Positions 1 through 64,000 of a stretch of DNA of 64,000 bases are shown one piece after another. The notes beneath the pieces were generated by a model. It did no database searches and was not told the origin of the DNA. It saw nothing but the letters and a program-made list of their open reading frames with translations. Each line of letters opens with the position of its first letter. Position 1 is the first letter of the stretch. Made by a program: the position numbers and the translations under genes. Origin of the DNA: Utricularia gibba (taxonomy: Eukaryota > Plantae > Magnoliophyta); assembly GCA_002189035.1 (NCBI GenBank), contig NEEC01000013.1, positions 682,001 to 746,000 on the forward strand. The letters are read 5' to 3'.

Positions 1-418
1 CGATCATTATAAAAGTAAGATATAAAATTATATTGAGTTATTTTTTTCCACAATTATGTGATAATGTCCAACTTTTAGGATGTAATTTTGTAATTTTTCT
101 TTCGATCTTGTGTTCCCTTATTGAATAAGTTACTCAATTGAAGTTGTTTGAATTTTTATAGAAGATTCGACCAAAATTTTCTCTACCATTGATGGTTACG
201 TCTACCATTTTCAACTTTAAATGTTGACACATGTTTTGCAGCCTTTCTATTTAAACCACACCCCTCAAATATAAGACTAGTAGGCTTCCTCATTAACCAC
301 TACAAATGCAATGAATACTATCTTTTCAGCTGCATCAATTTGTAACTGTGATAAACATCTTATGCTTGTATTTTGCATATTAATGGGCAACATAAATTGA
401 TATTATTTGCAAGAAATT

Positions 419-840
419 TTCCAAGGATATGCATGGATGCAACACGAAATGGCCAAAATGCATGATACAATGTATTTGTCAACGAAGATTGATTTCGTTA
501 ATTATAGCGTATTTGTCAACAAAAGCAACAGTGAATCCATCGGCTAAGGCAAAGATACCACTGGAGAAGCATCTAGCTTCAAGATTTACGGCATGAACTA
601 CACCTTCAAAGAATACAGCAAAGAGAGCAGCACATTCGCAAGTTACATCAACGAGACCTCACCCGTACAAGCGTCCATGGCGGCTGCCAGCACATTTTTA
701 CCGCGTGTAATAGTTTCTGAATTCCCATTTTCCTCCGCGATCAAGAAGACCTTCCATGCAGTCGATGATTCCAGCACTGCGAAAATGGTAACCGATGCCC
801 TCCACGAATGCGAACGAGCGCCGAGCCATTCTGTTCCCAA
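419..840 (+). pseudogene. Degenerate fragment of a polygalacturonase beta-subunit-like (PG1-beta/AroGP) BURP-domain gene
   Basis: One frame reads FQGYA...TKIDFVNYSVFVNKSNSESIG*GKDTTGEASSFKIYGMNYTFKEYSKESSTFASY (FxxY-type repeats), then TFLPRVIVSEFPFSSAIKKTFHAVDDSSTAKMVTDALHECERAPS (start of the BURP domain). In-frame TAA at 545-547; the segment between the repeats and FLPR and the CH-motif C-terminus are missing. Confidence 0.75.
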
Positions 841-1716
841 GATTCGGGTCTACGAAAAAAGCGGGTATTTTGGATCCCACTGTATTGCATCTGCACTTTT
901 TTATGATCATCTAGAATTTTAAAAAAACATGTAAACCCTGTACCCCAAAGTAACATTTCACAATAAATTTGAACCATTTTGCAACAGACAACATAATATC
1001 TCAAAAGTATTTATGTTAATTATCAAGTTCTCTATAGATGTGTTGATCAAATCAATAACTAATATACTAATATATTGTACTTGTTTCGAAATCTTGTTTG
1101 TGATAGAATATATGTATCTCATCTTATGCCCTGCATGACAATGTTTCTCATATAAGTATATTAATATATTCATCTCAAACAAAGAATCTATTAATACTGT
1201 TAGAATCGCACTCAAGACAACATGCCATGAACAATTCATGTGGCCCACAACACACAAGAAATCAAAGGCGAGAAAACCCACGAACACAAAATGAAAAATA
1301 TAATAAAAAAATCAAAACATAGTTCATTATGTGATGCACGTCTGTTTTAAAAAAAGAGAGATTATTGTTTGATGAAGGGCAAAATTGGAAGATTTGAGCC
1401 GTATTTACACACCACTCTTCATTTATGCAAATCGGCCGAACTGGTTTCCATTGGATGTACACCCAACATGCGACTTTATTTAGAATATTGGATTTACTGA
1501 CAAAAAGAAATTGATATGGAATTTTATAGGTGGATCTAAAATATTATGATTATTGATTTATAATTATTGAAAGTCCAATAAAAGAAATATAAATTACAAT
1601 CATATATCCCATTTAATACCACCTTTCATGTCCGTTTAAATTTCAAGGTTTCACACTTTTGGTACGAAAGTCCTCATATAAAACCCAGATACATTGAACC
1701 ACCGAAGCAGACACGA

Positions 1717-1798
1717 AAACAACGACTTTGACAAAGCAAAAGGCAGTGCAATAGACTAAACAACGACTTGGACAAAGCCAAAGGCAGTGTCATAGACC
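1717..1798. repeat. Imperfect 41-bp tandem duplication (2 copies)
   Basis: aaacaacgactttgacaaagcaaaaggcagtgcaatagact (1717) followed by aaacaacgacttggacaaagccaaaggcagtgtcatagacc (1758); lies just 3' of the peptide gene stop codon. Confidence 0.85.
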
Positions 1799-1828
1799 GG
1801 AGGTTTTCCCGTCAACCGGAGACGGAAA

Positions 1829-2214
1829 TTATGGAGTGGTGGATGCCGGCGATGGTGGTGGATTTCCACCTGAATCTGGAGGATCACTTCCCCCGTGACC
1901 TCCGAGATTGGGCAGCGGTGATGGTATTGATGTATTGGGATCCTCCCGCAGAAACCGTGATGACTGCCAGCTTTCACCACCTAACAGTTGGAGGAAAATG
2001 TTAAAGGAAAAAAGCAGACCGCATTCACAGAATGCGTACTTTTTCAATTGGATGAATCATGTATAGCAGGCAGGGATAGGGATAAACAGAAAAGAAAAAA
2101 ATGTGCATCGATTAGGGGAAAGAAAGTACTTGAAAACTCCTGGATTTTCCTGCCCGCTTCACATGAAGAAATCAGGAGGAGGAACAGAACCACTAGTGGA
2201 GCAACTTTCCTCAT
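1829..2214 (-). CDS. Putative small secreted Pro/Gly/Ser-rich peptide precursor, 78 aa, 2 exons
   Basis: Exon 1 2214-2130, GT-AG phase-1 intron 2129-1981, exon 2 1980-1829. Product MRKVAPLVVLFLLLISSCEA|GRKIQEFSSGESWQSSRFLREDPNTSIPSPLPNLGGHGGSDPPDSGGNPPPSPASTTP*. Basic-hydrophobic signal peptide ending C-E-A; TATA box 36 nt upstream of the ATG. Confidence 0.7.
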
Positions 2215-2249
2215 TTCCCAAGAGCTGAGCAGCTTCAACTAGTGTATGC

Positions 2250-2257
2250 TTTTTATA
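2250..2257 (-). promoter_or_regulatory. TATA box of the secreted-peptide gene
   Basis: Minus strand reads CCC-TATAAAAA-GC, 36 nt upstream of the ATG at 2214. Confidence 0.6.
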
Positions 2258-3479
2258 GGGGTCGAGTTTTGCGGTCCTCCTTCGTGTAGTTGAACAAGTC
2301 TAAATATCACCGCAAGATCCATTCAGATTGGGTCAGACGCCCAGCTACAGCAGCCCATATCACAAAGATTTTAACCTAGATATCAATAATTTAAATATTT
2401 TTCAACCTGAATATAGGTTTAATGAATTAAAACCTGTTTGATAGGTGGGTTATTGTTGTTTGGTTTTATTATTACATGCATCTGGTAAATTGGTTTATAA
2501 CAAGTATGTTTATCTGATTTATATATGAAGTTATATAAATACTCTTGACGATCAAACATATTGTATATATTTTAAATCCATCAATCCTTAATATTTGCTA
2601 ACGACTGTGTCATTCAAGGACACCCACCTCCAATCAAATGCTCGATTGTTGTCATTTATCATGTATTTCTTGTGATCTGATGCCCAGTGATTGATCTATT
2701 TATAAGTCTGCGGGAGAAATTTTTATTATAATTGATATGTTGCTATTTGTTGAAATAATTTATTAAATGTTGTTTACCAAAATAAGTGATATATATTTTT
2801 GTTTGTTGAAATATTTTTTTTATTAAAATAGTAGATAATTGATAAAGGTCTTAAGAAATATTGTTTGTGAAAATAATTGATATCTGATTATAGTAAAAAA
2901 ATTGTGCTTTTTCTATACCTTTTTCATTATTGTGGTTCCTTTTGTAGAATGATGAGGAATAAAATACTGATAATAGAAATGAAGACAATGATAGCAAGAA
3001 ATTGAAAATTTAATGGAAACTGGAAGAAGAGAAGCATTTAATTTTTACCTTAAAACAAGTAGTGAGATGGACTAAAGGTATTAAATGGGTTTAAAGGGGA
3101 TTATTATGAATAGTCAATTTTTCTTAAAGGGAAGTTGGGGTCTTATGTAGGCATACAATCCCATAATATTTCAAAGGTTCATAATTTGAAGAAGGAATAA
3201 TATTTACCTATGGATATCTTCTCTAGATTCGATATCGGTTTCAATGATGTGACTAACAAGCTAGATGCCAACGATGAGCAATAGAATAAACTAGAGTAGA
3301 TTAGGTATTTCTTTTATATGTCATTCAAATTTTAATTAACTTATATGGATGATTATACTACAGCATAATCCAAATATTCAAGGCCTGAGAAATAAAATGA
3401 CTTTATTACTACAATTGAATAGAAATATTAGACAAGGATAGAGTAATAGGAGAAGCAACAATAAATTGTACGCGAAAAA

Positions 3480-4102
3480 TTCTACGACTTCATGCACTTC
3501 ATTATGAGGGATTCTTTTAAATCCTGCATATTTCCAGTACTAAAACAACCCTTGATTTGCCACTTCGCAACTTCTTCGCCTAGACAACCCTTGGTTTGAC
3601 TTTCAGATAAAGATGTTTTATATCCTTTATCTTAATACATACACTTACTACAAATAAAGTTTGGAGTTTATAGGGAATACACTCATTCTTATAAATGCTT
3701 TCACATTCAAGAATATAGACAACAGAACAAGAAGTTAAGTAAGACAAAGAGATTTATAGTGATCTCAAAATCTTTGTAAACAACTTCAAAGGTAGTCAAA
3801 TCACACCAAAAAAACTGAGTGCTTACAATAAAACCCATTGAAACAATGTGTAGAGCAGACACATCTTCCATATACACATCGAATTCCTTGCCCCAAATCC
3901 AATAGATAATTGGAATTGAATATCTCACACAAAGTGTCTCATTCATAAGCATCTGTAAATTATGCATGCAACCAATCAGTTCGAGAAACACCATAAAAGG
4001 TAGGATGATTAACCTCAATTTATCGAAGTACCTTCTAAAATTCCGGTGATATGAAGAAGATTCCCACTGTGCAGCTTGTATTGCGGTGAAACTCAAGTCC
4101 AT
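3480..4102 (-). mobile_element. Possible Mutator/MuDR transposase N-terminal remnant
   Basis: ORF 3707-4102 (GFIVSTQFFWCDLTTFEVVYKDFEITINLFVLL; downstream KWQIKGCF) weakly resembles the MuDR VGQxF..L..F..AV.D(F/Y)AI and CxWRI motifs; very degenerate. Confidence 0.35.
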
Positions 4103-4379
4103 AGAAGATGAAATTCAAGGGAAGAGGATGTGCTGGTCTATGTGAGATTCAACATTTACGAGAATAGAAGAGATTTGAGTGAATTGTCAAATTGAGCAAC
4201 ATTATTTTCCAATGGCCCAAATTTAATTATCAAGCACTCATCTCAAGCTGTACCCTAGTCACTCCTTATACATGATAGCAGTATATTGATCACATTATCC
4301 ATTCTAAGAATGTGATGATGTAGTTACAAAAATTTCATTACTTAATTCATTAGTGTCTGCATCAACATTTTGAAAATCT

Positions 4380-5430
4380 TATCTTCGAGTGGGTTGGAAT
4401 GAAATTGTGGGGTAAGACACGTGCAAAAACTATGTGATTTTGATTGTTTATTAAATAAAAGCAATGACTACATGGCTCACCTCATTTTCATAAGTCTCCA
4501 AGCTCATTCAATTACATTTTTTATAGAAAAATGACAAAAATTGAAGTACTCATTCACATTTTTGGGTGTTTGAGTTCCAACACCCTAATCTTTCAAATGG
4601 TACCAAACCTTACTTTAAGGTACTAAAAATCTTTCAGAAATTTGCATAATTGTTATCATCTAAGTAATAAGTAAATATCACAAAAATGCATATATTATAT
4701 CATCAATTATATATAAATGATTGTTAAAAGATTTCTAGGTCAATATAAGCTACTTCTTCTATGTACGCACAGCTATCAATGCATCATTTAAAATATTATT
4801 ATCAATGTTAGAACTCTCCCATCCAACAAGAATATATATAAACTACATATTTTCATCACATATCTGGAGAATGTTCATAGATATTTGGTCTTGATTCTTA
4901 TAATACCTAGGTTTGAACTCTAAATCATTTGTACACCAATGTAGGTACCATTCAAAGCTCATACACAGTTCTTCAAGAAATCAATAAAAGTATATTATAT
5001 ATTATAACAAGAAAAATGCTAACAATAGGAAATAACACAACTACTCAAGTCACGATGCACTTGAAAATACTTAAATTTACCCAATAGAGATTGATTATTT
5101 TTGGGCTTTTCCAAAATAATCTCATAGAAGATAAGTATTGCATTTGGTACCTATTTAAAATACCTAGACAATATCTCTATAGATCACCTAAATATATTTT
5201 TTCTGACTCGCATCTTTTTGATGTGATAATAATACTTAAAATATAGCTACCATTTCATGAATACCTAGATACTTCCCTAATCATTGATTTGTGCGTATTT
5301 GTAAAATATAGCATAACTTTCCAAATACATCTCTAGATAATCTCAAATTTTCTAGTATTGCAGTATTAGTATATAACATAAGACTAGTTAAATATTCAAC
5401 ATGTTCGGGATTTAAGAATATTTTCTTTTA
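4380..5430 (-). mobile_element. PIF/Harbinger DDE transposase remnant (copy 1)
   Basis: Minus-strand pieces LENLRLSRDVFGKLCYILQ, HEMVAIF, RYYKNQDQISMNILQICD...YILVGWESSNIDNNILNDAL, YYLDDNNYAN, VWYHLKD*GVGTQTPKNVNEYFNFCHFSIKNVIE*AWRLMKMR*A match the DDE_Tnp_4 (HARBI1-like) consensus; many stops and frameshifts. Confidence 0.8.
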
Positions 5431-6759
5431 TAGAATAATCAAGTTTTCGTTTTATCTTTTGCAATAACAACTCTAGTAATTAAATGCAATAATGTTCAAT
5501 CTAGCCTGGTGTTTTGTTAACGTGCACACAACAATACTTAAAACAACTTTATTTTTAGACATAATTCAACATAGCTTCACCACTTCGAGCAAATCCTCAA
5601 TACACCATAACACCATTTAATTAGGGCATCAAATGAAAACATTACCTAAAAATACCGAGGAGAGTCATAATAGATTTGAGTAAGTAATTAACAAAGCACA
5701 TAAGTACAATTTAAAAATTAAAGTTTGGGTATTTGATAATATGGGTAGATGTAAACTTCATAAACTATAACTTTAGAGTATATTTGAAATTCATGATACA
5801 ACACATACATTTGTATGATCAATTAATGAAAATATAATTATAAATTTAAAAATCAGAATTCTAGAAATACTTGCTAATGAGGATTATTGCAAACTTCATA
5901 GATCTATATACTAAAGTATAGTTGAAATTTTGAGGATGCTTGCTAAGGGGCAATGATGCATACCTTATCTAAGTTGTATTCCGACAATCTCGCAGAAGAT
6001 GATTGGTGTAGAAATCTATGATTTGCGAACAAGGTGTCAACAGTAAGAACACCAATGAAAATAATATAAATATCAAGGGTACAAATGAAAGAAAAAATGA
6101 TGATATTTATATAATTGAGAATTCGGAAATGGTTTTAGATAGATTTATTTAAATCCATCCCTTCATATGGTTTTAAATAAACCTATACCCATGAGTTATT
6201 CATGGATTTATTTAAATATATAGAGCAAATTTATATTTAATAATGACATATATACCAAATGTAGATAAATTATTTAATCTATTTATAAACTTGAAAACTC
6301 TCGAATTAAACGTAACTTCATTGATCTTTACTAAGGACCAGTTTGGTAGAACAGAATAAACAAGTTTTATTTAGATAAGAAATATACTTTATTTGTTTGA
6401 TAAATATGATTTATTTAAATCTTGTAATACAAACCTGCGATTTCCCAAGGTGGGTTTCAATGAAATCCACCATATTGATGGATTTATTAATATCAAGGCT
6501 TTAAATGATTTATTTGAACATTATAAACTTTTTTATTGATAATTTAATTTAATAATATTCTCTAAGAAAATTCAAAACCCTTATCTCGACAGCCGGCTTT
6601 TGTGTTGACATCCTCATGGTTCGTTTATGTAAAGTCTTTGAATTGTTTTATGCAATCAATAAAAGTAAACGTTGATCTTAGTTTTTTTATATTTTTTATT
6701 ATTATTTTTGGATCATGTGAATTATTCTTTGAAAAAATATGATTTGCTTGTCTATATTT

Positions 6760-7990
6760 TTTGCAGATAATATTATGGATGACAATATCATAGAAGAAGC
6801 CGTGTTTTTGCTTGTTGTTAAAATTGTTGTACGAAATTTGTTATTTATGAGGTATATTGTTGAAAAATATGCAAAAGAAATAGATGAGAATAATTTATAT
6901 GAAATACTTGGAATGATAAATTATTCTTATTTAGAAAAAATTCCAAGAGGCTCAGTAGATTCGTATCTAATTTTAATAATATTGGGTTCGAAAGTTTGAA
7001 AATGAACAATTATATATGTTGTTTCAACAGAATGATTTACATGATTTTAAATATGTTAAAGTGTACAAGTAGATTGCTCTTTTTTTAAAGATATTGGTGT
7101 ATCTATAAAGTTCGTTTACAAAAATGAGACTATGAAAAATCAACTTACACAAATTTTTTAATATTTTAATATTATATTAAATACTCTACTTATGATATAG
7201 ACAAGTTATTAGTAAATCCATAATGTACAAGTGATGAAAGTGCATCAAGCAGGCTCAAATATTTCAAACTATATATTTTTGTTCATTCATATTGATAATA
7301 TGATCTAATTTATCTTATCATTTGACTAGAATTTTGTAAGTGTAATTGATAGGACATATGTTGACATGTATGTAAAAGTGAGATATATGACTCATCAAGG
7401 TACCATTGCTGCAAAATGTAATGGGAGTGTGTGACTAAAACATGAACTTCATATATCTACTTGCCGCTTCTGAAGGTTTTGTAGTCCATTATCATGTTTT
7501 GAGAGATTTTTTATTTAGATTAATTGGTTTTAGTGTTAATAAAGATAAATTTTACTTTTAATTATTTTTTTCTATACTTATTTATAACATATTTTGTATA
7601 TTTTATTTAACTTTTCATTATATGACATTATACTTGTATGACAATGGTTACACAAATTGTGAAGAATTTTTGATTCTATATAGAGATGTTTGTTATTACT
7701 TGAAAAAATAGGGTGAAGGTTCACAATGTCCATAAAATCCCCATGAATATTTTAACATGAAACATTATTCAGTTATAAATGTTATTGAGAGAGCTTTTGA
7801 TATATTGAAAGCACATTAGACTATTCTAATAAATCACTCATTCTATCAACTTCGAATATAGAATACAATTATCATATTTATGTATTACTCTACAATTTTA
7901 TTGATTCACAAATAGGTGTTGATCCATTAGAAGCAGAAATAGAAAAGAATCATATGGAGGATGATTTAGATAATGGTGTGTCATAGAGTG
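6760..7990 (+). pseudogene. PIF/Harbinger DDE transposase remnant (copy 2)
   Basis: VIDRTYVDMYVK...NVMGVCD*NMNFIYLLAASEGF...HVLRD (7340-7505) and YRDVCYYLKK*GEGSQCP*NPHEYFNMKHYSVINVIERAFDILKAH*TIL (7680-7830) match the Harbinger catalytic region. Confidence 0.8.
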
Positions 7991-8008
7991 AGAAATCAAT
8001 ATTTGTCA

Positions 8009-8656
8009 TGTGGAAACAATTACCGGAAAGCTACATAAATCGATCGAAGGATAGGATATCAAATCAGTTCTCACTAGATGAAATCGGTCTTGGAAAAGGA
8101 GACGACTTCTAACAATCTTTAATAGATGCATGGGCCAACAAGGATCAAAGCATGACAATGATAGCCGTTTCAACAGAATTTAAAAAGCAGCTGAATTGCA
8201 GGAACCTTAATGTAAGTGGTGGTTATACATCAGCAAGACCACATGTACGGTCGGCATAACTGTCAAACATAGAAAGTTGCTAGGATTCACAGAAATTGGT
8301 CGTGTAAGCCTCTTTCATAAATAGGAGAAAATTTGAAGAAAAAAAGAGGTGACATTCCATGTACAAGTTGCAATCCCTTCTTTTCACTCCTTAGTAAATC
8401 ACTTCTTCAGTGAGCCTCTCTAGCTCCATGATTTTTCTGTTCCGATGTTTTATATGCAAAAATCCTTAGCATTTTTTATTGCTTTATTTAGTGATTGAAA
8501 ACAAAGTCTAAACTGGAAAAATCACACACAAAATTCAAATTCGTACACATAAATTAGATTGAGCCCTAATACCGATTTTCATCCACAACAACCCGAAAAT
8601 CAGATCAACACTTAACATTGATTTTTAACCACAATATTTTGGCACCCACTATGGGA
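8009..8656 (+). mobile_element. Ty3/gypsy (Tat/Retand-like) 5' LTR plus PBS; element truncated
   Basis: LTR bounded by TGTGG (8009) and CCACA (8629-8633), an inverted pair; internal CATAAATAGG TATA-like motif; followed by TGGCACCCACTATGGG (8640), similar to the TGGCGCCCACCGTGGGG PBS. Confidence 0.6.
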
Positions 8657-9035
8657 CATGATCGACTATCCCATTTGAGAATCCGTAGGAAGGTATTCAT
8701 CATCCTTGTAATATGGCGAACCCAAATGCCGCTATCAACATGGACAGTGAAGGGAGTGCTAACTAGCAACACCCGAGATTGATGGTACTAAATCAAGAAC
8801 AATTGAAGGCGCTAATGATGGAAATATTTTCAAACATCAAGTCATCCTCTGGGATAAATTTGAATGCAAGGAATTGGTAGAACCAAAGTACCTCTACGAA
8901 ACTGAGATTGAGTCAGAAACAAAGAATGAGATATTGATGAGAAAGAGATGCGACAAAATCATCTGCGAACCAGGTATAGAAAGGGAGAAAAGAGCAAGAG
9001 ATATCTTAAAAACAAGGGAAGAGGAGTTGAGAAAG

Positions 9036-12000
9036 AATTAATAAAAATTTAATATTTTAATAAATCATTTTAAGTGTGTAATTTTAAGTGTATAATTTTC
9101 TTTCAGAATTAATTTCAATTTTATAAAAACATACCATTTGTATCGAATTGAAATCAAATTCTTAACCTACAAGTTCAAAAAAATAAAATAATACCAATTA
9201 AGCTATAAAGATACAAAATAAAATAACACGTATGCATTTTATAGCTAACCGATACTCATGTGCTAAGTAGCATAACACGCATCCGTGTTATATACTAATT
9301 GAAATATTTGTAGCTTAATTGATATTTTTGTATTTTTTAACCTGTGGTGTAAAGATTCGATTCCAATTCCATACAAATTGTATATTTTTATATAATTAAA
9401 ACTAATTCAAAAAAAAAATTAAAAACTTAAAATAATTTAAAATATTAAAAATTCAATTCATTTTCATTAATTGTAATTTTTATATGAATAAAAATATTAA
9501 TTCCAAATATCAATTATATATATAAATTTATCGAAATCATGAAAGTTCAATTCATTTTCATTAAGTTTATCGAAATACAGATTTTCAAAACATTGATTGA
9601 TTTGACATAGAGGAAGAGCATTTGACACACACTATGGATTTTCACGATTTTATGACTACTCAATTAGTGTTGATTACAATGGGATGGAAAATTATTAAAC
9701 TAGAGAAAAAGAAATTAGAGTGGAATCAGTTTCAAATTAAAATCCTAATATTGGTAATCAAGGGAATGAGTTCAAGATTATGATCTAGATTTTGATGAAG
9801 ATGAAGAGGATGAGGATGATTTTTCAAAATTGGATGAAATTGAATACTCAATTGCTCGAAGTCATTTTTACAAAAATAAGGAGGCCTTTCATAACGCAAT
9901 GCTGGAGTATTCGATTGATAAACGGAAAATTCACACGTCGTAAATGTAAACTTTCCTATCAAATAAATTTATAACCTAATACACATTCAAACATAAAACA
10001 ATTATGAGCATAGCGGATTAGGGTCGAACACAAGGAGCTAAGTGTTTGCTATGTGAAGATCAATGCAAGGAATCAATGTCACGTTGGTCAAATTGGTCTT
10101 AGCTAGGACTAAGGCAGAACTAAAACGAAATACAATAAAGAAAAGTAATAAGTTCTAGAGTTCGGTTGTTTCTGGAATGGAATGGGTGATGCCTTGGGAC
10201 TCCTAGGGAATGTATGCTCATCACTAAACAAACTCATACAAACCACAAATCATACAACTAACTCACAAGATCTAGGTCTACCCGGATTCTTGTTTTTCCC
10301 CCTAATCTTTGGTCTACCTCTAATTAGGGTTGTTAAGTTGGGTTTCACTACTTCCCCCTCCTGTATCTATCCTGGTTTGTTAAGGAAGTGGCATGACTCA
10401 TGGCTGTTTAGATCTAAAGGCTGATTAACATGTTTCTTCCATTTTTACCCCAAGGCACCCCCCTAAGTACTTAGCCACTCATGCTTAAGGTAAACGAAAG
10501 TGGAAAAGAAAACATCACCCACAGTGTGCTCATTTCACACTCAAATACTAGAAAGCAAACAAGCAAGTAATGTGAAGTGTCAACAAAAACTGAAAAACGT
10601 CACTAGCTACTCTTAGCTAGGAGTAATATTCTTCGAAGACAGAAAATAATCTTGAACTTCAGCTTCGTTCCTATTTGTCTTCTTTCTTCTTCCTCCCCAG
10701 AAAACCTTCTCCTTAGAAAATGTGTCCGTGAGTCTCCAAGGGGAGATCTGATTTCTCTCTCCACCTTTCCCTATTTTTGTCCAAAATCTCCCTTTTTCCT
10801 CCTTGGATTTTGTGTGCACCACTTTTCAGACTTTTGGACTCATCTTCTGCCACTACACTGTGCATGTTCGGCTCCTTGGGATTTGTGTTGCGACCTACAC
10901 TGCATTGCTCGAATTAAACTATTAGAAGGTTGGGGCTAAATCACAGATTTAGTCCCAACTAAGACTAAAATCACACAATTACGGTACTTATGCACAAAAA
11001 TAAAAAACTAGGCAGTAAAACTAAATTTTTGTAGCACAATATGAATTTTTTTCATGTACTTAATCACTCAAAAATATGTGTTATCATCGATCAATATCAA
11101 TACATAGTTCTATGTTAATGATTCAAATCCTAATGCTTTTATTTACGTTACAAACAGTGTAGAGAACAAGGATACTAATGAAAGATTCGTGGTGCTTACT
11201 AGAAAAGACATAGTCAATAGAAAGTTAATGTATTATAAAAATATTGGAATTAGTTATCTCATCAATATAGTGAAACCATTCGTGGAAAGAGATATTGTCA
11301 CTAAAATAAGCACGATTGTAATTGTATTTAACAAGATAATGAATTATATAATTGTATATCATAATGCCTAGTAGGGTTTGAGATGGGATTTCACTTATGT
11401 GTTCATTAATTGGAAGAGTTTTGTGCCAAAACTCATTTCTTATAAGAGGCTGTACTTCAAAATCCTAGTATTATGTCCAATGAAAATATGTTACATTATA
11501 CATTTTGGACATTTGGGCCTTATATTCGAGCATATAGATGTTGTCAGTTGATGATGTCAGTCGATGCAACCCATTTAAATGCATATTATCATCACAATAT
11601 GCTGATGGCAGTCACCCTTAATGCATCTTGAAAATGTGTTCAATTGCATTTGCTATTATGGATGACAAAACAAATAACTCATGGATATGGTTTCTCAAAA
11701 CTATTTAGTAGCTATGTTGTTTATTTCAATTTTATAAAAGCATACAATTTGTATGGAATTAGAATTGAATCTTTAAATAATAGATTAAAAAAACACATAA
11801 ATATTATTTAAACCTCAAACATTTCAATCAATTTATAACACATATGCAGGTTACACTATCTAACACACATGCATGGATTAGCAATAAATCACCTTCGTGT
11901 GTTATTTTAATATGTATGTTTGTAATTTAATTGATATTATTCAATTTCTTGAACCTTTAGATTAAGGGTTCGATTTGAATTCGATACAAATGGTATATTT

Positions 12001-12076
12001 TTATTAAATTAAAATTAATTTTAAAAAAATTACAAACTTAAAATAGTTATTAAAATATTAAATATTTAATTAATTT
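9036..12076 (+). mobile_element. Mutator-like element (MULE) with ~370-bp TIRs and a decayed transposase split by a solo LTR
   Basis: 9036-9400 is the reverse complement of ~11723-12076. Transposase remnant YSIARSHFYKNKEAFHNAMLEYSI|(solo LTR)|NINT*FYVNDSNPNAF...FWTFGPYIRAYRCCQLMMSVDATHLNAYYHHNMLMAVTLNAS*KCV..FAIMDDKTNNSWIWFLK contains the MULE DDE motif. Confidence 0.75.
9916..11086 (-). mobile_element. Solo LTR, Athila-like Ty3/gypsy family (copy 1)
   Basis: TGATAA...TTATCA termini; perfect 5-bp TSD TCGAT (9911-9915 and 11087-11091); aligns by eye over its length with 13649-14813. Confidence 0.9.
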
Positions 12077-12169
12077 ACTTTCATTGTATAAATAATAATA
12101 AAAAATCAAAATATCAGTTATACATATATCAATTTATATTGTGTTAATTATATTGTACAAAATCATGTA

Positions 12170-13270
12170 CATAATATAAATTTATGTACAATATCATGCA
12201 TAATATAAATTTAAAATAAAAAAATCAATTCAAAATATTCCAAATAATTATATGACGTATAATACTAATTTAAAATAAAAAATATACATTCGATCGAAAT
12301 AAGACTTAAAAATCTAGTACATAATACAAATTTGAAATAAAAAATAGCATTCAATTCAAATAACATATAAATAGTAATGCTGAATATAAATTTAAAAGAA
12401 AAATAATATACATTTGATTTGGTGAAAATCCACTATATTTTGAGCTCATAATATTTTTTTCAATTTTAAATTATCTATTCTATTCATATATATACATATT
12501 TTATAAACTCAATTTTGTTAAATATTATAAATTATTATTTTTATATGGATAAAGAATTAAAATATAAAAATTTTATTTATTGGAATTAAAAAAATTAAAA
12601 AAGACAAAGATAGATAGTTTTTTTCACACACATACATGTAGTAGATAGATTTAGATTTGTAAACTCAGTTTTAGATAGTTGGTATGTTTACAAATAATCA
12701 TGCACATTGTAATTAAAGTTACTATACGTTTCTTTTCTTAAATGATCATTCTTGGTGTGAATTGATTGAATATTGTATTGAATGATTTTTATTTTTTTAT
12801 TCATTTACAATTATATGACTGTAGTTTACATCATAAACTGAAAAAAATGCATAAATTTTAAAAATATATATACATGCAATCAATCCAAATAGAGCCTAAG
12901 TCTTTATTCATAATACAAATTTAAAATATAAAAAATATACGTTTAATTTAAATAAAACTTAAGGATCAAATAACAAACTTAAAAAAACATTCGATTCAAA
13001 TAAAATCTAATGATCTATTGATAACACAATTTTAAAATAAAGAAATTTGCACTCAATCGAAATAACAACTAATGAGTAATAATAAAAATTTAAAATAAAA
13101 AAATATGCACTAGATTAAAATAAAACCTAAGAATCAAGTGATAATATAAATTTGACATAAAAATATATACTCGATTCAAATAAAATTTAAGTATCAATTG
13201 CAATTACAAAATTAAAATGAAAAATGTGCAATTGATCCAAATAATGCGTAAGTATTGAGTGCAAATAAAT
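12170..13270. repeat. Degenerate ~60-bp AT-rich tandem repeat in two blocks (about 12170-12420 and 12900-13270)
   Basis: Recurring unit ATAATA(C/T)AAATTTAAAATAAAAAATAT(A/G)CA(C/T)TCGAT(T/C)(C/G)AAATAA..., roughly ten copies, interrupted by ~480 bp of unrelated sequence. Confidence 0.7.
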
Positions 13271-13648
13271 ACAATTGAAATAAACTATATTTATTATGAC
13301 AATTAAATTATACCCAATAAATGTAATTATTTATCACTTGTGTCTTGTTTTCATTTCATTTATTCATACGAATAAATATAATTAATCAAAATTTATCATG
13401 TATTCTCATACATATTATTTTATAAAGATATCTTCATCTTTAATTACAAAAATAACACATTCAAAAGAAATAATGGTAAGGCATAAATCAATATTTTCAA
13501 AAATAATTTCACAATATGAACAAAAAGTAGATAAATATAAGTGTTCATAATTCATAGGTTCTCATTAATCTGCATAACAAAATAGATAAAACATAAAAAT
13601 GTATAATAACATTAGAATCTAAAGAGTAGTAGCAATATCTTTCACTAT

Positions 13649-14813
13649 TGATAAACAAAAAATTTGTGCAAAGTCGTTAATTTGCAAATTTCTCCTATTA
13701 AATAAATTTATAACTTAACATATATTGAAACATAATACAATTATGAGTATAGTGATTATGGTCGAACACAAAGAGCAGGTGTTTGTCATGTGAAAGTCAA
13801 TGCATGAAATTAATGTCACGTTGGTAAATTTGGTCTTAACTAATACTAAGGCAGAGCTGCGATAAAATACAATAAAGAAATGTAACAAACTTATGAACTC
13901 GGTTGTTTCTGGAACGAAATGGGTGATAACTTGGGATTCCTAGAGGATGTTTGCTTATCACTAAACACGCTTACACAAACCATAAATCAAACACTTAACA
14001 CACAGGGCCTAGGTCTATCCGAACTCTTGTTTTCCCCCTAATCTTTGGTCTACCTCTAATTAGGTTTGTTAATATGGGTTTCACTACTTCCCCCTCCTGC
14101 ATCTATCCTGGTTTGTTAAGGAAGTGGCGTGACTTATGGTTGATTAGGTTTAAAGATTGACTAGCACAAATCTCCCATTTTCACCCCAAGGCACCCCTAA
14201 ATACTTAGCCACTCATGTTTAAGATGAATGAAATTAAAAAAAAAACATCATCCACAATATAATCATGTCTCAGTCGACTACCAAGAAATAAACAAGCAGG
14301 AAATTTAAAATTTCAATAGAAAGCTAGAAATACTGATAGCTACTTTTAGCTGAGAGTAATACTTTTTGGAAATATAAAATAGTCTTCAAACATCAGCTTC
14401 GTTCATGTTCTTCTTGCTCCTTCCCCCTCTAGAAACCTTCTCCCGAAAGAATGTAGTGTCTCTAATGGGGGAGATCTTTTTCTCTCTTCATCTTGTCCCC
14501 TTTTTGTCCAAAATCCTACTTTTTTCGTCCTTAGATTTTGTGTGTACTCATTTTCAGACTTCTATCTCATCTTCTGCCACTACACTGTGCATATCCGGCT
14601 TCTTGGGATTTGTGTTGCGACCTATGATGCATTACTCAAAGAAAACTATTAAAAGGTTGGGACTAAATCGTAAATTTAGTCTCAATTAAGACTAAAATAA
14701 CACAACTGCAGTACTTATGCGCAAAAATATAGAAATAGGCAGTAAAACTTAAGTTTTGTAGCATAATATGAGTAATTTCCATGTAATCAATCATTCAAAA
14801 ATATGTGTTATCA
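13649..14813 (-). mobile_element. Solo LTR, Athila-like Ty3/gypsy family (copy 2)
   Basis: TGATAA...TTATCA termini; flanks ACTAT/ACCAT (5-bp TSD with one mismatch); direct repeat of 9916-11086. Confidence 0.85.
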
Positions 14814-14849
14814 ACCATTGTCATACATTGACCTTCATTATTAACTCAC

Positions 14850-15720
14850 CAACCTTCATAATTGTTGAATCATTTATTTCAAGTGGTAATATTAGCTACT
14901 TGTTCATGTTTTTTGATCATCAACGTATCATAACCAAGTCTTAGTACAAGTCGGTCTATTGCTTGAGTTGTAATATCAGTCATTTTTTCCATTTGGGGTG
15001 CTAATTCTATAGTTTTGGAAGATTAAATCTTCCTCTTCACATGAAACTTGATTTTTGATGTAGATAAGTTATGTGACACATTATTAAAATGTTCCTAAAA
15101 CATTGGCTGCAAAGAGAATGATTCAATATCATTAACATCAATAGATGAATTATCCTTATCATCTTCATGAGCATCTTCAAGAAATTCATTGTATCCAACT
15201 GCGAATTTTTCAATTGCATGATCTCTTTGAAATATTTATTTCCAATATGGAAATAATGAAAATGGTTTATATTTCAACTTTGTCAATTTTGGAGTATTCT
15301 GTAAAAATAAATGAAGTTCTAACAATTAACTATAATGTATATAATATTACATTATTTCACGTAAAAAACTGTACTTGAATTATTTATTGTTAGATTTATG
15401 ATGTGGCATCAATCATATAATTTGAGGCATTCCAACCTATTCCAAAATGATTTAATAGGTCCAAAGTATCAGAATATACATTTTTCCTTGTATGAGACTT
15501 TCACTCAATATGAGGGATTACACATAAATCTCATTAAGGACAAATTGTATGATATGCAAATATAAGAAATAACTCTTCTTGCATTGTTCAACATCATTTT
15601 TTTGTCGTCTAGAATTTGATGAATTGTTATTGCTACCAAATTACCTATAAAAATTCTTGTCATCATCGGTCAATCTACTAGTCTTCTTTCTAATATTTCT
15701 CCTTTCGTCCATCTAATAAA
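14850..15720 (-). pseudogene. PIF/Harbinger ORF1 (Myb/SANT-like DNA-binding protein) remnant
   Basis: Minus-strand pieces LDLLNHFGIGWNASNYMIDATS (cf. SGFGWNP..MI.A..EVW) and, after an AG acceptor near 15300, NTPKLTKLKYKPFSLFPYWK*IFQRDHAIEKFAVG (cf. KPFPLFDEL..IFGKDRATG). Confidence 0.65.
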
Positions 15721-16445
15721 GACAAATGAAAAAAGAGAAATTACATGGATTTGAAAATAAAGATTTTTAAGAAAAATACTTACCAATGTGCATGTGGAGA
15801 GAACTACTAAACCTTTGCTTTGGGATGGGTGGATTAGGGAAGAGACATATTGGTTTTAAATATGAGAAAAAAACATATTAAATATGTTAAATAATTTAAG
15901 GATTAAAAATATAATTAATCAAATGTTTTGATTTATATATCAGTTTTTTATATCATTTTTATTTCTAATGTATCAAACATAAAAATTCTTTAAAACTAAA
16001 TAAATGTTAACCCATCAAATATCCTAAATAACTCTAATGTAATTTATTCCAATCTTTCCTGCCAAACTGGCCCTGACATTATTAAAATTTTGACTGAAGC
16101 CGAGCTGAAAGGTTACGCCAATTCGAGCAGTTTGTGCCATGGATTTTAATACATATTTTTAAACAAATTGAGAATCCCATGTATGTATATTTTTAATACA
16201 CATTCATTTTATTATTATACACTTATTTTACACATTTTACCCAGTTTGTGATGGTTGACATTTCACTCAGAAACCCGAAATTGCAATTCAGATAGTCTTT
16301 CAACACCCTTTTTAGAATTCATGTCCACTCCCCAATTTTCCTAGAATAAAATATGCGCCTGTCCCTTTTTGGATTATTTCCTAAAGTTACTAAAGATCCA
16401 CTTGCAGTCTACGTTGAAGAGTTGAAATGTCCTTTTTAATTGGGA

Positions 16446-16577
16446 ATGTCAAATGGTATTCTCTCCCAGATTTCCCCTTCTCTCTATCGCTCTCTGGCTC
16501 TCCACAGACGCATCAAGTTCGCGACGTTCACCATCGGCGGTAATTCGCTCCAGGGGAGAATCGCGTTTTTCTGGTGA
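16446..16577 (+). other. Candidate 43-aa upstream ORF in the EIL3 leader
   Basis: ATG 16446, TGA 16575-16577: MSNGILSQISPSLYRSLALHRRIKFATFTIGGNSLQGRIAFFW*. Ends 25 nt before the main ATG. Whether the ATG is transcribed is unknown. Confidence 0.35.
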
Positions 16578-16602
16578 GTGCTGAAGCAGGCGTCTGATCA
16601 TC

Positions 16603-18815
16603 ATGGAAGATGCAGAAATCGGTATCAGGTAAGGATTTCTCGTAAATACGTTTGGTGAAAATCTTTTGGTGGACTTTGAATTGCAGTTGGTCAGAGATTT
16701 TGTTGATTTGCTTGTTATGCTGTGATTTAAAATTTTTTTTTTTCTGTTCTGATTATTAGGGTAAATGGTGTTGCTATAGAATCGCCCCATTTTTGTCTCT
16801 AGACTTTATGAAATATTTGGGCTTGAAGTTAGTTTTTTTTTATTATTTTGTTGTGATTGGCTTGATGGGAATGTTTTTGCAGTTCGGATATTGAAGTTGA
16901 TGAGATACGAGGTGATGAAGGTCTAGAGGAAAAAGATGTGAGTGATGAGGAGATTGAGGCTGAGGAGTTGAGGAAAAGAATGTGGAAGGACCATGTAAAG
17001 CTGAGGAGGATAAAGGAAAGAGAAAAGCTTGTAATTCAGAAATCTTCGGAGAAGCTGAAGAGCAAGTCCACCTCAGATCAGGCATGTCGAAAGAAAATGG
17101 CACGAGCTCAAGATGGTATTTTGAAGTACATGTTGAAGCTAATGGAAGTATGCAAGGCTCGTGGATTTGTGTATGGTATCATTCCTGAGAAAGGTAAACC
17201 AGTGAGCGGGGCATCTGATAATCTTAGAGCTTGGTGGAAAGAAAAGGTGAAGTTTGACAAAAATGGACTTGCAGCTATAGCAAAGTATGAAGCTGAATGC
17301 GTTTTGAAAGAAGATGGAGATGACAACAATGGAAACTCACAGAATGTACTTAAAGATTTACAGGATGCCACGCTGGGATCACTCCTGTCTTCATTGATGC
17401 AACACTGTGATCCACCCCAGAGGAAGTATCCTCTGGAAAAGGGAAACCCACCACCTTGGTGGCCAACCGGCAATGAGGAATGGTGGATGAGGTTAGGTCT
17501 TCCCACTGGGCAGACTCCTCCGTATAAGAAACCTCATGATCTGAAGAAGATGTGGAAGATAGGGGTCCTAACTGCTGTAATCAAGCATATGTCACCAGAT
17601 ATTGCGAAAATGAGAAGACTAATCCGGCAGTCGAAGTGTTTACAAGATAAGATGACTGCAAAAGAAACTGCGGTGTGGTTAAGTGTTTTAAGTCGGGAAG
17701 AAGCCCTCATTTGGCAACCTAGTTGTGAAAATGGTTCATCTGGCATTAGTGACGCACCTTCTAAAAGTCGTGGACATAAGAAGAAACCAACTGTTGAAAG
17801 TGATAGTGATTATGCGGTCGAAGATGTTGGTAGCGGCCTGGGAGCTGTGTCATCTAAAAGTGAAGGAAGACATCAATCACAGAGTATGAATCCTTCTGAA
17901 GCGTCATCCTGTGCTACAACTCAGGTCAAAAAACATGATGAGCGACCAAGAAAACGGAAACACCTAAAGTCAAATGCTGAACATGCAATGCATGGTGCAT
18001 CCAGAAACAAGCATGCACGTGATGATCTCGATGGTTCTTCTATGCAAGAACATCAAAATTCGATACCAGTGCATAGGTACATGATGAGCAACTCCCTTGA
18101 TGAAGTGAATAGAATGCCATCAATTATGCTGCATCGCAATGAGCAGGGGCAGGCCAACTTGGAAGAGTCTAATGTTGCCACCCACTGCTCATTTCCAACG
18201 ACTAATCCTGTCGCTATAGCAACTGCAGATCTCAGTAATAGGCACCTACATTTTCCAACCGTTCAAGGTTCTGATGTCATCCCCACTGGTCCAGATACAA
18301 CAACTCAAATGCCTCAAAGTAATAATTTGCATGGTCAGCGACAGCATTCTCAGTCACTGGGTCAGAATACTGTATTGGATCAGGGTCTTCAAAGCAGTAG
18401 ATTACACTACGAACCTATGCACGCAAATTCTCCATGGAAATATGGATTGCAAAACTTGGCAGTCCATCCAGGAACTCAGAGCTCAAGTAATCATCAGTTT
18501 AGTTCAAGTGTTGCAGGTGCTTCAGACATAGTTACAGGACTGTCAGCAGAAGTACTAACTGATTTTCCATATGGGCACGAGGATATTGCTACTCCTGGAA
18601 GTTTCCCTCATTATGTGAAAGGTGCACTACCAAAAGAGCCTGACAGGCCGACTGGGAATCAATTTCCATCCCCTCTCAGAACTTTGTCACCTGATTTAAC
18701 TGGATTCAGTACATTTGATCTTCCATTTGGTGGTGACAGTTTATTAGGCATCGACTTCCCCGTTGATGTTGATCCCACAGATGTAGATTATCTGATGGAG
18801 TACTTTGCTTCTTAA
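16603..18815 (+). CDS. EIL3: ETHYLENE INSENSITIVE 3-like 3 / SLIM1-type transcription factor, 2 exons
   Basis: Exon 1 16603-16628 (MEDAEIGI), GT-AG intron 16629-16882, exon 2 16883-18815. Acidic N-terminus [22 protein letters not shown]3 domain ([14 protein letters not shown]...PPWWPTG...[14 protein letters not shown]...[13 protein letters not shown]), and the C-terminal LMEYFAS typical of the EIL3 clade. The ORF track start at 16938 is a GTG. Confidence 0.95.
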
Positions 18816-21156
18816 GCCGGTGTTGGCAACGTCTGCCGGTAAACTGTTAGCTTATGTATGGCTGATGAGATTTGGTGCTCACCAGAACAGCCATGCAAGA
18901 TTCTTTGCCGTTGCGTTTTGTGTTGCATTGTGAAAGAAAAAAATGGTCTTCCAGGCAGTTTGTACTACGAGAGGTCAAGGCCATGAAGAACTGCATTGCA
19001 TCTGTTTAGAACAGTTACATTTCTGGAGAATAATGTACATAGATTTCAATTTATTTACATCTGCGTGTGACAACGGTGTCGGACGCAGTGTCACGGGGAC
19101 ACATCGTTTTTTTGTTTCCAATAAGTCCTCTGACTGTCAGCAGGGAAGAATTCCTGAATAGCTGCAACTAATGATGCTCTGTAAGTTTCCTCATGCTGCC
19201 ATAATTTGTTTCTTATCGAGAGCTCTGTTGGAAATCAAAGCCTTTCTTAAGACAAAAGCTTGTTGATGATGACAATGAAGTACTGCTGGTGCGATTGGAT
19301 GAAATGTAGAAGTTTCAGAAATTTTATCTTTTATTAATTTTTGTATTAGAAAGAAAGTTAAGGAAGTTTTAGCTATAGATGTAGAAAGTTCTAATGGTGC
19401 ATTGTGTGTTGAATTAAAAAAAAATTTGTTTTCTTTGGTTTTTGTTCTTTTACAATAAAGATTTTTTTTTGTAATAAAGTGGTATCAGAGTATTTTTCAA
19501 TCCTAAAAATGTTTAACGGTGGTCCTCTATTTGTCTTGCTCCTTACAAAAAAGGTAACTTGAGAATTGGTGTTTGCGGATAAAGGGTGTTGTTTGGTGCG
19601 TATGAATTCTCGAATGTTTCTATTAAAATAGATGAAACATCAGATGCAATGACACACAACACGACAAGAAGGCTTTGTTGTTGATATATCACACCTTGGA
19701 TGAGAAAATATTTGAAAAAGTTGCTAGAGCAACAAATGCAAAGTAAGCTTGGGATGCTTTGCAGATCTCATTCTAGGGGGTTGATCAAGTCAAAAGAGTG
19801 CACCTACAAACACTGTGTGGAGAGTTTGAGAGCATCATATAGTTAGCCAATGAAGGAATCATTGATTACTTGATCCAAGTTCAAGCAATTACAAACCAAA
19901 TGAACTACTACCATATTGTTGATAAGGTGCTTCGTTCCTGGGACAAGAAGTATGATCATATTGCTATTGCCATCGAATCTTGATTAGTTGCCCTTGATGA
20001 GCTTAGTGGTTCGCTCCTCGTATATGAAGAACACCAAAAGCGGCATGATGAAACTCAATTACTTCAAGTTAAAATATATGAGATTGGAAAGCCCACTTGC
20101 AATCAGGGAAGAGATCAAAGCACTAGTAGAGGTTGTGGTCATGGACGATGGTATACAACTTATCATTATCAAAATCATGAAAATTTTGATGGTTCATGTC
20201 CTCGAGGTTGTTGGAATCGAAGAGGAAGAGGAGGAAGAAATAATGAGGCTAGCACATCAAAACAAGTTGATAAATCAAATGTTGATTGTTATTCTTGTCA
20301 TTGGAAGGGTCATTATTCTTGAAAATGTCAGAATGATATTGAGTGATCAAATGTTGTGCAGGAAGCTCCAAAACTAACAGATGTGAGACTAGCTCCACAA
20401 TACTTCTCATGACTTGCATAAAAGTTGCAACCTCATCTTTTGATTCAAATGTATGGTATTTGGACTCTGAAACTAGTAGTCATATGTGTGGAAATCAAAC
20501 ATTATTTCATCAGCATGATACATCTTTTGCAAGAAAAATTTTTCTTAGAGACTCTACTAAACTTCCTGTGAGAGGAAAGGATGATATAATATGTTCCTTG
20601 AAGAGTCATAAAATCATTTCAGGTGTGCTGTGTGTTCGAGGCCTAAAATGCAATACTTTAAGTCTTAGGCAATCTTTACAAATAGTAGACTAGAGATCAA
20701 AGATGAGAAGAAAAACAAGATTGCAAGTGTGATTATGACATCAAACCATATGTTTTTGTTGACGTTTAATAATGCTTCTCCCATTGGCTTGAAACTTTGA
20801 TATGAATTAGAATCTTGGAAATGGCATATGAGATATGGTCATTTGAACTTTGATGATCTCTCGATGTTCAGCAAGAGGGAAATGGTCAAAGGATTACCAC
20901 ACATTTCTTACCCAAATCAATTATGTGAAGGTTGTGTTATTAGAAAGCAAACAAGGACTACCATTTCCAAATTTTTTATATACCGTGGGAATGTCTCCAT
21001 TGGCATTAATTTATGGAGATGTGTGCGGGACTATCAAATCCAGCACATATGGAGAAAATAATTATTTTTTGTTGTTTGTGTATGATTATTCAAGATTTGG
21101 ATTTATTTCATGAAACACAAATCTAAAGTGTTTGGTTTATTTCGAGAATTTCAAGT

Positions 21157-22080
21157 TGATAACACACATTTTATTAGTGTTTTTAGTTTATAAAATTGAG
21201 GTGTTTAATGATAAAATTAGGTATTTTAATTATGATTTTTAATATTTTGTTAATTGTAGTGTTATTTGTATTTTTATATATAATTTAGTCTATATTATGA
21301 TTTCTAATGTTCGTCTAAATGTTAGCGACAACATTGTGGATCACATTTAACTAATTCATTACCACAATTCGATGGACACAAGATATAAGGAGAAGACATG
21401 ATTGATATTCAGCTGCCTAAAGTCTGTAGGTTAAATCCAAGAACAGTATGGATATCAAGAGCAATGTATTGACTTTGGAAAATGAAAAAAAAGAAATGAA
21501 GATATTTTTGGAAAGAGAGAAAAAATAAAGACATTGGGACCAGAGCCCGAGAGAGGGGAGGAAGAACATGAAGAAAGGAAGAGAAGACAATTTTCTAGAA
21601 GAAAAATCTTAAATGTGAAGAACAAACACCGAAACCTAATTCAATCCTACTATTTGAAGCTGTGAACAGTAGCAGATAAAGAACAGGATTACTCTACTTT
21701 GTTTTTTTTGTTTGTTCATATTTTTCCATGACTATTTGTTTAACAATGTTTGAGATGTTTTCTTCAACTTAATTTAATGATATCATGCTTAAGGTGTGAA
21801 TATGTAATGTGGATTAGGGTTCATAAGATAACTGATCATTGTATCTTAGTTTTTGTTTATATTATTCCTAAGGTAGACCTAAGGGGGGGGGGGGGGGGAG
21901 AACAAATAGCTTTGCAACTCAAATGTTTAATTTAGAGGTAGACCAATAAATCAAGATGAAGATAATAGGTGTTAGTCCTAAATAGAACCAATAGAGCTGG
22001 ATAGATCAAGTTTTACATAATTCGCACATGGGTATACCTAAATGTAGGATGGATGATGATCTTATAAACTATCTTAACTA
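21157..22080 (+). mobile_element. Truncated Athila-like LTR inserted in copia A
   Basis: Begins TGATAACACACATTTT, the reverse complement of the solo-LTR end; shares the AGAGGTAGACCAA(T/C)AAATCAA block with the other copies; contains a G16 run (21883-21898). Confidence 0.7.
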
Positions 22081-22149
22081 AAAACATGAAAAATAACGTT
22101 GGTATCTAACACCACCTTTTCTTCCACCATTTTTTCCATCATCATTGCC

Positions 22150-25100
22150 GATGGTATCTAACATTCCATCTACAGTTGGATCTACTCGTATAATGAATCA
22201 TTATTTTTACCCCCAATAATGGCAGTCGCAATCTCAACCTATGGCTATTCATTTTTATGATGCTTTCTATTTAAGTGGGTCAGAAAATCCTAGTACCTCT
22301 TTAGAGTTAGAGCTCTTGATTACGAAAAATTTTCTTGATTGGAGCCGTTTTGTGAAGATCACCCTGGGTGCAAAAAACAAAATGAGTTTCATCGATGGAA
22401 CCCAACCAATTCCTATGGTAAGTTCACCAGAATTTCTTGTATAGAGAAGAGTAAAATTGTATGGTACTTTCATGGTTGCTAAGTTCAATATCTTCTGATT
22501 TGGTTGGGAAATCTAACAATGCTACTACTTCACGAGATCTATGGGTGAATCTAGAGAAGCATTTTGATCAATTCAATATGTCCATGATTTATCAGATTTA
22601 GCGAGATATTTTCACCATCACACAAGGAGATAATACTATAGCCCGATATTATAGTAGGTTGGTGACTCTATGGCAAGATATGGATGCTACGATGCCTCAA
22701 ATCAGTTGTGAATCATGTGGCTGTGCTATTACTTATAGCAGGTGTGGCAATCGTATGTTGGGTTCAAATTCAATGGGAGTAATGAGATTGACACAATTCT
22801 TAAAGGGGCTTCGTGATAAATATGAGCCCATCAGTAATCAGATTTTAATTATGGATGTTGTACCTAATGTGGGGAAGGCTTACAACATGCTTCTTAACGT
22901 TGAAAAACAAGAGCAATCAGCACCAACATTAAATGGGGGCCTGAAGAAGGAGCATTTATGATCCACACCTTCCAAATGAAGTCATCTTCTCTACCGAAAA
23001 ACAAAGGAAAAGAAAAGGAGAAATGGTTTTGCATCTACTGTCAAAAAACTAATCATGTGAGGGAGCCTTGTTTTGAATTTCATGGAATACCACTTTGGCA
23101 TCCTAAATACTAGGTAAGCTAAGGAGTAATCAAAAGACCAAGTAAGCATGGAAGCCTAAATACAAAACTAATCTTATTGAAACTCCTCTTGATGAGACTC
23201 TGCCAATACAAAGATCGACTTCAAAATCTACTGGACAAAATGTAAGCATTGAAATAGTGTAGAAAATTTTTCAAGAGGAAATGCAAAAAATGCTCAAGGT
23301 TCCCTCTTTCTCAAATCAAGCAAATACTACTCAATTTGGATCCTTCTCAGGTATGGTTTCTAACCAAACTAGTCTGTCACTTCCCGCATGCTATGCTAGT
23401 GATTGGGTAATTGACGGTGGTGCTACGTCTCATGTTACATGCAATCATCACCTCTTTGTTAACTCTCAGCCATTGTATGTCCTTATTCCCATTACCTTGC
23501 CTAATGGTACTCTTAATTCTGTCCAGCATGTCAATTCCGTTGTTTTATGTGCCGATGTTGTTCTCAATAACATTTAGCATTTTTTGAGCTTTAAGTATAA
23601 CTTACTCTCTATAAAGCAACTCAGACTTATCAATTCTATTTCAGTTATGTTCACTAGTCCTTGCTCTTTTTTGCAGGACCAAGCTAATGGAAAAATTTTA
23701 GGGGTGGGAAGAGTCAAATGCGAACTTTATTTGTTGGATAAGTTATCTTTTCAACCTCACGTTTTGAAGTTTTTCTCCAATGTTCAGAACGAGCCAAATT
23801 CTATTTCCAATTTCTTGTTCAGCCATGGTGCTATTTTGTTGAACAATATTGCTGTATATTAAGAGTCATAATGTGGTCAAGATGCCAATCTGTGGTGGCA
23901 TTGTCATTTTGGCTATGTTTCTAATTCCAAAGCAGCCCATTTACATGTTCCTTCTACTTTGAATGGGATTCCATGTGATGTGTGCCAATTTTCAAAATTT
24001 CAACGATTGTCTTTTCCAAACAGCACCACTAATAGACCTCACCTGTTTTTTCTTCTACATTATGATTTTTTGGGGGGGAGGGGGTCCTTATAAGACAAAG
24101 ACCATTATTGAGGATTCTTATTTTCTCACCATTGTAGACCCCCATAGCCGAACAACATGGACTTTCCTTCTTCAAACGAAATCTATTGTCGCTTCTCATT
24201 TATCAAGGTTTATCACTGTGGTTAAGAAGCAGTTTAGTTATCTTGTTAGAAGAATTCAAAGTGATAATGGGGGGAATTTATTGGTTGTGTTATTCAAGTC
24301 ATGTGTGAGGAAAAACGCATTTTTCACAAATATCCATGTCCTTACACATCACAATAAAATGGGGTGGTAGAAAAGAAGTATAAACACTTGCTTAAAGTAA
24401 CTAGAGCCCTATTCTTTCATTCTCACCTCCCTAAGGAGTTTCGGGGTGAGGCTTTCCTATTGCAAGCTACCTTATTAACCAGCTACCATCTCAATCCCTT
24501 GATTGGAAATCTCTGAATGAACTTCTCTTTCATCGCACTCCTCCCCTTAGTTGATATGATCAGTCCAAGTCGTCATAAACTTGATCATAGGGCTATCAAA
24601 GGGATTTTTTTGGGTTACCCAATGTCCTATAAAGGGCATAAAGTGTATGAATTACATTCTAAGAAGATTTTTGTATGAAGGGATGTAAATTTTTTTGAAG
24701 CTTTTTTTCTCTTTTAAAGATCATTTTCCTAAATCTATTGATTTGCTTACCAGTATTCTAGAGATGTATCCATCTAGATACATTCGAGAGATTCTCTTCT
24801 CCCCATTTGGATCATGAACCTCCTTATTCCTCTATTCCCACTATCCATTTGGATCATGAATCTAATACTTCACCATCAATAACTTCTGATTTTAATCACC
24901 CCTCTCCTTCATCTACAATCATCGAACATGAAACACCTTCATCGACTACTGATACTTCATCCCCTACTCTGTGCTATGATGTTTTTGTTGACTCTTTGAT
25001 TGAACCATCTTCCTCTGAGCAATCGCCTCACTTTGACAATGTTACCATGCCTTCGATTCCACGCCGCAGCCAGTGGGTTCCAAAACCACCTTTTTGGTCT

Positions 25101-26230
25101 AAAGATTATGTTGCCTTCTTCGCCTCCGATTTTTCTGAATGTGAGACGTATGTTGTCTTGTCAATTACACATGAGCCAACTAGTTATGCAGGGCAGAAGA
25201 CATCCCACAATGGGCAGAGGCTATGCAATCCGAGATTAATGCATTGTAAAAAAATCACACTTGGGACCTAGTCTCTTTGCCCCTTGGCAAATAAGCCATT
25301 GGTAGTAAGTGGGTTTATAAATTGAAATTCAAACCTAATGGCTCCATTGAGCAATACAAAGCTCTTTTGGTTGCACTGGTTTCATTCAACTACAAGGGGT
25401 AGATTTTCTTGATGTTTTTGCTTCGGTAGGAAAATGATCACCATTGGGATATTATTACCTTTATCTTTACAACATGTTTGGCATATTCATCAAGTTGATA
25501 TTAATAATGCATTTCTACATGACTCATTGGAAGTAACCATTTATATGGTTCCTCCACCTGGATATTTGCCTATAGGGGACGATCGAGTGTGTTTATTGAG
25601 ACGCTCTTTGTATGGATTGACACAAGCTTCTAAAAAATGGAACATTGAGTTGACAAGGAAGTTATTGGATTATGGGTTCAAATAATCAATGGCTAACCTG
25701 TGTCTCTATGTACTTCATAAATCTATGAATTTTTCTTTGGCTTTACTTGTCTATGTCGATGAGAGATTTGGGACAATTTTTTCATAAGCCAATCTCGTTA
25801 TGGTACGACAATAATTCAGCTTTGAAGATTGCTGAAAATCAAGTCTTTTTGAACGAACAAAGCATATTAATATAGATTGTCACATTGTTCGAGATCAATT
25901 CAAACTTGGTTTCTTATACCCTCGGTATGTACCCTCTAAGGCATAAATTGTAGACATTTTTACGAATCTTTGGGCTTTGTAGTTTTTCATGCTCTTGTAC
26001 ACCAGCTTGTTTTGCTTTGATCACGGTGCAAACAACTTGAAGGGGTGATGTTAAGAGACATATCGTATACCTTCCTATTGGATTCAAGTTAATAGGGTTC
26101 ATTCATATCATTTGTATATAAAAGAGTACATATTGTAAATTAGGATTTGTGTGAAAAATTCCATGTAAAACTTTGGCTCTGTTCTCGATTGGCTCTTCTC
26201 CATCAATCGCTTGGATTTTTTTTTCATTCA
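22150..26230 (+). mobile_element. Ty1/copia element B, degenerate, nested in copia A; 5' LTR missing
   Basis: gag (FYLSGSENP...WSRFVKITLGAKNKMSFIDG), protease (WVIDGGATSHVT), integrase (LTIVDPHSRTTW, RIQSDNGG), RT (HQVDINNAFLH, LRRSLYGLTQASKKW), RNase H (RTKHINIDCHIVRD); PPT GAAGGGGTGA, then 3' LTR TGTTAAG (26049)...CATTCA (26230). Confidence 0.85.
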
Positions 26231-28274
26231 AGTGGTTTCAAAATTAAGGCCTTAAGAAATGATAGAGGTGGGGAATTTCTTCCATTTGATTTTAATGAAT
26301 TTTGTAGAGATATTGATCTCCATACATTACACACTACAACAAGAACATCTTGACAAAATGGTATTATAGAGCATAGAAATCGCATTGTTTTGAATGCGGC
26401 TCAAAGTTTATTGAATACAAAGTAGATGGAATAAGAATTATGGGATGATGCAATCACCATAGCTATTTATTTAATGAACAGATCAGTCACATGAAGTCTG
26501 AGTGATATTACACTACAAGAAACTTGGATTGGTTTAAAACCTAGTATATCACATCTCTGTGTGTTCAGTTGTGTATGCTACATCCATGTTGCCGATAAAT
26601 TAAGAAAAAAGTTTGATGATAAAGCTATGAAGATGGTCTTTGTTGGCTATGATCAACGTTCCAAAGATTATAGATATTTTGATCCCATTAAAAAAAGGAT
26701 TGTTATCAGTAGAGACATCACGTTTGATGAGGCATCAAACTGAGATTGGAACACTTCTCATAAGGAACTAGAGTCATATATTTATATGGATGACCATGAC
26801 AATGAGCAGCCACTTCCACGTGGAAATAATGTCACTGTTCAGCCACAACAACCATTATTGGCTAAAAAGACTCAACAACAAACTGACAAAGGGGGTGTCA
26901 TTGGGAGAAGAGTAAGGAAGCTTCCAAAATATTTTGATGATTTTGTTGTTGATCTTCCTGAGTCAATACACTCTGTAGCAAGTGCTAAACACTTTCAAAA
27001 AGTCAGCAATTTTTCAAGTTATTGCTTATTTTTTTAAGCTGAAAATTTATGTTTTGAAGATGATGTTCAACAAGAGATCAGTTTTATTGAACAGAATCAT
27101 ACATGGGAATTAATTGATTGGCCTCCTGAAAAAACCATCATTAAACTCAATTGGGTGTATAGAATTAAAAGGGATTTCAATGGAAATATTGATAAGTTTA
27201 AGACTAGAGTTGTACCCCAAAATCTTATAAGCAAAAGGAAGACAGATTTTGGTACTACTCATTTACATAGACTTGAGGCTGCTCAGTATATACATCTTCC
27301 TCAAGAAACCCATTTAGAAAAGCTGACTTTACATCCATTTGGTGTATTTTCCATTCATAATGAGTTGCCATAGACAAAATTAGTCAAATTGTTTCCAAAC
27401 GTGCTACTGGAGCAAAAAGATACGTGAGAAGGTGATATGCTTCTAATCTGTATGTGGATGACGTGTTATTAATAGGAAATAATCCCAAGGATTTTGATAG
27501 TTTCAAGCAAGCAATGAAGTCTAAGTTTGAGATGTTGGATCTAGGGTTGATGAATTTCTATTTAGGAATTCTAGTATCTCAAATGAAAGGTGGAATTTTT
27601 ATCTCTCAAAGAAAATATGCAAAATAAATTCTTAAAAGGTTTGGAATGAAGGATAGTATGGAGGTTGAAACTCTCATTGATGTCACAACTAGATTGTGTA
27701 TTCATAGTAGAGGGAGCAAAGTTGATCCAACTCTTTTTAAGAGCATGGTAGGGAATCTGTAGTATTTGACAAGTTCAAGACCTGATATACTCTATGTTGT
27801 TGGTATAGTCAACAGATATATGGAAGCTCCAACATAGTCGCATCTTGCTGTTCTTAAATGGATAATGAGATACATTACAGGAACTATTGATTATGGGTTA
27901 GGGTTTCAAAAAGCTGAAAGCTTTGAACTATTGGGATACAGTGATATCGACTAGGGAGGTTGTTTGAATGATTCAAAGAGCACCTCTAGCTTCATTTTCA
28001 TCCATGGAAATACTGCATTTTGCTGGGTGTTCAAAGAAACAACCGGTGGTTGCTCTATCCTCTTGTGAAGCCAAATTTAAGCAACAAATTTATGTGTCTG
28101 TCATATATCTGGTTGAACAACCTGTTGGAAAATATTGGCTGTAGACATACTATTGCTACTAGAATCAAGATTGACAACAAGTCTGCAATTATACTCAGTA
28201 AAAATCATGTTTTTCATATTGGAACAAGGTTTCACTTCGTTAGAGACGATGTTGCTAAAAAGGCTATTAAATTC

Positions 28275-29575
28275 TGTTAAGTATCATTTTCGAGTTGTTT
28301 ATTATATGTTAATGTAGTATTAAGTCCTCAAATTAGGAGTCTTATTATTAAGTATTTGTTTTTATTAGAAAATTCCTCTTTTTCTATTTTTTATATATTT
28401 TCTTTGTCTTTTTTCATGCACTTTGACCGCAATACGTTAGGGGGCAGTCTTGGAATGTTGTAGGATGCTTGTAGGAGACCAGACTTTGACTTTTCATGTC
28501 TTGCACGTGATTCGAAATAATTGTGGACGGAAGACTAACACTATTCAAGATCCTAACTTACGGCATATCAGAGTCTGCAACAATGATTGGGCAGTAACTT
28601 GCACACAAGGGAAAGCTGGTGGTGCATGCAAGATAGAAGGAATGATGGGAAGAAAACCAGAAGGAGTTAATGCATGTGGGGAGTGAGATAAAAACTAACT
28701 TGGAACACTTATTTTGGAACTTTTGACACTTATTTTTCGCTCTAAGAACTTTTGGTTCTTCCTCTTCTCCAAGGGAGGAAGAACACCTTAGCTTGCCATT
28801 TTTGTTTTTTTTTTCATGGCCCTTAGCTAAAATCTTTTAGTTTCTAGGAATAGATGAAGTTTCCTTCCAAGTCTTGAGTACTAAACTTGGTTCTTTGATA
28901 AATTCATTTCAGATTTTTCATATTTCCACGTATCTTGTTGTAGTCTTACTGTAACGACTCATAATCATGGTTCATGAGTAGTGGGTCACTCCTCACAGAT
29001 CTTGATGAAGAGCAAGGTGAAAAGCATCAACTTCCAACCCTACTGGTTCGAGGGAAGTAGCAAATTGTTTTTGATCAAGGTACTACAATAGTGGACAAGT
29101 AGTGACCTCGTATTCGCCACTTGTCATTGGCAATAGTTGGGCACACGTGCACAATTTGATTTTGAAGCCAATCGACGACAATCCTCTTGTCTTCTTAATC
29201 GTCTAAGGGGGAACCATATAAGGCTATTTCCGTGCCTCCTTGTCAATCAGAGTGTAAGGGAGAGTAGGTTATTCCTTACTCCTATAACCAGCTATTCGAA
29301 AGGAATCAGTGAAAGTCGAGGCAAAGATAGCCAAAAGGAGGAAACGGAGTCCATTTTCCAAGAACTGCAACCCTTAGTCAAGATCCATTACTTAGATTGT
29401 AACTTTTATTCTTGTACTTCAAAAATCTCATTTTACAAATTCGTGATAATTTGTGAAACTTTTCTACAAAACACTTTTCGCAAAACTTAACTTCGTGAGA
29501 TTGATCCTCATACTACACTCTTTTGCGTTCTACGTTTCATATATTTCAAATTTGTTGAGGAAACGACACGTAATA
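28275..29575. mobile_element. Composite insertion (probable solo LTR) in copia A RNase H, itself carrying a Tat-like LTR at ~28936-29568
   Basis: Termini TGTTA...TAATA flanked by AATTC on both sides (28270-28274 and 29576-29580); copia A RNase H reads through when it is removed. The inner unit ends GAGGAAACGACA, with only approximate CGTA flanks. Confidence 0.5.
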
Positions 29576-29662
29576 AATTCGAATATGTTTGCACTCAAGA
29601 TCATATTGCTAATATATTTATAAAGCCTCTGTCTGGTAAACACAAAACAATTAAACATTGCT

Positions 29663-31138
29663 CCCCGACAATGGCGCCAATTTAATAAACGAAAATTTTA
29701 GCAATGACGTTGCAAATAAATCAAATCCCCGTATCAAATAAATTTATATGCCTTAATCTACATAAAATACAAATTTAAAAACTTGTATAGTAGATGTCGG
29801 GGTCGATCACGAAGAGCTTGTGCTCGCTAAATGTTTTAGTAAATGCATGATTCGGAATAACGGTAAGTCTTAGTCTAAGCTCGGACTAGTAGCGGCAAGT
29901 ATATTCAATAAACAAGATAAGTAAACAATATCAGGTCTTAACGCTAAGGTAACAGGTGCTGGTTCTAACTTAGAATAATACTAAGTTGTCTTAAGGGTCT
30001 GTAGTTGGTATGGTGCTGGTTCTAACTTAGAATAATACTAAGGTGTATTAAGGGTCTGTAGGTGGTATGGTGCCAAAATCCCTAATTTAATCTACCATAT
30101 TCCTACACTTACAACTTCAAATAACCTAAGTCTACCCAGATCATTCATCATATTTTCGGCTAAGCTAGTCCCCCATATCATCACCAACATTGCAATTAGG
30201 TCTACCCGCATGCAAAGCATATAGAATTAGTTCTACTGGTTCTACCCCGAACTAACAACTACTGCTCCTGTCTTGATTTGTTGGTCTACCTCTAAATCAA
30301 GCATCTAAGTTGTGAAGTTACTTGTTCCCCTCCTTAGATCTACACATGGCTTGATAGAAACAAAAGCTAAGAAACAATGGTGAATTTTATGAAAACTCCT
30401 AGACCCACACCATCATGCTTCACCTTAAGTCACCTCTAAGACTTTAGCTACTCATATTTGGAATGTAAAAAGTAATGACATTAACATAAAAAAACGAAAA
30501 TGTTAAGAACATCGTGCAGAAGTTGGATGCAGAAACTAAAGACGTCAACAAACTAAAAGAAAGCAGTAGAGTTCCAGTTTCCGTCTGCCACTATTCACAA
30601 TCCGGAACAATAGCATTGAACTTGGTCTTGATCTTCTTTCTTCATGCTGAAGGTTCTTCTCCAAAAAAAATCGCCCTCTTTCTCCTTCTCCTTCAATATT
30701 CTTTTTTGTTCGAGTTGGGGGAGAAACCCCCTCGTGTGTGTTCTAAAAATTGCTGGTTCCCCCCTTTTCTTTGCGATTCTCTCTCCTCCTTCTCCTTCTC
30801 TCGCCTCCCACTACCCAAGTCAAGTACATTCTTTGACAAATCTGTTGCTCCTGGTCCTGACTTACAGACTGCCGACGTAACAGTGTACTCATTACCCCCT
30901 ATAGCCTAGAGACTTGCACGAAATCCAGATTTCTTCCTTGACTTTCGGGTTGCTACTAGACTCCAAAATCGGGTTAGACATGGGATGGGCTAAATCAAAG
31001 GATTTAGCCTACTAATACCCCAAAAATCACATTTTTTGAATTTATACAAAAATACTTAAAACTATAAAATAAACAACTAAACATAATTAAAAACTCATGA
31101 TTTTCATATTCTAAAAACATGAAAACTTGTGTGCTACA
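29663..31138 (-). mobile_element. Athila-like LTR with PBS, element truncated
   Basis: Minus strand: LTR 31138-29683 followed by TGGCGCCATTGTCGGGG (29679-29663), an Athila-type PBS. Shares terminal and internal motifs with the solo LTRs at 9916 and 13649, which fixes their orientation. Confidence 0.8.
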
Positions 31139-31149
31139 CATGTCTCTTT

Positions 31150-32860
31150 GTTGAGCCATTGCTATAACATCATTTTAATTTAATTGAGCTTGGAATATGT
31201 GAAGTTGTAATTCTTCCTCTAACATTTATATTTTTTTCTTCAGCTTCATTATTTCCAATTGAAAGTTGATAGATTTTTGTTGTCTAGCAATCAATTCATC
31301 GCATTTGATCTTCAATTCAACTTTGTATACAGATTGCTGTGTTACCAAATTATCTATTATGTTTTTGTTCTTGTGAATCTTAAACTTGAGATCTTTTATC
31401 TAAAAAAAACTAAATTAGAAAATATAAAAAAACAAGTATCACATGTATTAGTAAAATAAGTTTCATTTTTATTACCTCAATTTTCATTTGTTGAATGTGT
31501 TTATATTGGTTTAAAATGAGTTTTTTGTCATGTTGTCGTGCAATCGAAAGCTCCTCATTAATACACACTTCAGTCTCCTCATGAATAGACACTTCATTCT
31601 CCTCGTCTCCATTTTATTGTTCAGAATTATCTTACACAAAAAAGTTTTTATATTGCAAACTTTATTTATTTCAAGAAAAAATAAAAGAATTAAATAATAT
31701 TCCTACTTTATTTACCTGTTGTTGATTGCTATTGATGTTTAGCAGAATAAGTTGTTCATAAACAACAAGTTGATGACAATTTCGCCTTAATGTTAGTGTA
31801 GACCGCCACTCAACGACACCATGAATGTTTTGAAGTGTTGTCATAGTGTTAAATAAATAAGTAAAATAAGATATTGAAAAAATAATGTAAATTAAAAAGA
31901 CTTACTTTGAATTTGCGCAGATTTTGGGATGATGTCTTCAGTCATATATCTTTTTTATTGCAAAAGACTTTTTAATGCATGTCTAGTTTCCTCATTTACA
32001 TTGATTTTTTCAATACAAGAATTTATAACATCATCTACAGGATATGTCAATGGATAATGACTTGAGATTGCAAAAGATCTAAGTGGTACAATTCATAAAA
32101 GAAGTTTATCTCATCGTATCACAGTTCTAGGTAGGTTTTGATAAAATCGAGTATTTGCTAATTCTTGAAAATACCATGTTCCAGTAGGAGCTTTTTTTGG
32201 AAGAGATAGTGCAAAAAAAAATTTAAAGGAAGGTTCTACATATTCTTCTTCACACAAGTGTAAGAATGCTAAAATAATAGTATAGGAAGGTGGTGCTAAA
32301 AACCTAATAGGCAATCTCAAATAGGTGAGCACATCAAGAGCAAAGGGATGAATAGGTAGTCTAAGACCAGCATCAAATGTTTTACGAGACACAACCCAAG
32401 CATTGGGATGTTCATGAGGGGGATTTGCATCAAGAGGTATGTTTTGCGGAGAAGGAATTGTCAACCAATCAGTTGAGATGAAATATTTAACACGAAATCT
32501 ATCCATTCTCTAATCAATAAAGGATACATAATAAGAATTGAATTCTAAAAATAACCAAATGGAAAACAGCAAAATAAACATGATATTAACGATGAAAAAC
32601 ACAACTAAACCCAACTAAATATATAATATATGAAAAAACAATTTTTAATAACTAAACCTAACTTAATATAAAACGCATACTGCAGCAACAAATGCATACA
32701 ATACATTTCACAAAAAGAATGTAAGTTGCGACAACAAGATTACTCGATCGCAGCCGATGAATTATGGGCTTTCAGGAGTGCGACGACACTGATAAGAAGA
32801 GCCTTTGTATGCAACAAAAGGTGATGTAAACTAGGTAGGGTTGCACACTTATATAATGGA
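31150..32860 (-). pseudogene. Transposon accessory gene remnant (Transposase_28/PF04195-like LRLP domain plus coiled coil)
   Basis: ORF 32506-32111 contains DAGLRLPIHPFALDVLTYLRLPIRFLAPPSY...GTWYFQ...QNLP, stopping at a TGA where Trp is expected; decayed coiled-coil frames at 31150-31600; TATA-like TATATAA near 32855 and a leader GT donor near 32742. Confidence 0.55.
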
Positions 32861-33625
32861 CGCCAATGTTTAAACAAAATCATACTGCATAAATTAATTC
32901 ACATCCATATATAATATGTATCAATTATTTAAAATAATGAAAAAAATTGTGGCCCCAACAAAATACTCATTGTTTGATGCGCCATCCCAAATTTCAAATT
33001 TTAAGTATTTTAAAAATGATAAACGAAAAAAGTTATGGATGTATTTCAGCGACACCTACGCATTATGTGTGTTTGAATGCACCTTCTTAAAATCCAATTA
33101 TTCTTACATTATTTTAAAGAATGAAAAGAATTTATTACACATTTAATTATCCTAAACCCTTCATTAAACTAAAAATTAAAAATTTTAGTAGTTTTTGTTC
33201 ATAGTAATGAAGTTTATCATCACCAATATTGTAACATGTTAAATAATTAAAAATAATAAAAACCACGTTTTTTTGCAAATATATGTTCAATATTTTTTTA
33301 TAAAATATCATAATATTTGAATGATTATTTGTAAATTTTAATGTCATTATATTGACTTTTAATAATACATTTGTAATTTAAAATTTTTGAAACATTGTTT
33401 TTAAATAAAAATTCGATACAAAAAATATTTTTTATATAATGGACGTCAATTTGAATTATAAATTATTTAATAAATAATTCACCTCCGTAAGTACATTTGA
33501 GAATGTTCCCATAAATTGTTTTGGCCGCCCCTACAAAACGTAATGTTACTACGTATGTGACGTTCAAAATTTTACATTTGAAACATATTAAAAAGACGGG
33601 AATATTTCAAATATTTCATTTATCG

Positions 33626-33656
33626 TAAACCCTAAAACCCTAAAAAACCCTAAACC
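33626..33656. repeat. Three telomere-like/telobox AAACCCTA motifs
   Basis: TAAACCCTAAAACCCTAAAAAACCCTAAACC, in TE-rich intergenic DNA. Confidence 0.6.
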
Positions 33657-35906
33657 ACAAAATCGAAATTTATGTTTTTTTTTAATATAAATAGTCCTTA
33701 ATGATGACGTTTATCATCATGAATGTTGTAATGCATTGAATATTCAAGGTAAGATTATAAAAATGAATTTTTTTCACACAAGTATATGTATATTGTATCT
33801 TAAATGTTATCTTGTACTAAACTTTACAACATTTGGTATTAAGTTAGACAAAAATAATGTTTTCCAGAACCAAAACCATACGGACATCCATCCCCTGGAA
33901 CCAAATCAGAACCAACGGTTTCGGTTCGAACCACGATTCTAGTTCGAACCGAACCCACCTCTAAGTGTGTTGATGGGATGGAATAAAAAGTGTAAGGAGT
34001 AATTATTAGTAATAGGAATATAGTTTGATGCACCCATTTCGCCTTAGATGTATTGAGCAATATTTCTAAACGAATATTAATTTGAATTTGTACCTATTAT
34101 AGCATATAATCAACAATAGAGTCTTTCAAGATTCCTTCATCCAATATCATGTGAATAGTAAAAATATTGAAATTGTTGTCATGACAAAACATATGTAGCA
34201 CTATGAATGAAGTAGACATTGTTGCATTTGTAAAATGAATGAAAATGTAGATATAAAATATGAATCAATATTTATGCATAGAATATGAGAATGTGTGGAA
34301 GAAACAAAATAAATATGTGAAAATGAAATGAAAATTTGTATAAAAAATATATGACATGTATAAAAAAAATTTAATATATTTATTTATTAAAATAATGAAA
34401 TAACAATTAAAATATCTAACAGCTTTTTATTAAATAATAAAATGATCATTGGAAACTTTAAATGATTATTTTCTTTATTGAATATTGTCATTGGATGGTT
34501 TCCGTTGACATCCACTAATGTTATATCCTTGATAGGGGTGGTTGTAGAGGGTATGCCATATTTTTTAAAAATATATTTTTTAAAAAAATTGTATTTTATG
34601 AAATATTATAATTACAATTTTAAATTCAAATTAGAAATTCAAATTTTTTAAAGTTATTATTAATTTTCTAAATATATAATTTATAAATATAAAATAATTT
34701 GCATATATTTTTTATAGTATATTTTTCGAAATAATTTAATATTTATAGCTTATATATATCAATGTTTTAAATAATTTGCTTATATATTTTTTAATATTTT
34801 TATATACTACTTAAGAATATTTATATATCAATATGTATTTTTTTAATCTATTGAAAAATAAAATAATTAAAAAATAAAATGGGGTATTTGATTAAAAATG
34901 AAAAATTAAGGATATTCAACAAATAACTTTTTTGCAATGGGGTATTTATCCAAAGAGGTCAAAAAATGGACAATGTAATACTATAATCACAAAATCAGTG
35001 CATTCAATACATATAAAAAAAATTTATCAAATAGATTTTCATTGTGTAGGTTGCCGACTTGACATTGAGGATTATTTAATAATAACTAAAGATTACTTAT
35101 TTGATATATAAACCTTATTATCGGGTTGAATCCTAAGTCGATAATTTTAATTTATGTGGTCGGATCCTATTATTCCCAAGTAAACTTGTGGTTTACTCTA
35201 TACGTTGAATCATATTATTCGCAATCACTGAAGCCTCCTCGCACTAAAAAGGTGAAACAGCCCTAAATTCGACCATTTAGAGTATATTTTTTACTTTTTT
35301 AAAAAATAAAAATAATTTTATTTTAAAACGCTATTAATTATAAAAATAAATATATCAAAAATAATCTTGAAATTATACTACAAAAATTATTTTTGAAAAA
35401 GTAATTAATAATCTACTTTTACATCTATTTCTATTTTTTCATTTATTTCTTTGGTTTGAAAAATAATTGTACATCTATTTTTATAGTTTTCTAGAACAAT
35501 TATAATCATTTTCTATTTCTATCAAATATTTTTAATTCTTTAAAATATTTTAAAAAAAATAAAAATATATTCTAAAAATTTTCTAAAACATTGCTATAAT
35601 CTTTAACTTGGACTAGCAAACATCTGCTCTAACCATCCAATTTTATCTTGACTTGATCTCTCACTCACTCTAACCACCATATATTATGAGCCTCTTGTAT
35701 GCTTAAAAAAGACAATATTTGAATTGAACAATTGGTATCGTATGCTCATAATCAATATTTCAACTAAGCATTTTCATAGAAACTAAAAAGTCAGGCACTT
35801 ACTGATCCAAAAAAAAAAAAAAAAGGCAGGCACTCAATAATGGTTGAAAGCTTGACAAAGGAAAGGAACACAAGGTGGTTGGAGTCGCATAAGATTAGCA
35901 AACATT

Positions 35907-37985
35907 TCACACATTGGGTGCGTTATCTATCGACCTACTCACGCACAGAACCTTGCACTTGAGTACCTTATTAACCACATAAAACCCTGGCATAACCATA
36001 ATCTTCACCCTCTCGGCGCCGCCGCCGTCCCGCTGCTGCCGGCCGAAGAACACATCCTCCATGTAATGTCCATCGAAAACAGCGTTCTCCCTCACCCTTA
36101 GTATCTCCAACGGCCGATCGAACGAGAACGACAGCAAATGCAGCAGCCACAAGCACTTCGCCGCCATGAAAAACGCCTCCAGCAACTGCTCCGGCCACGG
36201 CCGCGTCCACTGTAGGATTCCGATGATTCCGCTCATTTTCTGATCGCAGAACTTGCTGAACTCTTCGCTGTAGTACTTGGTTCCTTTCCTCAGTACCTCG
36301 TTCCAACTCAGATCTCGCAACGCCACGAACGATTCGAATTGCTCTTGCCGCCTTTTCTGCGGATTCAGAAGCTTCGGAGCACCGCTGTTTTGGTAGATGC
36401 AATTCTCGAAATCCTGGTACAGAGCTTGGTTGATGATGGACTCCAAATGGTAAACCACCGCCTTTTTTGATGATTTTGAGGTGATTAAGTCCAAATTGTG
36501 CGGCTGAAGCATGTTGTTCAGGTTCTCGATCACGCCGTAATCCTGCTCGTCGATTTGTCTGAGTAGAATCTTGCACAGATGCTTCACTGAAACCCTTGCT
36601 TCTGATACAATTTGCAGGAAACCCTCTTCCATTACTTCTTCACTCACCGGAATCGGCATCGTCTCTTCGGCTGCTGCTCCGCCGTCGATTGATTTCCCTA
36701 TTTTGTGAAGCTGCTTTTCACTAGGGTTGCCGATCTTAACCTGTAAACAAACATTTTGGATCAAATGCGATGAGGGTGAATGAATTGATGCTGCAAAATT
36801 GAAATTACCTGCACAGCTTGGCCCAGAGCCATCTTCAGTTCCTCACAGTATGATTCCAGGTACTCAAGCTTCTGAGTCAATTCCCCAAGAGAAGACTTCA
36901 TTTCAACAACCTGAGATAAAGCCGCATCCCTCCTCCTGTTCGCTTCAACTACTTCCCGTTTCAGCAATTCGATGGACATCGGGAACGCCCCTGTTTCTTT
37001 GGAAACCTGAGATTGTTCCTCGGTATGCGAATCTCCATATTTGTTGCTGTTCTTCTTCATTTTCATCATCAACCATGAAAAACCCAGGCCCCTCTTCTTC
37101 GGCTGTGGGTGAGGAGAGGAGTGGGAATCCATCAGTGGAACCACGATGTTCGATTTTCGGCCACTTTTTAGAACATCGGGATCTCTGGTTATGACGGCGG
37201 GCTTGCATTTGTTGCAGGACGATAGAGATTGGGTTTCTTCTAAGTTGTTCCTGGAGAAATCTGCAGTAGGAGGAGCTTTGAGCATGTTTAGGATTTGAAC
37301 GTCGGCTGGGCAAATGTGGGAACTGAAATCAACCGTCTCACGTTTTCTTGAAGAAGCATTTGGAGTTCCGTAATCGTCTCCCCAGCTGTCGCCGGAGTTC
37401 CAGCTTTCCAGTGGTATATGCCGGTAACCTGCTAGGAGATCGTTGCCATAGCTCTGTTCAGCACGGGAGCATAGGTTACCAACTTGGAGATAATAATATA
37501 CATTACAGGTATGAAACATCCACAGTAACGGTCCATAATGAAGAACAGTTAATTACTAATTCAGTCCTTGTAAAGTTACATATTTATCTTTGAAGCTTAA
37601 ATCTCCATCACTCAAATTGTCTAAAAAAGTTACAAACAACTTTTTCTTTTTTCAGGATCCAATCTTGATGAAAGCTTCCATGAAAGTGAAGGAGTTGCTT
37701 GGAATTGGCTGCTTTCCATGAGCAAAAATAAAGAAAGAAACTTGAAATTCTTCGGCAGAAACTTACAGGGGTGAAGACAGGATAATCCTGAGCTGAGACA
37801 TGAGGATTGTTGTGGAAGGAAAGAGGAGAAGTAGCCGGGAATCTGAGACTGGGGCTGTTCCCACTCGCTCCCTGCATCAGGGCGGCGTGAAGAGCTCGCA
37901 GCTCCACAGTCTGCGCAATCGCCTTCTGAATATCCCGCCTGCTGATGCCGTTCTCGGTGCCGTCATTCTTGGTGATGTCCGCCAT
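35907..37985 (-). CDS. IRKI: IRK-interacting protein (IRKI/GIL1-like), 3 exons
   Basis: Exons 37985-37767, 37453-36809, 36740-35907 with phase-0 GT-AG introns. Motifs AIAQTVELRALHAALMQG...SAQDYPVFTP|SY, SLSSCNKCKP, RDAALSQVVEMKSSLGELTQKLEYLESYCEELK, ESIINQALYQDFENC, LSWNEVLRKGTKYYSEEFSKFCDQKM, WTRPWPEQLL, VMPGFYV..KVLKCKVLC. Confidence 0.9.
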
Positions 37986-38249
37986 GGAAGCCGGGCCAAG
38001 ATTTTTTTTTTTTTTTTTTGCCTCTCCTTTCCTTTCCTTTCCTTTCCCTTTCTTCAGACAGGGGAAAGGTAATAGCTTTTCAAGCACATAAATGGGGTGC
38101 GGGGGGAACAGGAATGAAAAGGGGAATGCGGGATCGGAGAACGTATCCATGGAGACAAAATCCGAATGGTGTTGGAAAGTGAAGAGGAGGAGGTAGAGAG
38201 AGAGGAAGGGATGCATGTGAAGCACGGGGGCCTCTGCAACTGTGTCTGT

Positions 38250-40350
38250 CTGTGTCCCTTCTTCTTCTTCTTCTTTTCTACTACTTCTCCGGCGTGCCCA
38301 AACTACCCCTCACGTTGACCATAGCATCTCTCTCTCTACTACCACTACTAACAACATAGTTTGAACATATGCTATTATTATCATCATTATTATTATTTTC
38401 CAAGTGTCGGAGGCGTGCACATTCCTACGCATAGGTCATGAATGGAGCCACCCTACGCTTCACACCCGTGGTTCTCCTTGGCTGCGAACAACCCGCCACC
38501 CATTTCCATTTTGGTGCGAGAACTGCAAGCGCACAAGGAACAAGACGAAGAAGAAGAAGAAGGTGGTTGAATGGCATGTGCAGGCACCCATTGTCACCAT
38601 CAGACGCTATGATGCTCTCGAGAATCTCTTTTCAGGAATGAGAATAAAAAAGGTTGCTCGATTGATTGACGGTGGGCAAGCACGCAGTAAATGCCCTTCC
38701 TGTGCAACACATCCTCATCCTCAACTTGGTTGCAGTGGCAAAGACTGGAATCCAAGGAGGTTAGTCACTCACTTAGAGCCCTCTTATATGAAAAAAAAAA
38801 ACGAAAATGGTTCATGAATGTATGCTACAAGAATAACGATATAATGAGAGGTACACAAGAGGAGGTGGTGGGGTGAAGGGTAAAGTGGTCCATCGAAATT
38901 ATTTGAATTTTGTTTGCGTGCAGCCCCAGCCCCAGGCCGGAGGTGAACTGGACTGAAAAGGTGATGGTGGGGGGTCCCGTGGCCACACCCAAGAGAAGAG
39001 ATAGACCACTATTTTTTTTTTTATTTTACTGCATGAATCCCATCCCATCCCATCCCATCCCTAGGAGGCTGTTTTATTTTTTAGTAACTCAGTCTCCATG
39101 GTTAGGCATCATTATTTTACATAGCGTCAATTATTTATGTCATCATTATAGAACAAGAGTAGCGCGAATGATCAATGATATTATATTGTTATTACCCACT
39201 TTGAATTATGGGGCTTTTTTATATATATTATTCGTGCGACAAGGGGTGTCATTTCTCACAAGGGTTTGATTTTGAAAGCATCGAAACGACGCATTTTGTT
39301 CCTGTGCGGCATCTTCGGGTCCAGCCAGGCCAGGCCAGGCCAGCCCACTCATATTATATTCATTTCATGAGACTAAATAATACAAGATTGTCCAAACATG
39401 GCCTCGGTGCTGAATAACAATCCACAAATGTTTTATTAAATTTAAGTATTTATTATTGTGAGAGGAAGTTATCCCACAGAGTATTTGTTAACCCCAATTA
39501 TATGTATACAATAGTAGTGGTGGAAATAAAGAATGTGTCGGTGCATATGCAACATCTATTCAAAGTTGTTGGCAATGTTCTAAATCCTTAAAAAAATCAT
39601 GACTGTTTATATAAATAATTGAATTTGAATTTCTAAAAAACACGTTGTTAGAATACTATACTATAAAAGGAGATGTTCCTTGTTATAATGAGCCATGAGT
39701 TTGACTTGAACTCGGTCAATCCCCAGTACTAGTAGTAGTAGTAGTAGTTTGGTTAGGCATGGCATGTGATGGCATGGATTGATGATCGAAGAGACGCAAT
39801 AAATGAATCATTATGTGGCAACACACACACACACACACACATCGCATCTAGCAATGAATGCCAAAAGGGCATTGTGTGGAAGTGGAACGGAACACCTCGG
39901 CCTCGGGTCCATCCGAAGATTGAACCCGACCCGCGCATGGCGGTTGCATCAAGGATCCGCATTCTCAATCTCAGAGGAGGCAAGGTATTCATTCATTCAA
40001 AAGCAGGTAAGGTAGCTCTAGCTCTAGCTCTAGCTCTAGCTCTAGCTGCGTGGTTTTGGTTTAATAAGAAGAAGAAGATGCCCTCCCTCCCTCCCTCCCT
40101 CCCTTCCTGTTGTGGTGTGGGGCTGCCCAGGCCAGGCCCGGCCCGGCCCGGGCTATCATTTCATTTCAATGTTCCTCAGCTTTTTTATAAACCAAATTCA
40201 CACTCCCTCTCTCTTTCTTTGGCTATGTATCAAATTCACCCTCCTCCTCTTGTTACATTGAAATTTGGGGAGTGACATCCATATCCGCCTCCACAAAAAA
40301 TCAAAAAAAAAAAAAAATCCTTTTCTTGGTTTGGTTTTCTTTTTTTTTTT
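38250..40350. repeat. Cluster of diverse microsatellites in the IRKI/WD40 divergent intergenic region
   Basis: (CATCC)4 39041-39060, GGCCA repeats ~39322-39340, AGT repeats ~39726-39747, (AC)10 39821-39840, (TAGCTC)5 40013-40042, (CCCT)5 ~40081, (GCCCG)3 ~40136, plus CTT, TC, AGA and A/T runs. Confidence 0.85.
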
Positions 40351-40675
40351 TTAGTTTGGGTTGTGGGGGGCTGCCCAATGGCCGCCATTGACCACGTAGC
40401 CCCTGCCGCGTTTTTTTGGTACCATTCTCATTTATGGGTCGGTTTCATTGCATTACTCATTACACCGGGTGTGAGGTGGGGACCACACTCACAGGAACAA
40501 ACTCGTCATTTCACACATCCATATTCCATAGGGTGGGGCGGATGGGATGAAGAAACTAACAGCGGCCCAATGGCGTCGTCCTTGCGGTCGGGAAAGCCCA
40601 AACTGCTGTGAAATGGCGGGAACAGAAAATGCGTCTCTTTCGCAGGTTCCGGGGGCGTGATCTCCACTGGCCTTC

Positions 40676-43600
40676 ATGGAGAAGTTTTTGGTGCCTGTGG
40701 ATCCGCCTGCGGGGAGACCGAAATTGGGTAAAAGGTAATGTACGAAAAACCTACGGCTCCGACTGTTGGTGGTGGCATGAGGAGTTTTTTTGGCGCTAAC
40801 ACTTGAGAGTCCAGGCTTCCTTGGAGGCGGTCGCTCGTTGAATTGGGTGGGAAATTTGATAGCAAGCACCGGCATTGTGATTCCAGTCTCCTGATTCAGT
40901 CGTATTCTGAGGTATCTCTTGGATCACTATCGGAATCAGTAAAACAGAATTTGTGATTTGTCTTCTTTGGTGCAGATTGGGAAACTTCCTCATAACTATC
41001 ATGTCAATGGTGAACCTTGCCGCACCCATGTACGGGTTGTTTAGCTATTTCTGGTTTGTTGTCTTCTGTGGAAACGTTTTGTCTCTGAAGAAGAGTGTCC
41101 TTGGTAGGTTGATATGTTTGTCAGTGCTGGATCAGAGTTTGGTGCCATTGAAACCAGAAGGTCGGCTGTCTCTAGTGTTACGAACCATGATTCTCTATCA
41201 TTTGGGGCGTGTTCTATGAAAATCATTTTCGTAGAATAAGCCCTGTTTATTTCGTTTGTATCTCAATGTATTTATGACTTCCTTTTCTTTTTATCCTAGA
41301 CATGGTATCACCTCTCTGGATTTTGATTCCAAGGTACTTAAAGGATGATCAATTCCGTATGTAATCGCCAGCACTATTTTCTAACTGATGCTAAAGTTTA
41401 TTTTGGTGTTCCAGTAGGGAGTGTACTTGGCTTCGGCGACTAAATCTGGTTGCTTGACAGTTCATGACTTCGATAACATGCAAAGTATAGGTAACAACTC
41501 GTGTTAAATTGATGCTAACATCATCCGTTTCCATTCTAAATATATTTTCCGAGTGGTCACAAGTTTATGGCAGTTGTATTTGTGCATTTCTGACGAGGTG
41601 CTTGGGCATGTGAGGACTAAAGAGAGTAAAAGTTTTCTTTCTTTTAATGTGCACTTTTTGTTTTCTAGATTACAAAGAAAATGAAACAAAACAATTGCTG
41701 CACATTTCCACATGTCAGCAACTTGATGTAGTGCGATGGAACCATGCTAACCAGGATGAGGTATGAAATTGCAGAGACCATTTTTACCAACACCGGTGTT
41801 GCTTGTACCAATATTTTGTGCAAAACTTGTTTCTGATTTATCGTGTAAGGTTTTTTTTTTTTTCATGCATGCTTTATTCATTTGCTTATTATCTATTGCC
41901 TTTTTTTTATTCTTATTTCACTTTCCTTATGTTTCTAACAGATTGCATGCACTTCAATGAGAAGGAGCGAAGTTCATGTTTTTGATATTGGATATATCTC
42001 GGATGAACCATTTGAAGTGAGCTCTATAGGTTTTTCATTATTTTTTTTCATTTTAAATGATTATGATGCTTTTGATTGAAGTTACCTCTAAATGCCCAAG
42101 TTAAAGTCACACAACCATAATTTATTGTTCTGAATAGTTTTTTTGTTTATCTTCCGGTGAAGGTATTGAAGAAAAGATCAAACATTACCGTTCATGGGTT
42201 CAGTGCCCACAAAGGCTTCTCTGACATTGCTTTCTTCAAAGGCAATAATTCAAGGTAATGTCTGAGTTTTGTTATGTTATCCCTAGCTTTTCTTTTTTAA
42301 TTTTTTTTCCTCATCCGGTCCTTTACCTATGTAGGTTTTTTATTTCTATTTTAATGGGTAATGATGATAAATTGAAAATATTGCATATTCAATTTGGACC
42401 GCTTCATTTAGAAAATATCAAAGGAGTTTAGAAGACTGGCATATTATTTTGAGGGATTCATTTAAATAATAAGTATTGCCAATTTCTATGGTTAGACTCC
42501 AGAGATAGTAATTTAGAGCACTACTGCATTTTGCAAGTGGCATGTTTGATGGTGTCATATTCTCTGTGTGCATATTTAGGTTGCTGGCATCTGACACTGA
42601 TGGTGTAATCAATATATGGGATAGAAGAGCCAGTCATCTCCCATGCTTGGAACTTACGACAAGTGCTCCTGCTGCCCTGAATAGTATAAGCATAAATTGG
42701 GACAATGAGGTCAGTTTTTATTCACGTTTTTTTTTTCTCGTTCAAATAAAGTCAATGAAAATGCCTATTCAATTTCTTTAACTCTCATGTGCCAAATAGA
42801 TTGTCTATGGAGCCAACAAACTGGGAGCTATTTTTATGTGGGATCTGCGTGGCGGAAGGTCCTACACAACTTTTGGAAGTTGTAAAGAGGTGCATCACCG
42901 GTTTCAATCTTAAAGATGAACTGAAAGATAATCTCGACTTTCCACAAAACTTTGCATTCTTGTCCATAATGATTGCGTGGGTAAATGTTTTTAAAAAAGT
43001 AATCAAAAATTCATTATAATCCTATTAAAATTGAAGGCAGCCTTTTACGATGTAGTTTTTCTTAATTATTAAATTTTTCTGTCTGTAAGTTTTAGTTTTT
43101 TTTTTCAGGAAAAAATCTCTCCTTTTATGATAGTTAAGGTAGAAGTCGAGCTGGAGAAAATACAATCACTAAAGGTGTGGTTTCTGTTCTGTACGACTTC
43201 CCTCTTCATGCCAGCGTCTAACTTAACATTTTAATTTCCAGAATAAACGGTAGTCAGATGATTGTGCCTTCAAGATTCTGTTGTCTGTTTTGTGATATCT
43301 GCATGTTCTTTGCAGGCTCAGTCAAATATTATTTCAAAGGAGATACACTCAATTGATTTTGATCCTTCCTGCCCATACCAGTTAGCATTTCACCTAGATG
43401 ATGGATGGTATTTAGGGTCGCAATTCAATCTTCCATTGATTGATTCATGAACCTCCATCAGAACATATTCTCCTTATCCAGGTCAGGTATCCTAAACACA
43501 AATAAGTGCGAAGTCACACACTTACATTGCCCACCTCCTCCATGGCTGTAAGTCCATTCTATCTCATCTGTTTTTTTTTTAAGTCCATTCAATCTCATCT

Positions 43601-44400
43601 GAAACCATCGAGACTAATGCCAGATTGGCTCGCTAACTTCCTTTTGCTTCGAACTAGGGATAAGCAGAATGATTTATCCAGCATCTCCTACTTAAAAAAA
43701 CCCTGTTGGCTTCCACTTAACTCCGTAAGTCACAGAACTAACTGTTTCATTTATTTTTGGCGAGACTCCATAACTGAATAGAAAATGAGAAAAATTGTCA
43801 TTACCATGCCTTTAATGATGTATTCTTAGCAAACACAGATGGCGGCACGCTTATTAATCCCTACGCAACGATTGCTATCAATTTCTGAATGTCAGCAAGT
43901 ATATGTTCCTATTTTGATACATCAATAGGGTGGATATCTTATTACTGCCTGCCTGCCTGCAGATTTATGTGGCTGGGTCATCATCCAGCAATGGCCTTTA
44001 TCTTTTGGACTTCTATCCTGCAAGAAGCTCCCCCTGTCATGTGGATCGAAGGTAACAATCTTTTTGAAAAAAAATAAAAACTTCTTGTTGGTTTTGCCTT
44101 GTGGTGTAAGCATCAGTCTCCTGAATCCAAAAAGTAATGTTGTTAACAGCGATGACACCGAGGGCGATAAAAGAGAAACAACCCCCACAACCGGAACAGC
44201 TATTTGGCTTTGTCAGAAGGCGTGACTGCCTGTGCTGCTCATCCCCTGAATGCAACCATTGTTGCTGGAACCAGAGTAAGAGTTGCTTTGTTTCTCTTTT
44301 TGCTTCCGTATAGGTGTTTAGGTAACTGAGGTCTGCGAAATTTGGCGTTTTCCAGCTGTCGTCTATGCTCGTCATCTCCCAACCAAAGGTTCCATCCTGA
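40676..44400 (+). CDS. WD40-repeat (transducin-like) protein, 18 exons, with an apparent 1-nt frameshift in exon 17
   Basis: Exons 40676-40734, 40815-40911, 40976-41029, 41108-41160, 41300-41333, 41418-41490, 41669-41760, 41942-42016, 42163-42254, 42580-42709, 42800-42889, 43109-43174, 43316-43407, 43482-43547, 43658-43724, 43963-44051, 44150-44275, 44356-44400. All GT-AG with consistent phases except exon 17. Motifs HGITSLDFDSK|GVYLAS, VVRWNHANQDE, GVINIWDRR, FMWDLRGG, DPSCPYQLAFHLDDGW, TACAAHP. Confidence 0.85.
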
Positions 44401-44679
44401 GACCATTTTATCAACTTGAACGGGCATCTTTGCAGCGACGCCTTGGAGCTTGCAGTTAATAATCGGTAGCACGATCTCCCTTAACCCTATAAACCGCTTT
44501 TTTAGCGGATAAACCCAATTTTGGTTTATAATTCGTAATGTTTTTTATTAGTAAATTTTTGCAAAAAAAAAATATTTTTTTGGTAAACAACAACAATCTC
44601 CCTCGTGTCGAAACAAAAAAGCAATCGCCCTCGTCTCCTTCATAGACATCAAACCATCCAATTGGCGCATAATTTAAAC

Positions 44680-46372
44680 TCACACCCAATTGCTGGTGTC
44701 ACCAAGCTGCAAATCATGGAATCTGAAGGAGACATCCCCTGCCGACGTATCGCTGCTACCCAATTCTGCCGGGGTTGAGGTGCCGGCTCCGAGGTGGGCG
44801 GCGGAGGGCAAGTTGAGAAACTTGTCCCACAGGAACAAGTGGAGAACAAACGGAACCCTCGCACGGCGGTGGAGGGAAAGCTTCTGGCTGATGGATGTGG
44901 TGTCGAAACACCGAATCGCACCCGCCGGAGACACCATCCACGGCAGCACCTTCTCCTTGGCGATTCGGGAAACGACTAGAAGCTTCCCAGCCTTGCTAGC
45001 CATCTCGTGAAGATGCGTCAGCCCCGATCGCACCGCCGGTACCTCCGCGTCGTCGTGAATCGCCGAGCTTATGTAAATGAACCCCTGCGACGGTATCGAA
45101 TTCTACCTGGAGAGCCATCGATGGTGGTAGAAACTAGGGTTTAAGGGAGACGTACCTCGGAGTTTCTCCTTATGGTGAAGCCGAGTTTGGTATCGGATTC
45201 GTTGATGGTGACTTGGATGGGAATCTCCCCTGCGAGCGGGAGAACCACATACGAACAGCTCTCACGACTCCCACGTCTACGCCATGGTAATCCTCGAAGC
45301 CATAGAGGCTCGTGTTGGCCAGATTCGACAGCTCCGACAGGGATCCCGCGTGCACCGTTGAAGACGCCGTCTCTCCCGATATCTATAAATCACTCCACAA
45401 GCGTTAGCACACATTTTTGGCATTCGTACAATAAACATTAAATAACGAATATATAAATTTATGAGTGAGAATTGTGATGGACGACGAACCTTGGTGAGAA
45501 GAGATTCGGTCTGAATACTCATGAAGCGGACGGGGACACCGGAATCAAGTGTCGCGGCAATCCAGGCGTGCGCGCGCGCAATCGTGTCCTCGAGATCGGA
45601 ATACCGTGCCCCACCTTTATCCGACGCCTTAGGAAGGAAGAGAATCGAGAAGAAGACACTCGAATTCGGAATGCGCAGCATTTCATTCATCCGTCTCTCC
45701 CACGGGTACGGCATGAATCCATCCTGAAGCTGAGACGTCGCCAGCTCACTCACCATTCTCTCGTTTCTTGAAGCTGCAACAACGATGAATACGATCGACC
45801 CCAAAACTCGTCATTGCTCTTGTGACGCATTTTCACGGAACAAAAACAAGTGCGAAAATGTGCAGAAGCAGGGGAGTAGGGCTTTTCTTCGGCAAGTTGA
45901 AAAGTCAAGAGGGCAGATATGTGAACAGCGAGCAATTCGCACTGACCTTGCAAAGTCAAGCACTCTGACTCCGTCCGATCGCTGAATCCGATTTCGTAAT
46001 TCGGATCGTCGATCGCGCGAAGAATATACCGGTTTTGGCGCTCGCCAGGGACGATACAGGCACTCAATTCCGCGAATCTGCCGCCGGCACGGCGAACGCG
46101 TACCTGAATTGAAGTATCCTCATGACTGTAGGAAGACCGGAGGATCTTCTGGACGCCGCTTCTTCCGCCTTTGAAAGGCGAACTCAGAATCACACCTCCG
46201 ATCCGTATTTCATCAACGATATCCCGGTTTGGAGCATGTCGCCCGTTCGCTGATCGGAGTGGGAGCTCCATTTCAAGCACTCGACCGAGAGCACGGATCT
46301 ATCCCGCCGTGGAGAAGAGGCGGAGGAGAGCTCCGAGGAGCTGGCCTCGAAGGAGGATCGCTCGGAGGCCAT
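44680..46372 (-). CDS. Conserved plant protein of unknown function, 4 exons, with an apparent 1-nt frameshift in exon 1
   Basis: Exons 46372-45947, 45773-45490, 45382-45156, 45084-44680. Motifs TGDMLQTG/DIVDEIRIGG, YPWERRM, SIQTESLLTK|ISGETAS, SNLANTSLYGFEDYHGVDVGVVRAVRMWF, GFIYISS, VLPWMVS..GAIRCFDT.SISQKLSLHR, C-terminal SFRFHD..NWV. Confidence 0.85.
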
Positions 46373-48436
46373 TCGCGGAAGTGGGAGGGGATAGCTTGCT
46401 GGACCGATGCCAGAATTAGTCAAGGTTTAATTATCTTTAAAATACCGAATGGAGCCTATGCGCATTAATTAATTATTAACCAATTCGAAATGTTTGCGAC
46501 CAATCGGCAATAGCTTTTTATAGATTCAAAGATATCATCGTACTTTGCTTTATCAAGGAAAAGGTAAAAAAAAATAAAAATAATAAAAGCATATCCCAAT
46601 TCTGCAATTAGTGCCGAATTTTCAAAATAATTAAAATATCTCCAGAAATCCTTTTTTGCCATCTAGTACCTGATTGCTTTGAAAGCATTCCATATTTGTA
46701 CTTATGTATCTCTTACTCATTATGTGCCCGATTTTGTAAATTGAAGGATTTAAAACACTACCCTTTGTTATGAAAATGAAATCATACAATTATTAATTTA
46801 TTTTTTGTATAAATAATATATTTGAAAACAAATATGAGGCAATTTAAAATTGTTATAGTTCAGAAATTCATGTGATAAAAAAAATGCATTTTTAGTATAA
46901 TGGTCAGTTATGAAAAATAGGATATTTACACATAATATGACGAAATGATATTTTAGTAGCATTTACGTATTTTTATTTTTCGAATCATCACATCATGTGT
47001 TTTTTTTCATATAATATTAAATATTATAAAAATGAATTAATGTCTAGTGATTGGATTTTGCACATAAAAAGTTAAAGTAACAAAAAGATCATCTGTGTTA
47101 GGAATTATTTATTTGATATTTTTATAATAGATAAAAATGGTAAAACTAAAAAAAGAAATAGAAGGATTGAAATATTGAGTTTAACGGAACTACCCAAATG
47201 GGTAAAAACTCAATCAAACAAAGGTTCAACATACAATAAATTGGTTTGTTTTAAATCAATTAGATTACTCCAATGTTTTGTATGTCCCGCATGTGTAAGT
47301 AAATCTCGAGACTGACTTTTGCGATATAAATATTGGAGATATTATGTTTAATAATGATATTCATGTTATTTAAATAACATCATTTCTGGTCTTTTCTAGT
47401 GATATTTTTGTTACACTTAATTCTAACTCCTAAATCTCATATTTTTTTTATTTCCAATTGACACCTTCATTCTTAAATCCTTTGATCCCATTTGAGATTT
47501 TCATCACTTATCTTTTCGGGATTTATGGTTATAAGATATACTTAAGAAAAAAAATATATGGAAAAAGAATCAATGTTTAAATTAATTATCTAAATGAATA
47601 CAATAAAATATTATTATATATGAGAACTGTTTTACCTAAAATACTTAGCAACAAAGCACACATAGCATGATCCAAATAATAATAGTATTAAAAAATAAAA
47701 AAAATTAAGAAAATAAATGGGTCAAGGACGTTTATAATAATTGAGAGATAAGTTTTTTTTTATAAGGTGGAAATCAAATTTTAGATTTGGGTTTTGAATA
47801 AGATAGTAATAATCTATAATATCATTATCTTCTAGAATATGTGGAAATTTTGTCATATTTAATCCAAACAAACTTGAATATTCTATAATAGCCCGTAATT
47901 TATTGGACCGTATTTCTCTTCAAATTAAGTGAAAAAAATTCTAAATTTTTTTTCATAAAATATATTTTTTAAATAATATTAAATTAATATCAAAGATACA
48001 AAATGAGTAGAAATTAATAAAAAAGTAAGACATAAGGTAGAAAAAGCAATACTACAGAATGATGAGAAATTATGTTTTACAACGATATAAAATCATTTAT
48101 CATTCCATAATACTAACTCGAGTATTTTTACTAGCAAATTATAAAATTTTAGCAAAGGAACCCCAGTTTTGAGTCAGTGACATCATTTGGACATTGGAGC
48201 ACTTCCTAGTCATACTTCTGTACATATCCATTTTGAATTCTCACCTTAAAATCATAATGGATAAAAAAATTCTATTTTAAAATAAATCAGTACAAAATAG
48301 AAGATAATTCACAAATATGTAGATAAAAAAATACCACTTCTGATTTTTTCTTCTTTTGAAAACGGAAAATATCTTCTTTGGTTCCTTCCCCGTGCTGAGC
48401 TCTCGCGTTATCGGCGAGAGGATTGAATCGAAGAAG

Positions 48437-51400
48437 ATGGCTTCTTCCATGGACATCTCTAACTTACTCGCCTTCCGCAAGCTTCGTGCATTGCACTCCG
48501 TTCTTCTTCCTCCATCGATTCCCACTACAATCGCCTTCCCGCGTTGCTGCCACCGTGGGCTTCACTGCAGAAGGCGCACTTGGAGGTTTCCATCAGCCGG
48601 TTTTAGTGATGATAAAGTAGGATTCTTGACGTCGGAGATGATGGAAATTGAAGAGTATGAAATGGGGATTGAAGACCAAGAAAATTCGTCTGACGAGGAA
48701 AATGAGACCCCTGATGTGGAAGAATTTGAACTTGAGGCTAAGCGTGCAGCAAAGGAGTTCTCTGATTCCGTGACGCGAGAACTGAAAATTGGTTAGGATC
48801 AACTAAACATCAACCTTTTTGGATTAGGGTAGCATACTTTAGCGGTGGTATCATGATAAGCGACGGTTCTTGTTTCATGGCGGGAGCTGAATCCCTTGTA
48901 AACCCTTCATTACGATGTTGAAGTCAAACACTGCTGCATAAAAATTTTTACTTGATATATATTTTGGATACTGATTTCAGAAGATGAGGCTCCCATTCAC
49001 AAAAGAACTCGAGGAAGGCAGAAGAAAGCAAGTAGTTCTCGTAATGTTAGTGCCCTTCTTCCTTTTAGTTCATTTCTTACTATGCATTTGGCTCTAAACC
49101 TAGCGCAGCATTTGTATGGGAGAAAAAATAAATAAATTAGAGTTCCACTGTCTTGTATCAACGCCAGCAACATAAACTCGCAGGTTCCTGATAATCTTCT
49201 TCCCAAAGTTGCAATAATTGGAAGACCAAATGTTGGCAAATCGGCACTGTTTAATCGCCTGGTTGGGGTATGCATCATTTAATTTCAAATTCTTGTATCT
49301 TGTGCTATATTTGATGTAAAAGATTGACCTTCTAACTTGCTTGCTTTCAGGGAAATAAAGCCATTGTTGTTGATGAACCTGGTGTCACACGGGATCGTTT
49401 GTATGGTAGATCATTTTGGGGAGATTATGAGTTTATGGTAGTGGATACTGGAGGCGTGCTGACTATCGCAAAGTCCCAGGATGATGTTAAGCAAGACTTA
49501 GCGATATCAACAACTGTCGGCATGGAGGGGATACCTCTAGCCTTGCGAGAGGCAGCTGTCGCTAGGATGCCAACTCTCATCGAGAAACAGGCTGCCATTG
49601 CTGTGGAAGAGTCGTTGGTTATCATATTTGTTGTTGATGGGCAGGTATAGTTTTTCCAGTACCCTGAATTCAGTGCATCTACTTCGCAATTTTCTTTATC
49701 ACCAATCTTCTGCCACGAATTCGTAGTAATGGGAACGATAAACAGGCAGGTCTAACGGCAGCGGATATTGAAATTGGCCATTGGTTAAGGAGGAACTACT
49801 CAGACAAGTGCGTGCTTCTTGCTGTTAACAAATGTGAATCCCCGTCTAAAGGGATCACTCAAGCGTCAGAGTTCTGGTCACTGGGGTGAGCTGTAACTTC
49901 TTTCAATTTCTTTTTGGTTTTCAGGAGTTGCATGCTGGAACCTATGTACTTTTTGGCAAAAGGGGGTCAAGCTTTTTTTTTTTTTTTTTTTTCTTCAAGA
50001 ACATATACCACAGGATGGAATAAAGAAAGGCTTTCATTTCCATTATAGCTGTCAACATTAAACATACTTCATTTGTTATATAGTCTTTTTTCTCTTCTGC
50101 TAGGTATTCACCTCTTCCAGTATCTGCTATATCTGGGAGTGGAACCGGGGAGCTTCTTGATTCTGTTTGCTCACACTTGCAGAGAGTTGAGGTTAACCCT
50201 CTTACGGAACCTTAATATATACTTGATTTTTTATTCTACACAAAGCATAGGGGATATCCTTTGCACTCAGATATGTTTGTCCCGCGCTTTATTTCCATTT
50301 TCACACTTGTTTCCCCTATCACCAATAGATGATTCATACTTATACTCGTATTCAACCCAAAATCTAATTTGAGGGGGACTTAATAGGAAGCTGAATATGG
50401 CTCTACTCATAGTGATTCTCGCGTGACAAAATCTGTTCACCTTGCATTACCCATGAAACAAAGAATGGACTTATTTAATTACTTTTTCTATCCGTTACAG
50501 TTTTCAATGACTCATGCCAGGCATTTGCATGAATTTCAATTTACAAGTGGGATGGAGGAACAGATCCTCTATTTTAAGTTTTAATCTAGTAATGTTAAGG
50601 CTTTTAACTTCTGGATGCCATCCATATTCGTGAAAATGAAGCAAATGTTTTAAGTTTTAAGTTTTAAGTTTTAAGTTGCATTCTTTCTGTTTATGATTTC
50701 TCACAGGATACAGGCACCCCTGAAGAAGAGGAGAATGCTCCAGCTATTGCACTAGTTGGTCGACCAAATGTTGGTAAAAGCAGCATTTTGAATGCTTTGA
50801 TAGGGGAAGATAGGATGATTGTCAGTCCAGTAAGTGGAACCACCCGTGATGCGATTGATACAGAGTTCACTGGATTTGATGGCCAGGTTGGTGTAACTCA
50901 GAATTATTGTAATATAGATTTTGCAAGTTTATGCATCTGATAATCATCGTCTGCTTGCTGGGAAGCTATGCTAACTGACTCTTCACAGAAATTCCGTATC
51001 ATAGATACTGCTGGTATTAGGAAAAAATCGACTGTAGCATCATCTGGCAGTACAACTGAAGCCCTATCTGTCAGTCAGGCATTTCGTGCAATTCGTCGCT
51101 CTGATGTTGTGGCTCTCATCATTGAGGCTATGTCTTGCATAACTGAACAGGTAACAACATCCTTGTTAATGTGATATCTGGGGTAAGGTTATCACCATGG
51201 AATATACAAATTAATTGTTTTACTGTGTTCAGAAGCTTAGATCTGTCCTATGACGTAGTCTTCACCATTGATTTTCAAGTCATGATGTGTTTATTCGTCA
51301 GTAAAGTACTGAATATGCACAAAATGATGAAGGATTATGTTTGATTGTAATGAAATCTTGTTGGGTTCTTCTTTACTTCGTTTCCCTTCTTCTCCAAAGG

Positions 51401-52480
51401 ATTTCAAGATTGCTGAGCGCATAGAAAAAGAAGGGAAAGGTTGCGTGATAGTTGTGAACAAATGGGATACCATCCCCAACAAGAATCAGCAAACTGCCAC
51501 ACACTATGAAGAGGACGTTAGGGACAAGCTCAGGATTCTCAACTGGGCACCAATCGTTTACTCCACAGCAATTCTAGGCCAGAAGGTTGACAAGTAATGC
51601 TCCCACTCAATACACTACTAATTTTGTATGCACAAAAAGGTTGCCAGGCACCTGCCTATTGATGGCTTAATTTAGAATAAGTATAAAGGTTGTGCTCTAT
51701 CTCTTGTTCTCTAGAATTATAGAGGCTGCAAGTATGGTTGACAAAGAAAGATCAAGGAGGCTTTCCACGGCAACACTGAATCAAGTGGTGGGAGAAGCTG
51801 TTGCATTTAAGCCACCTCCAAGAACAAGAGCTGGGAAAAGAGGCCGTGTTTATTATTGCACTCAGGTAGTCATTCCGCTTCTGTGCTCGTTTCACATCCT
51901 CATAGCCCTCAGCCAAATATGTGACCAGGGTGGCCATTCTTGTTAATCTCAAGTAGGCCAGTGCAATGTGTTGCATTGTTTTTAGTTGAGCTCACTCAGT
52001 TTAGTTCAGCAGGGACGGGCACGCAGCTGAAGTCAAAAGCTTCTTCACATTGTGTTTCTGATTGAATATATTGCTCATGAATTCTGTTAATTATTCTGGT
52101 GACTTGCTAATGGAGGTTGTTTCTCAGGCTGCCATCAGGCCACCGACGTTCGTGTTCTTCGTTAACGACTCGAAGCTTTTCACAGAAACATACAGACGAT
52201 ACATGGAGAAGCAGCTAAGATCAAGTGCAGGTTTTGTGGGCACACCCATCCGGCTTCTTTGGCGTAGCAGAAGAAAAGCTGAGAAAGATGGCAGCACGTC
52301 TCAAGGTGCTGTGTGTGAATTCATGCATTCCACTTCGACAGTGACAATTTCCGCATTATTGCATCGTCCTGCCTGTCAAAATAATGGTGTGGTGTGGCTC
52401 TTCACTTTGCAGGAAGGGATGACTCCGCTGCAAAACAAACCAGGTTGCAAGGTGATCGGAAGGTGACATTAGCAGCATGA
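48437..52480 (+). CDS. der: Plastid ribosome-biogenesis double GTPase Der/EngA (EMB2738-like), 12 exons
   Basis: Ser/Arg-rich transit-peptide-like N-terminus; two G1 motifs (GRPNVGKS at ~49220 and ~50757), [24 protein letters not shown], and a KH-like C-terminal domain ([11 protein letters not shown]...[10 protein letters not shown]...GTPIRLLWR). First exon 48437-48791; stop TGA 52478-52480. Confidence 0.95.
50647..50674. repeat. (GTTTTAA)4 heptamer repeat in a Der intron
   Basis: gttttaagttttaagttttaagttttaa. Confidence 0.8.
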
Positions 52481-52659
52481 ACAGATTTTCTGGAGCAGAA
52501 CAGAACAGGGGTGTCTGTACAAGAATCCGAGTTCCTTTGATTTAAAAAACAAAATGATTCTTCAAATTGATTCATCATGTTGGGGAGCCAGAAAAGAATC
52601 CCAAACCCAAAAAATTTGTTCATACAGCAAAAAAAGGTGCATACCATCCAAAAGCATGG

Positions 52660-54343
52660 CTACTGAGTGCTGCTGAACCACGCGAGCCCTGGTGGGTGCT
52701 GTCTGGATTCTACGATAGGGCCAAGATAGACACGCCAAAGATCGAGGATGATCGTCACGAGCATCCCCGCGCCTAAAGCATCCACCGCCACCCTGGACAA
52801 GTCCCACTTCACGCCGGCCTTCTCATCGATTCTGCTCGTTTTTAATCACAGGAAGCAGTGTAAAGCAAAGGAGTATGATGACAAGTGAATATGAGCATCC
52901 TGCAATCCACACCATCCATGCTACGCACGTACAACAGGAAAGCAAGTCTTATTAATTTAGAAAGAAACTGCAGATCAACAGAGGAATGAAGAAAGGTAGG
53001 TAGAACCAACCGGATACCAGCAATCCGAATCTTTAGTACATCCTACCTCAAGAACATCGGGAAGCTGACGATGAAATAGATTGCATAAAACAGGGAACCG
53101 ATTTTGTACATTGCTTCTCTGTTCACAAACTCGTAGTAGGGAAACTGTGGATCACACAAGAAAAAATTTAGAAAGATTAAGAAGCTGTGATGCGTTTTGG
53201 AATGGCTCAATTTCAGATTTGACGAAATATAACGCTTTGAAACAAGTATGATGAATATCGGTAAGAATAAAAGGCAGTCATTGGTGGCTTAATGGCAATC
53301 AGAAATAGAAACTTACATTAGAAACAGCCAAAGTCTCCATATATGCAACAGTGTATGAAAGAGCAAGAATCCAAGCAGCTTTAAAAAGCCATCGGAGATT
53401 CTTAGGCACGTCAACGAGCAAATGCTCGAGCCTACGCAGTGTCATATTTGATACAACATGGTAAAACAGGAAGCACGCATGTGCCAAGAGAAAGGTAGTG
53501 TGTGGAACCTGAAGAGAGACCAGAGTCAAAATTATTGATTTGTAAATGATGAGTGTGCAAAGCGTCATGATGGTCTAACATTATTCATCCTCCATGATGG
53601 AAATGTATAAGAAGCGCCAAGGACGGTGAAGAAATAATGGGTCCAGAAGTAGTTGCCAACATAACTGAAGAGCACGATCCACAGATTCGCCTAGAACCAC
53701 AAGTCAGAGTCTCGATGATAACATGGCCCTGATTCCCAGTAATAAAAAAAATCGCTAACTTAAAAGCAGCAAAGCATACCTTCAAGTTCCTGTCTGCCTG
53801 GAAAAGATTCATAACAAATCAAATGATACTGAGTTTGTTATCATTCTTTTTCCTTTCGATGCGCAATTTTAGCTCAGCAGTATTCCCAAAAGCTTACCTC
53901 ACCAACAAGTACGAGAGGTAAAAACAAGGCAGGAAGTGAGGAAACTAGACCCAATATTAGGTATTCCAACTCCGTGAATTTCTGAAAAGAAATAAATGAA
54001 AAACACCAATCATCCTACATTTTTACATCACAAAAGGGTGGACACTGGTTTAAGATTTCCTAAAAATAAAAATTTGAGCCCCCACAGGGTAGGAAGACTT
54101 GCACTACCTCATAAAGTTTGAATGGAATAACAATGCCAAGGCAAAGAGTAAGCCAAAACGGCGTATACAGAAGAAAAAATATTTCACCCCATCTCTTGCT
54201 AGGGTTATCAGCGAACCAAAGATTCCAAATCGGACGACCCGCTTCAGCTTCTGCAAAATCAAATTCACATTTTACTATCATGCAGCAGTAGTACACACTG
54301 CAGTTTCACGGATCACCCGCCATTCGACGATCTTACCCCCCAT
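52660..54343 (-). CDS. CPI1: Cycloeucalenol cycloisomerase (cyclopropylsterol isomerase), 8 coding exons, exon 4 shortened to 18 nt
   Basis: Exons 54343-54337, 54250-54108, 53981-53898, 53797-53780, 53690-53580, 53508-53317, 53144-53047, 52831-52660. Motifs NPSKRWGEIFFLLYTPFWLTLCLGIV, ANLWIVLFSYVGNYFWTHYFF, VPHTTF, FPYYEFV, WDLSRVAVDALGAGMLVTIILDLWR. Confidence 0.93.
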
Positions 54344-54892
54344 TCCTGAATCTCGCTCGCAGCCCGCAAAGGCACCATCACAAAGGAAAAAATTCGCCAA
54401 AGAATGCGAATTTGCACACTTGCAGCGAACAGCACATGTTTGTCCTACTCCATTGGTTTTCTTCTTCTGGCCATTCCAAGAAAGGCAGTTAAATATTAAG
54501 TAATAATAAAATAAGAACATACGGACAGCGTACCTTGAAGAGAATTTACCCCACAGCCTGCGTTTAACAGATCACAACCCGAAAATGGACGATCATCTCT
54601 GCAACATTTTTTTTTTTTGAAAGCAAATCTGCAAACTAAGAAAAGGAGAGGTGATGGTGGTAGTGGCTCGGCTGGGCTGGTGTCTGGCTAGTCTAGTCAT
54701 TCATTACTCTTCATTATTAATATTTGTTGGTTATTTATTTATTTATGTTATTTGTTCCCTTTGATGACCGCCTCAGAAGACACGCCCATTGTCCGAATCC
54801 TCAAGGAACCCCTCCGGATTCGCTTACCGTCTGCGTTTTTTGCCTTTTTATCTCGACCTCGCCGGCAGCAAATCCAGATCGGAATCAGATCG

Positions 54893-55327
54893 ATGTCTCA
54901 GAAGCGAGAAAAAGAGGAGACGGAGCTCAAGGTGCCGGAGACCGTACCGATGTGCACGCCGCTGCCTCCGATTTCAGCGCCGCCGTCTCAATCACCCCTC
55001 GCCAGGCCGCCGGAGACATCAGATCCGGAAGTCTCCGTCTCTTCTCCGGCGAGAACGAGTTCCGTTCCTTTGAAGGGGGAACCAGATCTGGAGCCTCAGC
55101 CGCGATCGGGTACGAAGAGGCCGAGAGAGGTGAATCGATGTTCCGGATCGGGTTGCCGGAAGCGGATCGGACTTATGGGATTCAGGTGCCGGTGCGGAGA
55201 CGTGTTTTGTTCCCAGCATCGGTATTCAGATCGCCATGACTGCACCTACGATTACAAGGCTGCGGGCCGCGAGGTGATCGCTAGGGAAAATCCCGTGGTC
55301 AGAGCGGCGAAGCTGACCAAGGTTTGA
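54893..55327 (+). CDS. SAP: AN1 zinc-finger stress-associated protein (AN1-only SAP), intronless
   Basis: [16 protein letters not shown] start typical of SAP5-like proteins; C-terminal [64 protein letters not shown]. Confidence 0.92.
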
Positions 55328-55600
55328 CAGGCATCGTCGGAGGAGGATCACGGACGGCGTCGGATGCGCGTTGGTTTGGCTTGTTGTAAATCTGGTGGAG
55401 CGTAAGGGTGTTATTGTCATTTTCAGACTACAATTTCACGTCCAAATATTAATTAGCGATAAATTTTCACGTCGAAAAAAAAGCGTACACTCAAAAACAG
55501 TCCCATGGCCTGAATGAAACAAACAGTTACCAAGCAAGTGATTCCACCGTCATTCGTTGAGCATTCGTTGGGGATGCTTACAGGGAGTTCGATGATTTCG

Positions 55601-58600
55601 TCATCGGCTTCGTCTTCTCCGCTTCCTCTTCTCCTGCCTGCCATCATCGCTGTCTGATTCACTTGAAGTTGCCGATGATCCGGAGCCGTCGGAATCGGAA
55701 CCTGAAGTACCATCGGACTCGGATACAGCTGCTGTCTGCTGCTGCATTATGAGCCTTGGCATGTTCTTGAGATACTCCCGAAGGCTCTCGGTGATCCCTC
55801 CAAGACCGATCGAAGTGAAGAAGTTGATAGAGAACCTCGTGTTCTTAGGGTTATCCTTGGGGAAAATGGACTCAAAAGAGTCCTGCATGCTTGGATCGTT
55901 CAGACGCTCGTTGAGCTGCCGGATGCCGAGATGCTCCGACATCTCCTGGAAACCAAATCGATTTCACAATGTGAGATGAGGATCAGAGAGCAAACAAGGA
56001 GGAAAGGGAATTCGCTGGTCACCTGGAAGAGAATCTTTATGAAAATGCGAGAAGAAGAAGTTGTATCTTCTTCAGTCAGCCGTATGTACGACAACACATG
56101 CCATGGCAACTTGTCAGTTCCGAGGAGGTGACCAAAGAACTTGGCGACATTACGCAGTTTGTTGGTCTCCAGACGATGGATCATGGAATACTGCTGGACA
56201 AAGCACGTATCGAAGTTCTCCTGATAGATTTTTTTCTTCATACAGAGAGTGCCTCCAAGGAGGCCGTAGAATCGGAGGTAGGTTCGCTCCTGACTGCAGC
56301 ACTCCAGCAGCATAATGCACAGCTCCATCTGTACAAGCAACAGGCCACATGAAGACCAAGCTTGGGATAAATCATGGGCAAGAATTCATGCAAGTTTATG
56401 CAACACCTACCTCCTGTCCAGGCTCCAGCTTGATGCATAGCAGCTTATGCCCAGCCTCTTCATATGTAGCGCTTGACATGATTGTCAAGTAAATTGTTCT
56501 ACGGAGATTGATTAAATTGGTCTCCGTCTCATCCTTTATTTTCATCTTTTCTTCCTCTTCCTCGGACTCATCTTCCTCCTCCTCGTCTGAGTCGTCCTCT
56601 GCATCTGATGCATCGTTGTCATCAGATTCTTCACCCAGCATTTGCTTCTTTAGTTCTTCATAGTGCTTTTCATTCTCGGTGAACTGAGGATCAGGCTTGA
56701 AAATATCTGAAGGAACAGCATAGAACTTCAGAATTTGCTACTTCAAGCAGCTAAACAATTGCGCAATTCGAACTTTGCAATACCTAAAGCTATTTCAGGG
56801 TCTATCTCATCACTGAGGGAGACTTCATGGGTTAACTGGTCTTCCTCCTCGACTAGATCCAATTCTGGACGAACAGCTGGATGATCCTGCATAGAACCCA
56901 AAAAATAAATAAATAAATAAAAAAGAAATCAACACATGACACCTAACGCATATAAATCCCGTAATAATTTTTCAAATAAATTTCACCTGAAACTTGGCTC
57001 TTCGCAACCCAAAGAGTGACTCAATTAGGAATTGCACACGCATGTCAATTTGTCCTTCGGTGAGAATTCCACGAAACCGATCGAATATAGCTGTTAAGGA
57101 GGGGATTGAAGGGGTTCAGGAGAAAACAGAAATAGAAAATATGACGCAAAGAAGTTTCACAGCAAGTAACTAGATAATATCCCAATGAATGAATTTGTCC
57201 AGTTAAAAGGAAATGCATGCTAGAAGAGAAAAGACGCACCGTTCAACCCTCGAGGAGAGAGATCCTGTAATATGGCTCCGCATTCCGTGATAAAGCCGAC
57301 TGCAACTTCAACACTGTCATCGGTAGCCTTCTCTAGCAGCAAAGCCAACAACTCGAGAGCAATAAGCTCGTGAACTACTTGCTGGTTTACCAGATGTGCA
57401 ATGAATTTAACTGCGGCAAGGAGTTGCGGCTGCAAAAATTTCCCCAAAAGTCATTAGAATATATTTGATATCTACAAATTCTGCAAAACATTGAAATGCA
57501 CACCTTGTCATTGCGCTTGTATGCACGCTGAAACTGCAATATAATCCTCCTCAACAAAAGATCCCCTATTTCTGGGAACTTGGTATTGAGAACAGATACT
57601 AGTGCTGCAAATACATCTGTAAAACCAGGAGAAGCCATCTGAGACTTCATACATGACCGACAGAATAGTCCTCTTCCACGTATGAGATTCTCACCAAACA
57701 GCTCGGGAATAATATTCTTTATGTTGGTTGCATTCACCTTATTCACCAACCCATTAATGCTTTTCCTCAAAGCATCCCAAGTCATTCTCTGGTACTCAAT
57801 GCTACTCTTGTCCTGGATATCCTTCATCATCCTTGCCAACTTGTATGGTGGAATATAGATTCCCCCACTTCTCCCAAGGTTTGCGTCTGGTATGACATTG
57901 CTTTCTGGATTTTTCACTGTGGATAAATCTTTTTCCTTGTCATCTATCTTCAAGTTATTACTCATGCCATTCTCACTTCTCCTAGCATGTATATCACCAT
58001 TATCATCATTTCGTTTATCTTTTTTCCGGCTCTCCCTCTCCCTCTGCCTCTCTCTCCTATCATCCTTCTCATCGTCATACTTACTGTATTTTCCAACCCG
58101 TTCTCTGTACTCTCCCTTTTCAAAATCACCATCATCCCCGTGTCTTTCTCCTTTTCCATCTTTCCGACCATAGTACGTTTTTTGTTTCTCAGCTCTATCT
58201 TGGTGATCCCAGTTGTCAGCATCATCTTCATCCCTTCGCCCTGCCCTGTTATCATCATTGTTGTATCTGTCACCCCGTTCTCTGTTATCCCGCTTTCCAA
58301 CACCATCATCCCTTTTTCTTTCCCTCCTATGATCCTTCCCACCACTGTTCCTCCCTTGCTTGTCAACCCTATCTCTGTCATCCCATTCTTCATTATCATC
58401 CTCATCACTACGTCTTTCTCTCCTATCATCATAATTATATCTGTCACCCCTATCTCTGTTACCTCCCTTTTCAACATCATGTTCATCTTTTCGACTATCT
58501 TTTCTATCATTCACGTCATCATACTTTCGTTTCCCACTCTTATCCCTGTAACTCCCTTTACCAACATCATTGTTATCCCTTGAACCGTCGCGTTTATCAT

Positions 58601-58910
58601 CCTTACTATAATCATGCTTGTACTTGCGACCCTTGTCTCCGAAATCCTCCTCTTCATCATTTCTACCTCTTCTTGCATCCCTTCTATTATCCTTAATATC
58701 ATCATATCTTTTGGATATGCCACTTCTGTCTCTTGAATCCCCTTTTTCAGGCTCATCGTCTCGGTTCCATTCTCTTTTCTTACCTTTGTCCTTTCTAGGA
58801 CTCTCTGATTCTTGGTGCCTTTCACCTTCCAAATCGCTATCCTTATCATGCTCAGAATCATAATATTTTTGCCTGTCGTGACCCGAGCTTGGAATATTAT
58901 GACTTGAACA
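55601..58910 (-). CDS. CWC22: Pre-mRNA splicing factor CWC22 homolog (charged N-terminus, MIF4G, MA3); start codon not resolved
   Basis: [54 protein letters not shown] (exon ending 57504), further GT-AG exons, [58 protein letters not shown]. The frame is open upstream only to an in-frame TAG at 58913-58911. Confidence 0.92.
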
Positions 58911-59938
58911 CTAGTAGTATAGTTTTGAAATACACCACAACTTTTGCAAGAAAAATCCAATTTTAGACAAATATATGACTGTAAATGGCTAATAGAAGCA
59001 TGCTGTGCGACTAAAAACATTGAAAGCGGCATGAGAGAAAAATGATGGAATAGTAATTTCACAATTTAAAATTAAAAAAAAAAACCTATACTTTTAAACT
59101 ACATGAATGACAGGCACAAAGGTCAAGTACATCCTTATAGGAGCAACAAAAAATTCAAACTCTCCAGTACCAGGAACTACTAGTAACCGAAGCTGAATGT
59201 TATACAAAAAGATTATAACTATTTAATGTGAGGAGGCTGGTTGTTTACCGTTTTGTGATTCCTGTACCACCCATTGTCCCAATTGTTTGGCGTGGTTAAG
59301 TAACAATGTACTCCCTCACTTTATCACAGTGCTCCAGCAGTGGAGTTCGGATTTACTGTCTTCAATGGCGCATAATTCAGCAGAAGCGTCCTTTGAGTGT
59401 ATGATATCTCGGAAAATCGTCAATCCCAAACTTAGGAGCCTGAACTTGAAATTGCAAGAGGTTAACATAAAATTTGCAACTTAAAGAACATGTCTTACCA
59501 GAGAAATTTTTGCCTTCCATAAGCCACGGATTCACGCTTCTATATTAACAAATTGGGGAAAAAGGGGTACAGAGAATGCAAATTTCGATTATCAACCAGC
59601 TAACACACATGAGAGACCAAAATCATGCCGAACCAAAACATAAGGTAGTTTCAATCTCAAAAACGCCCCACCAACAAAAAAAAAAAACCCAAGTGAACGC
59701 AAAAACGTTGAGGAAGCGAAATACATATCCGAACTACATAAAAAACCACGGGTGAAAACTCACTGAGCCAGATGCCGAGAATGAGCAACTTCAAAGACAT
59801 GCGAATAAGAAAACACCAAAAATCGCAGCTTTAGAGCAAAATGAAATTAGGCTTTGGTCCGAAATCCAATCATGAAAATTGGGGATTGGCGTTGCCGTTC
59901 GAAAACTGTCGGCCGCAATGCGAATGGTTTTAACCTTT

Positions 59939-60069
59939 AGGCCCAGTAGTTGCTGGGCCTTCATGGCCTGTGAGATCCATTTCAATTTTTTTTTAAATTT
60001 CAAGAATTAAAACCCAACAATATTAAAATATAAAAAAATTACAAATTAGATCTGTTGAGCCCGGCCCAC
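59939..60069. promoter_or_regulatory. Site II (TCP-type) motifs in the CWC22 / Cys-rich gene bidirectional promoter
   Basis: AGGCCCA (59939), TGGGCCT (59954) and GGCCCAC (60063) between two divergent genes. Confidence 0.55.
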
Positions 60070-60722
60070 TCCACCCCGCCCACCTCCTCTTCATTTTACA
60101 ACCCGACCGGAGGGGAGGATTGGGCATACAAAGATTTGGGGAAGCGAGATGTAAGCCTTTTCCTATCACTGAATCGATTGAGTGCAGAAGGGAAAGCGAA
60201 GCGAGAACGAAGAAAAATAAGGATTCCTGACTGTATAGATCGAGTAAGGTGTTTGCAGTCGTGCCTGATTCTTTCTTGGTTCTGTTTTATGAGCATTGTT
60301 GCGTTCAATTCTAATTTTCTCCTGATTGCACCAATTTTTTTTTTCTGCAAATTTGATTGATATAGTCTTTTTCAGTTGTGTGCACACAGCGTATTCGAAT
60401 GCTGCATAGATTGCATTGCGTTTGGCTGTAGAATTCTTCTTTTTGCGTCTTTAGGTTGTAGTTGGGATTCAAAATTTGAACTTGTAGAAAGTGTGACTGC
60501 GAGGATGATGTTTATTTTGAGTTTGCTACCGTGAAGGGACGCATCCTGTGGGTCACTTTGAATGCTATTTCCTAGAGACTGGCTGCGAAGCTTGAGTTCC
60601 TTGTGATGTATATACACTTCTACACTTGTTTCTTCTTAAGATACCCCTGCATATCTGATCCTTGTTTTGCTAGACAGAGCAAGGTGTTAGAAGCAGAGGT
60701 CTTGGTGGGAAAAGCGGTCGAA

Positions 60723-61100
60723 ATGGTGGATTCATGGTTGACAATTCTCGGGGCGGTGGTTCCAGTTCTCATTGCTGGTCAAGCCATCAGGATCAGAGCC
60801 AGTCACGCCGAGGAGCAAAAGCTCAAGGCTGCCAGGGGAAGGGAGAAGAGTTCTGATGACATTTTCGTGTGTGAGAGAGTTTGTACATCCAAGAGGATGC
60901 TGAAGAAGGTGGGAGCATTCTCAAAGGACCCCATCCCAGATACCTGCACCACCGTGTGCGGCGTGTCTGAAATCGATGCTTGTGCGGACGCCTGCGCTCG
61001 CACAGTTTGTGTCAACCAGCATCCGGTCCCCAACTGGAATGATGTCTGCCTCCGGAGGTGCCAAAGTGAATGCCTCAAGCTTCAGGCTTCTCGCACCTAA
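60723..61100 (+). CDS. Conserved small Cys-rich membrane-anchored protein (At5g64816-like, thionin-like annotation)
   Basis: MVDSWLTILGAVVPVLIAGQA hydrophobic N-terminus; ARGREKSSDDIFVCERVCTSKRMLKKVGAFSKDPIPDTC..VCGVSE.DACADACARTVCVNQH.VPNWND.CLRRCQSECL; single coding exon. Confidence 0.88.
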   Translation: MVDSWLTILGAVVPVLIAGQAIRIRASHAEEQKLKAARGREKSSDDIFVCERVCTSKRMLKKVGAFSKDPIPDTCTTVCGVSEIDACADACARTVCVNQHPVPNWNDVCLRRCQSECLKLQASRT

Positions 61101-61460
61101 TCAAACTGTTAAGAGATTTCTAGTTGAATTAGCCTTGAATTGATTTGATGAACTGTTTTGTTTCCATTCACTACCATGTGTTTTCTTTCTTTTTATTATT
61201 CCGACTTGAAATAATAAAGGCACCTACAGGCACTAGCGACATTTTTATTTAACTTTTATTATTATTTTAATTTTCAAATAATTTATCATCAATGTTTCCA
61301 AAGAACATGAGGAACTGTTGACATTCATATAATGTTATCAGGTATATCATCTGTATTTTTTACAATAAAATTACAATGGATTTATTTATAGTACGGATTA
61401 AATTTTTAAATGTATAATAATGATAATAATGGAATGATTAATTTTGGTTAAATTTTCTAT

Positions 61461-61690
61461 ATACATGTGTCAGAGTAAAGAGTTTGATAAAATACCATAA
61501 CTTTTTATTTTATTGGTATTTTACATGGATTATAATTTTTCATTTGTAATCTATCAGAATTTTTTGACTAAATTTGATAAATACATGTAGCAAAGTATAG
61601 AGATTGACAAAATACTGTAAATTTTTATTTTATTGGTATTTTATATGGGTTAAATTTTTCATTTGTAATTTATCGGAATTTTTTGTTCTA
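61461..61690. repeat. Imperfect 120-bp tandem duplication
   Basis: Units at 61461 and 61581 share atacatgt...ttga(t/c)aaaatac...tttttattttattggtatttt...ttttcatttgtaat(c/t)tatc(a/g)gaatttt. Confidence 0.8.
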
Positions 61691-63239
61691 ATTTGTAAAT
61701 TACTTATTTTTTTATTTTTCTTTGTAAAATGACTTAAATGTATAAATTACTTTGTACAATAATGTGAAAATAATTTTAATACCAAAAATTATATATTTTG
61801 TTTTATGAAATTCCTTAATTTTTTTATATTTACATAATACCCTAATTTTTATTTTTCATTTATAAAATACCACATTTTAATTAAATTCTAATTATTATTT
61901 AAATTCCAACTATTATATAATAATAAAAACATACTTTAAATTAATGTTGAATTCATAATTTAATAGAATTACAAAATATCTATTAATTTAATTTTTTTTT
62001 TAAAAATTATCATACTAATTGACTATTTTAACAAGCAGCGCTAAGTACATTTGCAACACCCACCTCTAGGCACTATGAACGTGGTAAGCAACGCTCAGCT
62101 ATGAGTGCTGCATACTTACCATCACCTAGCTATTCATTTTATTAATGTGATTTTTGTATATAAATTTTTTAATTTTAAAATTTACAATTATAAATTTTAA
62201 AATAATATTTTTCAAATATAAGATAAGAAAAAAATTAAATATTACATAATAAAAAAAGTTTAAAAAGATTTAAAATACAAATTAAAAATTATATTATCCA
62301 TTTGGTTTTATATATTTTGTTCTCATCTTCTATGTTAAAAGGCTTCATTAGTATGAATCGTATCACATTTTTTTCAACTTCTCGACTACAAGTGGTGTTA
62401 TCTTTAAGTGGAATTTGACAATCTCATGTAATAGGTATTGTATTTCACTTTTGAGTAATTTTTTTCATTAATTTTTCTTTTGAAATTTCTTTTTTCATTA
62501 AAGTATAATGAGTAAGGTTTTTATCAAAGTGTTCTACAGAGGAAATCTAATTCAAAATGCATCTAGATATGTTGTATACGATAGAGATCCTTTGAAAATC
62601 ATCAAGTTAAATGCACATCTATTCTTAATAAATTTATTGAAATTATAAGTGAGACCCTCCAAATATCATCATTGCATTTTCAATTTACCTTAAATGTAAA
62701 ATTCTATAATGCGGAATCTGGAAATGCGAATTTTACGGAGATTTTAAGTACCGACCTATCACGTTATATTTTATCACCTACCAATTCGGAGTATGTAATT
62801 GAATTGTTTGTCAAAACAAATCTACGATGGGAGGGGACTTCTAGTAATCATGCTCCAAGTGAAATTTAGAGAAATTTTGATATTTTATATCATAAGTTGC
62901 GATATAAAATGACATGAACTTTTTTACAATTATAAATTGGAGGTTCAACTTGAACGAACAAACGAGCGAGAGGTGCAACAATAGCAGTTATCCAATATAA
63001 GACTTGGATGCACCATTTGATCCTTTTTGGGAGCTTTCGTCTCGTTATGGATAGAATTCCATCTTCACATTCTAATGTTTGTTATATTCTCTAATTTCTT
63101 TCTATTTTTTAACATTACTATTTTATATTTAATATTTCGTATTTTAAACTTTTATTTCAAGTGATTATGAATATGTTTCATTTGAGATATATGATAATAG
63201 AGGCCACGTAAATCAAACTTATAAGACCTCAATGGCCTT

Positions 63240-64000
63240 TATTGAAGAGTCTTATTTAGAGGGGGTGATGTATGTTGATAATGACCCCTCGGATATCAAT
63301 GAATCTGACTCTTAGGATAATGAAATTCCGGTGATTTCTAATCATCCATCAGAAACTTGTTTTGAAACTCAAATTGAATCATCGGATTGAATGGACTTTT
63401 TATATGCTGATGATATTGATATATTTGTTCACAATGATTCATATGCTGAGATATCAAATCAATTACAACAAGGATGCATTTTCTAGATAAACAGACCCTT
63501 ATTGATGTAGTTGTTCTCTACAATACTTCTATAGCACATCGAGAGACCTGCATGGTGGTAATTGATAAAAAGACATATGCTTGCATTTGTCATTAGACGA
63601 AGGAAAAAACTTCTAATTGTCTATTCTATCTCTGGGCAGAATTTCATACACAATCTAACACTTGGAAGATCTCGAAGCTTGTACAACCGCATACGTGCGA
63701 TGTCACAGCTAATCTTGCAACATTCAATGTTAATCTTACAATCAAGTTCATTGCACCGCGTTTGATTGCACTTTTGGATGAAAAGATAGATGTTAAGTTT
63801 GTGCAAGCCTATGTAAAGTAGCAATGGCATTATAAGATATTCTATTAGCAGGCATGTGCTTGTATAATCAGAGCCTTTGAGATTCGTTATAGAACATGGG
63901 AAACTTCTACTATTGAGCTACCACGATATTTAAGAGAGCTTCGTACTCAAAACCAAGGCACAATTGTGATATGGCGTCATGGTGGTGATCTACATGGGAA
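63240..64000 (+). mobile_element. MuDR/Mutator transposase remnant, running off the window
   Basis: NCLFYLWAEFHTQSNTWKISKLVQPHTC...YKISY*QA..CIIRAFEIRYRTWETSTIELPRYLRELRTQNQGTIV matches the MuDRA Zn-binding and YxxLPxY region; internal stops. Confidence 0.8.

What the first reader, a model, noticed from the sequence alone, without database searches (positions are those of the whole stretch)
1829..2257. Unannotated two-exon secreted peptide precursor with HypSys-like and CEP/PIP-like modules
TATA box, ATG, signal peptide, phase-1 GT-AG intron and stop all line up, yet the ORF track shows only two unrelated-looking pieces. The mature part has two Pro-rich modules. DPNTSIPSPLPNLGGH follows RFLRE and ends in GH like CEP/PIP (SGP-rich) peptides. 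The C-terminal GGNPPPSPASTTP resembles the tobacco hydroxyproline-rich systemin core as I recall it (GANLPPPSPASSPP). It may be a lineage-specific post-translationally modified peptide signal. The similarity is short and low-complexity, so family membership is an inference.
Basis: partly seen in the sequence, partly recalled or inferred. Interest (0 to 1): 0.75.

Follow-up and report, generated by a model that had tools for sequence, protein, structure and literature searches.

The report
Orphan secreted proline-rich peptide gene
A small two-exon plant gene that an ORF list shows only as two pieces is very probably real and encodes a 78-residue secreted, proline-rich precursor, but its likeness to the tobacco wound peptide HypSys is one short motif, its likeness to CEP/PIP peptides is chance level, and no relatives were found.

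Summary
Together they give a 78-codon model.

This is unlikely to be chance. Of 2790 ATGs in the window, 4 pass a crude signal-peptide filter, and this one scores best and alone has a TATA box. The splice pair is the best of 25 in-frame options. The exons form a GC island whose GC content dips in the intron.

The genome belongs to the order Lamiales: its EIL3 gene is sister to that of Genlisea.

The recalled tobacco HypSys I sequence is correct. The C-terminal tail shares PPPSPAS with it (z 3.8; 0.2% of shuffles reach the score). But the precursor architecture, the taxon and the absence of detectable precursor homology all argue against membership.

The "CEP/PIP-like" module aligns to CEP1, CLV3, TDIF, IDA and PEP1 no better than shuffled sequence.

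Pfam, two word searches, an HMMER search of 1.84 billion proteins, the ESM Atlas and metagenome scans found no real relative.

The scan already noted this family on other DNA: s1-236229 (copy 1, reported as expressed) and s1-236294 (this same stretch).

Verdict: an ordinary orphan secreted-peptide precursor. A signalling role is inferred, not shown.

The parts
2327..2331 (-). CCAAT box, about 75 nt upstream of the TATA box
   Evidence: Read directly from the sequence. A consensus match only.
2251..2257 (-). TATAAAA box, 43 nt upstream of the ATG. This implies a very short 5' UTR of roughly 8-18 nt.
   Evidence: It is the only signal-peptide-like ATG in the window with a TATA box 20-90 nt upstream.
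2155..2214 (-). Predicted signal peptide, 20 residues: n-region MRK, a 12-residue hydrophobic core, and c-region SSCEA with Cys at -3 and Ala at -1
   Evidence: Translation. Heuristic scan gives a mean Kyte-Doolittle score of 3.39, the best in the window. SignalP was not available.
2130..2214 (-). Exon 1 coding part (28 codons plus the first base of a split Ser codon)
   Evidence: 45.9% GC.
1981..2129 (-). Phase-1 intron of 149 nt with GT..AG ends, T-rich (42% T), with a pyrimidine tract and a TTTAAC branch-like site before the AG
   Evidence: It is the best of 25 in-frame GT-AG pairs. No transcript evidence was obtained.
1829..1980 (-). Exon 2 coding part (2 bases of the split codon, 49 codons and TAA)
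   Evidence: 55.3% GC.
1946..1957 (-). RFLR, which fits the RxLx subtilase recognition pattern. This is a candidate propeptide cleavage site.
   Evidence: Sequence. The motif class is described for PROSCOOPs and SBT3.5 in PMC13157962. Cleavage here is an inference.
1895..1942 (-). Module 1, DPNTSIPSPLPNLGGH. It contains an N-glycosylation sequon NTS at 1936-1928.
   Evidence: Similarity to CEP1, CLV3, TDIF, IDA and PEP1 is no better than shuffled sequence.
1832..1870 (-). Module 2, the C-terminal tail GGNPPPSPASTTP, which shares PPPSPAS with TobHypSys I
   Evidence: score 48, z 3.8. Reference peptide from PMC10741408.
1717..1797 (-). 41-bp tandem duplication (2.0 copies, 90% match) in the presumed 3' UTR
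1612..1617 (-). ATTAAA poly(A)-signal-like hexamer 211 nt after the stop, at the start of an 18%-GC stretch
   Evidence: A consensus match only.

Best explanation
This is a real gene, or a very recently real one. According to earlier scan notes that I could not verify, it is the third copy of a small lineage-specific family in a Lamiales plant. It encodes a 78-residue prepropeptide. What the sequence shows: a cleavable N-terminal signal peptide, most likely cut after Ala20; a phase-1 intron just behind it; and a 58-residue acidic propeptide with no Cys or Tyr, whose last 36 residues carry 11 prolines and which ends in GGNPPPSPASTTP. What I infer by analogy with other small post-translationally modified plant peptides: the protein enters the ER; prolines in the PPPSP and SP/TP contexts are hydroxylated, and contiguous hydroxyprolines are O-arabinosylated in the Golgi; the propeptide is secreted and cut by apoplastic subtilases, with RFLR|E (an RxLx site) and the Asp residues before the tail as candidate sites; a glycosylated C-terminal Pro-rich peptide is then the functional product, most likely a ligand for a cell-surface receptor kinase. 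The resemblance to tobacco HypSys I describes what the tail probably works like, a Hyp-rich arabinosylated glycopeptide. It is not evidence of common descent.
For: The gene anatomy is coherent and rarer than chance. The exons form a GC island with a dip in the intron. No competing feature was found on either strand: Pfam found nothing for the antisense or alternative ORFs, and Rfam found nothing in 1-5000. Phase-1 introns are over-represented near signal-peptide cleavage sites (PMC1626468 abstract). The layout of signal peptide, variable region and Cys-poor Pro-rich C-terminus is the stated hallmark of post-translationally modified peptide precursors (PMC4154866). The PPPSPAS core is identical to that of an experimentally isolated Hyp glycopeptide. 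RxLx is a documented subtilase motif. As a lead only: scan note s1-236229 reports that copy 1, about 22.5 kb before the window, is expressed and spliced as modelled.
Against: No homologue was found anywhere, so purifying selection is untested. The 5' UTR implied by the TATA box is unusually short. The donor site is only moderate (AA|GTACTT). Scan note s1-236294 says this copy has rewritten the segment upstream of the core, which could mean relaxed constraint. The signal peptide was judged by a heuristic, not by SignalP. Modification, cleavage and receptor binding are all analogies.
Confidence: 0.55

Rival explanations
1. It is a true HypSys family member: a Lamiales descendant of the same ancestral gene as the Solanaceae and Ipomoea preproHypSys genes, reduced to a single-peptide precursor.
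For: GGN-PPPSPASTTP aligns with GANLPPPSPASSPP of TobHypSys I, with 7 identical residues in a row plus flanking G, N and P. The score of 48 is reached by 0.1-0.24% of shuffles. A signal peptide is present. Lamiales and Solanales are neighbouring lamiid orders.
Against: Known precursors are 146-291-residue polyproteins carrying 2-6 peptides (PMC11371470; PMC4621407). This one has 78 residues and one such motif, at the extreme C-terminus. Reviews confine HypSys to Solanaceae plus Convolvulaceae. An HMMER search of exon 2 against 1.84 billion representatives returned no plant protein at E<=1e-3. At about 0.2% per comparison, one such match is expected by chance, given the dozens of orphan Pro-rich tails noted in this genome and the roughly 20 known HypSys peptides.
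Confidence: 0.1
2. It is a tiny structural hydroxyproline-rich glycoprotein (extensin- or AGP-peptide-like) that is secreted into the wall or mucilage and is not a processed signal.
For: The tail consists of contiguous Pro plus SP, AS and TP dipeptides, the contexts that are glycosylated in hydroxyproline-rich glycoproteins. There is no conserved terminal His/Asn motif of the CLE/IDA/CEP type. An N-glycosylation sequon NTS sits in module 1, which is unusual for small peptide ligands.
Against: It has no Tyr for extensin cross-linking, no SPPPP repeats and no hydrophobic C-terminal GPI signal as in AG peptides. With only one short Pro-rich block it would make a poor structural polymer.
Confidence: 0.15
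3. It is a silent or decaying duplicate whose ORF is intact only because the duplication is young.
For: Neither exon shares three 5-residue words with any protein in a collection that includes transcript-derived calls. Note s1-236294 says this copy diverged upstream of the core. A 41-bp tandem duplication lies in the 3' UTR.
Against: The TATA box, ATG context, signal peptide, both splice sites, the frame and the stop are all intact. The species itself appears to be absent from the protein collection, since the best EIL3 hit has only 57% identity, so a blank says little.
Confidence: 0.15
4. It is not a gene, only a chance line-up of signals in intergenic DNA.
Against: The joint occurrence of the best signal-peptide-like start among 2790 ATGs, the only TATA-linked one, the best in-frame splice pair, an exon-shaped GC island and paralogues reported nearby is very unlikely by chance.
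Confidence: 0.05

Closest known systems
Hydroxyproline-rich systemins (HypSys; tobacco, tomato, petunia, potato, nightshade, sweet potato)
   Same: Both have an N-terminal signal peptide and a Cys-free precursor. The Pro-rich peptide here has an identical PPPSPAS core and flanking G.N...P as in TobHypSys I. It is expected to be hydroxylated and pentosylated in the secretory pathway.
   Different: The precursor has 78 residues with one such motif at the very C-terminus, whereas known precursors have 146-291 residues and release 2-6 peptides. The host is in Lamiales, not Solanales. No detectable precursor homology was found. Activity, induction and glycosylation are untested.
PIP/PIPL precursors (SGP-rich superfamily)
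   Same: The size is similar (prePIP1 has 72 residues). The layout of signal peptide, variable region and Cys-poor Pro/Ser/Gly-rich C-terminal part is the same, and module 1 has a GH end.
   Different: It has no SGPS motif. The GH-ending block is followed by 21 more residues. Alignment to the related SGP-rich peptides CEP1, CLV3, IDA and PEP1 is at chance level. A printed PIP1 sequence could not be obtained, so PIP1 itself was not aligned.
CEP (C-terminally encoded peptides)
   Same: Both come from secreted precursors with a Pro-rich domain of about 15 residues that ends in GH and can be internal.
   Different: The best local alignment to CEP1 (DFRPTNPGNSPGVGH) scores 23 against a shuffle mean of 24.2 (z -0.28), and it falls on a different part of the protein, not on module 1.
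Orphan secreted Pro-rich peptide precursor genes already noted in this genome (s1-236229, s1-253244, s1-219308, s1-239990 and others)
   Same: They share the same gene class and, for s1-236229, the same family: two exons, a signal peptide and a short Cys-free Pro-rich tail, all missed by ORF listing.
   Different: This is copy 3. Note s1-236294 says its segment upstream of the PPPSP core differs from copies 1 and 2. I could not read the other copies, which lie outside the window.

Membership tests
HypSys | N-terminal signal peptide directing the precursor into the secretory pathway | tested here: met
   Heuristic only: n-, h- and c-regions are present, with Cys at -3 and Ala at -1, and this start is the best of 2790 ATGs. 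SignalP was not available.
HypSys | A 15-20-residue Pro/Hyp-rich peptide with a central PPS-type core | tested here: met
   PPPSPAS is identical to the core of TobHypSys I, with z 3.8 against shuffles. This holds at the sequence level only.
HypSys | Polyprotein precursor of 146-291 residues releasing two to six peptides | tested here: not met
   The model has 78 residues and one HypSys-like motif. Known sizes come from PMC11371470 and PMC4621407.
HypSys | Sequence homology over the whole precursor, including the conserved stretch of about 30 bp around the signal-peptidase site | tested here: inconclusive
   An HMMER search of exon 2 against 1.84 billion representatives gave no plant hit at E<=1e-3, and the exon 1 word search was blank. 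No preproHypSys sequence could be fetched for a direct comparison.
HypSys | Occurrence in Solanaceae or Convolvulaceae | tested here: not met
   The window's EIL3 is sister to that of Genlisea (99/97 support) inside core Lamiales (100/97), while Solanales form a separate clade.
HypSys | Hydroxylation plus pentose glycosylation, wound or jasmonate induction, and alkalinisation or defence-gene activity | not testable with these tools
   This needs peptidomics, expression data and bioassays.
PIP/PIPL | Conserved C-terminal SGPS motif | tested here: not met
   No SGPS occurs anywhere in the product. The definition is from PMC4154866.
PIP/PIPL | Signal peptide plus variable region plus Cys-poor C-terminus | tested here: met
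   This feature is generic to all post-translationally modified peptide precursors.
CEP | 15-residue CEP domain (CEP1: DFRPTNPGNSPGVGH) | tested here: not met
   Local alignment gives z -0.28, and 62% of shuffles score as well. Pfam found nothing at E<=1.
CLE / IDA / PEP | 12-14-residue motif ending in H-N/H, with the family's conserved Pro/Gly positions | tested here: not met
   z values are +0.28 for CLV3, -0.08 for TDIF, -0.46 for IDA and -0.39 for PEP1.

The most novel reading that the evidence does not exclude
The C-terminal GGNPPPSPASTTP is a genuine HypSys-type arabinosylated hydroxyproline glycopeptide signal made in a Lamiales plant from a minimal single-peptide precursor. That would extend HypSys signalling beyond Solanales and offer a much simpler precursor for finding the still-unknown processing enzymes and receptor.
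Probability: 0.1. Interest if true: 0.6.

Novelty: new member of a known kind. Interest (0 to 1): 0.3.

Why it matters
If the gene is expressed and processed as modelled, it adds one more lineage-specific member to the large and poorly catalogued class of small post-translationally modified secreted peptides, which ORF-based and many gene-model pipelines miss. Its one distinctive point is a tail whose core is identical to that of an experimentally isolated defence glycopeptide from a neighbouring plant order. That makes a cheap and specific test possible: synthesise or purify the tail and assay alkalinisation, ROS and defence genes. As it stands, it is one of many orphan Pro-rich secreted-peptide genes already noted in this genome, and the family was already reported by the scan from another copy.

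Tried and rejected
- **Pfam.** Both exons, the two unspliced ORFs, the two antisense ORFs and the overlapping minus-strand ORF gave nothing at E<=1.
- **Word-index protein search.** Exon 2 and the unspliced exon-1 ORF both returned no candidate.
- **HMMER search of exon 2 against 1.84 billion representatives.** Only two hits reached E<=1e-3, and both are spurious.
  - P0001 is a 9x tandem-repeat uncharacterised protein of the tick Ixodes scapularis, whose score is summed over repeats.
  - P0002 is a bacterial SH3-repeat amidase.
- **ESM Atlas.** No usable hit.
- **Metagenome scans.** The protein-pattern scan matched 600 pattern stretches but none was confirmed by tblastn. An exact 30-mer of exon 2 gave no match.
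- **Other copies in the window.** tblastn and blastn found none.
- **Rfam on 1-5000.** Nothing.
- **Literature.** I found no printed preproHypSys precursor sequence. My recalled PIP1 string was found in no paper, so it was not used.
- **Readings rejected.** CEP, PIP, CLE, IDA or PEP membership of module 1. A GPI-anchored AG peptide, because there is no hydrophobic C-terminus. A sulfated-Tyr family (PSK, PSY, RGF, CIF), because there is no Tyr. A Cys-rich peptide, because there is no Cys after the signal peptide.

Full report
**Observation**

- TATAAAA lies at 2257-2251, with a CCAAT box at 2331-2327.
- The ATG is at 2214, with A at -3.
- Exon 1 is 2214-2130, which is 28 codons plus one base.
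- The intron is 2129-1981: 149 nt, GT..AG, 42% T and 37.6% GC, with a pyrimidine tract before the AG.
- Exon 2 is 1980-1829 and ends in TAA at 1831-1829.
- The split codon A|GT encodes Ser, giving a 78-codon model.

The mechanical ORF list shows this model only as two pieces in different frames, 2044..2238 and 1829..2047.

**Is it more than chance?**

I applied a crude von Heijne-type filter to all 2790 ATGs on both strands. It required a basic n-region, an uncharged hydrophobic core of at least 10 residues, and small residues at -3 and -1. Four ATGs pass. The one at 2214 has the highest core hydrophobicity (3.39) and is the only one with a TATA box 20-90 nt upstream.

Among the 25 GT..AG pairs that would fuse the ATG frame to the Pro-rich frame, the proposed pair scores best with a rough plant splice matrix. 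That matrix is taken from general knowledge and is not a trained model.

GC content forms an island over 1700-2300 (45-56%) flanked by 18-28% GC, with a dip to 37% exactly over the intron. An ATTAAA lies 211 nt after the stop.

Phase-1 introns close to signal-peptide cleavage sites are a known regularity (PMC1626468 abstract).

Nothing competes for the locus. The antisense and alternative ORFs have no Pfam match, Rfam finds nothing in 1-5000, and the region is not repeated elsewhere in the window.

Two weak points remain. The donor is only moderate (AA|GTACTT), and the 5' UTR implied by the TATA box is very short.

**Searches for relatives**

No search, look-up or fold was done with the joined 78-residue product, and that step is left out. 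The only joining was an in-script frame and length check of candidate splice pairs, which printed no sequence.

- Pfam: nothing.
- Word-index search: no candidate for exon 2 or for the exon-1 ORF.
- HMMER over 1.84 billion representatives with exon 2: two hits at E<=1e-3, both spurious. One is an Ixodes scapularis protein made of nine about 98-residue repeats, whose score is summed over the repeats. The other is a bacterial SH3-repeat amidase.
- ESM Atlas: no usable hit.
- Metagenome contigs: nothing by protein pattern or by an exact 30-mer.

These blanks are weak evidence. The query is 49 residues of low-complexity sequence. The species itself also seems to be absent from the protein collection, since its EIL3 finds nothing above 57% identity.

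**Whose genome?**

The window carries an EIL3 gene (Pfam EIN3 domain, 1.5e-122). Its best hits are all from Lamiales. In a maximum-likelihood tree of 28 EIL3 proteins it is sister to Genlisea aurea (99/97 support) inside core Lamiales (100/97). The Solanales (Nicotiana, Solanum, Capsicum, Ipomoea) form a separate, fully supported clade. Both sister branches are long, so the exact family is tentative. The order agrees with independent scan notes.

**HypSys comparison**

The recalled tobacco peptide is correct: TobHypSys I is RGANLPPPSPASSPPSKE (PMC10741408).

Local alignment gives GGN-PPPSPASTTP against GANLPPPSPASSPP with a score of 48. Composition-preserving shuffles of exon 2, or of its last 25 residues, reach this score in 0.1-0.24% of trials. 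The likeness is therefore not just composition.

It does not survive multiple testing. The scan has noted dozens of orphan Pro-rich secreted tails in this genome, and there are roughly twenty known HypSys peptides, so about one match of this strength is expected by chance. This estimate is my inference.

The family's other features fail.
- Known precursors are 146-291-residue polyproteins giving two to six peptides.
- Reviews confine HypSys to Solanaceae and Convolvulaceae.
- No precursor homology was detectable.
- I could not fetch a preproHypSys sequence to test the reported conserved stretch at the signal-peptidase site.

**CEP/PIP comparison**

I used peptide sequences printed in papers. 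The best local alignments of exon 2 give these z values against shuffles:
- CEP1: -0.28
- CLV3: +0.28
- TDIF: -0.08
- extended IDA: -0.46
- PEP1: -0.39

None of these is above chance, and the CEP1 alignment does not even fall on module 1. The product has no SGPS motif, which is the defining prePIP feature (PMC4154866). What remains is a GH end and a Ser/Gly/Pro-rich composition. Module 1 also contains an NTS N-glycosylation sequon, which would be unusual in a small ligand.

**Most likely mechanism**

The sequence shows a secretory signal peptide, most likely cut after Ala20. It also shows a 58-residue acidic propeptide with no Cys or Tyr, and a C-terminal Pro-rich tail that needs no C-terminal trimming.

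The following steps are inferred:
- ER entry.
- Prolyl hydroxylation, and arabinosylation of the contiguous hydroxyprolines, as in HypSys, CLE, PSY and extensins.
- Secretion.
- Subtilase cleavage. RFLR|E fits the RxLx pattern cut by SBT3.5 in PROSCOOP12 (PMC13157962). The Asp residues before the tail are possible phytaspase sites (general knowledge).
- The glycosylated tail acting as an extracellular signal.

The tail probably works like a HypSys-type glycopeptide. Whether it is a member of that family is a separate question, and the tests above mostly answer no.

**Rivals**
- True HypSys descent: 0.10.
- A small non-signalling hydroxyproline-rich glycoprotein: 0.15.
- A silent or decaying duplicate: 0.15.
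- A chance line-up of signals: 0.05.

**Earlier scan notes (leads, not support)**

Note s1-236229 describes a 74-residue paralogue about 22.5 kb before this window, with three copies in all. Its follow-up reported it as expressed, spliced as predicted, and orphan. Note s1-236294 concerns this very stretch and says copy 3 rewrote the segment upstream of a conserved PPPSP core. I could test neither, because the other copies lie outside the window. If both are true, they support the gene being real and the tail being the conserved part. They also weaken the idea that module 1 is a conserved second signal. The scan has therefore already found this family on other DNA.

**Verdict**

This is a new member of a known kind, a lineage-specific small secreted post-translationally modified-type peptide precursor. 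It is of modest interest.

Noticed in passing
window 593-922 (+): A 109-residue ORF matches part of the BURP domain (Pfam PF03181, E 6.2e-06, 26.4 bits against a cutoff of 27; profile positions 20-78 of 216). The usual motif after the conserved CE looks degenerate, so this may be a BURP pseudogene or an exon of a diverged BURP gene. It is convergent with the peptide gene. Scan note s1-186721 describes a BURP array elsewhere in this genome.
   Followed up: partly
window 1717-1797: A 41-bp unit is tandemly duplicated (2.0 copies, 90% match) in the presumed 3' UTR of the peptide gene.
   Followed up: no
window 16938-18815 (+): This is an EIL3-type ORF (EIN3 DNA-binding domain, 1.5e-122) that lacks its first residues and begins after a stop, so an upstream exon is needed. 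It is only 57-60% identical to its best relatives, and sits on a long branch sister to Genlisea aurea within Lamiales. That suggests a Lentibulariaceae-like, fast-evolving lineage.
   Followed up: partly
window 35907-37519 (-) and 57387-58832 (-): Two other large ORFs carry a GIL1/IRKI C-terminal domain (9.5e-08) and a weak MIF4G match (2.3e-04, below cutoff). They appear to be ordinary plant genes and were not examined further.
   Followed up: no
protein P0001 (NCBI KAM7308792.1, Ixodes scapularis): This 897-residue uncharacterised tick protein is made of nine near-identical units of about 98 residues. It was the top HMMER hit only because weak per-repeat scores add up. It is a reminder that repeat proteins can produce misleading E-values for short low-complexity queries.
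   Followed up: yes
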